From: Okamejei kenojei
Lineage: Eukaryota
Assembly: GCA_035221665.1 (NCBI GenBank)
Contig: CM069147.1
Span: forward strand, 43,958,001-44,022,000
DNA: 64,000 nt
Direction of reading: 5' to 3'
Shown: piece by piece, positions 1 through 64,000 of the stretch
Layout of the letters: each line of letters begins with the position of its first letter
Position numbering within the stretch: position 1 is the stretch's first letter
Notes under the pieces: model-generated
What the model saw: only the letters and a program-made list of their open reading frames with translations
Told to the model about the DNA's origin: nothing
The model's database searches: none
Position numbers and translations under genes: made by a program

Positions 1-622
1 TTAAAGATATACTAAGCCATGACTATCATTTATTTTTAATTTAATGCATTTTACTTTGTTCCTAGTGATAAAAAAAAAGATAATTTGATTGAAATATTTC
101 TGTTTTCCATTAATGGCTTTATAGCTTTTTGAATTTTAATCTACTTTATTTGTGTGTTTTAGGATTTATAGAGATGCCTTAATCCTTTGTCTAATAGCTG
201 AATATAAGTAAGATGCACTGAATAGGCTAAGCTTAGTGCTAAGATTTAAGAGTAGACTTGTATCACTGTGTTACATATCAAATAAACAAAAATTATGAGC
301 TGGAGTCTTTTCCGTTTCTTCCACATACCCCAATTATTATTATACTTTGGAGAACATATGTTTGATCGCATATTTCATTTTCATGTTATTTTTTAATGAA
401 CTTTTGTCTTGTTGTCTTATTTAAAAAATTATTATGATTCAAATGATCTGAATCTTCAACCATTTATTAGCATTTATGAGTACTTAGATTAACAATAAGA
501 CCATGAAGAATTGTCGAGTTTGAAATATATTGAGGCTTTTAAAGTGTAAACAAATAAAGACCATGTAGTCCATTTTAAAATGGTGTTCATGATTAATGTC
601 AGTACATCAAATGAAGCTCCAG

Positions 623-3135
623 ATGCAAATGTGAGCGGTTCTAATACATGTCACATTCAGCAGAATATGGGGAGGGGGGGGGGGGGGGGAATGCTAAAAT
701 AATAGGAGGGTAAAGAGAAAAAAAAAACAATCTCAGAAGGGCAGCTGTCTTACTCCCCAGCTTGGAAAAAGGCTGTTCAATAGGATTACTGTCCTCTCCC
801 ATAACCTATCAGTCGGCTGATCAGAAATTCATAATGCAGGCCATCTATTTTTCAGCTCCAGCAAGGTTGCATGATTGAATTTAAATGAGCAAATGCCAGA
901 AGTGGGCTTTGACATTCACTCTACATACTGTCTTTTTCTTCCCCCTGCTTGCCACCATCTCGTAGCATGCAAATAGGAAGCTGCGATGATCACAAGTGAT
1001 CACAAAATGGAGGATTTCAGCAGAGCGAGGGGAGTGAGGGGAAAATAATATATAATATAAATGGTTGCTGTCGTGCTGTCAGTGGAGAAATTGCTGTTCT
1101 GAAGCCATTTGTGTTGAAATTAGTAGAAATAAAATTATCTCCGCACATCTCTGGACTGTCCTCCATTACAGCCAGCCATTTGCAATCTCCCTATTTGATG
1201 CTGTTGATAATTATCCGACAGAAGCGTATTGCAAGTGTCTGAAAAAACCCAAAAATTATCTTGGAAGTGTAATGATACATAATACAGCGAGAAGCAGCAT
1301 ATTTAGATCCCACTAGTGCATAAATAGACAAATTCTGCAGGAGTCCGTAATGTCAGTGGTGTCGTTTATGGGTGTACCTTATTAGTTCTAACAGGCTGGT
1401 TAGTATGGGGTCACCTCCACGGCTGCTGCACGTCACAGCAGGGTCATGCATCTTCAGGCTAAAACCAGGCAAAAGCAAGCTGAAGATTCTGTCGGATCAG
1501 TCCAGCATGCAAATGTTGTCTTTCTTTTTCTTTGTGCATGTGTATCTGCGTGTATGGGTGCGTGGACGAGTGTGTCTGTTTTCTATTCTCTTTCTCCACC
1601 AGCCTCCTCCCCCCTTGCTCTATATCTGCAGGACCATGTGATCCTGTTCTGGGCACGGGAGATAAAAGAAGTACAACAACATGGAAGGAAATAAAGGGCA
1701 TCAGTTATCTTTATTCCTTACATCTCCCCCACCCCATCAGACATTTGGATGAAATTTAAAACCTTTTAAGAACTTTGTGTTTTTATTCAAAACAAGTTTT
1801 CTGTGGCTCGTTTATGTTTTCTTAAATTGACGAGTTTAAAAAAAAAAAAAATGTGACTTGCTTTCAATATGGTCGCCCTCTTTTAAAAAACGGTTGTGTA
1901 ATTTAATTGGCTCTTCCATAATTCGGTTCAGAATTATGTTTTATCATTTAAGCAGCATTTATTCTCGGTAAAATGTGGGGTTGCATTTATTTTCTGGGGC
2001 TGGAGTGTTCTGATGTAGCTGCACCCTCTGTTATGAATGTTTTCATCAAATTCAGTTACCCAGAAGAGAGTCGGCAGACATGTGATTAAAATTATGTTTC
2101 TCTTATAAAGTGTTCAATCAGTCCAGACTGGACCTTTTTGAATGACAATTTCATCCGAATTTGTGTCCTCGACTATTACTGAGTTATTTTTACACACGAA
2201 GCAGTTTTTGAATATATGGAAGACATTTGCACTGCTTTTAATCCCAGGCACATGCCTGCAATGTGGTTCTAGCCCCTAACCACCAACTCCTCAGAGCAAC
2301 GTCTGGAAAAGTGACTCTTACAAGTTACGAAAGCCTTCAGGTTTTCCTTTGTAAAGCGTTTAACTGTGACCCACCCCTCCTCTCTTCCCTCCCCCTATCC
2401 AAGGCTTCATGATGTCTTGCCTGCTGGCTTAACATGTAGTTGTCTTTTTATTTTTTTATATACCAGTCACAACTCGGAGAGAGGAGGGGATAGCAAAACC
2501 TTGAAGGATGGAGCTCAAAATTCAAAGCAGCCACAGGGAATTCCAAGGCAAGAGCACAAGGCAAACAAGCTGAGGTAAGGCAGTTCTATCCTTTTCCTCG
2601 TTTTATTTATGGCCTCGTAGTGCGAGACTTTAAAAAACTTGTACTTGACTGCCAAAGCAGATGAGCATGGAAATCATGTGAATATGCAAAGCAGGCACAC
2701 AGGCTGCGTTTGTGACACGTGTATGTGTGTATCCACCTCCCCTCCTCCTTGCCTCTGCGTCTGATCCTCAACAGATTGCTGTTGTTTCTTCTGATCACCA
2801 GCCCTGTGTGCAGAGAAGGGCTTCAAGCTCAGAATCATGACATGATTGCAGTGTTTTTTAATGTGTGCTTTTCTAGCTCATTTGCATGTCAAAGCCACGG
2901 AGGTGTGAGGGCAGAGATTAGTATGGATATGACATAATGATGTAATGAATTGAATGTGATCGCTTATGCAAGTAAGCAGGCAAGGACTTCTGATTTACTG
3001 TACAAGGTTGATTAGTGCCAGGGGCTGTCAGAATGCATTCTTTATTAGGGATGATTTTTTTGAAAAAATGATAGTGCTTTTCAGTTTTATTTGTTTTCAC
3101 TGCAGCTTCATTTTTTAACCTGATTTTATTTGCAT
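623..3135. promoter_or_regulatory. Candidate promoter/enhancer region with clustered POU octamer motifs
   Basis: ATGCAAAT at 623, 967, 1507 and ATTTGCAT at 2880, 3128; no recognisable TE; G-tract at 669-689; adjacent candidate exon. Confidence 0.4.
2467..2574 (+). other. Candidate 108-nt spliced exon of an unidentified gene or lncRNA
   Basis: Pyrimidine tract plus acceptor (tctttttatttttttatataccAG) and strong donor GAG|GTAAGG; length is a multiple of 3; one frame is open throughout. Confidence 0.5.
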
Positions 3136-6100
3136 GGAATTTTATGATCATTAAACATGAAGCACAGCTTGACAATCAGACATTTATTGCCAAAATTTAT
3201 TGAATCCACAGCAGAATTTGTGAACAAAAGATGCCTAGTTAAAAATATGGCGCACAAATATTTCTACTTATTATTACTTGTTATTTTTATTTATCAATAC
3301 AGGGAAATCTAGAGCTTTACATTTAACAAAGCTGAAGTCAAATCAGGGATGACTTAAACTGAGTTGCGTTTGCATTCAGAGTGCTGATGATGTGATGTAT
3401 CAGCCAAGTTTTGCAATTGCCAGTTTATTAATACTTCACAGAATTTAATTTAAATGTTCTTTTATTAAAAATTATTCTACTTTTTAATTTTTAAATCAAA
3501 TTTTCATTGAAGCACGTGGCCTACTGTTGAACAATGCTGTAATTCAGAAATATTGAAGGAAAGAAAAAGCACATTAACCTTTGTTTTTCATGGATTTCAT
3601 CCCAGACATTCATCCGCTTTTATACAAGCCGTAAGTCGAGTAAAATAAAACTTTGCGTCTGTAAAGCAGTGAGATGCTGTTTGTTCTCTACCTGGTGTTT
3701 TAACTTGTAGAACGCTTGCTTTGCTGCCCCTATAAGCATGCAATTGCTACAGAGCTCCCACCGAAACCCTAGTCTGTAGTGCCAATAAGAAAGAAAGGCA
3801 GAAAAGAGGATTATTACTATTGATCCACCCAAGGGGATCATTAAACATCAGTATCAATCCACAAATCAGCAGTCTGTGGTAGTTGCTTGGGCAGTCATTG
3901 GCAATTTGTCCCTATTAGATGGCCTTGCCCGAGGTGTCGATGATGAGAGTGTGTCTTTATCAGAACTTCAGATAGTAATTTTAGAATTTTTTCAAAACAT
4001 TCCCGGGTCACATCAGAACATGGAATAACAATATTTTGGTCTTTTAAAAGTGATATAGGCTTAATAAATGTACTGGAGTTGCCAGATCTTTCATCCCCAT
4101 TATTACTTTATGGAAGTAGATTATTCTTTCTGGGGATAGCAGTTCACATTTTATTATCAGTTAACTAGAAATTCATTTTAGATTGAATTAATAAGTTAAG
4201 TTAATACATATAAAATAAAATTCACACAATGCAATGTACAAATAAAATAAATGTCACATCCTATAATTTATATGTATTATGGAAAGGGAAATACACAACT
4301 GATTGTATCAGTAATTTACTGATCAAAAACTGATATTGATCTTCAGTAATCATAAATCCATAGTGGTTATTTCTTACTTCTCTGTTACTTTCACGTTTTG
4401 ATCATTGGCAATTTGGGTGTCTAAAATACAACATGGTGAATTACTTGCTACCATGTATTTTATTCATTTTCTTCAGGGTATCGATTTAATGTTTGGCTCT
4501 GTGAAGTTAACGATATAACTGCATGTAAAAAAACACTGTTAAAAGTAGATTTGTAATTTTTTTTTCCAGATAAAATGCTCTAAAGAAATGCTCTCAATAT
4601 TAAAGCAATGATAACTGTATCACAATGGTTCGGTATCATACACGTTCGATGTAAATTCCCCTTGATCAGTTCTTGTGCTTTTTCTATCATTTACAGATGT
4701 GTCTTTGGCTCTCGATATCTTGATTTGCGTTTCTGTATTTATGAAGATTTTTTTCAGACTAAAAATAATTCAGACTAAATCTTCCATCGCTCACAACCCA
4801 ATGTCAAAACGTGAAGAAATATCTGTGAAACCGTTATTATTTATCAAGGCAGAGGTGATTTCATTCTCAATCTCATCATTGTACAGCAATAAATAGCTAA
4901 AGTTAGATGTACACCTGAGCCTCATTATTGGGACAAATGATTTGACTTCAGTGAGTTAATTGAAGCCCATTACTGATTAAATAGTTTCTTTCAACCTTAG
5001 TACATACATAAGCATTTAGCACAAAATGTTATATAATTAATTTTTATTCTTGGATAATTGTTATGCAGCATAATCTACACATTTTATAGTTTTGTTTTCA
5101 TTGTGAGCCCATATATGATGATGGCCATTTTTATCCACATTTTCCCGTGGAAATAGAGCACAGATAATAAAAAAGAAAAAATATTATAAAGCAGATCAGA
5201 ATTCTGAATTACCACAAACTAACTTAAATTTAGCAACTTATATCACCAAATTATCACTTATATCACATCCTTATTTTAATCAGGACCTGAATGGGGAAGC
5301 ATTAACTTAAATGCAGCATTTTAGAAAGTTTGCATTTAACAAAAGATTTTAGTGGTTATCCTTTAAGATTAAACCAAGCATTGACCTATTATTAACAAAA
5401 TATTAATACTCGTCATTACTTTCTTTATAAATTTAATCTATTATTTAAGTTACTGACATTTCCAATAAATTCTAATCAGTACTTTAAATGTTGCAGTTTA
5501 AAAAAATGGCTGTACCATTTTTTTACTAAATAGCACGTATGTGCATAAAACTAAGTAGTATTTGCTCATATTCTCTTTGGCTAAAGTAGATGTTTTAGTT
5601 AATGTTTGATTCAAAGTAGATGCTTTACATTGATAATTTGCTCAATAATTTAGAAGCTAGATTTTGCTTTACTTTTACGCCTTATTCCTGGGCCTTTACT
5701 AAAAATATGATTTCAATGTTATCTATAAGAAAGGGATTGAATATCAGCTGCAATTCCTGTATGAATTGCTAATTATTTGTTCTAATTTGTACTCTGGTAA
5801 TAAAAACTGAAATGCCACAAATTATTTACCAAAGGTCATTCATGGAAACATTCATTCATAATTGTAACTGCAGAATAAACTAAGAACAGGGAATTGAAGA
5901 TTAATATTACACTGTGATATCTAATCAGAAATTGTGATGTTACAACATGGAAAAGAGAAAATGTAGAATTGTTCAAACATAATGAAGGGAACTAAAGTAG
6001 TAAATGCGGTACAAATGTGAAGGAACTTAAGTACATATTCTACCCTTGTCCTTTGCAACACGCTACATATTTGCAGCAAACCTTTTATTGCATGCTTATT

Positions 6101-9100
6101 TACAAAAATAATCAAATGCACATTAGCTTTGCATTAATGAAACATACATTTTGCATGAATATTTCATTTAATTGGATCTTTTAATATAATGCCACCTGAA
6201 ATCCACCATTCCAGGAGCTTTATTCCATGGATTTGCATGTTTAGTATATGTTGAAGAGGGCCTTATCTGTGAACGATTTATGGAGTGTACAGTAATTTTC
6301 TGTTAATATGACTGTAAAAAAAAGTCACAAGCCTTAGTGTGCACAGTTTTCATGCAGATTTTTATTATATTAATTATAAACTGCAAATTACTGAGAAGAT
6401 CAGAAGTAATTCCATAATGCTGTCAACTACTTCATTTTCTTGGGTAGATGATGGATGTAGCAGAAGAGGTGACTTCCTGGATCATTAATGTATACTATAG
6501 CTTTTGAGTTTTATTAAACTCAGTGCATATTATACATTGGTAGTCACTCTCCTTTCCATGACCGTGATTTCTGTATTACCATGAAATAGCTCAGGGTAGG
6601 CCTTTTCTTGACTACAAAAATGGTACTACGTAAAAATAACTGAAAGGAAATTAATACTGACTACTAGTCTGGCGCAGCCAACCCCGGCTCAATACCTTCC
6701 AGATTTCTCTTCCTACAACATTTTTGGCTTCCTCAGTTACAGTATTATTATTTAACTCTGTTAACCCTGGGTTTTCGCATTGAAAGTTACCATGCATTCA
6801 TAAGATCCTTCGATGGGTCTGGAAATTTGGATTTAATTATTATTCCATCTTTGAACCTGAGCAGCTAAAATTTTGCAGAATGAGCTTTTTACAATTCAGA
6901 TGAATCAGTGCGCTTGGGTAATGCATCACATGCGCTAAATACTAAGACTGTGTGGATTGCAGATGCAAAAGTAATTTTATTTATGAAACAATGGCGTTCC
7001 GTGCTTTGTACATCTAAGACAAGAGGGTTCAAGCGAAGAAAAACACTTCATCATTTTGGTTCAGTAAAACATTTCAGAGCCAAATAACACAATATACTCA
7101 GAAGAAATTTGATATCTTCTAAGTTTGTTTCTCATACCCTTATTTCTTAAGCAAAGAATATTTAATTTTAAACACTTGAGTTTATAATTTGAAATGGCTG
7201 CTTTTTTGCAGTATTGCCTGTAGATGGCAATGCAGTCTATCGTCTTTGCTTTATCAAACCATTTGATTTTAAGGCTGTACGTATCTCACTATTGTGTAAA
7301 ATGATAGCTTTTTAGACAAAGGATGGTTTTTATTGGAATCTAATGATATATTTGTAATTTTTTAGTGTTCTTGAAATCTGGTGACTAGTGGCATGTTTGC
7401 ATGATTTTTAATGTTTTTTTGGGTTGCTATTCTAAAATAGCAAAAATATAGAGGGATTTTAAATTTGACTCCTGCAAACAAAGGAATCTTTTGACTATTA
7501 TCACTGAAAGACTTTGTAGTTGCATGCTTAGATGCATATGTATATTGGACGATAATTTTTAAGTGCAGGGACAGGTTCGTAGAGCTGACTTTCTTAAAAA
7601 TTAACTCTTCAAAAAAGATTTTTCATGCAATTTTTTTTTACAGGCTTCAATTAATTGAGCTGCTTTTCAAAATCTATGTCATTTTCGTTACTACTTCCCT
7701 CAATTTTACAGAAGTGGTTTTCAGTGTAATACATAAATGACACTCTACTTTTCCATTTTTTAAAATGAAATTTCATATTTTTCATAGGCTTGACCCACAG
7801 TTGAATGCCTTTTATGACTGGTGCTTTATGCAAGTGTTTTTGTTAAAATTGAGCTTGGATGTACAGTCCTTGAAGCTTCATATTTCTCACATGGAAATGA
7901 AACAAAGGAAAGCTCGGTTAATTTTGTGTGTTCCGGTAATTAAAGAATGAACTCTTTCCTTTCAAAATAAGCTCTCGTTTTTCCTTACTGTTGTAAAACA
8001 AAATGTTGATTACTTTTGAATTAAGCAAGCTTTATATTTTTAGATCGCATTGTCTCCTTGACGCCTATTGATGTCAGTTCAATTTTTGACATTTTCTCAT
8101 TTGGTAAGATTTCAAAATTGCCGTCATCCTGCCAACGTGTCGAAAAAATTGTATGAAAAATCTAATGGGTGTCTGCTCTGATCGCCTTCACCCGTGGCAG
8201 AAAAGACAAAACTGATGAAATGTGAAATGTATTCAGAGTGGTTTGAGACAACAGTGTGTCAATAACCCCTTTCGTCTTGTTATGCTCAGTGCAGCATACA
8301 CGCTTGTCGTGACACGTAGGTTTGTAGAATTTAGATTAACATTTTTCACATTCACCTAATGTACTGATTTATTCCTAAATAAACGCACTAAAATATGTAA
8401 TATCAGATAAGAAAATGAATAATTGTTTCACGTTTGAGGCTCCTGTTAATTTTGTTTTGGTTCACGTATCATTTCAAACAGTGCCTGTGCAGCATGGGTG
8501 CTGTAGGATGCAGTCAAAAAAAGGATTTTACTTTTCCATTCGTTAGAACATTATTTATTTCTTACGGTTCTCGTTTTAATGTTCTGGTCTCCACATTGAA
8601 GTAAGAAATTCTAGATAGTCCTACAGTTAGTTTTCTGTGGCAATTCTTAATATGAATAGAAATTGGCCTGTTCAACAACAAATTATTTCTATAGCATGCC
8701 TTGCTTTCTGTCTGAGGTAAAAAGCTTGCTCTTGTTATCAATTTTATATTGTTTGATTTCTACTGCTTACCAAACTTGCCTGCTGTAATCACCTTTTGTG
8801 TTAAATGCCAATCTGATACACTTCATTGCTACATGATGCAAGTTTCTTTTAAATGTAACATAACCATTACCTTGAATCTTAATAAATATACAGATGGACT
8901 CTGGTTTTGAATAAAAATTCATAAAATAATAGTTTATTTAATTTGCACTAGAGAAGCAACTTACAAAATGGAGGGACTGACATTTCTGTCTTGCAGGATA
9001 TAAATGCATGCAACACAAATATATCCTTTTGGTATATTTGCATTTTTTGCTTCTATTAATGTGGTATTAACTGTAATTAAATGGCAAAAACAGAAAAAAG

Positions 9101-12100
9101 CCTTTGGTGAAAATTTAACAAAAAGGTTAAGAAAAAGCCATCTAAAGGTGGTCATTATCTGTCAGCTCCAGATTCACTTGAGATTTAATATTGCATACAA
9201 ATTTATATTTTGAATGATATTTAAAAAAAAAATCTAATAAAGAGCGAGTATAAAAAATTAAATGCAATCGATGACTGCTGAAATATTTCTTTTGAAATCT
9301 TTAATATTTATCATGCAATATGGGCCATATTTATGAAATTATTACTTTGTTGCATTTTTATTTTTAAGGTTATCAATTGTATTTCATCAGCTCAATTTGA
9401 TTTTAAATAAATAAAATGTGCTGTTGATAGAAAGATGTATTTTCAAATTCCAGTGTAAATGTATGTTTTATTTCAGTGGGTGAAGCTGCAAGACTTTCTT
9501 AGTCGATGCAGCAGATTGCATTGTATTCAAAAGCTCATGTTTTGTTGCACACATTTGAATTAGCAAGGAAATTCTGCAGCTTGCATGCGACAGTCTCATT
9601 CATTCCATTTTTTTTTCCTCATGAATTCAGTGAATGGTATGCGAAGAGAAAATGACAGCTGATAAAGCATTTGTCTTTATTTGTCAACCAGTGAATCAAA
9701 TATGAGAATTTGGAGGAAGAATTCCATCACGAGAATCGTAAGGGAATGACCATAAAGAGGGCGCAGTGCTGAGACCAAAGATGCATCTAGTGCCTTCTAA
9801 CATATACCTTATTCATTTTTTTTCTTTGAACTCAGTCAGGGGTATAATTGGAATTCAGACATCAAAGAATTCCACCACTTATTCTATCTCTTTCATTGTG
9901 TATTTCAGTCGTTTTCATAATTCTATATTAATCTTATATTTGTTCGATTTTCCCCTTATTTTTTTGCCAATTCATTTTGTTTAGTAATTGAAATACAGTC
10001 TATGAATTATTTTTCCAGCATTAAACAAAACTGGTGGAATGTATGCTTGTGTTGTCTGTCTGTCTGTTACTGTGAAATGTTTGCTTAAAGCACGCTGTTA
10101 CAGACTTTGTGTGTTGCAAATTCTAGTTTTTTTCTAAGAAGATTAGTAATAATGAGACCGACTAATTAGAATTTGTAACAGAGGTATAATAATAGTTGAA
10201 TTCTGGGTTTCGTACAAATAATGTTATCATTTTCTGTAAAGACTGAATAACTATTTAGTCTTATGAAACAAAGCATGTTTGTAACAGATTAAATAAATAT
10301 TGAATCATCATTTTATTACACATAGGATCACTGGAACAATATAGTTTTGCTTGTGCGTATGACAGTTTCATTCTATCATATGATGAATAACACAAAGCTT
10401 TATTTTATCTATTATATACCGACTTCCTCAGTGAAAACGGCATTCGTATAGTTCACAGTGACGCTACCAATAAAATGCAAATGCACTGCATCCTAAGCTA
10501 TGGTACTGTGAACTGGATATGAATCTATGCAATGACACAAGTGGTATCTGTCCTTTTCATTTGAAGTAATGCCCTATTATGAAGTAAGATATTTGCAACA
10601 TTGATATGTGGCTGGCCAAAAAAAGAATTAGATATGGTATCTGATATGAAAATGCAAGTAATAAATAAATGCACAGTTCCAAATTTATTAAAGCTAATCT
10701 GACAAAACTCATTCCTTGGATAGGCTTAGATTACAACAGACTTGCAAGGAGAATAAAATATTTGTGTCACTTGAGGCTATTTGGGGGGCATATAGCAACG
10801 AGTTACTTTTATCGTTCTTACAGTGAGTAGAATTTGAACTTAATATTCCATGAAATAAGGCAACACCATCAAGCTATTGTAATCACTTCAGGTTAATAGA
10901 AGAAGTAAAATTGTCTTTCTCGCACATATTAGAGCAAGACAGCATTATTAAAGTTTTGTGGACAGGCAGTTAAAATATATCCTCTGTGGCTGACGCAAGT
11001 CTTTTCAGTTTAGATGACAGCTTTTCAAATCTTAATAGGCTGCTCATTTCTGGTCTGAGAGTTTTCAGCACTTCTTTCAAATGTGGGCTGTAACATGAGG
11101 TAAAAACTGACATAACGAAGTGTCATGTATTGCAGAAACCTTTATTCAGTAAGTGCCCCGTGATAAATTGGTGTCAATAAGCAAACAATTAGAAATAGTT
11201 TGTGCCACCCTCAGGGCTGTTTTCATGATTTGATTTCTAAACCTTTTCTCCTACTCTCGTTGGTCATTATGCACTATAAAATTGTATGAAGAAGCAATGA
11301 ATTAACACAAAATGTATTTTATATATTTATTTATGCAGATATGTGCTTAGGAGGTTCATGGCAAAACAGTATTCTCTTCAAAGGAACAAGTTTGTATCAT
11401 TTTCTTTTCACATACGGCTCCATGTTACAGAGTGAGATGCAGATTAACACTATCTCTGATGTTTGCTCGAAGCTAGTAATACTGTAGAGTAACCTTGTTG
11501 CAGAGGTGTATTCTGAGATTGCTAAAAACAACCGTTATGCTTTCAAATATAAAACAATAGATTAAGGTTAAGAGTTAGAAGTATATAAATTTCAGAAATC
11601 AGACTATACCTGACAATTAATTTGAGAATTGAAGTAGGGTTTAAATTCTGCGCACAAGATGTACCGAAGAGGTACGTTTTGATATCAGCTTTTTCGTTGT
11701 GCTGTTTATCCACTGTGGCACTTAGCAATATGCAGTTATGCATTGCACTGTTAGCAAAGTTTCCATTCTGATATTAAAGGGTTTGTACAGCTTCGCTTTG
11801 CTCATAAGCTTACAATGAATATCTTCCCAGAGTATCATGTATGCTTCTATTAGGATGGATGCAGATTGTGTGTTGAGCAGGTTACAGGTCAGAGGCATTA
11901 AATACCAGGCAATTTTCTACTCAAAAATGCAGTAAACCACAGCTTAAACATGTAAAAGTAGCAACATCAGTAGAGAATAAATATATTTTTCATCTCAATG
12001 CCGCCACATTTATGTCTGATTTCATATAGCATCGGTGCGAGGAAAACAGGAAGGATGGTTGTTGGTTACAAATATTTATCAAACATAATTCCCGCAGGAC

Positions 12101-14019
12101 TACAGTCCACACATTTTTTTTCTTATTCTTCATGTGCTAAACTGTAATGTTTTGCATTTGAACTTCGTTAAACGATATATCACAAAATTAATATTTTGAT
12201 AGTACAGCTCCTTATGCTGCAGGCCTTGGGACAATGTATTTACTTATTTTTATATTTTGCACAGCAGTGTTATTTCATTACTTCATTCTGATCTGAATGC
12301 AAAATTCAAAACCAGGTCATAATCAAATATATCAGATATGTCCATAGGAAAGCAAAAATGATTCTGTTTTCTGAAATTATTCAGGCAAAGGATGATTCGA
12401 TGTTCAATAAGGAACATTTAATAGTGGAAAAGGAAAATGTTGGTATTGGAATGTAACCTGAACCTCTGCGTATTTTACAAATGATGTGAGACTGACATTT
12501 GAGCAGCCAGAAATATGTTTAATTCTGGGGATTGAGGCCTGCTTGTGGGGGTTTGGGTTCTCATTATTACCATTGTGATGCTTTAATGGCAAGAGACTAC
12601 ACTCGTTACAAAAAAGCAATCTCATCTTATTTGCTATGACCAATAATTTCAAAACAGTGGAGAAAAAAATGTGAAAATTAATAAACACGATCATTTTTAT
12701 TTTCATTACATTGAGCAGTAAAATCCAGTTAAATTAGATTTTTTTTCCTTTTTGAGGTGGATTTGTGGAAAAGAATAACCACTGATGCCTGGATCACTCT
12801 CAAAATGTAAACTTAATATACTGTTTCCTACTGAATATTTCAGTAAAAAGCTAAAACTACCTCAAAAGACAGCCACAGGATGCACGATATTTAGTGTGGT
12901 TATGATTAATACAATTTATTCAAACACTAAAATATGTAATTTGGTCGAGAGCTTGTGTTTCTAATAACACAGTAGCAATGTTCAACTGTTCCATTAAGTA
13001 AAACTGACTGAAAAGCTTTCTGCTATTCTGGGACTGATGGAAATTTCAATAGCTTATTTATACAACATTCATTGCAGCAGACAAAAAATAACTTTAAGAT
13101 AAGAGTGACCACTATTGAAATAAAGCTTGAAAGAAAATTCTGGAAGCAGAAAAGTGGGCATATTCCATGAGTCGACATTTAGTTACTATTGTGCCAGTAC
13201 CAAGATATTTTTGTTGCAGAAATACTGTATGTATCAGGGTAACTTAAAAATGCTTGCACACATTTACACTATGCCTTTCAACCTGCTTATGGTTTCATTC
13301 ATAATGCATCATTTTAGGATCAGTAAATCATCTCTTTAGCCATAAACAGTTTCAAAAAAGAATAAATCCTGATATTTTCCAATGTTCTTGCAATAATGTC
13401 AATCACTAACACATGGAATGATTTATTTAATAGATTGATTATTTCATTTCTGGCCTTTCTAGGGCTCAAAAAGCACTTGAAAGAATAAATTTAATGTGGC
13501 CTTGTGCACCAGGAGCTGAGGAGGTGACAGAAACATGAAATAATTTATACGTCTCACACTCTTCTATCTGTCTTATATCTGCCTTGTGGTCATCCATAGA
13601 GCAGCATTAAATTCTTTAAGCAAGTATACATTTGCTCTTTGCTGTACGGTTTAAATTAGTAAAATGTAAATTGATGGTTTACCATGCAATGTCTTATCAT
13701 AATTTATTTATGAGATGTGTCGTGTACATGGCGGGAGAACAAGCGAATGCAGAATCCCACATAGCTGCATGGACAATAGCATGTAAGACCATGTTATTTT
13801 ATTCGCATCCCAGTGCATAATAGCACATCTGAGCTTCATTGCAGAAAGAAATGAAAAGGTGCTAAACCATGGAAGTTTCTGTTTTTAAAAAAAAATCAGA
13901 AGTCTTGCATATTATCAGGGAAGTACTGTAATCGTTTCTTAATGATATCTTTTATTGTCGATGCGGCACGCACTCAAGCAATTTTGAGTCGACTGTGTTT
14001 GAATCTAAAAACAGGAGCA

Positions 14020-14370
14020 GCAGTGCTCCGTCCACATGGCCTTTGAGCCGCTCCATCACTGTACAATCATTGCTGAACCTGTGGCTCGAGTCCGTTTTTC
14101 TGCTGAATATCCTTGTCCTCGGAACACCACAGTGTCCAAAAAATCTATCTGTCTCGCCCTTGAATATACCCAGTGACTGAGCATCTGCTGTGTTTGAGCT
14201 GGAGAATTCAAAAAGATTTATCACTCTCTTCATAAAGAAATTTCTCCTCATCTCGTACCTAAATGACTGACCCCTTATCCAGAGACCATACCTAGTTCCA
14301 AACTCTCCAGCTAGAAGATATCGTCTCTCCATATCTATCCTGTTAATAACGAACCTTTGGAATTGAACAT
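14020..14370 (-). mobile_element. Old CR1-type LINE 3' fragment
   Basis: ORF 13952-14437 reads GTRYGLWIRGQSFRYEMRRNFFMKRVINL, matching the CR1 ORF2 C-terminal TRGH..RK.FFS.RV motif. Confidence 0.75.
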
Positions 14371-15116
14371 CATTAGTGGCCTCTCGATTCTGCCATGACA
14401 TGTCATTAACTTGATTTTCCTCTGTATTGAGAAACATTCGGGACAGTCTCTTGTTAAATCAGAGAATTGCACATTTGCAGAGTGCAGATTTTAATATCTG
14501 GGAACCTAATGACCTGGTCTAACAGCATACGTCAATGCTAAACCACAAAGTAGCTACATCTGTTTTGGCTTTGTTCAAGATACTGAGGGAGGGGGAGCAA
14601 TCCATGGTCAAGGGCCAAACTGCATGTCATATTTCATTACCTTCATTAGCTATTACAGAAGGGTCTATTATGAAGAAGATAGCAACCTCTGTTAAAAAAA
14701 TAATTTCAACCTAGAAATCACAAAGTCAAGCACAAAATCGTTTTGTTAATGGAAATACTATTTTTGAAAACACTTTTGCACTGTACAGTGACATTACATT
14801 GATTTGGATGCACAGTTTTAAAAGTGAGAAGGGCTGAAGAAGAAAAAAAACCTAGTGTTATATTCTATGATTTGTAACGATAAAATAACACCCTGGACAC
14901 CCTCACATTTATTTTTCCATTAATATATGTAGTAACACAACCTCTCTAATTTAAATAATAATCCACTATCCAAATAAGTAATTAACCTTTGATTTGTGGA
15001 GGTAGGAAAAGCCTGCAACAGAATTTGTAATCAATTGTTAGATTTACAAATTGCATCTTACACATCACTTTGATTTACATGGTAATTTTGGCCAAAAAAA
15101 GGGCCTCATTATAGAC

Positions 15117-15162
15117 AGGGGGTGGGGGGGGGGGGGGGGGGGGGGGTGGGGGGGGTGGGGGG
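15117..15162 (+). repeat. G-rich homopolymer tract
   Basis: Near-pure G run interrupted by T. Confidence 0.9.
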
Positions 15163-17181
15163 ACATTAAAAAAAGAAAATCAAAACAGCAAAGCGTCGCA
15201 TTTCAGGTAAGCGTTTTCGAGCGGGCTTCGACATTGGACACATCTTATGCACCTGTGATTGCTATGGCGCTTCCCCCAGCCCCCCACTTTCCCATTCCTC
15301 TTATCTGATTGCCTCCCTCTCTGTTTTTGACATATGAAGTTTTTATAACTATCCTGCCAAAATTCATCACGGGCACAATGTTGGATGTTACTCCAATAAT
15401 TTACAGCCGTGGTGTGCACAAAGCGGTCGCAGGAAGGTCCATTTACTAAGTTGCTTCTTGCTGTGATTCCAGAAGAAGACAATGCATCAATCAACAGCTG
15501 TAAGACCCCCGAAAGCCTATCAGATTTACTGCATAATAAAATTATATTGCAACAAAACTACCTGTAACTTATTCTATAACTTGCACTGCAAACGCACGTT
15601 GAATACCACATCGGAGTGATTCTATTCCCTGTGTTAAATGATTCAAATTGGAAAACTGAAAGCGTTTTTAAAATCAGTTGAACGAGGCATGAGGTACATG
15701 AACTATGCATTTCAATTTAGCCGGGAAGCTGCTTTTGACGGAATCTTTTACCAGCTTGGCGTGTGAGGGTTAAGCAGTGATTTTCTCCCAAGGATCAAAA
15801 TTCCTGTTGTTTTGTAGATGAGACGTTTATGATTATCAAAGTATGGGGATGGGTGACATGAGAAAAAAAGGGGGGGAAAAATATTTTCAGTGTTGATTGC
15901 TTTTTTGAGCTTAGGCACCTTAAGGACTGGAAAGGATCTGGGGAATATAATAAGACAGGGACATCAGCAGCACAAGGGGCATGACCTTTATTTGCAATCA
16001 TAGCTGAGATTTACAGTTTATTACTGATAGCTTTCATAAAGAGCCATTCAGTTCTGAGGTGAGCGGTTTGTCATCTGGAAATGCAATTAACTTCGTCCTT
16101 ATCCCAATCCCTGGTCTAGATGTGAACAGCGCTCCAATAACATCACATTTTCCCTAATTTCATTTTATTCTCACGGACCTATCCTTTGAGCATTAGTGGT
16201 GTTGCATATTATTATCCATCTATGGTATCCTAAAAGGCACTTGTGAATATTTTTAAAATTGATTACATGATTGTTCAGGGTCATTGTGGCATGCACTTTG
16301 CCTTTCTGTGATTAAAAAAAAAAGGTGAATCATGCTTAGAGTAAATGCTGGGTGTGTTAATTAAAAAATGCCTGGACGGGCTTTTACACATAAAAAAACA
16401 AAAATATAGTGATTCAGCTTTTATATAATATAGAGTAAGTTGGCTCTATATCCCCTGTATATATAAAGCAATATCAGTTTTATGAAGCTTTTTTGGCAGG
16501 TAAATTAATTTGTAATAATTTAACCAAGGTCCAATCAGCCAATATTCTTGTATTTAAAAAAAAACCCATTGTTTTTCGAGTAGGACAATGAAATCTTGCC
16601 TAATTTTGTTTCACACTGTTCTGAAGCATAATTGTTAATAATAATAATCTAGTAATCAATTTATTATGTTTCAATCAAAATCATTTGGCTGCAGAATTTG
16701 ACAATTCTTACATCAGTATATGTTTGTCAATGTAAATCTGTTTTACATTTTCTAATTAACTACAATAATCGCTCCTCACATTTGCCTTTTATGTTTAATA
16801 GGTTTGCCTAAATTCTCATATATCTTCCAATTAAACCTTGAATTTCTTTGCTAATGCAATCCTATAGTAGTCTGAAATGCAAGATCATAAAATGTGATTA
16901 TGATTTGCTAATTTTTGGGGAAATTGATGGGAGAATACATTCATAATTTTATTCCTTCCCTGATAAATATCGATTTAATCCTTCCCTGTTGATTTTTTGT
17001 TGGTAGAAAGCACAATGATAGTGAGATATATGATCACCCTTCTGCCTGATGTAATGATTGAGTGGCATTGTTTCAAGATGATGGTAAATATGAAAATTAT
17101 CTCAAACATTATCCATCTGCCAATCTTTTGAAGCATTGTTCAGATAAACTAAATGTTATACCAATTACCAGTAGAATAACC

Positions 17182-17249
17182 TACAGTGGCTTGCAAAAGT
17201 ATTCATACCCCTTGAACTTTTCCACATTTTGTCACGTTACAGCCACAAA
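17182..17249 (+). mobile_element. Tc1-family DNA transposon terminal inverted repeat fragment
   Basis: TA followed by CAGTGGCTTGCAAAAGTATTCATACCCCTTGAACTTTTCCACATTTTGTCACG, resembling fish/amphibian Tc1-like termini from recall; no partner end seen. Confidence 0.65.
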
Positions 17250-17400
17250 TCTCGTTCCTAAAGGAACTTCCTTTAATTCTGAGACCTCCCACTATTGCTA
17301 ACATTCTCTCCATATCCACTCTATTTCACTATTCAATGCGTTTCAATGAGGTCCCTCCTCATTCTTCTAAACTCCAGAGAATACAGGCCCAGTGCCATCA
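17250..17400 (-). mobile_element. CR1 LINE fragment
   Basis: Minus-strand translation LGLYSLEFRRMRRDLIET, a CR1 ORF2 motif. Confidence 0.75.
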
Positions 17401-17834
17401 AAAGCTCATCATGAACGATGTGTAGTGGATGTAAGGAGCAACTCACCAGCTTTTCCCTCTGCAGATGATGTTGATAACATGTTGGCATGTGACAACAACC
17501 GTAATATAACAAAAGGAGACACAAGTATCAGAAAAGAATTCACAAAAATAAATTTGCCTTTGGTCACAAGTTCTAAAACTGATGCAAGAGTTTTGGTCAC
17601 TGGTTATCCATTTGGCTCCGGGGGTGACTGAGGATGAGGATGTGCACAGTGTGTGGCTGATACCTGAACATGTCTTCAGTGCTGGTGAGAAAAGATGAAG
17701 ATTTTCCCTGCTTAGTGTTTAGAAAACAGATTTTAGGTAACAAAATATTTCACAATGATAGTGGATCTGCTGAAGAATTTCTCATCAATTTTATAATTAT
17801 TAAAAAGGCTCGAGTATTTTGAGTATTCGAGCAC

Positions 17835-18381
17835 ACACTGGAATATTATGTGCAGTTTTGGTCCCCTAATTTGAGGAAGGACTTTCTTGCTATTGAGGGA
17901 GTGCAGCGTAGGTTTACAAGGTTAATTCCCGGGGTGGCGGGACTGTCAAATGCTGTGAGAATGGAATGGCTGGGCTTGTATACTCTGGAGTTTAGAAGGA
18001 TGAGAGGGAATCTAATTGAAACATATAAGACTGTTAAAGGTTTGGATACGCTAGAGGCAGGAAACATGTTCCCGATGTTGGGGGAGTCCAGAACCAGGGG
18101 CCACAGTTTAAGAATGAGGGGTAAGCCATTTATAACGGAGACGAGGAAACACTTTTTCTCACAGAGAGTTGTGAGTCTGTGGAATTCTCTGCCTCGGAGG
18201 CCGGTTCTCTGGATACTTTCAAGAGAGAGCTAGATAGGGCTCTTAAAGATAGCGGAGTCAGGGGATATGGGGAGAAGGCAGGAACGGGGTACTGATTGGG
18301 GATGATCAGCCATGATCACATTGAATGGCTCGAAGGGCCGAATGGCCTACTCCTGCACCTACTGTCTATTATTGTCTATTG
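17835..18381 (+). mobile_element. CR1/HER1-type LINE 3' end, relatively young
   Basis: ORF 17850-18233 (QFWSP..EGVQRRFTRLIPG..LGLYTLEFRRMRGNLIETYK..SRTRGHSL..RKHFFSQRVVSLWNSLP), then 3'UTR and (ATTGTCT)n-like tail. Confidence 0.92.
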
Positions 18382-19111
18382 AGAAATTTCTGCAAATATA
18401 TATAAACAAGTAAACAGCATCTTATTTCAAACATATACAAATCATATTCATTTTAATTAGCCAATAACTTCATCTTAAGTTTTTTTTTCCTTCCAATAAA
18501 AAACTATTAATTTAAATAAGTTTTGTTTGAGTAAATAATTTTAATAAAATATAAATATTTTCCACCATTCAATGAATTCTAGTTGTTTGCTGTGATGTCT
18601 AGATAACACAGTATCAAGTGACGCACTCTCCATTTTATTACAGCTGAAAACAGAATGAATGATTGAACTATAGTTTGTTACACAGACATTTATTTGGGTT
18701 CTTCAATTGTGCATATCATTTAATATGGTCATAGTCTCTTTTGGGATTAAAGGTAAAGAAAAAATACAAAGATTGACAGGTATTCAGAGAGATCATGCAA
18801 ATTTGTCTTCATTTTACATGAGGTTTGGATAAATGTTGAGTAATTTTATGTTTTAATCATGTTATTCAAGAAAAAAATTCCTTTTGAAAATGTGATCTAT
18901 TGCTAAATTCCTAAGGAGCATTGATTGTAATATTTTTTTTTAAATCAACACACCTGTGGTAGGATGTTTTTCCAAATATATTATTTACTACGAGAAAAAT
19001 TCATAAAGTTATTTCAGTAATGTTTTTTTTATGTAAACCAATGGTTACGATGCCTCTGAAATATTGTCCAGGAAGTACTTTGGAAAGTTTGGACATTCTC
19101 GCTCTCTATAT

Positions 19112-19322
19112 AGAAACAAAGAACTGCAGAGGCTGGTTAATACACAAAAAATATTATAAGTGCAGGAGTAACTCGGCAGGTTAGGCAGCATCTCTGGAGA
19201 ACAGGGATAGGTGACGTTTCGGTTCGAGACCATTCTTCAGTCTCATCTCAAATGAAAACACACCTATCCATGTACCCCAGAGATGCTGCCTGACATGCTG
19301 AGTTACTCCAGCACTTTGTGAC
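19112..19322 (-). mobile_element. Penelope-derived short element with degenerate hammerhead motif and fold-back arm
   Basis: Minus strand CTGAAGAATGGTCTCGAACCGAAACGTC at 19213-19240; inverted arm to 19322. Confidence 0.75.
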
Positions 19323-19499
19323 ATTCTCTATACAGCTGGAATGTCAGAGGACAAATCTGAAGCAGAAACCAAAATAAAAGTTTTTATTCCACCTTAGCAT
19401 CCATACTGCTTTCTTCCCTCTCCTTTACCAGTAGGTGCAACCTCAGACAGTGAGTCAATTTCTCAGCCATGAAGCCACTCCAATGATGCACATGCCAAA

Positions 19500-19840
19500 G
19501 ATACAGTTGATTACCACATTGTATACATGGCATTCCAGATGAACAATCTATTAATCCCAACCCACCCTCTCCTTATAACTCTCCATCCCACACTTATGCC
19601 CTCAAACATGCCCACCAACTCCCATGCTGTCTCTTTTTACTATTAGCATATGCTATGTGGGAAATACAGTAACCAAAACGTATTTTGCAATGTGGGTGGA
19701 AACCGGAGCATCCAGAGAACACCCATGCATTACGGAGATAAGGTGCAGAATTCACACAAGGCAGCAACCAAGGCCAGGACTGAACCTGGGTTGTGAATCT
19801 CTGAGGCAGTAGCACTAATAGCTGCACCACTGTGCCATCC
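19500..19840 (-). mobile_element. Diverged V-SINE
   Basis: tgtgggtggaaaccggagcatccagagaacacccatg core and head ending gcaccactgtgcc. Confidence 0.65.
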
Positions 19841-20274
19841 TATCTTGTTCAAGTCCCCGGCATTCATGGTTTTCGGAGACTTGAGCTTATTTTCTTGTCA
19901 ATGCAACTTTAACTGGAAATTAATGGGTCAGCTGAGCACCTGATCACCTGCTGTCAATGTAATTGATCATCCACATATGAGTCTCAGCCTAGCAGCACCA
20001 TTAAAACTGCTCAGCTTTCTCTCTGCTGTGTACAATTAGTGAATGGACTTTCATGTGCGGGAATGGATGGGTCTGGTTTCTCACTTTGCAAAATAAGCCA
20101 TCTCTACCTTCATTCAGAAATTGGTTAATCAAGGTGCATCAGTATCTTACAAAGAAAGATATTTGATCCAAAAGTATTTACATTTATATTCTAAGTAATC
20201 ACTTTTAGTTAAGTGAAATCTTTCTTTTTGTTCTGCCGTACTTTAATTCTCAGTTAGAAATGTAGTTTAGTAAA

Positions 20275-20624
20275 ATTAATTATGAGAGGAATAAATCGGG
20301 TGGACGCACAGAGTTTCTTGCACAGAGAGAACCAGAATCGAGAACCAGAGGGCATCGGTTTACGGTGCAGGGGGAAGGATTTTATAGGAAACTGAGGCAT
20401 AACTTTTTCACGCAAAGGGTGGTGGGTTTATGGAAGGAGCTGCCGGAGGAGATGGTTGAGGCAGGGTTTATCACAACATTTAGGAACCAATTAGACAGGT
20501 ACATGGATAGGACAAGTTTAGAGGGATATGGGCCAAACACAGGCAAGTGGGATTAGTGTAGACGGGACATGTTGGTCGGTTTGGGCAAGTTGGGCTGAAC
20601 TGCCTGTTTCCACACTGTATGACT
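20275..20624 (+). mobile_element. CR1/HER1 LINE 3' end
   Basis: RTRGH..LRHNFFTQRVVGLWKELPEE..FRNQLDRYMD; tail similar to the HE1 SINE tail. Confidence 0.88.
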
Positions 20625-20828
20625 GATTCTATTTATTTTAATATATATGGTGTGAACAGTTGCCATGAATTGTCTTGCTCCAGAAAATCCTGGAATGTTA
20701 TAAATCCAGTGCATGTCACACTCATACAATACAGAAAGTGTCAATAATTTGAGCTCCATCCAAGTTAGAGACTGGCTGCCGTATTCTAATAGCTGCATTA
20801 GTGCTCAGAATTCTTTATTTGTTACTGA

Positions 20829-21118
20829 GTTTAGTGATACAACATGGAAACAGAACCTTTGGCCTACTGAATCCATGCTGATCATTGATTAGCTGTTCAC
20901 ACCGATTCTATGTTATCCCACTTTCCCATCCATTTCCTGCACACAAGGGCAATTTACCGATTCATCTTGTGTCTTTGGGATGTGGGAGAAAACCAGATGA
21001 AACACATGCTGTTACAGGGAGAAACTCCACATAAACTCCACGCAGACTGTACCAGAGATCAGGGTCAAACCCCACTCTCTGTTGCTGTGAGCTAGCAGCT
21101 CTACCAGCTGCACCATGG
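20829..21118 (-). mobile_element. HE1-type V-SINE (diverged)
   Basis: tttagtgatacaacatggaaacag tail, tctttgggatgtgggagaaaacc core, head at ~21060-21118. Confidence 0.75.
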
Positions 21119-21255
21119 TGTTGATGTATAAATGCCATTAATTAAAAGATTTTCCAATAACATAAAGTTGCGTTTGGTCCTGTAAGTTCACCAATAATGC
21201 GTGAATAATAAATCTTGAATCTGTTTGCATTTAAGCTAGAGTTCCTTATCGAGTT

Positions 21256-21439
21256 TTACTCAAAATGCTGGAGAAACTCAGCGGGTGCAGCAGCATCTAA
21301 GGAGCGAAGGAGATAGGCGACGTTTCGGGTCGAGACCCTTCTTCAGACCTTCGCTCCTTAGATGCTGCTGCACCCGCTGAGTTTCTCCAGCATTTTGTGT
21401 AACCCTCGATTCTCCAGCATCTGCAGTTTCTTCGTTAAC
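21256..21439 (-). mobile_element. Young Penelope-derived fold-back element with intact minimal hammerhead motif
   Basis: Perfect 50-bp inverted repeat 21261-21310/21348-21397; 13-bp TSD TCCTTATCGAGTT at 21243-21255 and 21440-21452. Confidence 0.9.
21319..21346 (-). ncRNA. Minimal type I hammerhead ribozyme motif (predicted)
   Basis: CUGAAGA-A-GGGU(CUCG)ACCC-GAAA-CGUC; stem I AGGU/GCCU; palindromic ACGU in place of stem III. Confidence 0.75.
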
Positions 21440-22020
21440 TCCTTATCGAGTTAGTTGGTATATTCACCCAGTCGATGTTTAACTTATGTTTGACAGAATA
21501 GGCCTACCATATCACAGATTAAGAATTAAATCCAATAAAATGGTTACACAGCATTTTGTGAAATAAATAGTTAAACTTTCTTTACGTGACTTTATACAAC
21601 TTCAACCAACTGCATTGTGCCCCTGTGCTTTATCTGCGCCCACAGTTCACATTGAGTTGATTGAGATGGATTGGCCTGAAATGCACGCAGTTACTTGTGG
21701 GTTGGAGGAGAGCTTGCGGTAAGGAAACCCTCATGGGTCAGCATCTACGTGACTCTCATGCTTGTACATTGCAGTGAAGAAGTGAGACCATGCTGGAGGA
21801 CAGGCGTTGGGACATTTGACCTCTATCCTGAGAGTCACCATGCGGTCGATGGAAGTTCTTGGTGCTGGATACACTTCGTATCTGGCTCCTTATTTTACAT
21901 TTGCTGGCCTGGATGGGAAAGGTGAGCAGTTTTCATTTTGTTAATATTTTAATTAGCAATAACGTTTTAAATTAATTTACATTTTTATTACTCATTATGT
22001 TTTAATTGAAGTATATTTAT

Positions 22021-22158
22021 TTCTTCTTCTTTCGTGTGGCGTGCACAGCCTAAAGTTGTTGGACAACTTGTTCTATTTGATTTCCCATATGTGCTCGTCG
22101 AGTTGATTGCATTAGTCGAAACAGGGCAGACCACGTGAAGGTTGCAATCTTCCACCCC
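22021..22158 (-). mobile_element. ~140-bp non-autonomous retroelement (Vingi/RTE-like) with 5' HDV-like ribozyme and (AAG)n tail
   Basis: Homologous to 32896-33035; ends CGCCACACGAAAGAAGAAGAA; approximate TSD TATATTTATTT at 22012-22022 and 22164-22174. Confidence 0.8.
22105..22158 (-). ncRNA. Minimal HDV-like self-cleaving ribozyme (predicted)
   Basis: GGGGUGG-AA-GAUUGCA-ACC-UUCACGU-GGU-CUGCCCU-G-U(UUCG)A-CUAA-UGCAAUC gives P1 with G1-U wobble, 7-bp P2, 3-bp P3, 7-nt L3, and a C in J4/2. Confidence 0.8.
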
Positions 22159-22277
22159 AATTATATATTTATTTGAACCTGGTTTAAATGTCACTGATAT
22201 CAGACTTATGAAGAGCTAGAGTTGAGCATCGGAATTGTCTGGGGGTGAGAATGAAGGGGAGGTTAGATAGGGCGCTC

Positions 22278-22578
22278 TAGTTTAGTTTAGTTTAGAGATA
22301 CAGCGTGGAAACATGCCCATCAGCCCCATCGAGTCCACACTGACCAGCGGTCCCCGCTCGCTCGCAGTCTCCTACACATTAGGGACGAATTATAATTTTA
22401 TCAAAGCCAATTAACCTACAAAGTTGCACGTCTTTGGAATGTGGGAGGAAACCGGAGCGCCTGGAGAAAACCCACACGGTTACAGGGAGAATGTAAAAAC
22501 TCCGTACAGACAGCACCCGTAGTCAGGATTGAACCCAGCTCTCTGGCGCTGGAAGGCAGCTGCGCCACCGTGCCGCCC
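22278..22578 (-). mobile_element. HE1-type V-SINE, near full length
   Basis: Head GGGCGGCACGGTGGCGCAG, V-domain, (TAAAC)n tail. Confidence 0.9.
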
Positions 22579-23280
22579 TAAACGATTCCTTAGGACATGA
22601 TATCTGGTTGGCACATGCAGACACTCTAGCTTGTAGTAAGAGTGAGTAGCTTCCACAAAAGGTTATTGTGGCCATAGGAGAGGGCTGGGGGTTGGGGCAA
22701 GCTTGATGCATGGATTTGGTTCAGCAGACATAACCCCCATGGTAAGCAGCTTTCATATGAAGCTCTTAAAACATTTGTGATGTACTGAAACTGTAACACA
22801 CTCTACAGTTTTCTTTATGAGTTATTATCAGTAGCAAGCCTAATTAATTTGAAAGCCACTCATTCTAATTTTAGATTAAAATGTAATAATAGCATAAACC
22901 TTCAAAACAGTGTCCATTAGGCGGTCAGTGATTTACCTCAGCCACTTGATAGATGGTTAAAGCAATATACCACTCCAAGGAAGCAATTCTCATGTCATAT
23001 TCTATTGTCTCGTTTGTAAGACTGACCATCATACAGAGAATTGCAATCAAGTTTGAGCATTTATCATCCATCTGCAGTAGTCCTTCAACACCTTGAATGT
23101 AGAGGTGAGGTGGCCTTCAGATTTTGCCTTCTCCATAAAAGAAACTACATTTTGGGACTGTTTACCTTTGTTAGACCTCTAAACCCAATGGTGAAATGGC
23201 CCCTGTCGTGTGCAATAAAGAAATGTGGTAAAACAGATTTTTTTTTTAGCGATGTCACGACAAACTAATTGAATCCAAAC

Positions 23281-23545
23281 GTGACCTGGGTTCGATCCTG
23301 ACTGCGGGTGCTGTCTGTATGGAGTTTGTACGTTCTCACCGTGACCGCGTGGGTTTTCTCCGAGATCGTGGGTTTCCTCTCACAATCCAAAGACGTACAG
23401 GTTTGCAGGTTAATTGGCTTGGTATAAATGTAAATGGTCCTCAGTGCGTGTTGGATGGTGTTAATGTGCAGGGATCACTGGGTCAGTGCTGATTCGGTGG
23501 GCCAAAGGGCCTGCTTCTGCGCTGTATCTCTAAACCAAACTAAAC
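23281..23545 (+). mobile_element. HE1-type V-SINE, 5' truncated
   Basis: B-box GGTTCGATCC, V-domain, tail gctgtatctctaaaccaaactaaac. Confidence 0.88.
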
Positions 23546-23876
23546 AGGAATCTGATGGGAATGAACTGACTACGCCCTTCTTTCTCACATTATAGGCATT
23601 AATCTTGCAAAGATAGTTTCACCATACACAGGTTATGTTTGATTAAAATTATAACGAGTATTTTTTGCCTTCAATATATTTTATATTCTGAAGTGCTTAA
23701 TTATATGATTGGCAATTTATTCTGCTTTGGTGAGTCCATGTCTGCCTCTATCCAAATGTTCTTCTATTCCCCCTCCTAGGATTGTTCAATCCTAAACCTT
23801 TATGTTTATAATGTAGCAAATTCTGCATCATCAGGTTAGTATCTAATATGTAGTACACTAAACATTTTTGGTGCAT

Positions 23877-24400
23877 CAATAGACAATAGACAATAGGGGC
23901 AGAAGTAGGCCATTCGGCCCTTTGAGCCAGCACTGCCATGCACTGTGATCATGGCTGATCATCCACAATCAGTACCCTGTTCCTGCCTTCTCCCCATATC
24001 TCTTGACTCCGCTATCTTTAAGAGCTCTATCTTACTCTCTCTTGAAAGCATCCAGAAAATTGGCCTCCACTGCCTTCTGTGGCAGAGAATTCCACAGATT
24101 CACAACCCTCTGGAGAAAAAGTTGTTCCTCATCTCCGTTCTAAATGGCCTACCCCTATTCTTAAACTGTGGCCCCTGGACTCCCCCAACATCGGGAACAT
24201 GTTTCCTGCCTCTAGCTTGTCCAATCCCTTTATAATCTTATATATTTCAATAAGATCCCCTCTCTTCCTTCCAAGTATACAAGCCCAGTCACTCCATTCT
24301 TTCAACATATAACATCCCGAGAATTAACCTCGTGAACCTACGCTGCACTCCCTCAATAGCAAGAATGTCCTTCCCCAAATTTGGAGACCAAAACTGCACT
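23877..24400 (-). mobile_element. CR1/HER1-type LINE 3' end
   Basis: Reverse-complement homologue of 17835-18381 with (AATAGAC)n tail. Confidence 0.9.
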
Positions 24401-24469
24401 CATTCAAATTTGGAGTCCAAAACTGTATCCTGCTTCAAAAGTATCTGCACTCATGTTGATGAAATAAAT

Positions 24470-24782
24470 TTCTCACCTCCCAGTGCCAACCTCTTCTATC
24501 TTCATGACTCCCCCTGCCGGCCTTCTATCCTCCCTGGACTTTTTTATTTCCAACTGTCAATGTGGCATGACACATCTTAATGTCTCCACTCCCCTTACCC
24601 ACTTCAATCTCCCTCTCTCTGAACGCACAACTCTCCACTCACCCAGTAACAATCCCAATTTTGTTATCAAACCTGTATATACATTGAGTCTGACAAAGGG
24701 TCCCGACCCAAAACATCACCTATCCATGTTCTCCACAGATGCTGCCGGAACCATTGAATTACTCCAGCACTTTGCGTCTTTA
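24470..24782 (+). mobile_element. Old Penelope 3' end with degenerate hammerhead motif
   Basis: Pyrimidine-rich segment, then CTGACAAAGGGTCCCGACCCAAAACATC at 24690 and the family tail. Confidence 0.6.
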
Positions 24783-27700
24783 AAAAAAAAAAATCTGTTA
24801 ATGTTTGCCTGAATCTTGCATTTCTGATTGCCTCACGGTGCTTACAATGTTAAAATAAACTGCTGGACATTAGTTATGGACTAGCGCTGAAAGATAATAA
24901 AATAGGAAATGGTTTAGATTTGAGTTAATGCTAAAAAACCATGTTCAACTTTTATTATACCTAAAACTTCCCCGAACTTCCTATCCATTCATTGACATCA
25001 ATTTGCTACCTTTTTAGAGTCCTTTTTTGGCGTTGTGCTTTCACACGTCAATGATGTGGGAACAGGAGAGGCTAAACCTTTACTTCATCTCCTATCGGCC
25101 TTAAAGGATCCTCAGGTGCCAATCAGAGTCCAAGGCAGGAAGAATGAATTAGATTACAATCAATGCTCCTTCTTAGGATTTTAGCAACTGAACACATATT
25201 CAAAAGGAAATGTATTTTTGAATAATATGCTCAAAACATAAAAAAATTAATATTTTAACCAAACTTCATGTAAAATTAAGACAAATTTGTATGATCAGAA
25301 TGCCTGTCCATCTTTGTAATTTTTATTTACCTTTAATCCCATAAGAATACTTTATTCATCCTGAAATTATTTGCCGAAAGGGAAATAAAGAGAAAACAAA
25401 AGATTAAAAGAAATAGAAAGCAAAAACCAAAAGAAATACTGTTTTAAACCTTTGAAGAAATGGGTATGCAAAAACCTTTGAGTGTTCAGGGCCAGAGAAA
25501 TTGTTTAGCTGTCTATTCGGTGTGAAACCAGTATGTGAATGTTGCAAATTCATGCCCTTGTGTACTTTGAATGGGAAGTCTATTGGCAAGGTATCGGTTT
25601 AACAAAGCTCGTGGAGGAGCTGGATAAATCACAGCAAGTTCCAGGTTTCTGCTTTTAACTGCACTCACTAGTCGATGTGGAGCTAGATGGTTCATTAAAG
25701 CAGAAAGCTGATGACTCGTCACTTTTTGTTATCACTAAAGCTGGCCCTTCAGAATGCAACTTTTCTTTCAACTTTGCAACAAATGGATAATTGGAAATTT
25801 CATCCCAGTCAGGTGGACCAAACACAGTCTACAGACATTATTGTCAATAGAATGAATTTCGGACGCAGAACAAGCTCTGATACAAATATAATATGAGTGC
25901 CACTGACACGATAAATTGCTAGACAATACTGTTTTTTTTTACTTTTTCTTCACAATTTATCATCCCAATGATAGTTAAGTAGTAAATATTACTGCACAGA
26001 ATTCCCTGCCACCTGCATCTTTGTTGTCATTTACAGCCTCATTGCAGACATTTTCATATACGGTTCAGCAAAACGTGATATATTTCCTAAATTTGCCTAC
26101 TTGTTACTCAACTAATTGCATGGCAGTAAAATCATGAAAATTAAGCTTCAGAAATTTACAAAAAAAAAATTTTGAATAGAAAAATCAATATTGCCAAAGA
26201 TTTTACAAAAATCAATGGAACCAATTTTATTACATATTATTTCTGATTAGTTTGAAATGATATTTTAGTTTTTGCAATATCATTCAAATAATAGAACAAT
26301 ATCAAATTATGTTAAATTGGGAACAAGCTTTAAAACATTGAGAAAAACTTTGTAGGAAAATCTTATTACTAACTGTAATCAAGGGATTGGTTACTATTAA
26401 AGATAGCAAATTACTCATGTGAAATAGCACGCGTCATTCTTTTTCTGCATTAAGATTGGAATTGTTCTAGGAGCTATAGTTATTTAATTTGTGTGCATTG
26501 AATATCATTGTATCACAACGCAAATGATATAAGAAACAGATTATGGCTGAGTGCCAGCTTGGTTCTAACTTAACTTTAAACACAGTTATTGAAACAGAAT
26601 TTACTAAATACTGTTGCAGAGCTGCATGTTAAAGGTGGAAAGAATCAAATCAGTTTAATCTTTCCTTACATTTTATACATTTCCTATCCTTCAGTTACAA
26701 AGAAGCCTTAACAGATGACACTCGGTGGAAAGTAGCTGCTCACAATGTTACATGTAGATGTGTATATAGTTGTGGAACTGAGATATGTGAGAACACATTT
26801 ATTTATTTATTTACCCCTCATGAGTGGGTTAAAAAAATAAATTGTTACTCGTTTACTTGGGAAGCAATCAATAGAGTATTTAGTACTGTGAGGAAGTATT
26901 TTATGGGTTATTTTTTCCAAAATATTTTTGTGGGTAAATGAATCCTTGCTCCTGACTCCACTCCCCCGCAACTTCCTTTGAAATAGAGAAACCTCGACAT
27001 CACCACATACAGTTTAGTACCACGTTCAGTCTATTTTGTTGTCGATTTAAGAATTATCTTTAGGAAATTCGGTAGCTTAATTTAATGCACTGGAATTCTG
27101 AGATTCAAATTGTTTTCTTCCCAATAGAGGCATGATCTGTCTGTGTTTAAAGGTAGGTAGAAAAATTACTGAAAATCTAGGTTTTGATGATGTCTGTGGT
27201 CTGACATCATTGAAATTATTGAATAGCGAAATAAAAGTCAGGATAAAATACTGAAGATTCATAATTCATAGGATTCACATGCAATAGGTGTTAAAAACAA
27301 TGTAGAACTATATAGTTTCTGATAGTTTCAGATTGTTAAAGGATCTGGTTTTAAAAGGAGATAGAGTTTAAAAAGTAGTAAGAATAACTTGCAGAAAAAA
27401 TAATTCTAAAAATATCAAATTTATATTCTGACGATCAAAACAAGTTTTATGTTGCTAAAACTATGGGAACATTTTCAGTGATAAAACATGGGTTGAAGAG
27501 ATGGAGGCTAGTGCATTGGCAGAAATGATTTACTTTAAAATGTTTTAACCCTTTTATTTTCTATTATAGATGTGAACACTGCATTTGTATTGCTGAAAAA
27601 TGTCAAGTATATTTGATTTTTGGATCTGGGGTTAAAGTAGTTTATTGAATATCATCTCCTCTGCACACACTTAATTTATAGAAAGCTTCAACTTTGCAAT

Positions 27701-30700
27701 TTGCAATGGTTTAGAGATTCAAATCTGTATACAAAAAGAATCCCTTCTATTAATAACTTTGTGTAATCCCCTGTTCATGAAACAGGGAGACTTCATTTGA
27801 TTATAAATACTTGGTAATTATTAGGTGCAGCTTTAGTTTAATATGATAACGTTTGAAATAGTTTGAATGCCTGCTTTGCTTTGGCTGGTTTTGAGAATCA
27901 GTTTGTAAACTAGAAATCAGTATGATATCTGCTCAAAATCACTCAATCGGAATAATATATTTTAATTGCAATATATATTAAATTTAACATTTCTCATTGC
28001 ATTTGGCTAACTTTATTCATGAAACTTAAATCCCCTTAAATTGTTTTTATTTTAAGAATAATATTCTTTCATTCAAGATATCTAAAGCATAATGCCACTA
28101 TAATGAAGGCTATATAGTGAAATTCTTCAACAACACTTTTTCTTGAAGAATTGCACAGTTAAAATGGATCTATGTTACCGTGTTTCCCTTCAGATCTGGG
28201 ACTGCAACCATATTTCTTAATTAAAATGAAAACAAAAACAATATTGAATAAAGCAGGCTGGCGGAAGCAATTTTGAGTGTGGCCGTGTGAATGAGCCATG
28301 GGTGCATACTGTAGAAGCAAGATTTTTGCAAGGTTCCGTTTTGGGAATTGAATCTACCTAAAATCACTCCAGCCTTTCAGTCGGATTAAAGCCACACATG
28401 TTCTTCTTCAGGCATTCTTGCTAGTTGAGTTGAAAGATAAAATCACAGAAAGTTTTCTCGTTCATAATTACATTTAAATAATTAAAATGGCATATCCCAC
28501 AGCTTTTAAAAACGGATCTGCTTTTGGAGCACACCTATTCTATCAGTGCAAGCTAGTCAGCTTTATAAGTGATATACTTTGTATACTTTAGCAGACGAGG
28601 ATTAACGGGAGTTGGTGCTCAACTTTAAACCTTTGCTGTATTGCCCTTTATCCTTTGATAAAGATTTTTTAAGAGTATGTATTTGTTAATATGTTTCAGA
28701 GGGCTTGCAGATAAGGAATGTGTACTTAAATTGTGGAGATTTGTGTTCTTGTACTTGTTCTCATTTTGTTCTCTTCCAGACTGAAAGCTCATATCCTATA
28801 GTTGGCAGGCTGGGATCATCTGGACAACTGGCATCTCTTTGACCACCATCAGTGCTGCTTCATGATCTGCCAGCAACAGCCATAACTCACCAGTGCAAGA
28901 TAGATTATGTCTTTTGCTTTCCCCCCATAACACACAAGCTAGATAATCTGACCAAAGGCCAGTGACATTTATCCAGCAAAGGTATGTGGCAGATAATACT
29001 GCAAAGATTGATAAAGAAACAAGTATTCTGATGCTTGTAATCTACATGATGCAACAAATAAAATGAACAACTTAAATGGAAACATACTTGATAATACAAA
29101 CTCATGTTATCCAGTGTGCTAATGATGCTATGTTTCTGACCACTTTATCCTTTATATCATTAGTGATAGGATGGTTGGGAATCATTAGCACATGTCTTAT
29201 CTACCTGTAAAATGTATTTTACATTTGCTGCTTTTTTAATTAGCAAATAAATAACACGTCCTGCAAAATCTGTAAATGGCAAGAGACTTCACCTTTTAAT
29301 CGTGTTCATCTTTCATCTGCGTGCATTCTGAAACAGTGAAACATTTTCACAATCCGTGAGCTAGTCTTCGCTCCTCCACACACTATCAGGCCCATGTCGC
29401 CTTACACCAGAGCACCATGGATCACAGCCGCAATCACTGCAATGCCACAAACACATTAATGGATTAACAACCACGCAGAGAGAAGGATGTATTCCTCAAC
29501 CACTCTTTCCCCCCAGGAATGTCGGAAATCATTCATCCTCTTGCTGATATTGATATTTGGATCAAAACATCAAAACAGCCAATATTCCAAATTCAACAAA
29601 CTTGTTAATATATCTTAATTGGCCCAGGTTACAAATTCCGTTTCTTTCTGCAGCTTGCAGACATGAATTTGATAAGATATTTGCTCGGTGTCAGTGAAAT
29701 ATCGAGTAAATCCGACATTAGTGCAAACAGTTAACATTTAAGAATCTTGACACACAGTGAGTCCACATGTGTATGGCAGATGTGTGGACATAAGCTTGGC
29801 ATTCTCTGAGAACCACCCGATAGTTACATGGCGGCTGGTAGTTGATTTTATTAATACATAAAGGTCAATCACTATGGGACTTGCATTCTACCATACAGGG
29901 AAGAGAGGTTCTCCTGAATGCAATTCTGACGTTACTGTTTAACTTATCATGTAGATTATTGAGTGCCATAAATCTGACCATTAACCTGCTTTTGCAAAAT
30001 TAAAAGATAGCTTTAATTTATTTTTAAATCCAGTGTAAGAATGAAAGATGCCGTTGAACACGAGGAGAAAGTAACATATCTTCATCCATTGCTGCATTTT
30101 CTTTTGCCAAGAATAATCACTGTAAAACTGGCCAGTGTATTATGACAGATTTGCCAGATTCCACTGTTCGAATATTCCTGACTTCTTAAATAAGTCCATG
30201 CACTGCTGCTGGCATATGATTGATTGAAATGCCCTACGGAGTATTGAGATGATTCCAAGCTAGTTTAAAATGGAAGCTCGTTCTTTGTTTTCTAAAGGAA
30301 ATCTAACAAACTCAACTAAAACATTAACCACGTGTGATTGGACAGTATCTATTCCAAGTACTTGTGACTTTACTCGCTTTTATGGTCTCAATTAAAAAAA
30401 GATGCCTGTTTTTTTCACAGATGGCAAATGGTAGTATTTGAACACATTGAGAGTTTTAGTAGGATCATGCAGTAATATACCGATAATGATTCTTATATCC
30501 CTGCTGTATCAGTGCAGCATATCAGCACCTGTGGTGAATGGGACACTTATGTCGTATTTGTTCTTGAACTATAATGAAACATCACAAAAGCTATTTTTAG
30601 ATTCCAGAGAAGTCAGAATAAGAATTTGATGGTGAGATTCCACTACAACACCCGTACGTTAACAAAGGTACCCACATCCACTTTCGTACTCTGACCTGAT

Positions 30701-31029
30701 CCTTCTTGAGAATGGATTTGTTTACAGCTCTCAACTTGCATGCGAGATACAAAAATATTGATTTTTACCATGCATGCATAATCGTTCTAGCTCATCTTAA
30801 CTTTCTCCTTCCTTTGTTGTAGACAGTAAAGAGAAAACCTTGCCCTCTCAGAAACATTATATCTCTATTAGTAATATTTTCATAAATAATTTAGTGCAAA
30901 TTGATTTGATTTTTTACCCCAATCATTAACCAAATTCCAGGGGTCATTTCCTGTACTTCAAAAGTATTGAATTGTAGTGAATGTTATGAGTCAAGTTATC
31001 TTACAGCATGAGAACACATTTCATCTTTT

Positions 31030-31348
31030 CATACTTCCGTACAACATTAAAGGAGGCCATTTTGACCCATTGCATCGGTGCCGGATCATCAGAACAATCC
31101 CATTCTCCCAATAATTTCCCCTGTAAACCTATTCCTCCCACTTTCCCGTCAATCCTCCTGGATTCTTCCACCCATCTGTATACAAAGGGACAATTGACAA
31201 TGGCCAATTAACCAACCAACCGGCTCACCTTTGGGATGTTGGAGGAAACCAGAGCACCTATGGGAAACCAATTACAGCCACAGGGAGAAAATACAACTCT
31301 ACATGGACAGCAGCTGAGGTCAGAATTGAACCAGGTCACTGGGGCTGT
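31030..31348 (-). mobile_element. Older V-SINE
   Basis: ggccaattaacc..ctttgggatgttggaggaaaccagagcacc core. Confidence 0.7.
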
Positions 31349-31564
31349 CTACAACAAAGGAGGGATAAAGTTAAGATAAGCTGGACTGATTATCCATGCC
31401 TGGTAAAAATCAATCTCTTTGTATCTCGCATGCAAGTTGAGAGCTGTAAACAATTTTCAAGAGTTTGGAATTTTTGCAAATATTTGCAAACAACTGCATC
31501 TAAATTACCTTCAGATTTAGTGTCCATATACAAACAATGAGACCGTGAGTAGATGAATCCTATA

Positions 31565-31670
31565 CAATACGATGCGCCACGATACGATAGAACTGTATTA
31601 ATCCCATGAGGGAAATTGATCTGACAGCAGTGATCAAACACAGAAAGATACATGAAACATGAAATAGGCA
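31565..31670 (-). mobile_element. Probable Rex1/Babar-like LINE 3' tail
   Basis: (cgata)n-like tail plus tattaatcccatgagggaaatt; from recall only. Confidence 0.4.
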
Positions 31671-32895
31671 TTCAGGGAGCCTATAGGCCATCATATTAGT
31701 TGTAGATTCCTTTCCCTCCTAATTATGATCATTTTCATGTTAGCACCATTGTAAGAAGTAGGAGGAATACAGAGGCAACGAAAATTAGAATAGAAACTAA
31801 AGATAAAAGAGATGTATACCCATTCTGGAATATGCCACAAGCTTAATAGTCAGAGAAACTACTGTTATAATTCTTAAAGACAAAAATAAAGTTCTTATAT
31901 TTGTATTTTACAAATAGTTTTCATTGGAACGATGGCCAGAATCATAGGATTGAAATTGGTTAGCTCTTGAGAATGGATAATGGGATCAGAGAGTGCAATT
32001 AACCTGTGCCAGCTGCATTAATACCGACAACAACTTCTTCCTTCCAGCATATTTGTGTGATTGCTATGTAGAGCCAGTGTTAACCACTCTATTCATTGGC
32101 CGAGTGCCTCAACAGGGAACAAAACCATGAGTGACTGGTACCACTTAAAGCTACTTGGAGCCAAGAGCAGGAACATGCATTGTGATGGTTGTAAGTGCTG
32201 GTTGCTCTGGAACTCATTCTGACCTGGGATACACCGAAGATGGAGCTGTGTGCGAGAGAGAGAGAGGACTCTACATGTCTTGACATTACTTCCTTGGAAG
32301 CATTTATTGGAGGAGAGGAGGAAAAAGCAGAGGAGGAGAGATAAGGGTTCTTCCAGAAGGGACAGGATATCCTCACAGTTAGCCATGGAGTTCAAAACAA
32401 GAATCAAGCCCCATGTTCCTGTAGCCAGGAAAGTTTTTCAGATTGGAAAGAATTGTTCCTGAACCATTTCTTTTTCAGTGACCTCTGCAGAAACATTTAC
32501 TAATTGCAATGATCTCACTTTTCTGAGAAAGATCTTCTTGACTGAATAGACTTTCCTTTCGCCATGTTCTTGTAGAAGAAAATCCAAATGTAATTTGTCT
32601 AATATTCAGTTGAATCAAAGAAGAGCTTTGATTGAAAATCTCCTATTTGGAAATATTAGTTTTTATGAAATTTACAATTTTGTTTATAAAATGAAATATT
32701 ATAAATAGTATCACATGAAGGGAACTTAGGCTTATTTGATATGAAGACAAACACCATATTGATCTGCGCATTTGGTGAAATTTATTTAGCCTTGGCAGCA
32801 GGTTGTTTATTTTGGGTGGATTATTTTGGTTATCAATTAATCTCAGTGCTTGGAGAACACTTAGGGGGAAAAAAAACTGGCCATTATTAACAACT

Positions 32896-32949
32896 GGGGT
32901 GGGAGATTGCAACCTTTGCTTGGTCCGCCCAGTTTTGACCAATGCAATC
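32896..32949 (+). ncRNA. HDV-like ribozyme fold, partly decayed (predicted)
   Basis: GGGGUGG-GA-GAUUGCA-ACC-UUUGCUU-GGU-CCGCCCA-G-U(UUUG)A-CCAA-UGCAAUC; P2 and P3 intact, L3 and the G1 partner altered. Confidence 0.65.
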
Positions 32950-33035
32950 AACCTGACGTGCACGAACAAATAGATCAAATAGAACAAGTTGATTTTCAGC
33001 TTTAGGCTGTGCACGCCATACGCAAGAAGAAGAAG
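32896..33035 (+). mobile_element. Second copy of the ~140-bp HDV-like-ribozyme retroelement
   Basis: Starts GGGGTGGGAGATTGCAACC and ends GCCATACGCAAGAAGAAGAAG; TSD TTAACAACT at 32887-32895 and 33037-33045. Confidence 0.82.
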
Positions 33036-33103
33036 TTTAACAACTGCAGAGGAAAGGTGCGGTTAAATAAAATAAAGGCCTAGAAACAACTCCGTGATGG
33101 TCT

Positions 33104-33294
33104 GTGTAGGAAGGAACTGCAGATGCTGGTTTACACTAAAGATAGACACAAAATGCTGGTGTAACTCAGCGAGACAGGCAGCATCTCTGGAGAGAAGGAA
33201 TGGGTGATGTTCCAGGTCTGAAACGTCACCCATTCCTTCCCTCCAGGGAGGCTGCCTGTCTCGCTGAGTTACTCCAGCATTTTGTGTCTATCTT
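33104..33294. mobile_element. Penelope-derived fold-back element with the hammerhead core deleted
   Basis: 73-bp inverted arms 33139-33211/33222-33294 with 5 mismatches and a 10-nt loop. Confidence 0.85.
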
Positions 33295-34116
33295 CTATGA
33301 TGCTCAGTTGTTGCCTGTACAGAATTGTGGACCATCTCAATCCTGTTTGTAAAAAGCACACAGAATGTGAGAATTTCAGTTCTGAGGACGACAGAGGAGC
33401 TTTGTTGACTTTTCTCTGTGATGCCGATGTTATGTTGATAATCACATTTTTAGTTTGAGTGTGGCCACCTCAACTGATGTTCTGCAAATTCTTACTGCCT
33501 CAACATGGAGTACAGCATGTATGATTTTTGTGTTCAGGTTTTAAAGGGGGAGACCACTGTACAAGCAACACTCTTCCAACTACTGAGGAATGTTGCAACA
33601 TCATAAATAAATGCTGCAGTTAGGGAGATGATGAGGGATGGGGGGAGAGTCCTAGTGGGTCAAGGAGTCCTTGAGAAGTAGTGAAGATTAATGTCTGCAG
33701 GAGGCATGCACTTTGTCGACATGGTCACACTCCTGGTTGCTGAGGACGTTTCCCTATGGATATGAGTACAATCTCAAATACCTGTACTTTCAAGAAACCT
33801 GCAATGCAAGAAAATACCTGGCTAACCAACTATGCCCCTGGGCTGCAGGCAAAGTAGATGAAATCTCCACTCCTTAAGTGTGCAGTTTGTATAACTTCCC
33901 TATTGTAGCAGTGTGCAGCAACTTATGGTGTGGCAACCTGGAATAATCCTAAAACCGGAAAGCTGATAGTGATCCTGATGTCCATGTTCTAGGCAGTAAT
34001 GAAACGTGTGATGTTGGTTAGGAGGTCAGAAGGCAGCTCGAGTGTTGCCTCTTTAAATTGTGCAATTTCTGGCAAAATGTGTTTGGTAATGCCTAGTTAT
34101 TATTATTTGAGTAGAT

Positions 34117-34231
34117 AAAAGGAACTGCAGGTGCTGGAATCTTGCATACAGCACAAAATGCTGGAGTAACTCAGCGGGACAGGCAGCATCTCTGGAGAGA
34201 AAGAATGGGTGAAGTTTCAGGTCGAGACCCT
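34117..34231 (-). mobile_element. Penelope-derived short element, truncated within the hammerhead motif
   Basis: aaggaactgcag..cacaaaatgctggagtaactcagcgggacaggcagcatctctggagag..tttcaggtcgagaccct. Confidence 0.8.
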
Positions 34232-36162
34232 AATAGGAACTGGCATTTTTCAGACCATTTTGGTTGCAAATCTCACTGCAGACATGTTGCACTAGTGTTG
34301 ATGCCATTTGAAGAAAATTTATTTTAGGAACAATTGCAATGGAAAACCTTCAAAATATGTGGAGGAAATTTCTCAATGGAAATCTTCCAGCCCAAAATAT
34401 CAGTCCTTAATTTCATCCTTCAAATTACTATATGCAAGGAAGTTGTACAATATGTACAATTATTCCTAAAGATATGATGTTGACACAAGACCATCCAGTG
34501 GAATAGGATAGTAATTGGATTCTACCATTCAATTTGGGCCATATGATTTTGGATACTTCAGATCATTTATTAAAAGTAGCAGTGGAGAGGAAGCGTAAGT
34601 GATTCAGAATCTTAGCTGTGAGATAGATAAAGAAGCTGGTAAGTTTATTAAAATTAATCAGAAATATTAAATAAGAGAACAAAGCCTTTATCATCAACTC
34701 AACAACTAAACTGCTCAGAAGAATTATTCTAATTAACCTTGAAATAGCAAAATGCTTGACCAGTGTTCTAGTTCATTACATACATTATTCATTTTATTTT
34801 AAACTCCAGATCGCAAATTAAAATACCTTTCAACAATCAAATCAAAAGTTACATCTCGCCCAGGACTAGATTGAACATACTTTTAAAACAATAAATATCT
34901 GTTACACCCTCAAGTCAGAATTTAATCTGACTGAGAAGTGACTTCATAGGTTAATGTGTATCTGCCAAGTTTATAATATGCAAAGGCACTAACAGATTAG
35001 AAATTTTATTGGCAGCCCTATTTTTCTTAATTCCTTGAAATATGGAAGGAAACCATAATATTTTGACATGTAAGTGAATTGTCAATTGGATCTGCAAAGC
35101 ACAAGTGGTTATAACTGTCACCTGAACCCTGAAGTGTTAATCGCGATATGTTCGAGCACTCTTTAGCTTCTGATTTACTTCATGATTGCGATGGAAATTG
35201 ATACGTTACCCCTCATTTGATCAAAGGACAAGGTTTAAGTTTCCAACTCCTGTGGCACAATATCAAAGTCTGCTGACTCTCCCAAGAAATTACTTGCAGG
35301 AAACATCATAGACTTGGTGGCCTGGTTGGAAATACTGATTTTTCTATTGTGTGAGAAGATATTTTGCAATTTAAAATAGGAAATGGATCAAAATCGAATA
35401 CAACTTTCACCCCCTCTCAATTGTTGCTGCCTCCTGTTCTGCCGTCATAGTGCAAACAGAGGTCGAGGCTTTGAAAGAAAATTACAGTGGGGTACACAAA
35501 TTGAGGAATGACTTAGTCAATAATGAAAGGAGGGGAAGTAAATTAATTTTTGACTAGCTGATGGTTGGAATAAAATGTTTTGAAATTTTGCAATACTTAC
35601 AGGAAACGAGCAACATATTATGTTATGCATTTATTGCTCTAATGAATAATATTGTCAATACATTTTAGTTCATTGCAGAAGTTCAAATAGTCACAGACAA
35701 TGCAGAGGCCAGTTTCCCGTAATAAAATAAAACTGATAACTTCTTTCACACGGCTTCTAGTGACCATCCCAGCAGCAGCATTGACATGAGGCTCTGAGAT
35801 CATTGGCTGTCCATTATCTCTCTTGGATGACAGCAAGTGTGTGAGTGAAGATTAGGACTTAGAGCAAACATTAATTTTAAATGGCAAAATGTGTGATAGA
35901 AAACTGATGAATGAAGGTATAAAATAATAACTCAGACAAGAATAAACCGATGAGAAAGAAATGACTTAAAGCAAGAGAAAACAGAGACAAATTTAACCTT
36001 TAATGCAGGAGCTAAAAACATAAATAGGCAGTTTATTTTACACACTAGCTTTCTTTCACAATAGTGCTAGGTGTGAAACCAATTGCCGACTGCTCTTGTC
36101 CTTTTTTTAAAAACAAATTTAACAACTAATTGCTCTCTGAAAAGGCTTAAACAGAGATTAAA

Positions 36163-36262
36163 AACAGAAAATGCTATGAGTACTCAGCAGATAAGGAGGC
36201 ATTTAAAGAAGTAAGGAAGTGAAGTTAACGTTTCAGGTTGATGAGGTTCATCAACCTGAAAT
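36163..36262. mobile_element. Older Penelope-end-like element with a 14-bp perfect hairpin
   Basis: gaaaatgct..tactcagcag..ttaacgTTTCAGGTTGATGA-ggt-TCATCAACCTGAAA. Confidence 0.5.
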
Positions 36263-36524
36263 GAGAAGTATATGCGACAGAATGCTAATATTTACCCAGC
36301 TGTGGTACCTTCTTTGTCAGAAGGTGGTAGTGTTTATTGTGTACTTTTACAAAGGTGCAATCTGTGCATTATGGTGCTCTTCCTATCCACAGTATTTTCC
36401 AACTGTTGTTGATGGGATACCTGACCACATATAAATCGCACATTGTGAGCACCTATTGTTTCACTTCATCTATGGTATGTCTGGAAACTTAAACTACAAA
36501 TCATGGATTATTGGATTATTCAAT

Positions 36525-36814
36525 TTTAGGTTTAGTTTAGTGATACAGCGCGGAAACAGACCCTTCGGCCCACCGAGTCCGCACCGACCAGCAATCCCCA
36601 CACATTAACCCCATCCTACACACACTAGGGACAATTACACATACACCAAGCCAATTAACCTATATACCTGTACGTCTTTGGAGTGTGGGAGGAAACCAAA
36701 GATCTCGGAGGAAACCCATGTGGTCACGGGGAGAACGTACAAACTCTGCACAGACAGCACCCGTAGTCGGGATTGAACCCGGGTCTCCGGCGATGCAAGT
36801 GCTGTAACTTCCGC
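36525..36814 (-). mobile_element. HE1-type V-SINE
   Basis: (TTTAG)n tail, V-domain and B-box; followed by a C-rich tract at 36828-36896. Confidence 0.9.
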
Positions 36815-36919
36815 AATACACAACCCTTCCCCCCTCTCCCCCCTGCCCCCCTCTCCCCCCTCCCCCCTGCACCCCCCCCCCCCCCCCCCCCCCCCCATCT
36901 AGTAAAAGTTTGTTAATTG

Positions 36920-37170
36920 GTTCCACAGTTCACATCTATATATTTCTCTTGGGCTCACATAATCTCCAGCCAACAACTAGCCTATCAGGGAACCTCCTTG
37001 TCATCTGTTGCCGGCTCTAATTTGCCATTATTTTTCATTCTTCACTTCCACAATTTTCCCCCCAAATCTATATTCTACAAACAGTCTGAAGAAGAGTCCC
37101 GACCCGAAGCATCACATATCCATTTTCTCCAGAGATGCTGCCTGACCCATTGAGTTATTCTAGCATTTTG
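36920..37170 (+). mobile_element. Penelope 3' end with degenerate hammerhead motif
   Basis: CTGAAGAAGAGTCCCGACCCGAAGCATC at 37086 plus the family tail. Confidence 0.7.
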
Positions 37171-37675
37171 TTGGATGTACAATGCGCTGTAAAGTCTGAG
37201 CCTGGAATCTGGGCCAGAATCAGGGCCTGGAGAAGGTCATGGTGTTGGGTATGGAGAATATAGTTGGATAGAGCAGAATCTAGTGTGGAAAATCTGTAAA
37301 CTTCTTGGAAAAGCGCTAATGGACTATTTAAATGCAGATGTGTTCGCACAATGAACATTACACATGGAGAATTTTAAATGTTTGAGTCACAGTTAATATG
37401 TTTTGCTCAGCTGGTTAAATAAATCTTTGCACAATGATAGATGGCAATTATTATTCTGCAATAACAATTCACAGTGGACTTATCAATAATCAACAGGAAA
37501 TTAGTTCTTTCTAGACCTCTACACGATGCAGCCTTTTCTAACGACCACATCGTGAGAATTTGAAGCTGCTTGGCAGGAGGGAGCTTCAACCCTGGAGCAG
37601 ATGGTTTGTTATTTGGAAGGAGTGTGGTGGCAGAACAGATGGATAAACATAGAAGGACATGGAGATGGGTTGGAT

Positions 37676-37790
37676 TAGTCATGTGATTGGAGTAGAATTA
37701 GGCCATTTGGCCCATCAAGTTTACTCCGCCATTCAATCGTGGCTGATCTATCTCTCCTTCCTAACCCCATTCTCCTGCCTTCTCCCCGTA
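37676..37790 (-). mobile_element. CR1 3'UTR fragment
   Basis: ggccatttggcccatc..gccattcaatcgtggctgatct..ctgccttctccccgta, matching the 3'UTR of the 17835-18381 copy. Confidence 0.75.
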
Positions 37791-37892
37791 GTAGAATAGT
37801 GGCACATTTGTTGATGCGATGAATGGACGAACAATGTTTGCTGAAGATACCTGTCATTGTGTAAGGATGAGGCTGAATGTCTGGATCCTGGA

Positions 37893-38155
37893 GACCTGAA
37901 GAAGGGTCTCAGCCCGAAACGTTCCTACCCTCCAGAGATGCTGCCTTTCCCGCTGAGTTACTCCAGCATTGTGTGTCGACTCACCTATTTGTCCCACCCC
38001 AACCTCTCTTTTACAGCTTTTTCCCACTACTACATTCAGTCTGAAGAAGGTTTCTGAACCGAAACATCACATATCTCTGTCCTCCAAGAATGCTGCCTGA
38101 CCCGCTGAATTATTGCAACATTTTGTGTTTAAAAAAAAAATAGCATCTGCAGTTG
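37893..38155 (+). mobile_element. Tandem pair of Penelope-end hammerhead units
   Basis: Cores at 37896 (GGGT-CTCA-GCCC) and 38041 (GGTT-TCTG-AACC), 145 nt apart. Confidence 0.75.
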
Positions 38156-38529
38156 CTGGAGACCACGCTCTGGAATTCATCAGATGTCATGCTTGCAATA
38201 CACCTGCAACTGGATCCAAATTTGAGCTGTGCATGTCATCACACTGCTCAGGTGGTCTGGCAATGGAGTCTAGAAATAAATCAAGGACATGATAAAATCA
38301 AAGTGACTCCAAAATGCATGCTGCAGAACATCTCCTGTATGTTGTCTCATGGGCCTGCCACCACACACCCATTTCCCCACCAACCTTGAGCCACATCTCC
38401 AACCTCCTCCACCTATCCACACTACCTCCAGCGGAACAGGAATATAAATGTCTATCCTTTCGGTGAATATTGATGACTAAGCTTCAGTATCAATCAACTC
38501 AAAATCATGCCATCTGCATTGAGCCAGAT

Positions 38530-38645
38530 TTGTACAGCACGGAAACAGGCCCTTCAGCCCAACTTGTCCATGCTAGTTTCATTTGTCCACATTTGACCCA
38601 TATTCTTCTAAACCTTTCCTACCCACGCTCCTGTCCATGCACATT
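38530..38645 (-). mobile_element. CR1/HER1 3' tail fragment
   Basis: tacagcacggaaacaggcccttcagcccaacttgtccatg, matching the tail of 20275-20624. Confidence 0.7.
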
Positions 38646-39704
38646 TATACAATTTGAGTCGGAATTGGCCCATATTTCTCTGGGTAATAATGATGGAAAT
38701 GTTAGTGGTGTTAATTGTCATTGTGCTGCAAAATTGACTGTGACTTTGGGATTTCCGTGCATGCCTGCTCCGATGTGGAAATGCAGACACTGCTGTCAGC
38801 AGTTCATCACTGGCTGTGTTCCAACTCTGGACTCAACACTGAGTTCACCAATTGAGTGAGAATTTGGGCTAATGGCCCACATCTTTGGAGAGAACTTGCC
38901 CCAAGATCCTGTACCATATTTTCGGAGGGAGAAGCAGTGTTTCCCAGATGATTTTATAGGAAGGGAACGGATGTGAGTAATTCATGTAATTAGAATGTTA
39001 ATTTACAAAAAACCTTTCTATGGCTGGTAATTTAAAAATACCTTTATAACATCTTTCCAACCTTTTATATATTAAAAATCTACAATGTCTTGCTGTTTTA
39101 GATACCTTGGTTGGTTTTAAAAGTATTAATTAACAAATATATATTTTCTTCCTTTTCTAGTTTTAAAAGATTTTGAAAGTTTCTGAATGTTTATGAATGT
39201 CTTGGGAAAAGGGTTTGCTGCGTTATAGAGAGATTAAACTATTCGGCATTTCTTGCCCAGCCTGGGAGCATGACAGACTTCACTTGGTTTCTTTCTTCTC
39301 ATTTTATGGGCAGGGAATAGCTCTGGCCAGTTCAGAGATGGATTTTATACATCTGTAGGAATGATCAAATCAGCATGCAAGGTGTCGCAGTGGGAAAATG
39401 TCCCAGCACACTCTCTAAATCCAAGCTGGAAGAGACTCTGGAGTTAAATACAAATATTTAGCTGAGGTCGATGTGCAGTTCTGTCAACTCGCTGTTAGCT
39501 AAATCCCAGTCATGAATTAGCAAGTTAGACAGAAGGTACCTCACATGCCATGTTCAGTTATAGAAAGCACTATGTCGCAGTTTCAAGTGATTTTATGATT
39601 AATCCGTACACTAATTAATCACTTTTTATGACTACTTAGCAGCAGAAATAATAAAAACTACTGTTCCGGGCTGTAGTGAATCGTGGTTTTGTACAAAAAT
39701 TGGC

Positions 39705-40055
39705 ATGGGAGCGACGTAGTAAGATGGTTAAGTTGTGAACAATTATCCAGGCCTTGACTATTGATTGACTGACATGAGCTTGAAACCCAACAAAGCATCT
39801 GGGGAATTTAAATCCAAGTAATTAAATAAATTTGGAATTAAAAAGCTAGTTTCAGTGACCATGAAAATATATTGGATTGTCACTTAAAAAAAACATCTGG
39901 TTCAATGACACCAGTCAAGGTGTGTCTGACTTCACTGGCTGAATACATTGCTTCAGTATGGTTGGCTCTTTGTCCATTGAAAAGCCCCAGCATCCACTTA
40001 ATGCATAGATAAATAAGCATGGCTAATAAATCCATGCCCATTAAGTGAACAAAAA
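39705..40055 (+). mobile_element. Old tRNA-derived SINE (second family)
   Basis: ggggaatttaaat..aataaatttggaattaaaagctag..gtgaccatgaaa..catctggttca; homologous to 53534-54030. Confidence 0.6.
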
Positions 40056-41199
40056 CATTAAGAAAAAATTTAACAATGCAATAGAAACACTAAACATTTT
40101 TATGCCTTAAGTAATAATATGATACAATAATAGGACCAGAGAGTGTTTTAAATTTGTTTTCTGTGCTAATAAATGCAATAAATAAATTTGGTTATTTAGA
40201 TATGTGCTGCGGCATTACCTACTACCGAATCGTTACGAATATCATCCCAAGATTAATTACTCAAAGCCACACAAAGCAGTTTGGTTTGCCGCACTTTTTC
40301 CTTCATATTTTTTTAAATCTTGCCACATCTCACCATCAGTCCCGACCAACAATCTCTTGGGTGATGCTTTCAGATAATATACGGAGAATCGGAAGCTGGC
40401 TGAGGAAGGAATCATAGTTGCAAATCCTCAACCTACCGCTTTGCTGTGCTGTACTCTGGTACATGAGCCAGTCCTGTAATTAACCCATTTTCTGAAAGAA
40501 CATTTGCTTAATTAAAAAACAAAATCTGCTCAGTCATGGAACTAATTGTTTTAACTCTTCCCTTGAGGGAGTCTAAAAATAATTTAACCTAAATTCCCTT
40601 TTAACGTTCAGTATGTCTTGAAGGGTTTTCATGATTTTGGGAGTAAATAATAATATTCTCTGGAATCGGGAAGTATTTATTGACTATTTGGTTTTGTTTT
40701 TATTCGCCTTTTTCCTGATTTTTTTTAGTGTTCGGAAAAATTATGCATAATCACTTCTATTAAAAAAATCATCAAAAGATGCATCAATTTTTTACAACTA
40801 GACAATGATGGGTAATAATAAATCAGACTAGTTCATATTTAACCGTAAATATTTATTTACCACAATCTTCCATTTTGTTTTGTTTAATCTCGAACTTTTA
40901 GTCCATTTCTGTTTATGCTTTGACTCTTTCAGACACTTTCACTACCTGTATGCCATCATCCCCAAAGATCCTATGAACAGATTGGATTACTTAGTTGACA
41001 AGAGCATTTTGAAGACCACGTGCAGCGTCTCAAAATTAATGAATGAAAATATAAATTCTGCCTGGTTAACATTTATTACTGGCATAGAATTTTATTGGTA
41101 AAAAAAAGACTACTTCCCAGCTAGGAGGTGTTTTTTATTCTATCAGTTAAAACGGAGTCATTCTAGGCTTAATAACAAAGAACAGCATGCTTATCCTCT

Positions 41200-42350
41200 T
41201 AACTTACCACAAAAGAAATAAACTTTCCTTTAAAAATAGCCAAGAAATTCTGGGTTGCTTTAGATGGTGGCGGAGTTGTGCATAGGCAGCTCTTTTGGCT
41301 GTAGGCTTTCTGCCGAAAGTTTCTGCAGATCTCCTGTCCAAGGCTGCTGGTGTGAGTAAAAGAGCTTTGCGTATTTCACTTGGAGAAACTGTTCCTGTTG
41401 GGATAGAGGGCAGGTCAGAGATGGAGGTATCAATGGCCATATGAACCTGATGGTTCAGGAGCCTCTTGGATTTGTGAAAGGAGCTGTGGTGTAGAGTGGA
41501 CAACAGTGCCTTTGATATCATGGACCTTGAAATCAGGGTTTGGGAATATCATTAATGATCAGGTGCAAGACTGAAGTATTGAGAACATGTTCGGACCAAT
41601 GGTAGAGTGTTTGGAGGTTTGGAGCAGGATTCTCTTTTGGGAAACCGATTGGAGGTCAGATCCATGATTGGAAAGTTGGGAGTGCGATTGGAGGGTCCGA
41701 GGCACGATTAGTTGTTGGGAAGATTAGCGGATGAGGATAAGGTTTTGTGTTCTTGGGGGGAATTATTATGACTGGGTTTGGAAGTTGATCAGTAGGTCTG
41801 GAGTAAGATCAGCATTCAGGAGCGAGAGAGAGAATAGAGTTTGGGAGTATACTGTAACTGGGGACATTGGAACCTGCTTAGAGGTTTTGAAGTGAGAAGG
41901 AATAGTGATTGGGTCTCCAATAATGGGAAGTATGTCACTCTTGGGATAACTTTGTCTAGTCTGCTCAGGGAGTGATGCCATCCTACTTCAAATATTGACA
42001 TAGTTATGATATTTTATGTCAATCGAGCAGGCGATGATGAGAAAGCCCTTTTACATATTTTATATATAACACTCTGTCCTTAATGTGCGTATTTTGGATA
42101 AAGGCTTGTCGATGATATTCTGTCTCCTCTTTATAGTTATACAAACATTTGAACAAAGTTTGAGTCAAAGTCTTCTTGGTAGGATCTGCTACTTGCAATT
42201 ATTGTCCACCATCACCTGTACTTAGTAACTAGTTAAGATGCAGAGGGCTTATTCTGCTGATGTCAATTGACCCAAGCTCCATGAGTGTGTCCTGCGCAAC
42301 TACCAGTGTAATGGTGTACTGGAGAATCCTTCAGTGCGGTGATGTCTTGA
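41200..42350 (-). mobile_element. Heavily decayed Penelope-like reverse transcriptase remnant (tentative)
   Basis: Broken frames give ADPTKK, AFIQNTHIK, GFLIIACS and HQVHMAIDTSIS, in the order expected for PLE RT motifs (DPT, PKIHK, RPI, Q..G.AMG). Confidence 0.35.
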
Positions 42351-42439
42351 GGTGCGGTGAAGGTAGCTGGTATTTACATCACTGAAAAACCCACATGGCA
42401 GCATGAATCACAAACGCACTCGAAATTACCGTCCATGGT

Positions 42440-42810
42440 GTCTTTGACCCAATTCATCCATGCCGGCCCACAAGTCCTATCTAGGGTCCACATGCCACAT
42501 TTGTCCGTGTCCCTCAAAACCTTTCCTATCCATGTACCTGACCAAGTGTTCTTTAAACGCTGCTACTGTACCTGCCTCAACTACCTCATGCGGCAGCCTC
42601 TCAGATTCCTATTAAATATTTCCCCTTTCACCTTAAACCTCCGTCCTCTGGTTCTTGACACCCCCTCCACTGGGAAGAAGACTGTTCATTCACCATATTT
42701 ATTTCCTTCATGAATTTATACATCTCAATAGGATGTATAAATTCCTCACCCTCCAGCGCAGCAAGGAATAAAGTCCATGCCTGCCCGACCTCCCCGTAAA
42801 GCTCTGAATG
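42440..42810 (-). mobile_element. CR1/HER1 LINE 3' fragment
   Basis: aaacctttcctatccatgtacctg..accttaaacctccgtcctctggttcttga. Confidence 0.75.
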
Positions 42811-43758
42811 CAGAAACTTTTAAGCACTATTAAAAGTAAAGTAAGTCGTTTCAAATAAAATTTCATAATAATTGAATTGAAACAATTAAAATGATTAAAA
42901 AAATAGTTAAAATATTTATAAAACGATTTTTCTGAAAGGAACCCTCGCCCTGTTTCTCCACCGTTGCTTCCCTTTTCTCCAGAGAAGTGCAATCCATGGT
43001 TTGAAAATCCCAAACCAGGTTTTGGTCGATACAGGATCTGAAAGCTGATTCAACATTCAGAGACGTTGGCATTTACTAGTCAAATCCAAGCAAACATTCA
43101 CAGTAAAGGAGCAAAATTAAGGTCATTAGTGAAGCTGGTATGTAGTTCGAGATGGAGAACATGTGTATTTCTGCAACTGAGAGATGTAAAATGGTCCCTT
43201 TTGTGGAAAAGTGCAACAACATTGTGATTAGTTTACTTAGCGAATTACTATTATATGTGTAGCTAGGAATTTATAACAGAGGATGTAATCCTGATGTTCA
43301 AGAAAAGCATGAGAACGGAAAGTAATGTTTGTAGACAGGAGAGTAATTGCTAAATTAATTTTTAATATATTAAATACAATAGACTCCAGAGAGTGACTGA
43401 AAAGCACCAAACTCAGTGAAAAGTTTAAATGATGTCACAAATGTTTTGATCACTTTAATTTCCCTTTGGAAAACGTGTACAAATACAAATAAATTATTAT
43501 TATTTTTTAAAATAATTAAAGGCAGATCATTTTTTTCAATGAACGATAGCAAGTAGCTCTTTTCCAAACCTTTCTTCAGTAGAATGGTCTGCTGGTACAT
43601 TGCACATAATTATTAACAATTATGCATAATTGCTCTAGTTAAATGAAAAATAATCAGCTATTGCTGGCCAAGAAATATTCGGTTCTGATCAAAGGACTAA
43701 CGTGTGACTTTTTATTCTCATATCATTACGCTATTCCCTTTTCATTTCTCAAGATGAA

Positions 43759-44077
43759 AAGGCCATTCCACCCATCATGTAAATGCTAACTCACAGAGCA
43801 ATGCCATTCCCCAACAATTTTTTATTGTATCCTTTTCTCTTCCCATTCCCATTAACCCCTTCCCTTGATTTGACCAGTCACGTCTGTACTCGAGGCTATT
43901 TAGAGGGGAAAATGGACCTATCAACCCACAGTTTTGGATGTGAGTGGTTACCAGAGCAGCCATAGGAAACCTATACAGTCACATAGAGAACATGTGAACC
44001 CACACAGACAGCAGCGTAGGTTAAATTTGAACCTGGGTCCTGGCATTGTGAGACAGCAGCTGTGTCACTGTGCCACC
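43759..44077 (-). mobile_element. Older V-SINE
   Basis: ttttggatgtgagtggttaccagagcagcc core; head ending cactgtgccacc; related to 31030-31348. Confidence 0.65.
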
Positions 44078-44245
44078 TCTGTTATTTTATATTTCTACAT
44101 CTGTACTATCTTCCCAGATACCACTTTGCTCTTTATATTTGCTGGCCTGCTCATATATGCTATATATTTTAGAACTAAGTCATAATGTTCATCAATATGT
44201 AGTATATGGATTATAAGAAACACACACACACACATTATATTTTAT

Positions 44246-44401
44246 TGAGAAAAGGAATGGGTGAGGTTTCAGCCTAAGGTCTCGACCCCAAACATTACCT
44301 GTTCCTTTTCTCCAGAGATGCTGTTCGACCCACTGAGTTACTCCAGCTTTTTGTGTTCATCTTCGGTTTAAACCGGCATCTGCAGTTCCTTCCTGCACAT
44401 T
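44246..44401 (+). mobile_element. Penelope-derived short element with short inverted 5' arm
   Basis: Family tail ending ggcatctgcagttccttcct; 12-bp TSD ATTATATTTTAT at 44234-44245 and 44402-44413. Confidence 0.8.
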
Positions 44402-45350
44402 ATTATATTTTATGTTGTTTTCTGGATTGGGCTTTCTGAATGACAAATTCCCTCCAATGTTGAAATTAAGTAAATCCATAGAAAGTAGTTCAGCACTTTA
44501 GCCAGCAGTTCCGGCTATTAACACACTTGTAAAATCACTATTACCATACATAACACCTGAGTACGGTGGCATGATTGATGGCACAAAAGTAACCTATTTG
44601 ACCATTTTCCAGGAAGCTCTCACCTGCCTTCTCTAATCAAGTTGTATCAAGTCTAGAAATATTTTGAGCATGTACTATAGTCAATTGATCAACAGCCCCA
44701 TTGCCTGAAGCAATGCTTGGATATAGTTCAAGCTCATTATACCCATAATTTCAGATCTTGTACAAAATAAAGGCAGTTCCAACAGCTTTGGCTGATAGAT
44801 TGATCTGCAATGTAATTTAAAGTTTCAGACTTTGTGTTCCCACTGCAGGTCAAAGGAACCCGGTTGTAAATAATTGCTGGGATAACCCTTAATTCTTTAA
44901 GTGGTTATTTGAGGCGTGACCGACCGGTGAGGCTACAGCTGTAATATAAAAAGCAAAGGCATTGAATCATAAACTTGGATTATTCTTAATCTGAGATTTG
45001 TATGTCTTTCTTATGTTTATCTTAACAATGAAAAATGCAAACAAACAAATTGGGTTGAGTGAAAACTTAGAAATAGGTTACGACTGAATTGCAGATTTGG
45101 TTCAGTTTATGTTTTTAGATGGGATGTTAAACTTCTTTAGTCTTATTCACATGGGGATAATTAATTATGCTGATCTCATTTACATATCCTTAACATTTAA
45201 AAATAAAATCTTAGAACAAGTAAATGTTTTTTTTAATTAATTATCCTCACTGCTTGGATTATTTCATGGGCAGGATATCTTAGCATCATTAGTTATGCTC
45301 TCTCTAAAACACTCTCTCTAGTTTTAAAACCATTTTACATTCAGGTGGAG

Positions 45351-45438
45351 GGTTACACAAAATGCTGGAGAAACTCAGCGGGTGCAGCAGCATCTAAGGA
45401 GCGAAGGAGATAGGCGACGTTTCGGGTCGAGACCCTTC
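45351..45438 (-). mobile_element. Very young Penelope-derived short element
   Basis: 45358-45440 is identical to 21261-21343 (83 nt); 16-bp perfect TSD TTACATTCAGGTGGAG at 45335-45350 and 45439-45454. Confidence 0.92.
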
Positions 45439-46239
45439 TTACATTCAGGTGGAGCTTGTTTGCTCAGCTATGGTATAACTGATTTAATAAGTTTTTAATG
45501 TGATATAAAAGTGGTGATGTAAAGCCCACCTCATTTTAATAGCTGATATGAAAACCTTTAATTAACTAAAGTTGACAAATTCTGCCTTTAGTTATCACCT
45601 TCTGGCATCCAGCAGAATCTGTTTAAAATTCTGTAAATTCAATTCACTAAAAATGCACAATACTAGTAATATTATGAATGAGCTAAGATGCTAATTTTCA
45701 CAATCCTGCAGCACATTTTCCTTACAATATTGATATAAGATATATGCTTTTGATTGCTTCAGGTTCCTTTCCACTCTCTCCAAAGAGATTGCTTTACATA
45801 GGTTGTGTACTCAACATTGAATTGGTCTGCAAAAATATTTTGCTGATTTTGCAATTTATTTCTGCACTTTCAGCTAGATATATGATTAATAGGGAATATC
45901 ATGTACAGTGCACCATCTCCCTATAATGTCTTAAGGAGCCAAACAAGATAGTGTTCTGCAGAAATGTGTATAATAATTAGATCCGTTAGCAACTATGTAC
46001 ATCTTCGTGCATAAACTACTGGAAACAATTTTCAGTAAATTTTACTTCTATTTTAATATTTTGTAATATTTATTGTCCATATCACATTTTTCACTCTCAC
46101 GCAATTTGTTTGATCATATTTGTTAATACAACGATGCTGACGCATATATGTTGTGCTAATATCTATTCAACTGACTGAATAGATTATTTCTCTTAAATGC
46201 AAGTTTAAATGTTATAAAGAATGTCAAATAATTAAAATT

Positions 46240-46430
46240 AAAATACTGCAGTTTGTAGAAATCTGAAATGAAGGTGGAAAACATTGGAGCAAGTTTAAAC
46301 AACAGGGATCTGTGAAGTGAGAAAGATAGACTTAATATTTCACACAGACCATCTTCAGACAGAAACATCAAACTAACTTTTTGTCTGTACAGATGCTTAT
46401 GACTTGCTTGATGCTCCCAGAACAGTGTCT
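46240..46430. mobile_element. Highly diverged Penelope-end-like fold-back element
   Basis: aaaatactgcag..gaaatctgaaat..catcttcagac..cagatgct; weak similarity to the family. Confidence 0.35.
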
Positions 46431-48429
46431 TTTTAAACTTATTGAAATCGTATCTATTTTAAAGGACTATGGGTGTTAGCATTTTAACATAAAGTGGTCT
46501 TTTCATAGAAGTAGGTGATATAGATCACAGTACCACACTATACACATTGATCTGGTTACTTGTTTTTCTCAGATTGCAGGCACCTCTGTTGGCACAATCA
46601 CATTTATTTCAGCTTTGATTATTGACTGCTGTGCTGATGTACATGAAGGAGACAGAGTGAGGCTAGTATGTCAGCATAGGTAAGGTTTATTGCTGGGGGA
46701 TATCTTAGTGGGGTGTTACCCACGGTCATTAATGCTAAATGGGTTCGATTATCAGACACGTTGTGACATACCTCTCTTCACATTCTACTCTTTAATTTCT
46801 GTGGCTAGTTTTGCACCACCCGAACACAGACGCTTTCTAGATTCTTCGCACAGATGCCAAGATTTTCTGTTTTGTGTCTGCTCATTCATCTAAGTGTAAA
46901 TTACTCTGAATTGGCATTAAGTGTCGTTATCACCCCAAATATCTGCTCAGATTCCTTTGTGCATCTTTAAATGTAAAAATCATCTGTGCAACCTGCAGCA
47001 TTTTAAAGGCGTGTATAAACATATTTTTCTTGTTATGAGTGCTAATGGATGCACTTTTATTAATACAGTGTCTTAAAATAAAATCTTATCTACTGCTGCT
47101 GTATCATAACTTTGTATAACTGAAAATAATTTTCAGGAACTATCATGAATGAAATAGTACCTGAATCGATGTACAATTGTGAAGAACTTGTCAAATATTT
47201 AAAATAGCAAAGGTTTTTATACAGGCCTATTGGTATCTATGTAGCTAAACAAAAAGCTTGATTTTAAAAGTCTAGTGAAGCTGCAAAAGGATTCACAATT
47301 AGCAGAAATATGAATGGTGATGGATTTTATTTTGGATGTTGCCAACTTTGCCAAATTTCAGTGCAGGTTTTATAAACTAATAGACAAATTCATTTTAGAC
47401 TTGACATGGCTTGTTCTGTTTGATCAGCTTCTGCTGAATTGTGCAGAAGCAGTCCCGGGTAGAAACAATAAAACATTGTGTTTTCATAAATCCAAATACT
47501 CCTGCAGTGGTCAGTTGTAAAATATTTATTTGTCATATGAATATAATCACAATTTTAAATCCGTAATGAGAAAAATAAGTGTAGTGCACCCAGATAGAAA
47601 GTATGCAGGAACAGATTATGCTCCTAACTATTCACATTATACAATGCGAAAAATTAGTGAATGATGTATTGATCAGCTAGCAAACAAAGTCCTGCAACAC
47701 TCCATCTTCTGCCAATTACAGACCAATATCGAAGAGTGTGGTCAGTCTGTAAGGGTGTTTGGAAGTTCTAATCATTGATAATTCACTGTGAATGCTATTT
47801 TTATTATTTGAAAGTAAATGAACACAATAAAAACTTACTTGGAAGTTAAAAGAGGCTTAGAATTCATCATTGATTTCTACGAATCATTAAAACTTTGTGC
47901 ACAACATGTGTGAAGCTGTTTCAATCTATTGATTTTCCCACTCCTTGTCGCTCAGTCCTAATTACTGGCCTGCTTACAAAAATCTATTAATTGCTGATCA
48001 CAGTATACACTTAATTATTCTTTTTACTGCTACAGCAGGTGACAAAAGTGTGGAGGACAGAGAAGTTTGATAAACTTTAGGAAAGAATCAACTAATTCAT
48101 TTTCTCAAGCTCATTTGCTTTATGCATTCTCAATGAAGTGCTACTGTTGCAAAGACCTGTACTTCATGACATGGCACCAGGCTCATGTTATTGTTATCTT
48201 CCTTATCTTGTTCATTGCTCACTAACTGTTCTTACTGGCCCTGTAAACGCTGAGTACCAAACCACACCTTTAAAACACACAAAATCGGCAGATATATTTG
48301 ACCTGGAAACATGTCTGTGGTTATGGAGCTTTTGTTAACTTTTTACTTTTTAATTAGTGAAGTTCTTTTCATTAGCACAGTTCGCTGAAAGTATGCAGAA
48401 ACACAGGCAGCCTATTGCAATGGCATCAC

Positions 48430-48815
48430 GGTGGACCACTAATACTCATCGGTTTTCAAATTCCTCCATGGTATTTTCTCTTCCTTCCATGTAATCTCCT
48501 TTAGCTGCATTAATTTACCTGATATCACCACACCTTTAATTATAATCCCTTCATCGTTCCCTGATGTAATTGTTTCACCATTGAATATCACAGCTCCAGT
48601 TGTCAAGATCATAAGGTCAGAATTTCCTGCTAAATCTTTATGCCTTCTTACCTTTCCTCTCTCCTACAGGGTGCTCCTCAAAGCAATATCTCTTGGACCA
48701 AACCTTTCATCATTTGTCCAGATATTATGTGGCTTGTGTCAGTTTTTATTTGATAGCAGTCCGGCGAAGTGCCTTGGAATGATTTGCTGTGTTAATAGCA
48801 CCGTATACAGGCAGT
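48430..48815 (+). mobile_element. Old L2-type LINE 3' end
   Basis: ttttcaaattcctccatgg..gctcctcaaagcaatatctcttggaccaaacc..tttgatagcagtccggcgaagtgccttgga; resembles fish L2 tails from recall. Confidence 0.55.
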
Positions 48816-51717
48816 CTCTGGGTAACGAACAAGCTCCATTTTTACAGACATTCACAAGTCTGAAAATACGCAATAATTATGCGATACAGTAACTGTACCT
48901 CCACTGTAATGAATGGCATCAAAAACACGTAAGACTGATATGAATTAACAATTACTAAAAGTCGAGAGGGAAAGCAACCAGTTTTGCCAAGAGGATTAAC
49001 ATAGATATGCATAACAGAGTTTTGAATTGAATATTATTGTGGGAGCTCGTCAGTATGTATTGGTGGCTATATGTTGGGTGCTAGTAACCTACAGATGGCC
49101 TGTATATTGAAATAGTTAACATGGTGAAATGCTAACTCCTAAACTATCAATTCTTCCCAATGCACTACCAGGAGTTAGATTGCTCCAGAGCTGGACAAAG
49201 CATGAGAGGTGGGTTGTGCATTCAGTAAATCCTATAAAGTTTCTAATCTGCTTTACCAAAATATGTTTGCTGACAAAATGTGAAGGCAGAACTTGCTTAC
49301 ATGTTCTGCAGAATTAACAAATTTCAAATTTTGTGTGACATACCACGATGACGTGGTACGATTAAAACATATTCAATAAAGATTCACGAGGAAATCATGA
49401 TAAAATCTATATATCCACAATCAGAGCATGACATCTCGGTGTTCATAAGGAAAAATGTATGATTTAATTTGTCAGGAATCTTTACAGAACAAAAGAAAAA
49501 ATGAAAATGATGAAAATAGTCATCATATTGTAAGTGGGTAGAAATGTTATTTGTTCTGTTTTGGCATTTCAGTGTTAGTGTAAGACCTCTGAGTCAACAG
49601 TGAGAATTTCTGGCAAGATTATTTGTCACAAGTTTTTAATTTTCAAGTTTATTTATAAAGGTCACCTTCTGATTATGTGTCTTTTATTTGGTTGTTTGCC
49701 CTGTATGACTAGTGAACCAATTTCAGCTTTTGTTTTTGGAAAAATAGGCATTTAATTTTATTGCTTACATTTTCCACACTACAGCCACATTGACAGTTAT
49801 TATATGTATAATATTTCAAAAGAAGCATCTTATGAATTTGGAACCATTTTGCTCATCCTCTGCTGGTCAGAGATTTGTTTGTTTTTAATCAATAATATTG
49901 ACATTATTGTTACCTGAACCTTAACAAGACATGTAACTAGAATGCATTTTACATATGTTTTGTCTTGCTGAACACCAACTGGTAAAATGTTTTACATTTC
50001 ATAATCAAATTTATACAGTGGATTGCATGAAAAACGAGAGAACAATTCATCTATTTTTTATACCATGTGCATGTCTTGGTTACACGGCAGCTTCATTTTA
50101 AAATAGCTTCCTTATAAATCTATATTTTTTCAAATGACTTCAAATGGAAATGCTGGAGGTGCTTGTAAACTTTACAATGGAAGCCTACAAGCCTTCATTA
50201 AATTAGAAAAAACATTGTTATCATGCAAATACTCCATTTAATGCCATTGCTGATTATGAAAAGTTAGTTTTCAGATTTCACAATAGAATTTTTTGAATGA
50301 GAACAGATCTGTCACATTATGACAGATTTTTGCATACACTATGCTTTGACTTTAAAAAAAAAATCTGTTGACTCAATTGAAAAGTGACAGGGCAATATTT
50401 AACCTGAATAGAGGCAGGTTGACTTCTCTTATTAAAAGTGACAGTTAAGGACATTTCTTTCTTTGTTTTCCTTGATGTACGCAGACAACTGTGGTCTTCT
50501 AACTACGGCGTGAGTCTTAATAAACACAAAGTCAGATGACTTTTTTAAACAATTTTATAAACAATCTGTTTTTTGAGTGCCTCGTGCTGGTTTAATGTAA
50601 TGAGGCGACGTTTCCTTTTAAGTATCAAGTTTTTTTTCCCCTCTGGGTTGGACTTCAGTAGATGAGATTCAAGAGGCTCGCTAATCTTCCAGAGGTCAGG
50701 AGTGACAAGCCCCGAGGTTCTTACTTTTGCATGTCCTATTTTCCGCAAGTAATTGTTGACAATCTCATTTCATTCGGAAGCTACCACTTGAATTTCCAAA
50801 CCTCATTTTCAATCCTTGCTTTTGGAAAAGCTGGTCTTCATACAATATATATATGATATATATCAGTGATGCACCAGTCAGATTCTATGTTTCTATCCCA
50901 ATTAGTATTCCGACAGGGAAAATATAGCACCATTTTGTTTGACATCAAAACAAAAAAAACCACAGAAGTGTCTGCGGCAAATTATAAGTAAATTAACCTT
51001 CACAAACCATTTCCTTCTGTTTCCTGATTACTTTGTTACCAGGAGGCATTAAGAATAATTTCAGTGGTGGACACTGCCATTCTTCTCTGTAGCAAGGTGA
51101 AAATAATTTTATTTTCATCACCTTTTTTCTGTGATGGATTTACTTGAAAAAAATAATGACAGGCTTCCTCACAGCAGCTGACAATCCTGATGTTGAGAGT
51201 GGGCAGACTGAACAGGCCAGAGAGGTACCTCTGTACCTATTATGGCAAAAATCGATACTGCACTATCTAAATTGCACCTCCCATAGGAGCAGATCAAATC
51301 CAGGAGGGGGAAGTCATCATTCTCTGTGAAAGCTCCTGCAAATTCAACCAGCACAATTATGAACAGATTTTCAGAAAAAAGAAAACTCATCCACCATAAA
51401 ATTAATTGTGCACTCAGATGCTGTGAAGTGTGCAACAACACATGTGCCTGATTCCAAGGGAAAAAAACATTTCATGAGCAAGTCTAGCCGCAGGTTATTG
51501 TATGCCTTGTAAAATCTGCAATGTACAATCCTAAAAAACTGTTGTTATGTGCGAATGAAGTAAATGACCAATATTTCTTATAATAGAAAGAATGGGGGAA
51601 GAACCTTTGAAATAGCGATTTTTTATTTTTTTTTGCTGAGTGAGTCTGTAATTATCAACAAAGAGCTGCCTTTGTTCTACTTGGAATAAAACACACAAAC
51701 ACTGGGACACAGATAAA

Positions 51718-51738
51718 CACACACACACACACACACAC
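51718..51738 (+). repeat. (CA)n microsatellite
   Basis: Directly visible. Confidence 0.95.
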
Positions 51739-53183
51739 TGCAGAAAATAAACACCGCGTGAGCATGTTTGAAATTTAAATTGCTTAAGAAAAGATTATGA
51801 AAAACTATGCTGATGATTATTGGCAATGAGTAAAACCCCATCTGACATAACGCACTGTGGATCGGAAAGGGGCATCAGACAAGATGTCATCCATCAGGGC
51901 TGCAACCACCAGCTGGCTATTGCCGATCTGTTTCCGCTTGCAGTAGTTATCCCACTGAAGGAAAATCTCTAAACAAGGCTGTGAATTGGTTTTCATGCTT
52001 GCATTGACAGATTGGAAAAGCAGTTTGTTCTACCAAATTTAACAATGATATATCATTATCACAACTTTGGGAGAAATCTATAAAATCAATAAGTTTGTAG
52101 CCTAACTAGGATTTGTATTGCTTACATGCTGAGCTTCTGTCAAAGTAAAAGTGTATAGATTGAGTCACAGGCAGATCAATGGCATTTGTGGACACTAAGC
52201 TCAATAACAACCCTTCTGAAAAGAAATAGATGTAAAAAGCAAATTTACTAGGAAAAATAGCTAATATCCTTTCTGTTTGTAGCTGAAGCACTTTTCTGCC
52301 GCTATTGGCGCTGGCAGCTCTAATGCTTGCATCGTATGTGCTTGCCATTCCGAGTGTTACTGCTGTTTTAGATTCTTGCTCTCTGTGTACACTTGAATGC
52401 TCCCATTTGCCGGGCTTGTAGGAAACTGGCCAAGAGAAAAAAAGGGCCTTTATTGTAAATTGAATAAAATCCTCAGCCTCACGAAACTAGGCAGCTTTTA
52501 TATACTTTGTACTGGCAAGGATTGCTAATGGAGAAAAATAAAGACATGTAATTAAATAGTTTAATGAATTTGTATGTCTTTTGTTTGAGTGTGACGTGGA
52601 ATGTGTGGGGCTGCAGGGTGACACAAAGAACTTGGCTGGTACTAAGTAACGTAGGAAATTTGTTCTTTGAATGATACCAAAGGTTTTTATACTTCATTAT
52701 CACAGCATGCGAAATTGCTTGTAGTAAATGATTTGGATTTTTTCCTTGATTAAACAAAAGAAGCATTCAGTCCCCAGATTGTATTTTTCTCCGCAGAAGA
52801 CAATAAATCAGGTCTTTTTTTTCTGTGGTGCCATGACTGTGAATGCTCAGATGTTAGTGATTTTTATTTTAAAAATCTTCCAGTGAATATGTTACTTTCC
52901 ATTCAAATGATAAATATAGATAATTTATATATTTTTTTATTTTTTAACTTAATTAATTTATTTCAGCATCTTGCTGTTCATTTTCTGGTAGCTCAAAGTC
53001 TTGCAGTCAGTGGGCTATTTAAAAAAAAATAATGCATGAGTTTTCAAATGATCAATTGGAATTGAACATCATTTTCTATCTGTTGAAGTGCGTTTGCACC
53101 TTGTGAAGTCGTTCAGTTTGGTCCCTTACATTTTGCTTGCTGACCTTTCCACTTAACTGCTTGAGGTTTCTTAAGTTGCACAC

Positions 53184-53274
53184 TCTAAGGAGCGAAGGTC
53201 TGAAGAAAGGTCTCGACCCAAACGTCCCTAATCTCCTTCGCTCCTAGATGCTGCTGCACCCGCTGGTTTCTCCA
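53184..53274 (+). mobile_element. Penelope-derived fold-back element, same subfamily as 21256-21439
   Basis: TCTAAGGAGCGAAGG-T-CTGAAGA..GTC..CCTTCGCTCC-TAGATGCTGCTGCACCCGCTG. Confidence 0.85.
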
Positions 53275-53533
53275 TGATCAGGTATAATTTTTAAAAAGCT
53301 CAAATCGTCCCAATTGGAAGAACATCATTTTCTATCTACTGGTTTTAATTAAACTGATAATGTAGAAAAAAATACTTTGTATTGAAACTCTCATACAGCA
53401 CACAGGTAAGACGATGGTTCCTTATTTAATTAAGTTGAACCAATAAGAAATTGATTCATTTTGTATCTTCAAGGAAATTAGGAATGAGTCATTCCTTACT
53501 AGTCCAACAACCTGTTATGCTATTCCATGGTAA

Positions 53534-54030
53534 GAGGTGCAGCAGCATAGTAATTAAATTACTCGGCCAGTATCCAGAGGCCTGGACCATTGATTTGCAA
53601 ACGAGAGTTCGAGACACACCGTGTCACTTGGGGAATTTCAGTTCAAGTAACTGAATAAACCTGGAATAAAAAGGCTGGAGTCAGTAACAGTATGCCTGCC
53701 TGGAGGAACTCAATGGATCAGACAGCATCTGTGGACAAATGATGTTCGGGTCAAGGGCCTTCCTCAGACTGTTAGAGGTTAGGGAGGAGTGGGGGAGAAA
53801 GCTTGAAAAGGGGTGGGGGGCAGGACAAAGTCTGGCAAGTGATAGGTGGGTACAGTTGAGATGACTGTTGTGAGACTCAACTTGCTCACCAAGGTCCACC
53901 AGAGCAATCTGTAATCCTTACCCAGTATGGTTTATCTGTAACCCCCTAAACCCTTAATTCAGGGGCAGTTATGGATGGGTAATAAATCTTGTTATATCAG
54001 TTATATCATATCACATCGAATAAATAAAAT
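53534..54030 (+). mobile_element. Old tRNA-derived SINE interrupted by a minus-strand Penelope 3' fragment (~53692-53860)
   Basis: Head with gttcgagac, ggggaatttcagttc..aataaacctggaataaaaaggct, tail ggggcagttatggatgggtaataaat; insert has a degenerate hammerhead at ~53742-53768. Confidence 0.6.
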
Positions 54031-54814
54031 AAAGAATATACTGGATAACCTAGCCGGATAATGAATGGTTCTATCTTGTCCTTGTGACTGCGGGATTGTT
54101 ATCAGTAGCAAAGGTGAATGATTTTCACTGATAGTACTTATATCAGGTCATCTTTTGAATTAGGCTCAGAGCCCACCTATACACACAGGCAATATGATTT
54201 AGCCTTGTTGAAGTGTAAAGATATTCCCACTGCATCAGGTAAGATCTGCCGCTTACATGGATTTTTCTTGGGCAACAGGAAGAATATAAATATGCAGCAT
54301 AGAATAAAGGCCAGGCACCTTTGCCACCCACAACCTTTTCTTTTCATGATGAGACCTTTTTAATCTTTTTTTTCACTCCAAACTCATACCCTTCTATCCT
54401 TTAATAAATCACGAATTGATCCAATTCCCCTGTGAATGGTTCAATGAGGTCAGTATTTACTGCCGCAGGTGCCAGTCTATTTCATAAGGCAATGATTCTA
54501 ATCGACTTTATTTCAGATGCTAAGTCATAATGCGGTATTCAAATTATTTTTTGATATTCCCTGATTTTGTTGTTTGCATTCCCTTAAGAAAGCACACCTT
54601 GCATTCACTGTATTTTTCTAGCAGTTTGATTGCAATTATATAAACATTTTAAAGACACTTATTTAATAAGGTTTAATTTACTTAATGCCTCTCCAAAAGC
54701 AGAATCTTGATGGTGCAAAACAAGCTGTATCAAAATGGCTGCCTGCAACGCACTCAATCCATCGACCGACATTGAGAGATATTAACAAACATTGATACAT
54801 GTTACAGTTGAGAT

Positions 54815-55259
54815 AATAGACACAAAAAGCTGGAGTAACTCAGCGGGCCAGGCAACATTTCTGGAGAGAAGGAATGGGTGATGTTTCGGGTCGAGACCCT
54901 TTTCAGACTGATGTCAGGGGAGTGGGCGGTACAGAGATAAAATCGAAACTTTGGATAAAATGTAGTCAGAGACAGTAAGACTGGTGGGAGAACTGGGAAG
55001 GGGGAGGGGATGGAGGGAGAGGGAAAGCAAGGGCTACTTGAAGTTAGAAATGTCAATGTTCATACCACTGGGGTGTAAGCTGCCCAAGTGAAATATGAGG
55101 TGCTGCTCCTCCAATTTGCTCTGGGCCTCACTCTGACAATGGATGAGGCCCAGGTCAGTGTGGGAGGGGGCGTTCAAGTGTTGAGCAACCAGGAGATCAG
55201 GTAGGTTTAGGCGGACTGAGCGGAGGTGTTCAGCGAAACGATCGCCGAGCCTGCGTTTG
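54815..55259 (-). mobile_element. Penelope-like element 3' fragment: GIY-YIG endonuclease C-terminus plus hammerhead-bearing terminal repeat
   Basis: TKRRLGDRFAEHLRSV..VAQHLN..EEQHLIFHLGSLHPSGMNIDISNFK; decayed hammerhead at 54880-54906; 14-bp TSD with 2 mismatches at 54801-54814/55260-55273. Confidence 0.9.
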
Positions 55260-55839
55260 GTTGCAGTTGATATGATTGGATATTGGGAGGGGAACATGCA
55301 GATGGCAGGTACTTGTGTGCCATTTTAGTATGAGCAGCAAAGATGAAGTTTACCCCAGAGCCTTGTAGTTTTTTCCACTCCCTGCGTATCTTGCACATTA
55401 TGAACACACTAGCACAGAGCATTCACTGGAGCTTTATCAGGCAATAAAATAGTATGGATCTGTCACTGTGTTGAACTGACCCTTATCAAAGTCAGTGTTA
55501 ACATTCTGGGTGACTGTGATTATGGTAAGTAATCTCCTCACATCATCTCAGCTCAAAAACGTAAGTCTGACCATCTTTGGAGGAGTTCTTTTGAATATGC
55601 CTATTATACACATGAGAGCATATTCATTTGCCTTCAAAATAACTATTGGGAAGCGAGTGTGCTTCGACTGCACTCCATATCACATATGAAAGCTTCCATC
55701 CATTGATGAAACATTCATTGGACAGTACGGCCAGCATTTATAGCCCATCCCAAGTTTCAGAAGATTCTAGTGAGGGGCCTTTTTGATTTACCAGACTCTA
55801 TACAATGAAATTATTCGCAGGATGATTGGCCATTCATGG

Positions 55840-56950
55840 AGCATAGAACAGGACAGCACAGGAACTGGTCCTGCAAACTACAATATCTGTGCTGAAGATG
55901 ATGCCACAATAAACTAACCTCAACTGCCAACACGTATTCTATTTTTCTCCATTCCCCACATATTCATGTGCCCATCCAAAAGCCTCTGAAATGCCCCATC
56001 TTATGTGCCCCCACCACAACTGCAGGCAGCACATTACAGGCACTCCACATGCTATGTGTTAAAACCTTGCCCTGCACATCTTTAAACTTTGCCCCTCTCA
56101 CCTTAAAACTATGCCCTCTAGTCTTTGACATTTCCACTCTGGGAAAAAGGTTCTGACTGTCTCCCCCATCTAAGTGTCCTATAATTTTATATACTTCTAT
56201 CAGATCCCCCTCAACACCCTGTATTCCAGAGAAATTCATCCAAGTTTGCACAACCTCCCCTTGTAGCCGACACCTCCTAATCCAGGCAGCATTCAAGTAG
56301 AGTCTGAAGAAGGATCTCGACCCGAAACGTCACCCATTCCTTCTCTCCACAGATGCTGCCTGTCCCGCTGAGTTATTCCAGCATTTTGTGTCTATCTGCA
56401 GCATTCTAGTAAACCTCCTCTGCTCCTTCTCCAATGCCTTTGCATCCTTCGTGAAATGGGCTGACCAGAATTGCACCCAATATTTCCAAACACGGCCTAA
56501 CTAATGTCTTAAGAAACCGCAACATGAATTCCTGACTCATACTCAGTGCCCCAACCAATGAAGGCAAACTCTACATATTCATTCCTTCTACTTGTGTTAC
56601 CTGATAAATCAGCCATGATTGAATGGCGGAATAGACTTTATGGGCCGAATAGCCTTATTATGGTCCAAGAACTTATGAACCTACCACTTTTTGGGATCTT
56701 TGGGCCTAGATCCCAAGAGCCCTCTGCACATCAATGCGGTTAAGGGTTTTGCCATTAACATATTCTTTCCCCTTTAATTCCACCTTGCAAAGTCTAACAC
56801 CTCACACTTGCCCACATTTAATTCCATCTGCCATTTCTCTGCCAATATCTGTGGTTGCTCCATGTCCCTCTGTATAGTTTGACAGCCACTGTCCACAATT
56901 CCCGGCAATCTTACCAAATAACTAACTGACCCTATATATTTACATCCATG
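55840..56950 (-). mobile_element. CR1/HER1 LINE 3' portion with nested insertions
   Basis: ORF 55964-56296 GDLIEVYKII..NLFPRVEMSKTRGHSFKVRG; continues beyond 56412. Confidence 0.85.
56300..56397 (+). mobile_element. Penelope-derived hammerhead element nested in CR1
   Basis: CTGAAGAAGGATCTCGACCCGAAACGTC at 56304-56331; 14-bp TSD GCAGCATTC(A/T)AGTA at 56286-56299/56398-56411. Confidence 0.88.
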
Positions 56951-57162
56951 TCATTTACATTCCTTTTTGGATCTAACTGAATGATTTATTTTCTGGTTCC
57001 ACCATGCTGAAAGATGGGAGCAGGGGGTTTGATATGAACAACGTCACCTGTAAGTCCCCATCCAAGTCACAACCCATCTTAATTTTGAAACACTGTATCA
57101 TTTCTCCACTCTCATTGAGTGAAAGTTTTGGAATTCTCCATCCAACAGCTTCGTGTGAGTAA

Positions 57163-57638
57163 AGGGGCTGTCCCACTGCGGTGACCTAATTGGCGAGTTT
57201 AAAAGAGTTTAGGAGAGTTTGAAAAAAATGTCAGGTTGAAGACATCCTTCGACTATGTAGAAGATCTCCTTCGACCTCCCTTCGACTATGTTGTAGACTA
57301 TCTCCAACTACCTTCAACTACCTTCGATTACCTTTGACTACCCTGGATTACCTACGAATAACATGCCAACCTACTACACCTACTTCGACTAAACCTACGA
57401 GTAAAAAAAGTATAGATTTATTTCCATGGTGACCTTTTTTTATTCGCGGGCATTTTTCAACTTGTTGAAAAATACGCCGCGACCTAGCTGAGGCCTCGAG
57501 TACACGGCGACTACTATCGAGCATGAAGGAGAGTTACAGAGACCTCCTAGGACCTCGTGGTCGACCATGCTGCGAGTATGAGTCGAGGGCAAACTCGCCA
57601 GAACTCGCGGATTAAGTCGCCGCAATGGGACAGCCCCT
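57163..57638. mobile_element. Non-autonomous PIF/Harbinger-type DNA transposon (MITE)
   Basis: 28-bp TIRs (AGGGGCTGTCCCACTGCGGTGACCTAAT, 3 mismatches) at 57163-57190/57611-57638; TAA TSD; internal CCTTCGACTA tandem array. Confidence 0.85.
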
Positions 57639-58531
57639 TAACTTCACCTAAAGACAGCAGTAATTCATGAAGAGAATCCAACAGCACCTTCTTATGGAAA
57701 ATTAAGGAATGGTGATAAATGTTGGTTTTGCCAATTAAAATATATATAGTTCAGGCGAGGTAAAGTTGCCAAAAGTCCTTCTCTGAAAGGATATTAGTGA
57801 ATCGGAGTATTGGGATGAAGCATTATTAGTAATATTTCAGATTTATTTAGTTACCTGAATACGAATTCCCCAGCTACCATGGATCAGTTTCTGGATCTTT
57901 AATTCAGGTTGAAATAATATGTCCTGCACAAAACTGGTGCTTCTCTGAACTATTAGTTATGATAGTAATGCTCTCTGTGGATTTGGACTGATATGAACAA
58001 TGAGCAGTTGGTAGCTGGGAAACTGAGAAGAAACACTTACTGTGCTAATGTTCAAACAAGAAGTGTTCCCAAACCTGGTTGGTATTAATGAACAGTGTTA
58101 AGGTGGCACCTTCGACTATGCAGATCTTCTTCAGTGGTGCACTCGATCATCAGTAAGGACATTTGTACTCAACACTGTAATGGTATGGGTCAAGCAATGG
58201 TTCAATGTTGAGCAGGCCTGTAAAATATCAGATTAAATGACATGTGATTTACAATAACACTGGCACACTTTTATCTGCCAAACATAATTTATAAATTGAA
58301 TTTCTAGCTACTATTTCTTTAAGCCTATGGTCTCTTGGTAGTTTTATTTTTGTGTGGAGAAGATATTTTATTAAGAAACATTTTGCTACCTTCTGCAAGA
58401 TACAAGTTTAATGTATCAATTTCTGACCAAAACCTATAGAAGGGATTGAACAAATGTTCAGGTCCAAAAAGAAAGTGAACATGGCCCCACGTAAAGATTT
58501 AATGTGAAATCTATTTCAAATTAGACTTTTG

Positions 58532-58971
58532 GTTTAGTTTAGTTTCGAGATACAGCGTGGAAACAGGCCCTTCGGCCAACCGAGCCTGCACCGACCAGCG
58601 ATCCCCGCCAACTAGTTTTGTCCTTCACACTGGGAACAATTTACATAAGCCGATTAACTTACAAACCTGTTCAAGAAGGAACTGCAGATGCTGGAAAATC
58701 GAAGGTAGACAAAAATGGGTGGAGAAACTCAGCGGGTAAGGCAGCATCTATGGAGCGAAGGAAATAGGCGACGTTTCGGGTTGAGACCCTTCTTCAGACA
58801 AGCCTGACTTACAAACTTACAAACCTGAACCTCTTTCGAATGTGTTGGAGGAAACTGGAGCAACCAATGTGTTCACATGGCGATCATACAAAAGCCATAC
58901 AGGCAGCACCCATAGTCAGGATCGCTGGTGCTGTAAGGCAGCAACTCTACCGCTGTGCAACTGTGCCACCC
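58532..58971 (-). mobile_element. HE1-type V-SINE interrupted by a Penelope-derived element
   Basis: Tail at 58532, head ending actgtgccaccc at 58971, insert at 58670-58799. Confidence 0.85.
58670..58799 (-). mobile_element. Penelope-derived element with intact hammerhead core
   Basis: CTGAAGAAGGGTCTCAACCCGAAACGTC (minus strand, 58770-58797); TSD AACTTACAAACCTG at 58656-58669/58814-58827. Confidence 0.88.
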
Positions 58972-58981
58972 TAAAATGTTC

Positions 58982-59052
58982 AATTATGTTATATAAAACA
59001 AATAATGATGCTATGTTATGTAAAATTATGTTATGTAAAACAAATAATGATG
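58982..59052 (+). repeat. 29-bp direct duplication with partial internal copy
   Basis: AATTATGTTAT(A/G)TAAAACAAATAATGATG at 58982 and 59024. Confidence 0.85.
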
Positions 59053-59477
59053 GTGAATACCTGTGTAACTAAATAATGATCAGCAGTCAGCTTTCAACTG
59101 GAGGGCCAAGTGGAGGAAACAATGACACATTTGTTTGTGATTCCAGAATTTATTTAATAAGAATAAGATTATTTCATTATTTTTTCCAAATAGAGGTGCA
59201 ATTTATCTGCACAGCTTGTGCCATATACTTATATTTGGAAAATATTGGTTCTGTACCTTTTTTTCCAAAAAAAAAAATCAAAATAGCAATGGGTTCTTGA
59301 TGTGATGAAGCAGTTTATGGTTAATTTAGAATATTTGGCAACACAAGTCTACCTCCTACAGAGTAGCATTGAAACACCAATGGCTGGTCTTATTGATTAT
59401 GTTGGCCACAGAGGACATCACCTTTGCTACTTAAGTGGGCAGAAAACCCACATTGACCAATAATTGTTGGGGATAGG

Positions 59478-59567
59478 CACACAATGCTGGAGTAACTCAG
59501 CGGGACAGGCAGTATCTCTGGAGAGAAGGAATGGGTAACGTTTCGAGTCGAGACCGTTCTTCAGACT
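59478..59567 (-). mobile_element. Penelope-derived short element with degenerate hammerhead
   Basis: Family body plus aacgtttcgagtcgagaccgttcttcag. Confidence 0.82.
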
Positions 59568-59629
59568 ATGTTGGAGGTTGTACTAGCTGGCTCTTGGGGA
59601 CTGCTGCACCAGAAGGGGGATCTAGCCAA

Positions 59630-59770
59630 GTCAAGAGTTAAGAGAGTTTATTGTCATGTGTCATAGATACAACAGAATATTTTAGGCATAAATACAGATC
59701 AGATCAGATCAGTGTGACCATATACCATAGAATATATATATATACACACACATAAATACACTATCTGTGC
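59630..59770 (-). mobile_element. Probable LINE 3' tail (Rex1-like)
   Basis: (aagag)n plus tttattgtcat poly(A)-signal motif, as at 62270-62295. Confidence 0.35.
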
Positions 59771-61051
59771 AATAGGTTGTTAATTATGATGTGTCAATTA
59801 TGCCTGTTGGACTGATTCTAATTGTTCATATGGAAACAGGTGCTCGGATTATGGACAAAAATCTAACTGCATCAGTTAGTTCACCGAAAACGTCTCGAGC
59901 AAAACCGCCAGCAGATGTGGTTGGAATGGCTTAATAAAAATATATACTTACAAGTTAATTCATTTGTAATCAGAAGAGGTATATACTCAGTTGAGTCCTG
60001 GGATGGGCTAGGTTGTCGATGGCTTAGTACTATTAGCACTGGGATACAAAGATGGCCAGATGGGCTGACCCATCTGAATGATGGCACCATAAATGGTGGT
60101 GCTCGCATGTGTAATATATGCAAAAAGAATTTCACTGTGCAGTTGCATATGTGACAAATAAAACACTATTGACTATTATTAATTTATTATTCTTCCAGTT
60201 TGTTTCCCGGCAGAGTGGGGAATGCGCCATTTCATGTATTGCTGTGATCCAAAGAAGAATGCAGATGTTGGACAAGTGGGAAACGTCCACTTAGAAAACT
60301 ATAGAGAAAGAACCGTGAAGGATGATCAGTTCCTTCAGGATGGAAATCTCTCAAATGCTGAGCATGTTTAACACCAACCATTGGACTCTTCCATGTTTAA
60401 GAGCTAACTGTTTTTAATCACACTGAGATTTTGTCAACTCTCGATAAATAAAGATGTACCTTAGTCCCTTGGATCTGACATAAATTTCTTTAGATGCCAT
60501 TTATTTTAGATTGTCTCTCTGTGGGTTTTTACTTCATATGAAGCAGTGTGCCTGCTGCTATTTTAAGGAGTTGTATGGGAATTCAATACCTGGTGGAGGA
60601 ATAATGACCATAAGCTAGTCAGTGAGACTAAGTGAACTTGCACAGGTGCAAAAGAGGGTGTTTCCCTTGTTAGAATTGTGGTTGAAGAATTGCTGAATGA
60701 CTGCTCTGAAGATTCTGTGAGCACATAAACAGTCCAATTCATTACCAACCATAACAACTAAGAGGATCCCAACCCAAATGCATACTTTCCACTGTTAGTT
60801 ATCTCAGTCCAAATATTGGAGGAGCACTATCGTTTATCTCACTGTCCTACAGCTTAAAGATGAGGGAAAATTAGCCAAAGTTTTAATCCTAGCCTGGCCA
60901 CCCTAGATGTCTCCCCAAATCTGCTTCCAGTAACAGTTGTGGAAGAATTGAATTGGAATAGTCTTAAAACAGGTGCAATTGGCAATCATCTTCAGAGATA
61001 TCGCAGTGGATGTTGGTGTTAAGAAGGAGAAAGAGACTGAACATTAGAAGG

Positions 61052-61216
61052 TGGGGGAGGGTGGGGGAGGGGAGGGGGGGCGAGCGATCTTCTTTACGCC
61101 CCCCCCCACCCTCACATCAGTCTGAAGAAGGGTTTTGACCCGAAACGTTGCCTATTTCCTTCGCTCCATAGATGCTGCCTCACCCGCTGGGTTTCTCCAG
61201 CATTTTTGTCTAACTT
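61052..61216 (+). mobile_element. Penelope-derived hammerhead element with G-rich/C-rich 5' fold-back
   Basis: CTGAAGAAGGGTTTTGACCCGAAACGTT at 61122-61149; perfect 14-bp TSD TGAACATTAGAAGG at 61038-61051/61217-61230. Confidence 0.88.
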
Positions 61217-61312
61217 TGAACATTAGAAGGGCTGGGATTGTGGGTGGTCTTTAATCACAGTTGGGGAAAGTAGGGGTATTATATAGTTTACTGAGTCAAA
61301 CTGACCTTTTAA

Positions 61313-61617
61313 GGGCGGCAACGTGGTGCAGTGTTAGACTTGCTGCCTTGGAATGCCAGAGACCCAGGTTTGATCCTGACTACGGGTGCTGTCTGTATGG
61401 ATTTTGGACGTATTCCCTGTGATCGCTTGGTTTTTCTCCAGGTGCTCTGGTTTCCTCCCACATTCCAAAAAATGTACAGGTTTATAGCTTAATTTGGCTT
61501 CGGTAAAAAAATTGTAAATTGTACTTAGTGTATGGAATAGTGCTGGTGTGCAGGATGATTGCTTGTCAGTGCGGACAAGATGGGCCGAAAAGCCTGTTTC
61601 TGTGCTGCATCTCTAAA
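61313..61617 (+). mobile_element. HE1-type V-SINE, full length
   Basis: GGGCGGCA head, B-box, V-domain ggtgctctggtttcctcccacattccaaa, CR1-derived tail. Confidence 0.9.
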
Positions 61618-62164
61618 GTGATTCACTAAAACTATTCACACAAAAAATAAACAAATTCTTAAGTGCACATTCAACATTTTCCATGCCAAAAATGGACATG
61701 ACAGATTCCACATTCTATTGGCCAGTTATATTCTTTAATCTGGATGTATTTTGTTGTCCACTATTTTTTTTGGAGTTTAAACTATTATCGGGTGCTTCAT
61801 GAGAACAAAATTCTGGAAACACTCAGTTGGTTTTACAGTATCTTGGGGAGGAGGAACATAAATGATGTTTCAGAGTCGATGACATTTGAACGGAACTGAA
61901 AGAACAAACGAACTTTAAGACGGAGAGTAAGAGAAAAGGGGCAGAGAGAATAAAAGGGAAAATCTATGAAAGGGCAGATCATGGGAAAGGTTAAACGGCA
62001 AGGCAACAGAGAGTGGTAGTAGGATCGGAAGTGCAGAATTTCTCCAGCAGAGGTAAAAATGAAAGCAGCAAAGTCATCATCATTTATTGAAGCAGGCAGG
62101 TAACAGTATAAACAAGTTCCTTAAAATAATTGCATAGAGTTATAGAAACTATGAACAATAAGTC

Positions 62165-62267
62165 AATAAATTGTGTGTAGGATAGAACTAGTTTACTGGT
62201 GATCGCTGGCCAGCACGGACTAGGCTGGCAGAAGGGCCTATTTCCACGTTGCATCTCTAATCTAATC
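62165..62267 (+). mobile_element. HE1 SINE 3' portion
   Basis: gatcgctggccagcacggac..gaagggcctatttccacgttgcatctctaa. Confidence 0.75.
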
Positions 62268-62669
62268 AAATCAAATCAAACTTTATTGTCATTTAGAAAT
62301 ACATCGATAAATGCAATTCTAAATGAAATTCCGTTGCATTTGGCATTTTGCAACACAATAATAAACAGAAGGGTAAAATGGATAAAATGGATAAAAGGAT
62401 AAAATGGATAAAAAGATAAAATAGATAATGGTGGCAGCCCATTACATGGCATTCAAGAGTCTGATGGCTTGTGGGAAGAAGCTGTTGCAAAACCTTGACG
62501 TTATGCTACGATATCTTTTGCCCGAGGGCAGCAGAGTGAACAGTCCATGATGGAGATGTGTGGGGTCCTTCATAATACTGCTGGCCTTAGACAAGCAACA
62601 TTTGCTCGCAATTGAGGGGAGAGAAGTCCCGACGATGTTTTCAGCCGTCCTCACCACTTTCTGCACGGA
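62268..62669 (-). mobile_element. Rex1/Babar-type LINE 3' end inserted in the SINE tail
   Basis: QKVVRTAENIVGTSLPSI..KASSIMKDPTHLHHGLFTLLPSGKRYRS..NSFFPQAIRLLN; TSD CTAATCTAATC at 62257-62267/62670-62680. Confidence 0.85.
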
Positions 62670-63009
62670 CTAATCTAATCTAAATTTAACTAAACTTTGA
62701 AGTTAAGCCCGCTCAGCCAGTGCTAAAATGTGCATACATGAAACATTTGAGAGTGTGGTTTTCGTCACAATGGTTGTACCAGTAATCCATGGTGGGGACA
62801 TGGTGCATGCTCCCACACTTAGAGTGAGATTGATGGATCAAAAGGTCCACGGGAGAGAGGAACAGTGCGGCAAGAGAAGATACAGAGCCTGCAATCAAGC
62901 TCCAGGCATCCGGAGAAGTGGAATTTGTCCAAAACCTGCCGGGCGTGAATTCATTGCAGCTTGCAGTAGCACATCCTCACTCATTGTGAAAGGGAATCTT
63001 TACGTGGAG

Positions 63010-63440
63010 TGGAGACCCATGGACTGTTTCATTGAACACTTGCACTTGATCTGCCAAGGCATGCTGGATCTCCTGTTGTTAGCCATTTTAACTCCCCTTC
63101 CCATTCCTACACTGATTTTTCTGTCCTGGGCCTCCTCACTGCCAGAGTGAAACCACACGCAAACTGAAGGAACGGCACCTCATATTCTGCTTGGGCAGCT
63201 TACTACCCATTAAACTAAACATTGAATTCTACAATTTTAGGTAACCCCCCCTCCTTTCCTTCCACCCTCTTTTCTTTCCCCCTTCCCCAAACTCTGGGTG
63301 CACATCCATGTATCTGACTATCCCACTCCCCTCCCCCTTCCATGTATATCCCTCCCTCTGCCTTCATATTTCACCCCTCTCTACTTACCTAATGCCTTTT
63401 TGCCTTCTTTTCATCTCTAGCCATTGTCCACCCATCTGCC
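63010..63440 (+). mobile_element. Penelope-like element GIY-YIG C-terminal fragment (frameshifted) and 3'UTR
   Basis: CFIEHL..HFNSPSHSYTDFSVLGLL..CQSETTRKLKERHLIFCLGSLLPIKLNIEFYNFR*; homologous to 55034-55259. Confidence 0.85.
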
Positions 63441-64000
63441 AAACTAAACTAAACTTCTCCATAAGTCAATATTTGCTGAACGATCTAAGTTGAGTTCTTA
63501 GCGGTTGTGGAATAGGCTTATAGATAAGATATATTCGGAACACAGATCAGTGCAGGACCACCTGTAAAGACTTCCAATTTAGGCTTTTCCAGAAGAGGCA
63601 AAGAAGGGAGCCCAGTGGAGCTACTGGAAGCACTTGAAGAGCAGGCGTTTGGGGCCTCCACATTGCGGCGATCAGCACCTGCATCGGGGGGATGTCAGCT
63701 CTTCCCTCCGCTGATCTGGCCACAGTCAGGCAAAGAGGGAAGGGAAAACTATGAACACATTCTGTTGTAATTTGTTGTTGTGGTTGGACTCTCTAAAGGA
63801 TCCATGTACATTAATGATTAGTTTAATATTGTCACGTCTTCCGAGAGAGTGAAAAGCTTTTCTTTGCGTGCTATCCAGGCAAAGAAAAGACTACATATGA
63901 ATACTTTTAAGCCATCCATAGTGCACAGATAAAGGTACAACATTTAGTGCAAGATATAACACTGGCATTGAATTCCAATTAAGTCCGACTAAAGAAAGTT

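Follow-up and report, generated by a model that had tools for sequence, protein, structure and literature searches.

The 184-bp insert at 21256-21439 of the window, the whole 64-kb stretch of DNA that was analysed, is very probably a recent and severely 5′-truncated insertion of a Neptune-type, endonuclease-containing (EN+) Penelope-like element (PLE). In this insertion, two pLTR 3′ ends lie head to head and a hammerhead ribozyme is carried as a passenger. The TSD, the two overlapping element 3′ ends, the one-ended tail, the membership of a repeat family and the link of that family to an endonuclease ORF are all observed directly. The insert is a further example of the known hammerhead-bearing, inverted-pLTR kind of PLE insertion. 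What it adds is a very abundant (19 loci in 64 kb), still recently active hammerhead-bearing PLE family in what is, to judge by protein similarities alone, probably a skate or ray.

Anatomy of the hairpin and its hammerhead core

A sequence-only reading of this DNA had described perfect 50-bp arms around a minus-strand hammerhead motif, cut between 21319 and 21318, in an element flanked by a 13-bp TSD. These features were confirmed, and the insertion is composed of the following parts (positions are those of the window).

21243-21255, no strand: left TSD, 13 bp, a direct repeat matching 21440-21452
21256-21439: insert between the TSDs, 184 bp
21256-21347, minus strand (element sense): pLTR segment 1, 92 nt, from just 5′ of the hammerhead core to a tail-less 3′ end
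21261-21310, no strand: left arm of the perfect 50-bp inverted repeat
21311-21347: loop between the arms, 37 nt
21319-21346, minus strand: minimal type I hammerhead core, C3 to C17, with an extra A after A9, a 4-bp stem II and ACGU replacing stem III
21348-21397, no strand: right arm of the perfect 50-bp inverted repeat
21348-21439, plus strand (element sense): pLTR segment 2, 92 nt, 5′-truncated 8 nt past the cleavage site, with no hammerhead and with a tail at its end
21403-21439, plus strand: optional 3′ tail, approximately 37 nt, at the end of segment 2 only
21440-21452, no strand: right TSD, 13 bp, a direct repeat matching 21243-21255

The arms were complementary at 50 of 50 positions, the first outward mismatch being 21260/21398. 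Both strands form the same long hairpin, with a folding z of approximately -15 for each. An exact flanking repeat of at least 12 nt was found at only one of 600 random 200-bp intervals, as compared with 6 of 20 family intervals that were positioned by eye, in which the repeats were 12-18 bp long. Both halves of the insert are 92 nt, placing the junction at the exact midpoint of 21256-21439. This is probably due to chance, since other fold-backs have unequal lengths.

The catalytic core, CUGANGA ... GAAA ... UH, is complete in the minus-strand loop. On this strand, C3 is 21346, A9 is 21340 and the extra A is 21339. Stem II consists of 4 bp between 21338-21335 and 21330-21327, of which G21338-C21327 is G10.1-C11.1. 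G12 to A15.1 correspond to 21326-21323, the palindromic ACGU of 15.2-16.2 occupies 21323-21320 and has no monomeric helix III, and C17 is 21319, which places the predicted scission between 21319 and 21318. A minimal-hammerhead descriptor matched the window four times versus one match summed over 200 dinucleotide shuffles. Rfam yielded no match in the window at the gathering score. By E-value, 11 hits covered the element, none to a hammerhead family, all being sub-threshold matches to hairpin-shaped miRNA and cis-regulatory models. The miRNA-like matches reflect the long hairpin only, and the missing hammerhead match is likely explained by models that expect full helices I and III.

The core resembles the minimal hammerheads of metazoan PLE pLTRs as these are described by Cervera and de la Pena 2014 (PMC4209133). 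Specifically, it shares their type I topology, full catalytic core, extra nucleotide between 9 and 10.1, G10.1-C11.1 pair, palindromic 15.2-16.2, short helix I and lack of a real helix III. The earlier reading was thus right to assign the motif to the minimal type I hammerheads of Penelope-type elements, and the palindromic stem III and the additional nucleotide following A9 on which it remarked are both features that the paper gives for this class. Many dispersed single copies are common to the published set and to ours, and opposite-strand motif pairs also appear in that paper. Helix II is 4 bp in the element versus 7-8 bp in S. mansoni and 6 bp in D. virilis, while the native helix I of the family is 2 bp, as in D. 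virilis (PMC4209133). To our knowledge, cartilaginous fishes are not named in that paper, and one unnamed chondrichthyan is included in a screen for tandem retrozymes (bioRxiv 10.64898/2026.07.22.740005). Our literature search, in which queries on sharks gave mainly unrelated papers, returned no paper on hammerhead ribozymes in elasmobranch retrotransposons; the family may already be listed in the supplements of PMC4209133 or of the retrozyme preprint, or in Repbase/Dfam.

A repeat family linked to a GIY-YIG endonuclease

Using a profile search with a 93-nt unit, the approximately 90-nt pLTR unit was found as 23 segments at 19 loci in the 64 kb, with E-values from 1e-25 to 0.75, such that the weakest few segments are doubtful. 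The motif is a high-copy repeat, a point absent from the earlier reading. The copies and related fragments that bear on the element are as follows.

45335-45454, minus strand: sister copy of the same young subfamily and the closest copy, with no inversion, 5′-truncated inside the hammerhead core, 16-bp TSD
19092-19328, no strand: older fold-back with another junction, a tail at one end and a broken stem II (2 of 4 pairs)
33110-33297, no strand: older fold-back with 77-nt arms 2 nt apart, a junction that deletes the CUGA half of the hammerhead and a tail at one end
44234-44413, plus strand: copy with a short inverted 5′ piece, 12-bp TSD, 5′ half of the hammerhead lost
53064-53337, plus strand: indel-rich insertion with the same junction as the element, 15 nt of arm left, 18-bp flanking repeat (27-29 bp with an indel)
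54810-55282, minus strand: longer family copy with the C-terminal end of a GIY-YIG endonuclease ORF, a 3′ UTR and then the hammerhead/pLTR unit
63057-63244, plus strand: second endonuclease C-terminus fragment, frameshifted

The sister copy was identical to the element at 83 of 83 nt (45358-45440), in keeping with the earlier description of the insertion as young, non-coding and flanked by a TSD. Approximately 90% identity and 14-bp TSDs were found for the copies at 58656-58827 and 61038-61230. Based on the identical, uninverted sister and these copies, the subfamily is young and mostly inserted without this fold-back. The tail at 21403-21439 also occurs in the copy at 58670-58706 and, more weakly, in other copies. 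In the copy at 61038-61230, the 5′ approximately 40 nt are G-rich and resemble an inverted piece of the pyrimidine-rich UTR, as in a non-overlapping inversion.

The longer copy at 54810-55282 connects the pLTR unit to a coding sequence. Its ORF stops at 55037-55039, and approximately 130 nt of pyrimidine-rich 3′ UTR precede the pLTR unit (54810-54908), which was identical to the element at 72 of 86 aligned nt, as for a sister subfamily. The young-type copy at 61052-61216 retains the same upstream UTR end as this ORF-linked copy. The placement of the pLTR 3′ of an ORF ending in GIY-YIG is seen via the sister copy at 54810-55282, the element at 21256-21439 itself having no ORF. The 64-kb window holds no full-length autonomous element, the two endonuclease fragments being the only ones in it.

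The 81-aa ORF fragment of 54810-55282 matched four proteins in a protein search, three of them from skates or rays at 62-68% identity. The fragment had no Pfam match of its own, and GIY-YIG was annotated in 21-23% of the members of its top two Atlas clusters. In the Mobula homologue, P0002, a YIDD motif of RT and a CX4CxxC linker are present, and its end is of GIY-YIG type, with a weak Pfam GIY-YIG match; searching with it gave 85 relatives of at least 740 aa, mostly RT-bearing ORFs. P0005, which was 41% identical to the window fragment over 73 aa, has DKG, YIDD and CX4CxxC motifs together with RVT_1 and GIY-YIG matches. The GIY-YIG matches of P0001, P0002 and P0005 fall below the Pfam cut-off, and only that of P0011 passes. 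A PDB search with the full-length relative P0005 found nothing. To judge from these similarities, the element at 21256-21439 is a terminal-repeat piece of an RT- and GIY-YIG-encoding Penelope-like family.

The homologues P0001, P0002 and P0005 carry a CX2-5CxxC linker between RT and endonuclease, which would lie upstream of the window fragment. Because a Cys linker is described as marking Neptune and Nematis (PMC8557442) and the groups described from vertebrates are Neptune and Poseidon (bioRxiv 10.64898/2026.07.22.740005), Neptune is favoured. It is the likely clade, on the strength of the relatives' linker, a feature common to Nematis, rather than of a tree. The insertion differs from the Neptune/Nematis description in that the linker and RT lie outside the window and no microsatellite targeting was seen at this site.

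Conservation was evaluated among 13 of the 19 sense segments spanning C3-C17, six being omitted as truncated, junction-broken or too diverged. The 11 core positions carried the majority base in 135 of 143 cells, versus 605 of 741 downstream, a count that is biased by the choice of copies with a recognisable core and that speaks across subfamilies rather than for the element at 21256-21439. These data suggest conservation of the core in different subfamilies, which would be expected if the ribozyme is required by master elements. The extra A after A9 was present in 13 of the 13 copies counted, and the family stem I beside the core was 2 bp, with G-C in 11 of 13 and U-A or U-G in 11 of 13. Covariation in helices I and II was not significant: over 14 copies, 87.8% of the cells were paired, a value that 44 of 500 shuffles reached; the changes comprised one double-sided change and a U-A/U-G switch in helix I.

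Several short copies start at G-U just before C3 (5′ ends at 21347-21348, 58799 and 56302). The cleavage site itself is approximately 29 nt downstream of these starts. The native upstream context (54906-54930, 61100-61122 and 38025-38041) is a pyrimidine tract ending in CAG, which, placed before C3, we take to resemble a 3′ splice site or initiator consensus. In D. virilis Penelope, the end of an intron is mapped to the 5′ end of helix I (PMC4209133).

Origin of the head-to-head arrangement

The 50-bp arms are the overlap of two 92-nt element 3′ ends. PLE insertions are described as typically combining a TSD with a 5′-truncated copy in inverted orientation and, at one end, a tail of 30-40 bp (PMC8557442, PMC3846280, PMC8969392), the tail being described as optional (PMC8557442, PMC11167929). 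The element has every part of this EN+ anatomy: 5′ truncation, an inverted pLTR, a tail of this length at one end and a TSD. It thus resembles the inverted-pLTR insertions described for A. vaga Pen2a (PMC3846280) and by Craig et al. 2021 (PMC8557442), in which an inverted 5′-truncated copy abuts a direct pLTR, with an optional 30-40 bp one-ended tail and a TSD. It differs from the Pen2a-type insertions (PMC3846280) in being 184 bp of pLTR only, devoid of ORF or internal sequence. Its 13-bp TSD, and those of 12-18 bp at 6 of 20 family intervals, compare with 8-10 bp in the rotifer examples of that paper. The hairpin looks like an ordinary by-product of insertion, not a device that boosts the ribozyme.

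In the mechanism that we propose, the element protein would nick both target strands, 13 nt apart. Each 3′-OH would then prime RT on the element RNA, one at the tail-less start and the other at the tail end, and the 3′ ends of the two resulting 92-nt cDNAs would be linked through microhomology of 1 nt. The minimal hammerhead is the pLTR ribozyme that this family ordinarily carries and comes from the master element, in which it would cut tandem transcripts as a double hammerhead. We give this origin by two nicks, two primers and joined cDNAs about an even chance. It recalls LINE-1 twin priming, in which both target ends prime RT and the inversion lies within the TSD. In LINE-1, the segments do not overlap, whereas those of the element overlap by 50 bp and both start at element 3′ ends.

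In published in vitro work (PMC11167929), both target strands were cut and then extended by the purified PLE protein of an anole, for which a dimer is predicted. Its RT began at two positions, one on each border of the tail, and these start sites were not homologous to the target. At the left target end of the element, 6 nt (within 21248-21255) are homologous to the element at the tail-less RT start. This homology fits target priming, yet departs from the non-homology reported in vitro. At the sister copy, the target end shares 3 nt of microhomology (45348-45350) at the same tail-less RT start. Craig et al. 2021 ascribe the tail to endonuclease resolution of an intermediate (PMC8557442); the structure of the element may also have arisen in this way, or through copying from an already inverted master. 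The many short TSD-flanked fold-backs with one tailed and one tail-less end are material for testing, on a genome-wide scale, both-strand priming at the two RT start sites seen in vitro as the source of inverted pLTRs.

Three other routes were considered and rejected. Snapping back of a single cDNA was ruled out, as the half with the tail lacks the hammerhead and the half with the hammerhead lacks the tail. Splicing does not explain the junction, no GT or GC donor following the arm end. A MITE or other DNA transposon was rejected because the arms lie internally and represent copies of a retroelement 3′ end with unequal ends, and because TSDs vary in length.

All three long-armed fold-backs, the element and those at 19092 and 33110, have a tail at one end only, and their junctions all differ. 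The inversion junction destroyed the hammerhead in 33110-33297 and in 44234-44413. Based on the differing junctions and the ribozyme loss at 33110 and 44234, inversions are frequent and indifferent to the hammerhead.

It is unlikely that the hairpin itself transposes as a non-autonomous unit, that is, that a fold-back master was transcribed and recopied by the PLE protein to give a fixed-junction subfamily. The subfamily is very young, non-autonomous PLE derivatives have been published (PMC8557442, bioRxiv 10.64898/2026.07.22.740005), and the 21347/21348 junction is seen again at 53197/53198, a recurrence that just 1 nt of microhomology would have to explain. However, the sister at 45335-45454 is identical yet uninverted, the junctions of the other fold-backs differ from this one, and the copy at 53082-53310 has five single-base indels and one substitution in 95 columns. 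The segment with the identical junction spans 53184-53274 within 53064-53337, and a 102-nt unique part of 53082-53310 outside the family sequence aligns weakly to the left flank of the element at 21256-21439. The alignment score was reached by 1 of 2000 local shuffles, 0 of 1970 real windows and 31 of 60 window-wide shuffles; the likeness, noticed post hoc, is thus significant locally and not window-wide. This copy may derive from the 21243-21452 locus or from the assembly. One possibility is that it represents another member of a hairpin subfamily, the other that it is a degraded echo of the 21243-21452 locus with its loop flipped; 53064-53337 as a whole is possibly an assembly artefact or a templated copy with the loop flipped.

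The same look-alike suggests noisy sequence in the window, and palindromes are error-prone in assemblies. Nevertheless, an artefact as the source of the perfect palindrome at 21261-21397 is scarcely credible: the insertion has a clean 13-bp TSD, a one-sided tail and a mismatch just outside the arms, and older, diverged fold-backs share its anatomy.

The element had also been called retrozyme-like. Indeed, animal non-LTR retrozymes as described (PMC7229834, bioRxiv 10.64898/2026.07.22.740005) are likewise short, non-coding and pLTR-derived, with a type I hammerhead and a long TSD. However, they are head-to-tail tandems with a hammerhead, mostly canonical, in each unit and a circular RNA, whereas the head-to-head element contains a single minimal hammerhead. 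The element is overlapped by no tandem array, and the two or more head-to-tail hammerhead units of a retrozyme are absent there. The label does not hold, because its definition needs tandem repeats with a hammerhead per unit, whereas the repeat of the element is inverted and its hammerhead is single. Two same-strand neighbours, the only ones at a distance of 143 nt (37896 and 38039), are old and at another locus. They form a partial tandem of two direct-orientation copies (37896-38150), the first lacking stem I and the second lacking the palindrome.

Predicted folding of the hammerhead and surroundings of the element

The sequence-only reading had proposed that the fold-back supplies and greatly extends stem I and may thereby stabilise the ribozyme. 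We evaluated this using nearest-neighbour folding predictions, which ignore tertiary contacts and help from protein. Relative to stem I, the pairing of the perfect arm is shifted by 7 nt, with the innermost arm pair closing at +9 after the cleavage site and not at +2. The junction permits a 4-bp proximal stem I, as compared with the family norm of 2 bp, but the same G-G-A bases are occupied by the perfect arm. In the partition function, the four proximal stem I pairs had P = 0.0 and stem II approximately 0.005, versus at least 0.995 for the arm register, and the hammerhead-compatible monomer ensemble had P of approximately 3e-5. The arms thus do not supply stem I in these predictions.

The hammerhead fold lay 6.4 kcal/mol above the monomer ensemble with the arms and 4.0 kcal/mol above it when the 5′ arm was trimmed to 6 nt. 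For the uninverted copies at 58797 and 61122, the corresponding values were 3.8-7.4 kcal/mol in three contexts. Therefore, nothing is gained from the arms, and intact uninverted copies fold little better. With the arms, the double hammerhead cost +14.1 kcal/mol relative to two hairpin monomers and +17.2 kcal/mol relative to the best dimer, versus +1.7 to +4.3 kcal/mol in armless constructs; this comparison is rough, setting explicit single structures against MFEs, and the armless constructs are shorter. The 4-bp stem I alone reduced the cost of the double hammerhead from +4.3 to +1.7 kcal/mol, a gain of 2.6 kcal/mol. Thus, the proposed stabilisation found no support in the monomer or dimer models.

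Based on these models, we infer that the monomer would not cleave and that the dimer would cleave poorly, and the hammerhead at this locus is probably a silent passenger. Dimer cleavage of PLE hammerheads is reportedly the subject of Lunse et al. 2017. For S. mansoni, a single minimal hammerhead is described as uncleaved and dimers as weakly cleaved (PMC4209133), and among Xenopus dimer elements, one of nine was cleaved and eight of nine were inactive (bioRxiv 10.64898/2026.07.22.740005). The anole PLE hammerhead is reported to need protein to cleave (PMC11167929); by analogy, folding of naked RNA may understate the activity.

An active ribozyme arising from the extension of stem I, as the sequence-only reading envisaged, for example with the arms of two molecules forming an intermolecular stem I and releasing unit-length or circular RNA, is highly improbable. 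Nothing in the core, stem II or palindrome is damaged, it is possible to draw a nested dimer in which two hammerheads form with their arms swapped, and the four proximal stem I pairs in place of two account for the lower cost noted above. The cost of the double hammerhead with the arms present and the small hammerhead-compatible share of the monomer ensemble nevertheless oppose it. In addition, one cut by a single hammerhead cannot free a unit or circle, and stem II is broken in the same-strand copy that lies nearest (19240).

A related scheme is a self-propagating, pLTR-only hairpin subfamily that a Neptune protein would mobilise and whose inverted arms would gate the hammerhead: off in the monomer and on, with protein, in an arm-swapped double hammerhead. 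We consider it very unlikely. If true, it would represent a new regulation of minimal hammerheads and a new type of non-autonomous element, a head-to-head counterpart of retrozymes, of which our literature search found no description.

The locus could instead matter to the host as a source of dsRNA. Read-through transcription of either strand would provide a hairpin with 50 perfect base pairs, and its dicing or editing would contribute to silencing of the family. The same long hairpin is predicted for both strands, and rotifer PLE copies are reported to yield antisense small RNAs (PMC3846280). However, dsRNA is a side effect common to any inverted repeat, and no host gene was identified around the element by Pfam, PDB, Atlas or protein search, such that this role is distinctly unlikely. 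Specifically, 27 candidate ORFs or exons and three earlier ones gave no convincing Pfam match. For the exon-like stretch at approximately 21776-21922, PDB yielded nothing, the best Atlas value was 0.81, and the protein search returned 11 candidates, none scoring. This stretch and another at 21647-21718 lie on the plus strand, 200-500 nt to the right of the element, and have good acceptor and donor signals, with a TGA just upstream in their most coding-like frame; neither had a homologue in the frames that were searched.

Other repeats surround the element. Degraded ORF pieces at 17823-18230, 20266-20553, 23909-24577 and 55967-56329 resemble 3′ ends of LINEs of the CR1/L2 type; for 17823-18230, Pfam gave a weak, unrelated match only. 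A dispersed repeat family is present at 19681-19834, 20971-21120, 22395-22541, 23283-23429 and 36660-36800, and we assume that its members resemble vertebrate V-SINE/HE1 elements.

Follow-up and report, generated by a model that had tools for sequence, protein, structure and literature searches.

The 140-bp element described here is a bipartite non-autonomous retroposon, composed of the two ends of a LINE and dispersed through the genome of Okamejei kenojei. Its copies carry a variable repeat tail, are flanked by target-site duplications (TSDs) of 8-14 bp and start at one particular G (G1) without inherited upstream sequence. The HDV-like pairing pattern of its head is kept through compensatory change in sister LINE families. 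We regard it as probable that the element is an internally deleted derivative of a 3.1-kb LINE family, here called family P, and that its RNA is cut from longer transcripts of the host by a minimal HDV-like ribozyme and copied to G1. We infer that the 5' end would be made by self-cleavage rather than by a transcription start at G1.

In the proposed mechanism, a source copy would be transcribed by read-through, and self-cleavage would leave an uncapped 5'-OH end at G1. The family P protein would recognise the 3' CATACGC-(AAG)n end, probably aided by a stem that pairs the two ends of the RNA, and prime at a nick. The enzyme would run off at G1, often adding one untemplated A, and the cDNA end could pair with a target T or TG, from which the second strand would start.

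With some reserve, we also favour a broader reading in which the Vingi clade carries HDV-like ribozymes at +1 together with an end-pairing stem, the CPEB3 ribozyme is a domesticated Vingi 5' end, and a 53-nt version lacking P4 has reached ~10^4 copies. If this is true, the stem explains two-ended mini-elements and the CPEB3 ribozyme was no stand-alone invention. The importance of the work lies chiefly in the link to CPEB3 and in the end-pairing stem rather than in the copy from which it started. The human genome contains very few ribozymes, and the origin of one of them, the CPEB3 ribozyme, can now be tested. Moreover, P4-less HDV-like ribozymes have been reported almost only from phages, and thousands of natural variants are available here.

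A decayed copy of a large family

The window is the whole stretch of 64,000 nucleotides that was analysed. The copy of interest (the focal copy, Table 1) has decayed and is in itself an unremarkable dead insertion, belonging to a type of element that is already known. Its TSD lies exactly where an earlier note on this sequence had placed it. The claim that the TSD abuts G1 holds as to the adjacency, with an ambiguity of 1 nt: because base 33046 is also G, the TSD is either 9 nt long and flush with G1 or 10 nt long and overlapping it. The second copy in the window does lie in the opposite orientation, is 80% identical to the focal copy and belongs to a different subfamily; its TSD stops 5 nt short of G1, with 5 extra bases between. 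As had been noted, P2 and P3 are identical in both copies, the G1 partner is A in the focal copy, and the loops differ, L3 being TTTGCTT in the focal copy and TTCACGT in the minus-strand copy. The swap of G-U for G-C in P1 is likewise real, but it is a private C-to-T change at position 31 of the minus-strand copy and reflects decay rather than covariation.

Table 1. Positions of the focal copy, its parts and the other copy in the window.
Feature	Position	Strand	Remark
Whole bipartite non-autonomous retroposon copy (focal copy), 140 bp	32896..33035	+
Left TSD, TTAACAACT	32887..32895	+	9 nt (10 nt with G32896)
Right TSD, TTAACAACT	33037..33045	+	next base 33046 is G
G1	32896	+	base 5' of which cleavage is predicted
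Predicted HDV-like ribozyme, 53 nt	32896..32948	+
P1 of predicted ribozyme	32896-32902/32925-32931	+
P2 of predicted ribozyme	32906-32911/32943-32948	+
P3 of predicted ribozyme	32912-32914/32922-32924	+
L3 of predicted ribozyme	32915-32921	+
G37 of predicted ribozyme	32932	+
Residual P4	32933-32938	+
Predicted catalytic C44	32939	+
Segment from the first 78 nt of LINE family P	32896..32973	+	68/78 identical to L252
5' arm of the predicted stem pairing the two LINE-derived ends	32957..32964	+
Linker, 15 nt	32974..32988	+	judged from the sequence; matches neither LINE end; looks like a short duplication of preceding bases
3'-terminal segment of LINE family P (final codons, stop, 3' UTR, tail)	32989..33035	+	41/46 identical to L268
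Stop codon within the LINE-derived 3' segment	33003-33005	+
3' arm of the predicted end-pairing stem	33008..33015	+
CATACGC motif	33017-33023	+
(AAG)4 tail	33024-33035	+	single T at 33036 before right TSD
Other copy in the window, different subfamily	22021..22158	-	intact HDV-like descriptor match

None of the 40 open reading frames of the window (at least 90 aa) had a Pfam match over the cut-off, and Rfam models gave 0 matches in the whole window at the gathering cut-off. A palindromic, very high-copy MITE-like element lies at 33103-33295, 57 bp downstream of the right TSD, and has many partial copies elsewhere in the window.

The family is large. A DNA search of the 2.76-Gb genome with the element gave 2,416 candidates, of which 40 were scored. 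Two exact internal 40-mers had 1,055 and 432 matches, which amounts to at least 1,487 core matches, and their reversed controls had 0. Density, as judged from 7 chance copies in 0.90 Mb of other loci, gives a rough figure of ~20,000 copies. There are three subfamilies, the members of which differ by ~4% from their own majority letters; the focal copy differs from the nearest subfamily at 12 of 128 positions. Contigs of four sequencing runs span its 5' junction, with some differences in the flank, indicating that the insertion is common to related organisms and not recent. Copies of the element are also inserted in Vingi-like LINE copies (L199/L257 and L149), one of them in its own parent family.

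The element is a bipartite non-autonomous LINE of the SIDE/NARTc type and works like R2 SIDEs and NARTc. What is new is the Vingi-like parent, the P4-less core and the copy number; the kind is already known from SIDE, NARTc and bipartite Vingi elements. No earlier description of this family was found in the literature searched, outside Repbase and the 2011 Vingi paper. The R2 SIDEs of Drosophila are described as likewise short and internally deleted, with a 5' HDV-like ribozyme and a LINE 3' end, and as moved in trans; they are rare, specific to rDNA and dependent on R2/R1 proteins (PMC3414825). In contrast, the 140-bp element is dispersed in well over a thousand copies, has an APE-type parent and almost no P4. 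Internal-deletion derivatives of Vingi LINEs are reported to keep both ends in the same way (Kojima 2018, PMC5786205; PMC13708176). The trypanosomatid elements NARTc, RIME and SIDER, related to L1Tc/ingi, are reported as bipartite or degenerate derivatives of the Ingi clade with an HDV-like ribozyme at +1 (PMC4035085, PMC3383444). The Ingi clade is the sister of the Vingi clade. Those elements have protist hosts and a 77-nt Pr77 signature with promoter activity, whereas the 140-bp element has a vertebrate host and a 53-nt fold. To our knowledge, they do not carry an (AAG)n tail.

A second short family, S2, of ~180-190 bp (L300, L301 and L303, at G000:C1:7839731, C31:24532819 and C27:20053964) has a P4-less HDV-like head, a GACTCG tail motif and TSDs of 9-12 bp.

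The predicted ribozyme head and the start at G1

Positions 1-38 of the head are numbered after the CPEB3 ribozyme. The fold was assessed in an alignment of 10 heads from six LINE families and the 140-bp element (three short copies, one head each of P, B, D, F and C, and two of A). A nested double pseudoknot of P1, P1.1, P2 and P3, with a 7-bp P1 and a 3-bp P3, is present in the family heads. In the alignment, 97% of cells are paired. Both partners change in 11 of the 17 pairs, among them P1.1, which goes from C-G to U-A in family B. Shuffles reached the observed pairing in 0 of 500 cases and slid structures reached 36-45%, controls that are lenient because the rows are related and the structure was read from the same sequences. 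G1, U20, C24 and the C of J4/2 are invariant in 10 of 10 heads, and G25 is kept in 9. A hand-made descriptor, drawn up like the alignment after the heads had been seen, matched 14 times when run on 0.77 Mb of LINE loci, each time at an element head, and never in a resampled control of 3.86 Mb. It is passed by 19 of the 30 closest copies and by the minus-strand copy of the window; the focal copy fails.

Of P4, the 140-bp element retains only about one pair and a UUCG loop, and by its sequence the head is assigned to the minimal, P4-less subgroup of HDV-like folds. Minimal HDV-like/theta ribozymes likewise have an HDV-like core without a real P4 helix; they are reported to be active and to come nearly 99% from phages (PMC10879173), whereas here two families of retroposon heads in a vertebrate genome are of this form. 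Well-folded heads of SIDER elements are reported to have shown no activity in tests (PMC4035085). With P4 nearly absent, activity of the 140-bp element head cannot be assumed. The head did not reach any Rfam cut-off; its best match was RF02682 (14.4 bits, E 1.7), in register, and the family F head reached 32 bits (E 0.022) with the same model, also below the cut-off. RF00622, with a cut-off of 35 bits, did not match the window, L017 or L252. When three whole copies and a head with its flank were folded by free energy, z ranged from 0.0 to 1.6, which is uninformative for a pseudoknot.

The residual P4 loop also bears on a scarcely credible alternative, that the element is a polymerase III SINE with a chance HDV-like head, in which this loop would serve as the B box. 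The loop does resemble the B box, at least in what we take to be its consensus, and intact copies of the element contain no run of four T. However, the same head opens the 3.1-kb LINE, the head is not tRNA-derived, 0 tRNA genes were found in 7 loci, and the second P4-less family lacks the CG of the residual loop.

The focal copy is probably inactive as a ribozyme. Its lesions are C22U, A23G, G25U, U36A, C41U and a change to C at position 45, which together break the G1 pair and weaken P1.1; U36A also lets the flank pair across the cut site. The earlier prediction of inactivity, which had rested on the G1 partner and L3, is strengthened by the loss of C22 (P1.1), G25 (the G25-U20 wobble) and U36 (the G1 partner), from which inactivity is predicted. 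According to PMC4836649, the G25-U20 wobble probably positions the catalytic magnesium, and the change G1A is reported to lower CPEB3 cleavage from 92% to 3% (PMC8233481). In the proposed mechanism these three bases would have been lost after insertion, and the focal copy would now cleave poorly.

The start at G1 was examined across copies, as the earlier note had suggested. The sample comprised the first 30 loci of each 40-mer search, 60 copies in all; it was not selected for the 5' end, since the 40-mer patterns start at position 14. Of these copies, 58 were tailed, and 52 of the 58 had a TSD scoring at least 7. The TSD ended at 0 to +2 in 38 of the 52, at -1 to -4 in 5, at +3 to +6 in 6, and further off in 3; among mismatched pairs, 9 of 571 ended at 0 to +3. 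In an earlier set, the TSD (score at least 7) ended within -1 to +2 of G1 in 20 of 32 copies, compared with 0.9% of 992 mismatched pairs. Sequence shared upstream of G1 by most copies would have spoken against the proposal of the earlier note, and the 60 copies do not share any: pairwise identity is 27% at -20 to -1, 26% at -120 to -101 and 88% at +1 to +13.

An anchored test, in which the TSD was placed by bases -9 to -3 only, placed 48 of the 60 copies (50 of 880 mismatched pairs in the control). The copy starts flush at G1 in 44 of the 48, the target running to -1; the other 4 carry an extra T without a counterpart in the target, one of them doubtful. The proposal that the template begins at the predicted cleavage-site G is thus supported by flush junctions, the lack of common upstream sequence and a fold backed by compensatory changes.

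A precise start by itself fits a promoter and self-cleavage alike. An unlikely but serious alternative is that RNA polymerase II starts at G1 from an internal promoter, and that the fold serves in translation, stability or protein binding or is only a back-up. The Pr77 region of L1Tc is reported to be promoter and ribozyme both (PMC3383444), and bipartite LINEs are expected to be polymerase II transcripts (Kojima 2018, PMC5786205). Two results argue against such a start. The first is that G stands at -1 in 0 of the 27 flush copies whose target is without G at +1. Capped templates would leave an extra G at this position, so there is no sign of a copied cap; no citation for the cap-derived G was found in the literature searched. 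A longer G run at the junction occurs in 4 of 90 sampled short copies (L005, L026, L085 and L247). The second is the conservation of the bases named above in the heads, which would be superfluous in a fold that cuts nothing.

The base at -1 is also biased. T stands there in 39 of the 60 copies, and the 4 non-target bases found at -1 are all T, as would be expected if the template RNA started at U-1, or if an exonuclease degraded it as far as the pseudoknot's edge with no need for catalysis. This alternative is very improbable: among the 18 anchored copies with a T-less target at -1, 14 are also without T there, so that the T is optional, as expected for untemplated addition, and the predicted catalytic C is conserved. 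The targets of the 48 anchored copies are themselves biased: 30 have T at -1 (p 3e-6), and 17 have G at +1 (p 0.012). Under the self-cleavage reading, and by analogy, the cDNA may end in an A added without template, whose pairing with T or TG in the target would produce this bias. R2 junctions from RNA cut at its own 5' end are reported to show untemplated bases and microhomology (PMC3774820). HDV cleavage is reported to be fastest with U at -1 (PMC1874588), and with the T bias most new copies would land in a favourable context.

The parent LINE family and predicted pairing between its ends

Endonuclease searches gave several LINE families with a single ORF, here designated A to F and P. Family P carries the first 78 nt and the last 47 nt of the 140-bp element, the 3' part including the last ORF codons and the stop. 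The short copy L007 is identical to family P at 73 of 78 positions of the 5' part and 42 of 43 of the 3' part, and four LINE copies (L251, L253, L254 and L257) bear both ends matching the element. Family P is ~3.1 kb long with a single ORF and a 5' UTR of ~140 nt; L251 is a 3,044-bp copy that runs from G1 to the tail and has a TSD. There were ~53 candidates for the family P endonuclease region, and the translated copies are all broken. Families A, B, C, D, E and F were rejected as parent because the head or the 3' UTR differs, and the top 30 PF14529 matches comprised one unrelated two-ORF family without a match to the 140-bp element. This is a young LINE family, presumably Nimb-like, with copies 92-99% identical (L031-L060) and one open frame of 1,276 residues. 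A parent with a long P4 was not found; a gapped pattern had 45 matches, of which 0 were long-P4 versions. The terminal 19 nt of the 140-bp element recur in family F. As the shared ends suggest, the element would be mobilised in trans by the protein of its parent, and family F could also serve.

Of family P, 11 heads were compared. Their first base is G1 in 2 cases, lies at positions 2-3 in 3 and at 8-11 in 5, and is position 39 in the remaining one; inversion affects 4 of them, and 0 extend upstream with shared sequence. The heads that start at 8-11 (L253, L254, L255, L259 and L266) begin directly past the 5' strand of P1, where the enzyme may stall. The ribozyme head is inverted relative to the body in L152, L193, L203, L220, L264, L266, L273, L277, L279, L281 and L285; such heads in many LINE copies are as expected from twin priming. 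Eight family C copies (L139-L141, L154, L156, L157, L164 and L168) have a common upstream flank, and were therefore duplicated within a larger repeat and are not independent insertions.

Family P likely belongs to the Vingi clade, as judged from its layout, the reverse transcriptase (RT) clade and the likeness of a related head. Intact relatives have ~1,000 residues, with PF14529, PF03372 and PF00078 only, a C-terminal cysteine-histidine motif and no RNase H listed. L152, a family P copy, covers 919 of the 998 residues of such a relative, and the family has the single-ORF layout of APE and RT, without ORF1 or RNase H. Vingi elements are described in the same terms, as a compact single ORF with APE and RT and without RNase H (PMC13708176). 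An RT tree taken without named Vingi, Ingi or RTE reference proteins unites families P, A, B, C, D, F and H in one clade (100/99), from which rows that we take to be Nimb-, CR1- and L2-like are separate. Rows F_L163, G_L290, G_L292 and E_L149 were disregarded because they seem to contain unrelated inserted pieces, which leaves families G and E with no valid position; 8 short rows were omitted, and an L1-like locus yielded no row. A PDB sequence search returned only L1, R2 and intron RTs. Compared by eye, the family H head closely resembles the heads of Vingi-1_BF and Vingi-2_SPur in the supplement of PMC5786205.

In each LINE family, the sequence directly following the ribozyme is complementary to the one that directly precedes the tail motif. 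A first test on single decayed copies was weak for P (reached by 100 of 500 shuffles) and A (204 of 500). With all usable copies of five families, the own tail had the lowest duplex energy in 4 of 5 rows, and the median energy was reached by 17-21% of shuffles for P, 6-13% for A and at most 3% for B, D and F. In eight families, each end represented by one hand-picked, little-decayed copy, a choice that favours the result, perfect runs of 6-9 bp were best or tied in 8 of 8 rows and the energy was best in 5 of 8; 1 of 40,320 tail-to-head reassignments matches the true sum. Three families were examined once the idea had been formed: the result for H is clear (0 and 4 of 1,000 shuffles), and G and S2 alone are not significant (energy reached by 196 and 178 of 1,000 shuffles). 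The end-pairing stem may explain why both ends are retained and is a good lead, not proof. Why only few LINE clades yield two-ended non-autonomous elements was left open by Kojima 2018 (PMC5786205), and end-to-end pairing offers an answer. Vingi-1 is reported to be in use for gene insertion, with a template that carries both UTRs (PMC13708176), so the stem and the ribozyme are testable in the existing assay. In family B (L131-L137 and L167), the 3' UTR is complementary to the P2 3' strand of the ribozyme itself, where end pairing would compete with the ribozyme fold.

Relation to the mammalian CPEB3 ribozyme

The CPEB3 ribozyme (RF00622) is reported to have the same L3, a G1-U36 wobble and one C-G pair in P1.1 (PMC4836649, PMC8233481), and its J4/2 is identical to that of one subfamily of the 140-bp element. 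It is a single conserved intronic copy with full P4; the sequences of P1, P2 and P3 in the 140-bp element are different and do not match RF00622. The model does find relatives elsewhere in this genome. It gave 59 candidates, 30 of them above the cut-off (best 66.8 bits), and none above it in 14 control genomes. The 20 matches examined in detail are heads of dispersed families, and the sister families G, H and S2 pass the cut-off. L286 is a 3,099-bp element with a CPEB3-like head, homologous ORF, tail and 10-bp TSD, and L289, a short copy with both ends, agrees with the Rfam consensus at 44 of the first 46 positions. Loci of families G and H with heads above the cut-off lie among L271-L305, such as G000:C14:7155335, C19:41379732 and C14:40547617.

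Compared by eye, the head of the crocodilian Vingi-2_Gav and the CPEB3 ribozyme of the elephant agree at 38 of the 40 positions between 2 and 41, as well as at the last 14. Convergence is unlikely, since P1, J1/2 and P2 vary freely between families. Vingi heads are found in lancelet, sea urchin and crocodilians, the species being read from Repbase names, as well as in this genome, and the CPEB3 ribozyme has been described from marsupials and placentals (PMC8233481); given the wider spread of the Vingi heads, transfer from Vingi to CPEB3 is the simpler direction. Sequence likeness therefore makes it likely that the mammalian CPEB3 ribozyme came from a Vingi-like retrotransposon. No such link appeared in the literature searched, although it may already be described in subscription papers, Repbase, patents or bioRxiv supplements, and the main text of Bendixsen 2021 makes no mention of retrotransposition, origin or Vingi.

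Two further elements have related heads. An element of ~90 bp at L294:2470-2570 consists of a family H head and a tail of ~25 bp, with no clear TSD. In the supplement of PMC5786205, alligator SINE2-1_AMi has a CPEB3-like head behind its tRNA part (61-127), with the P4 stem of CPEB3, and its 3' end, listed there as "unknown", shows a hairpin and a GACACG motif like the tails in this genome.
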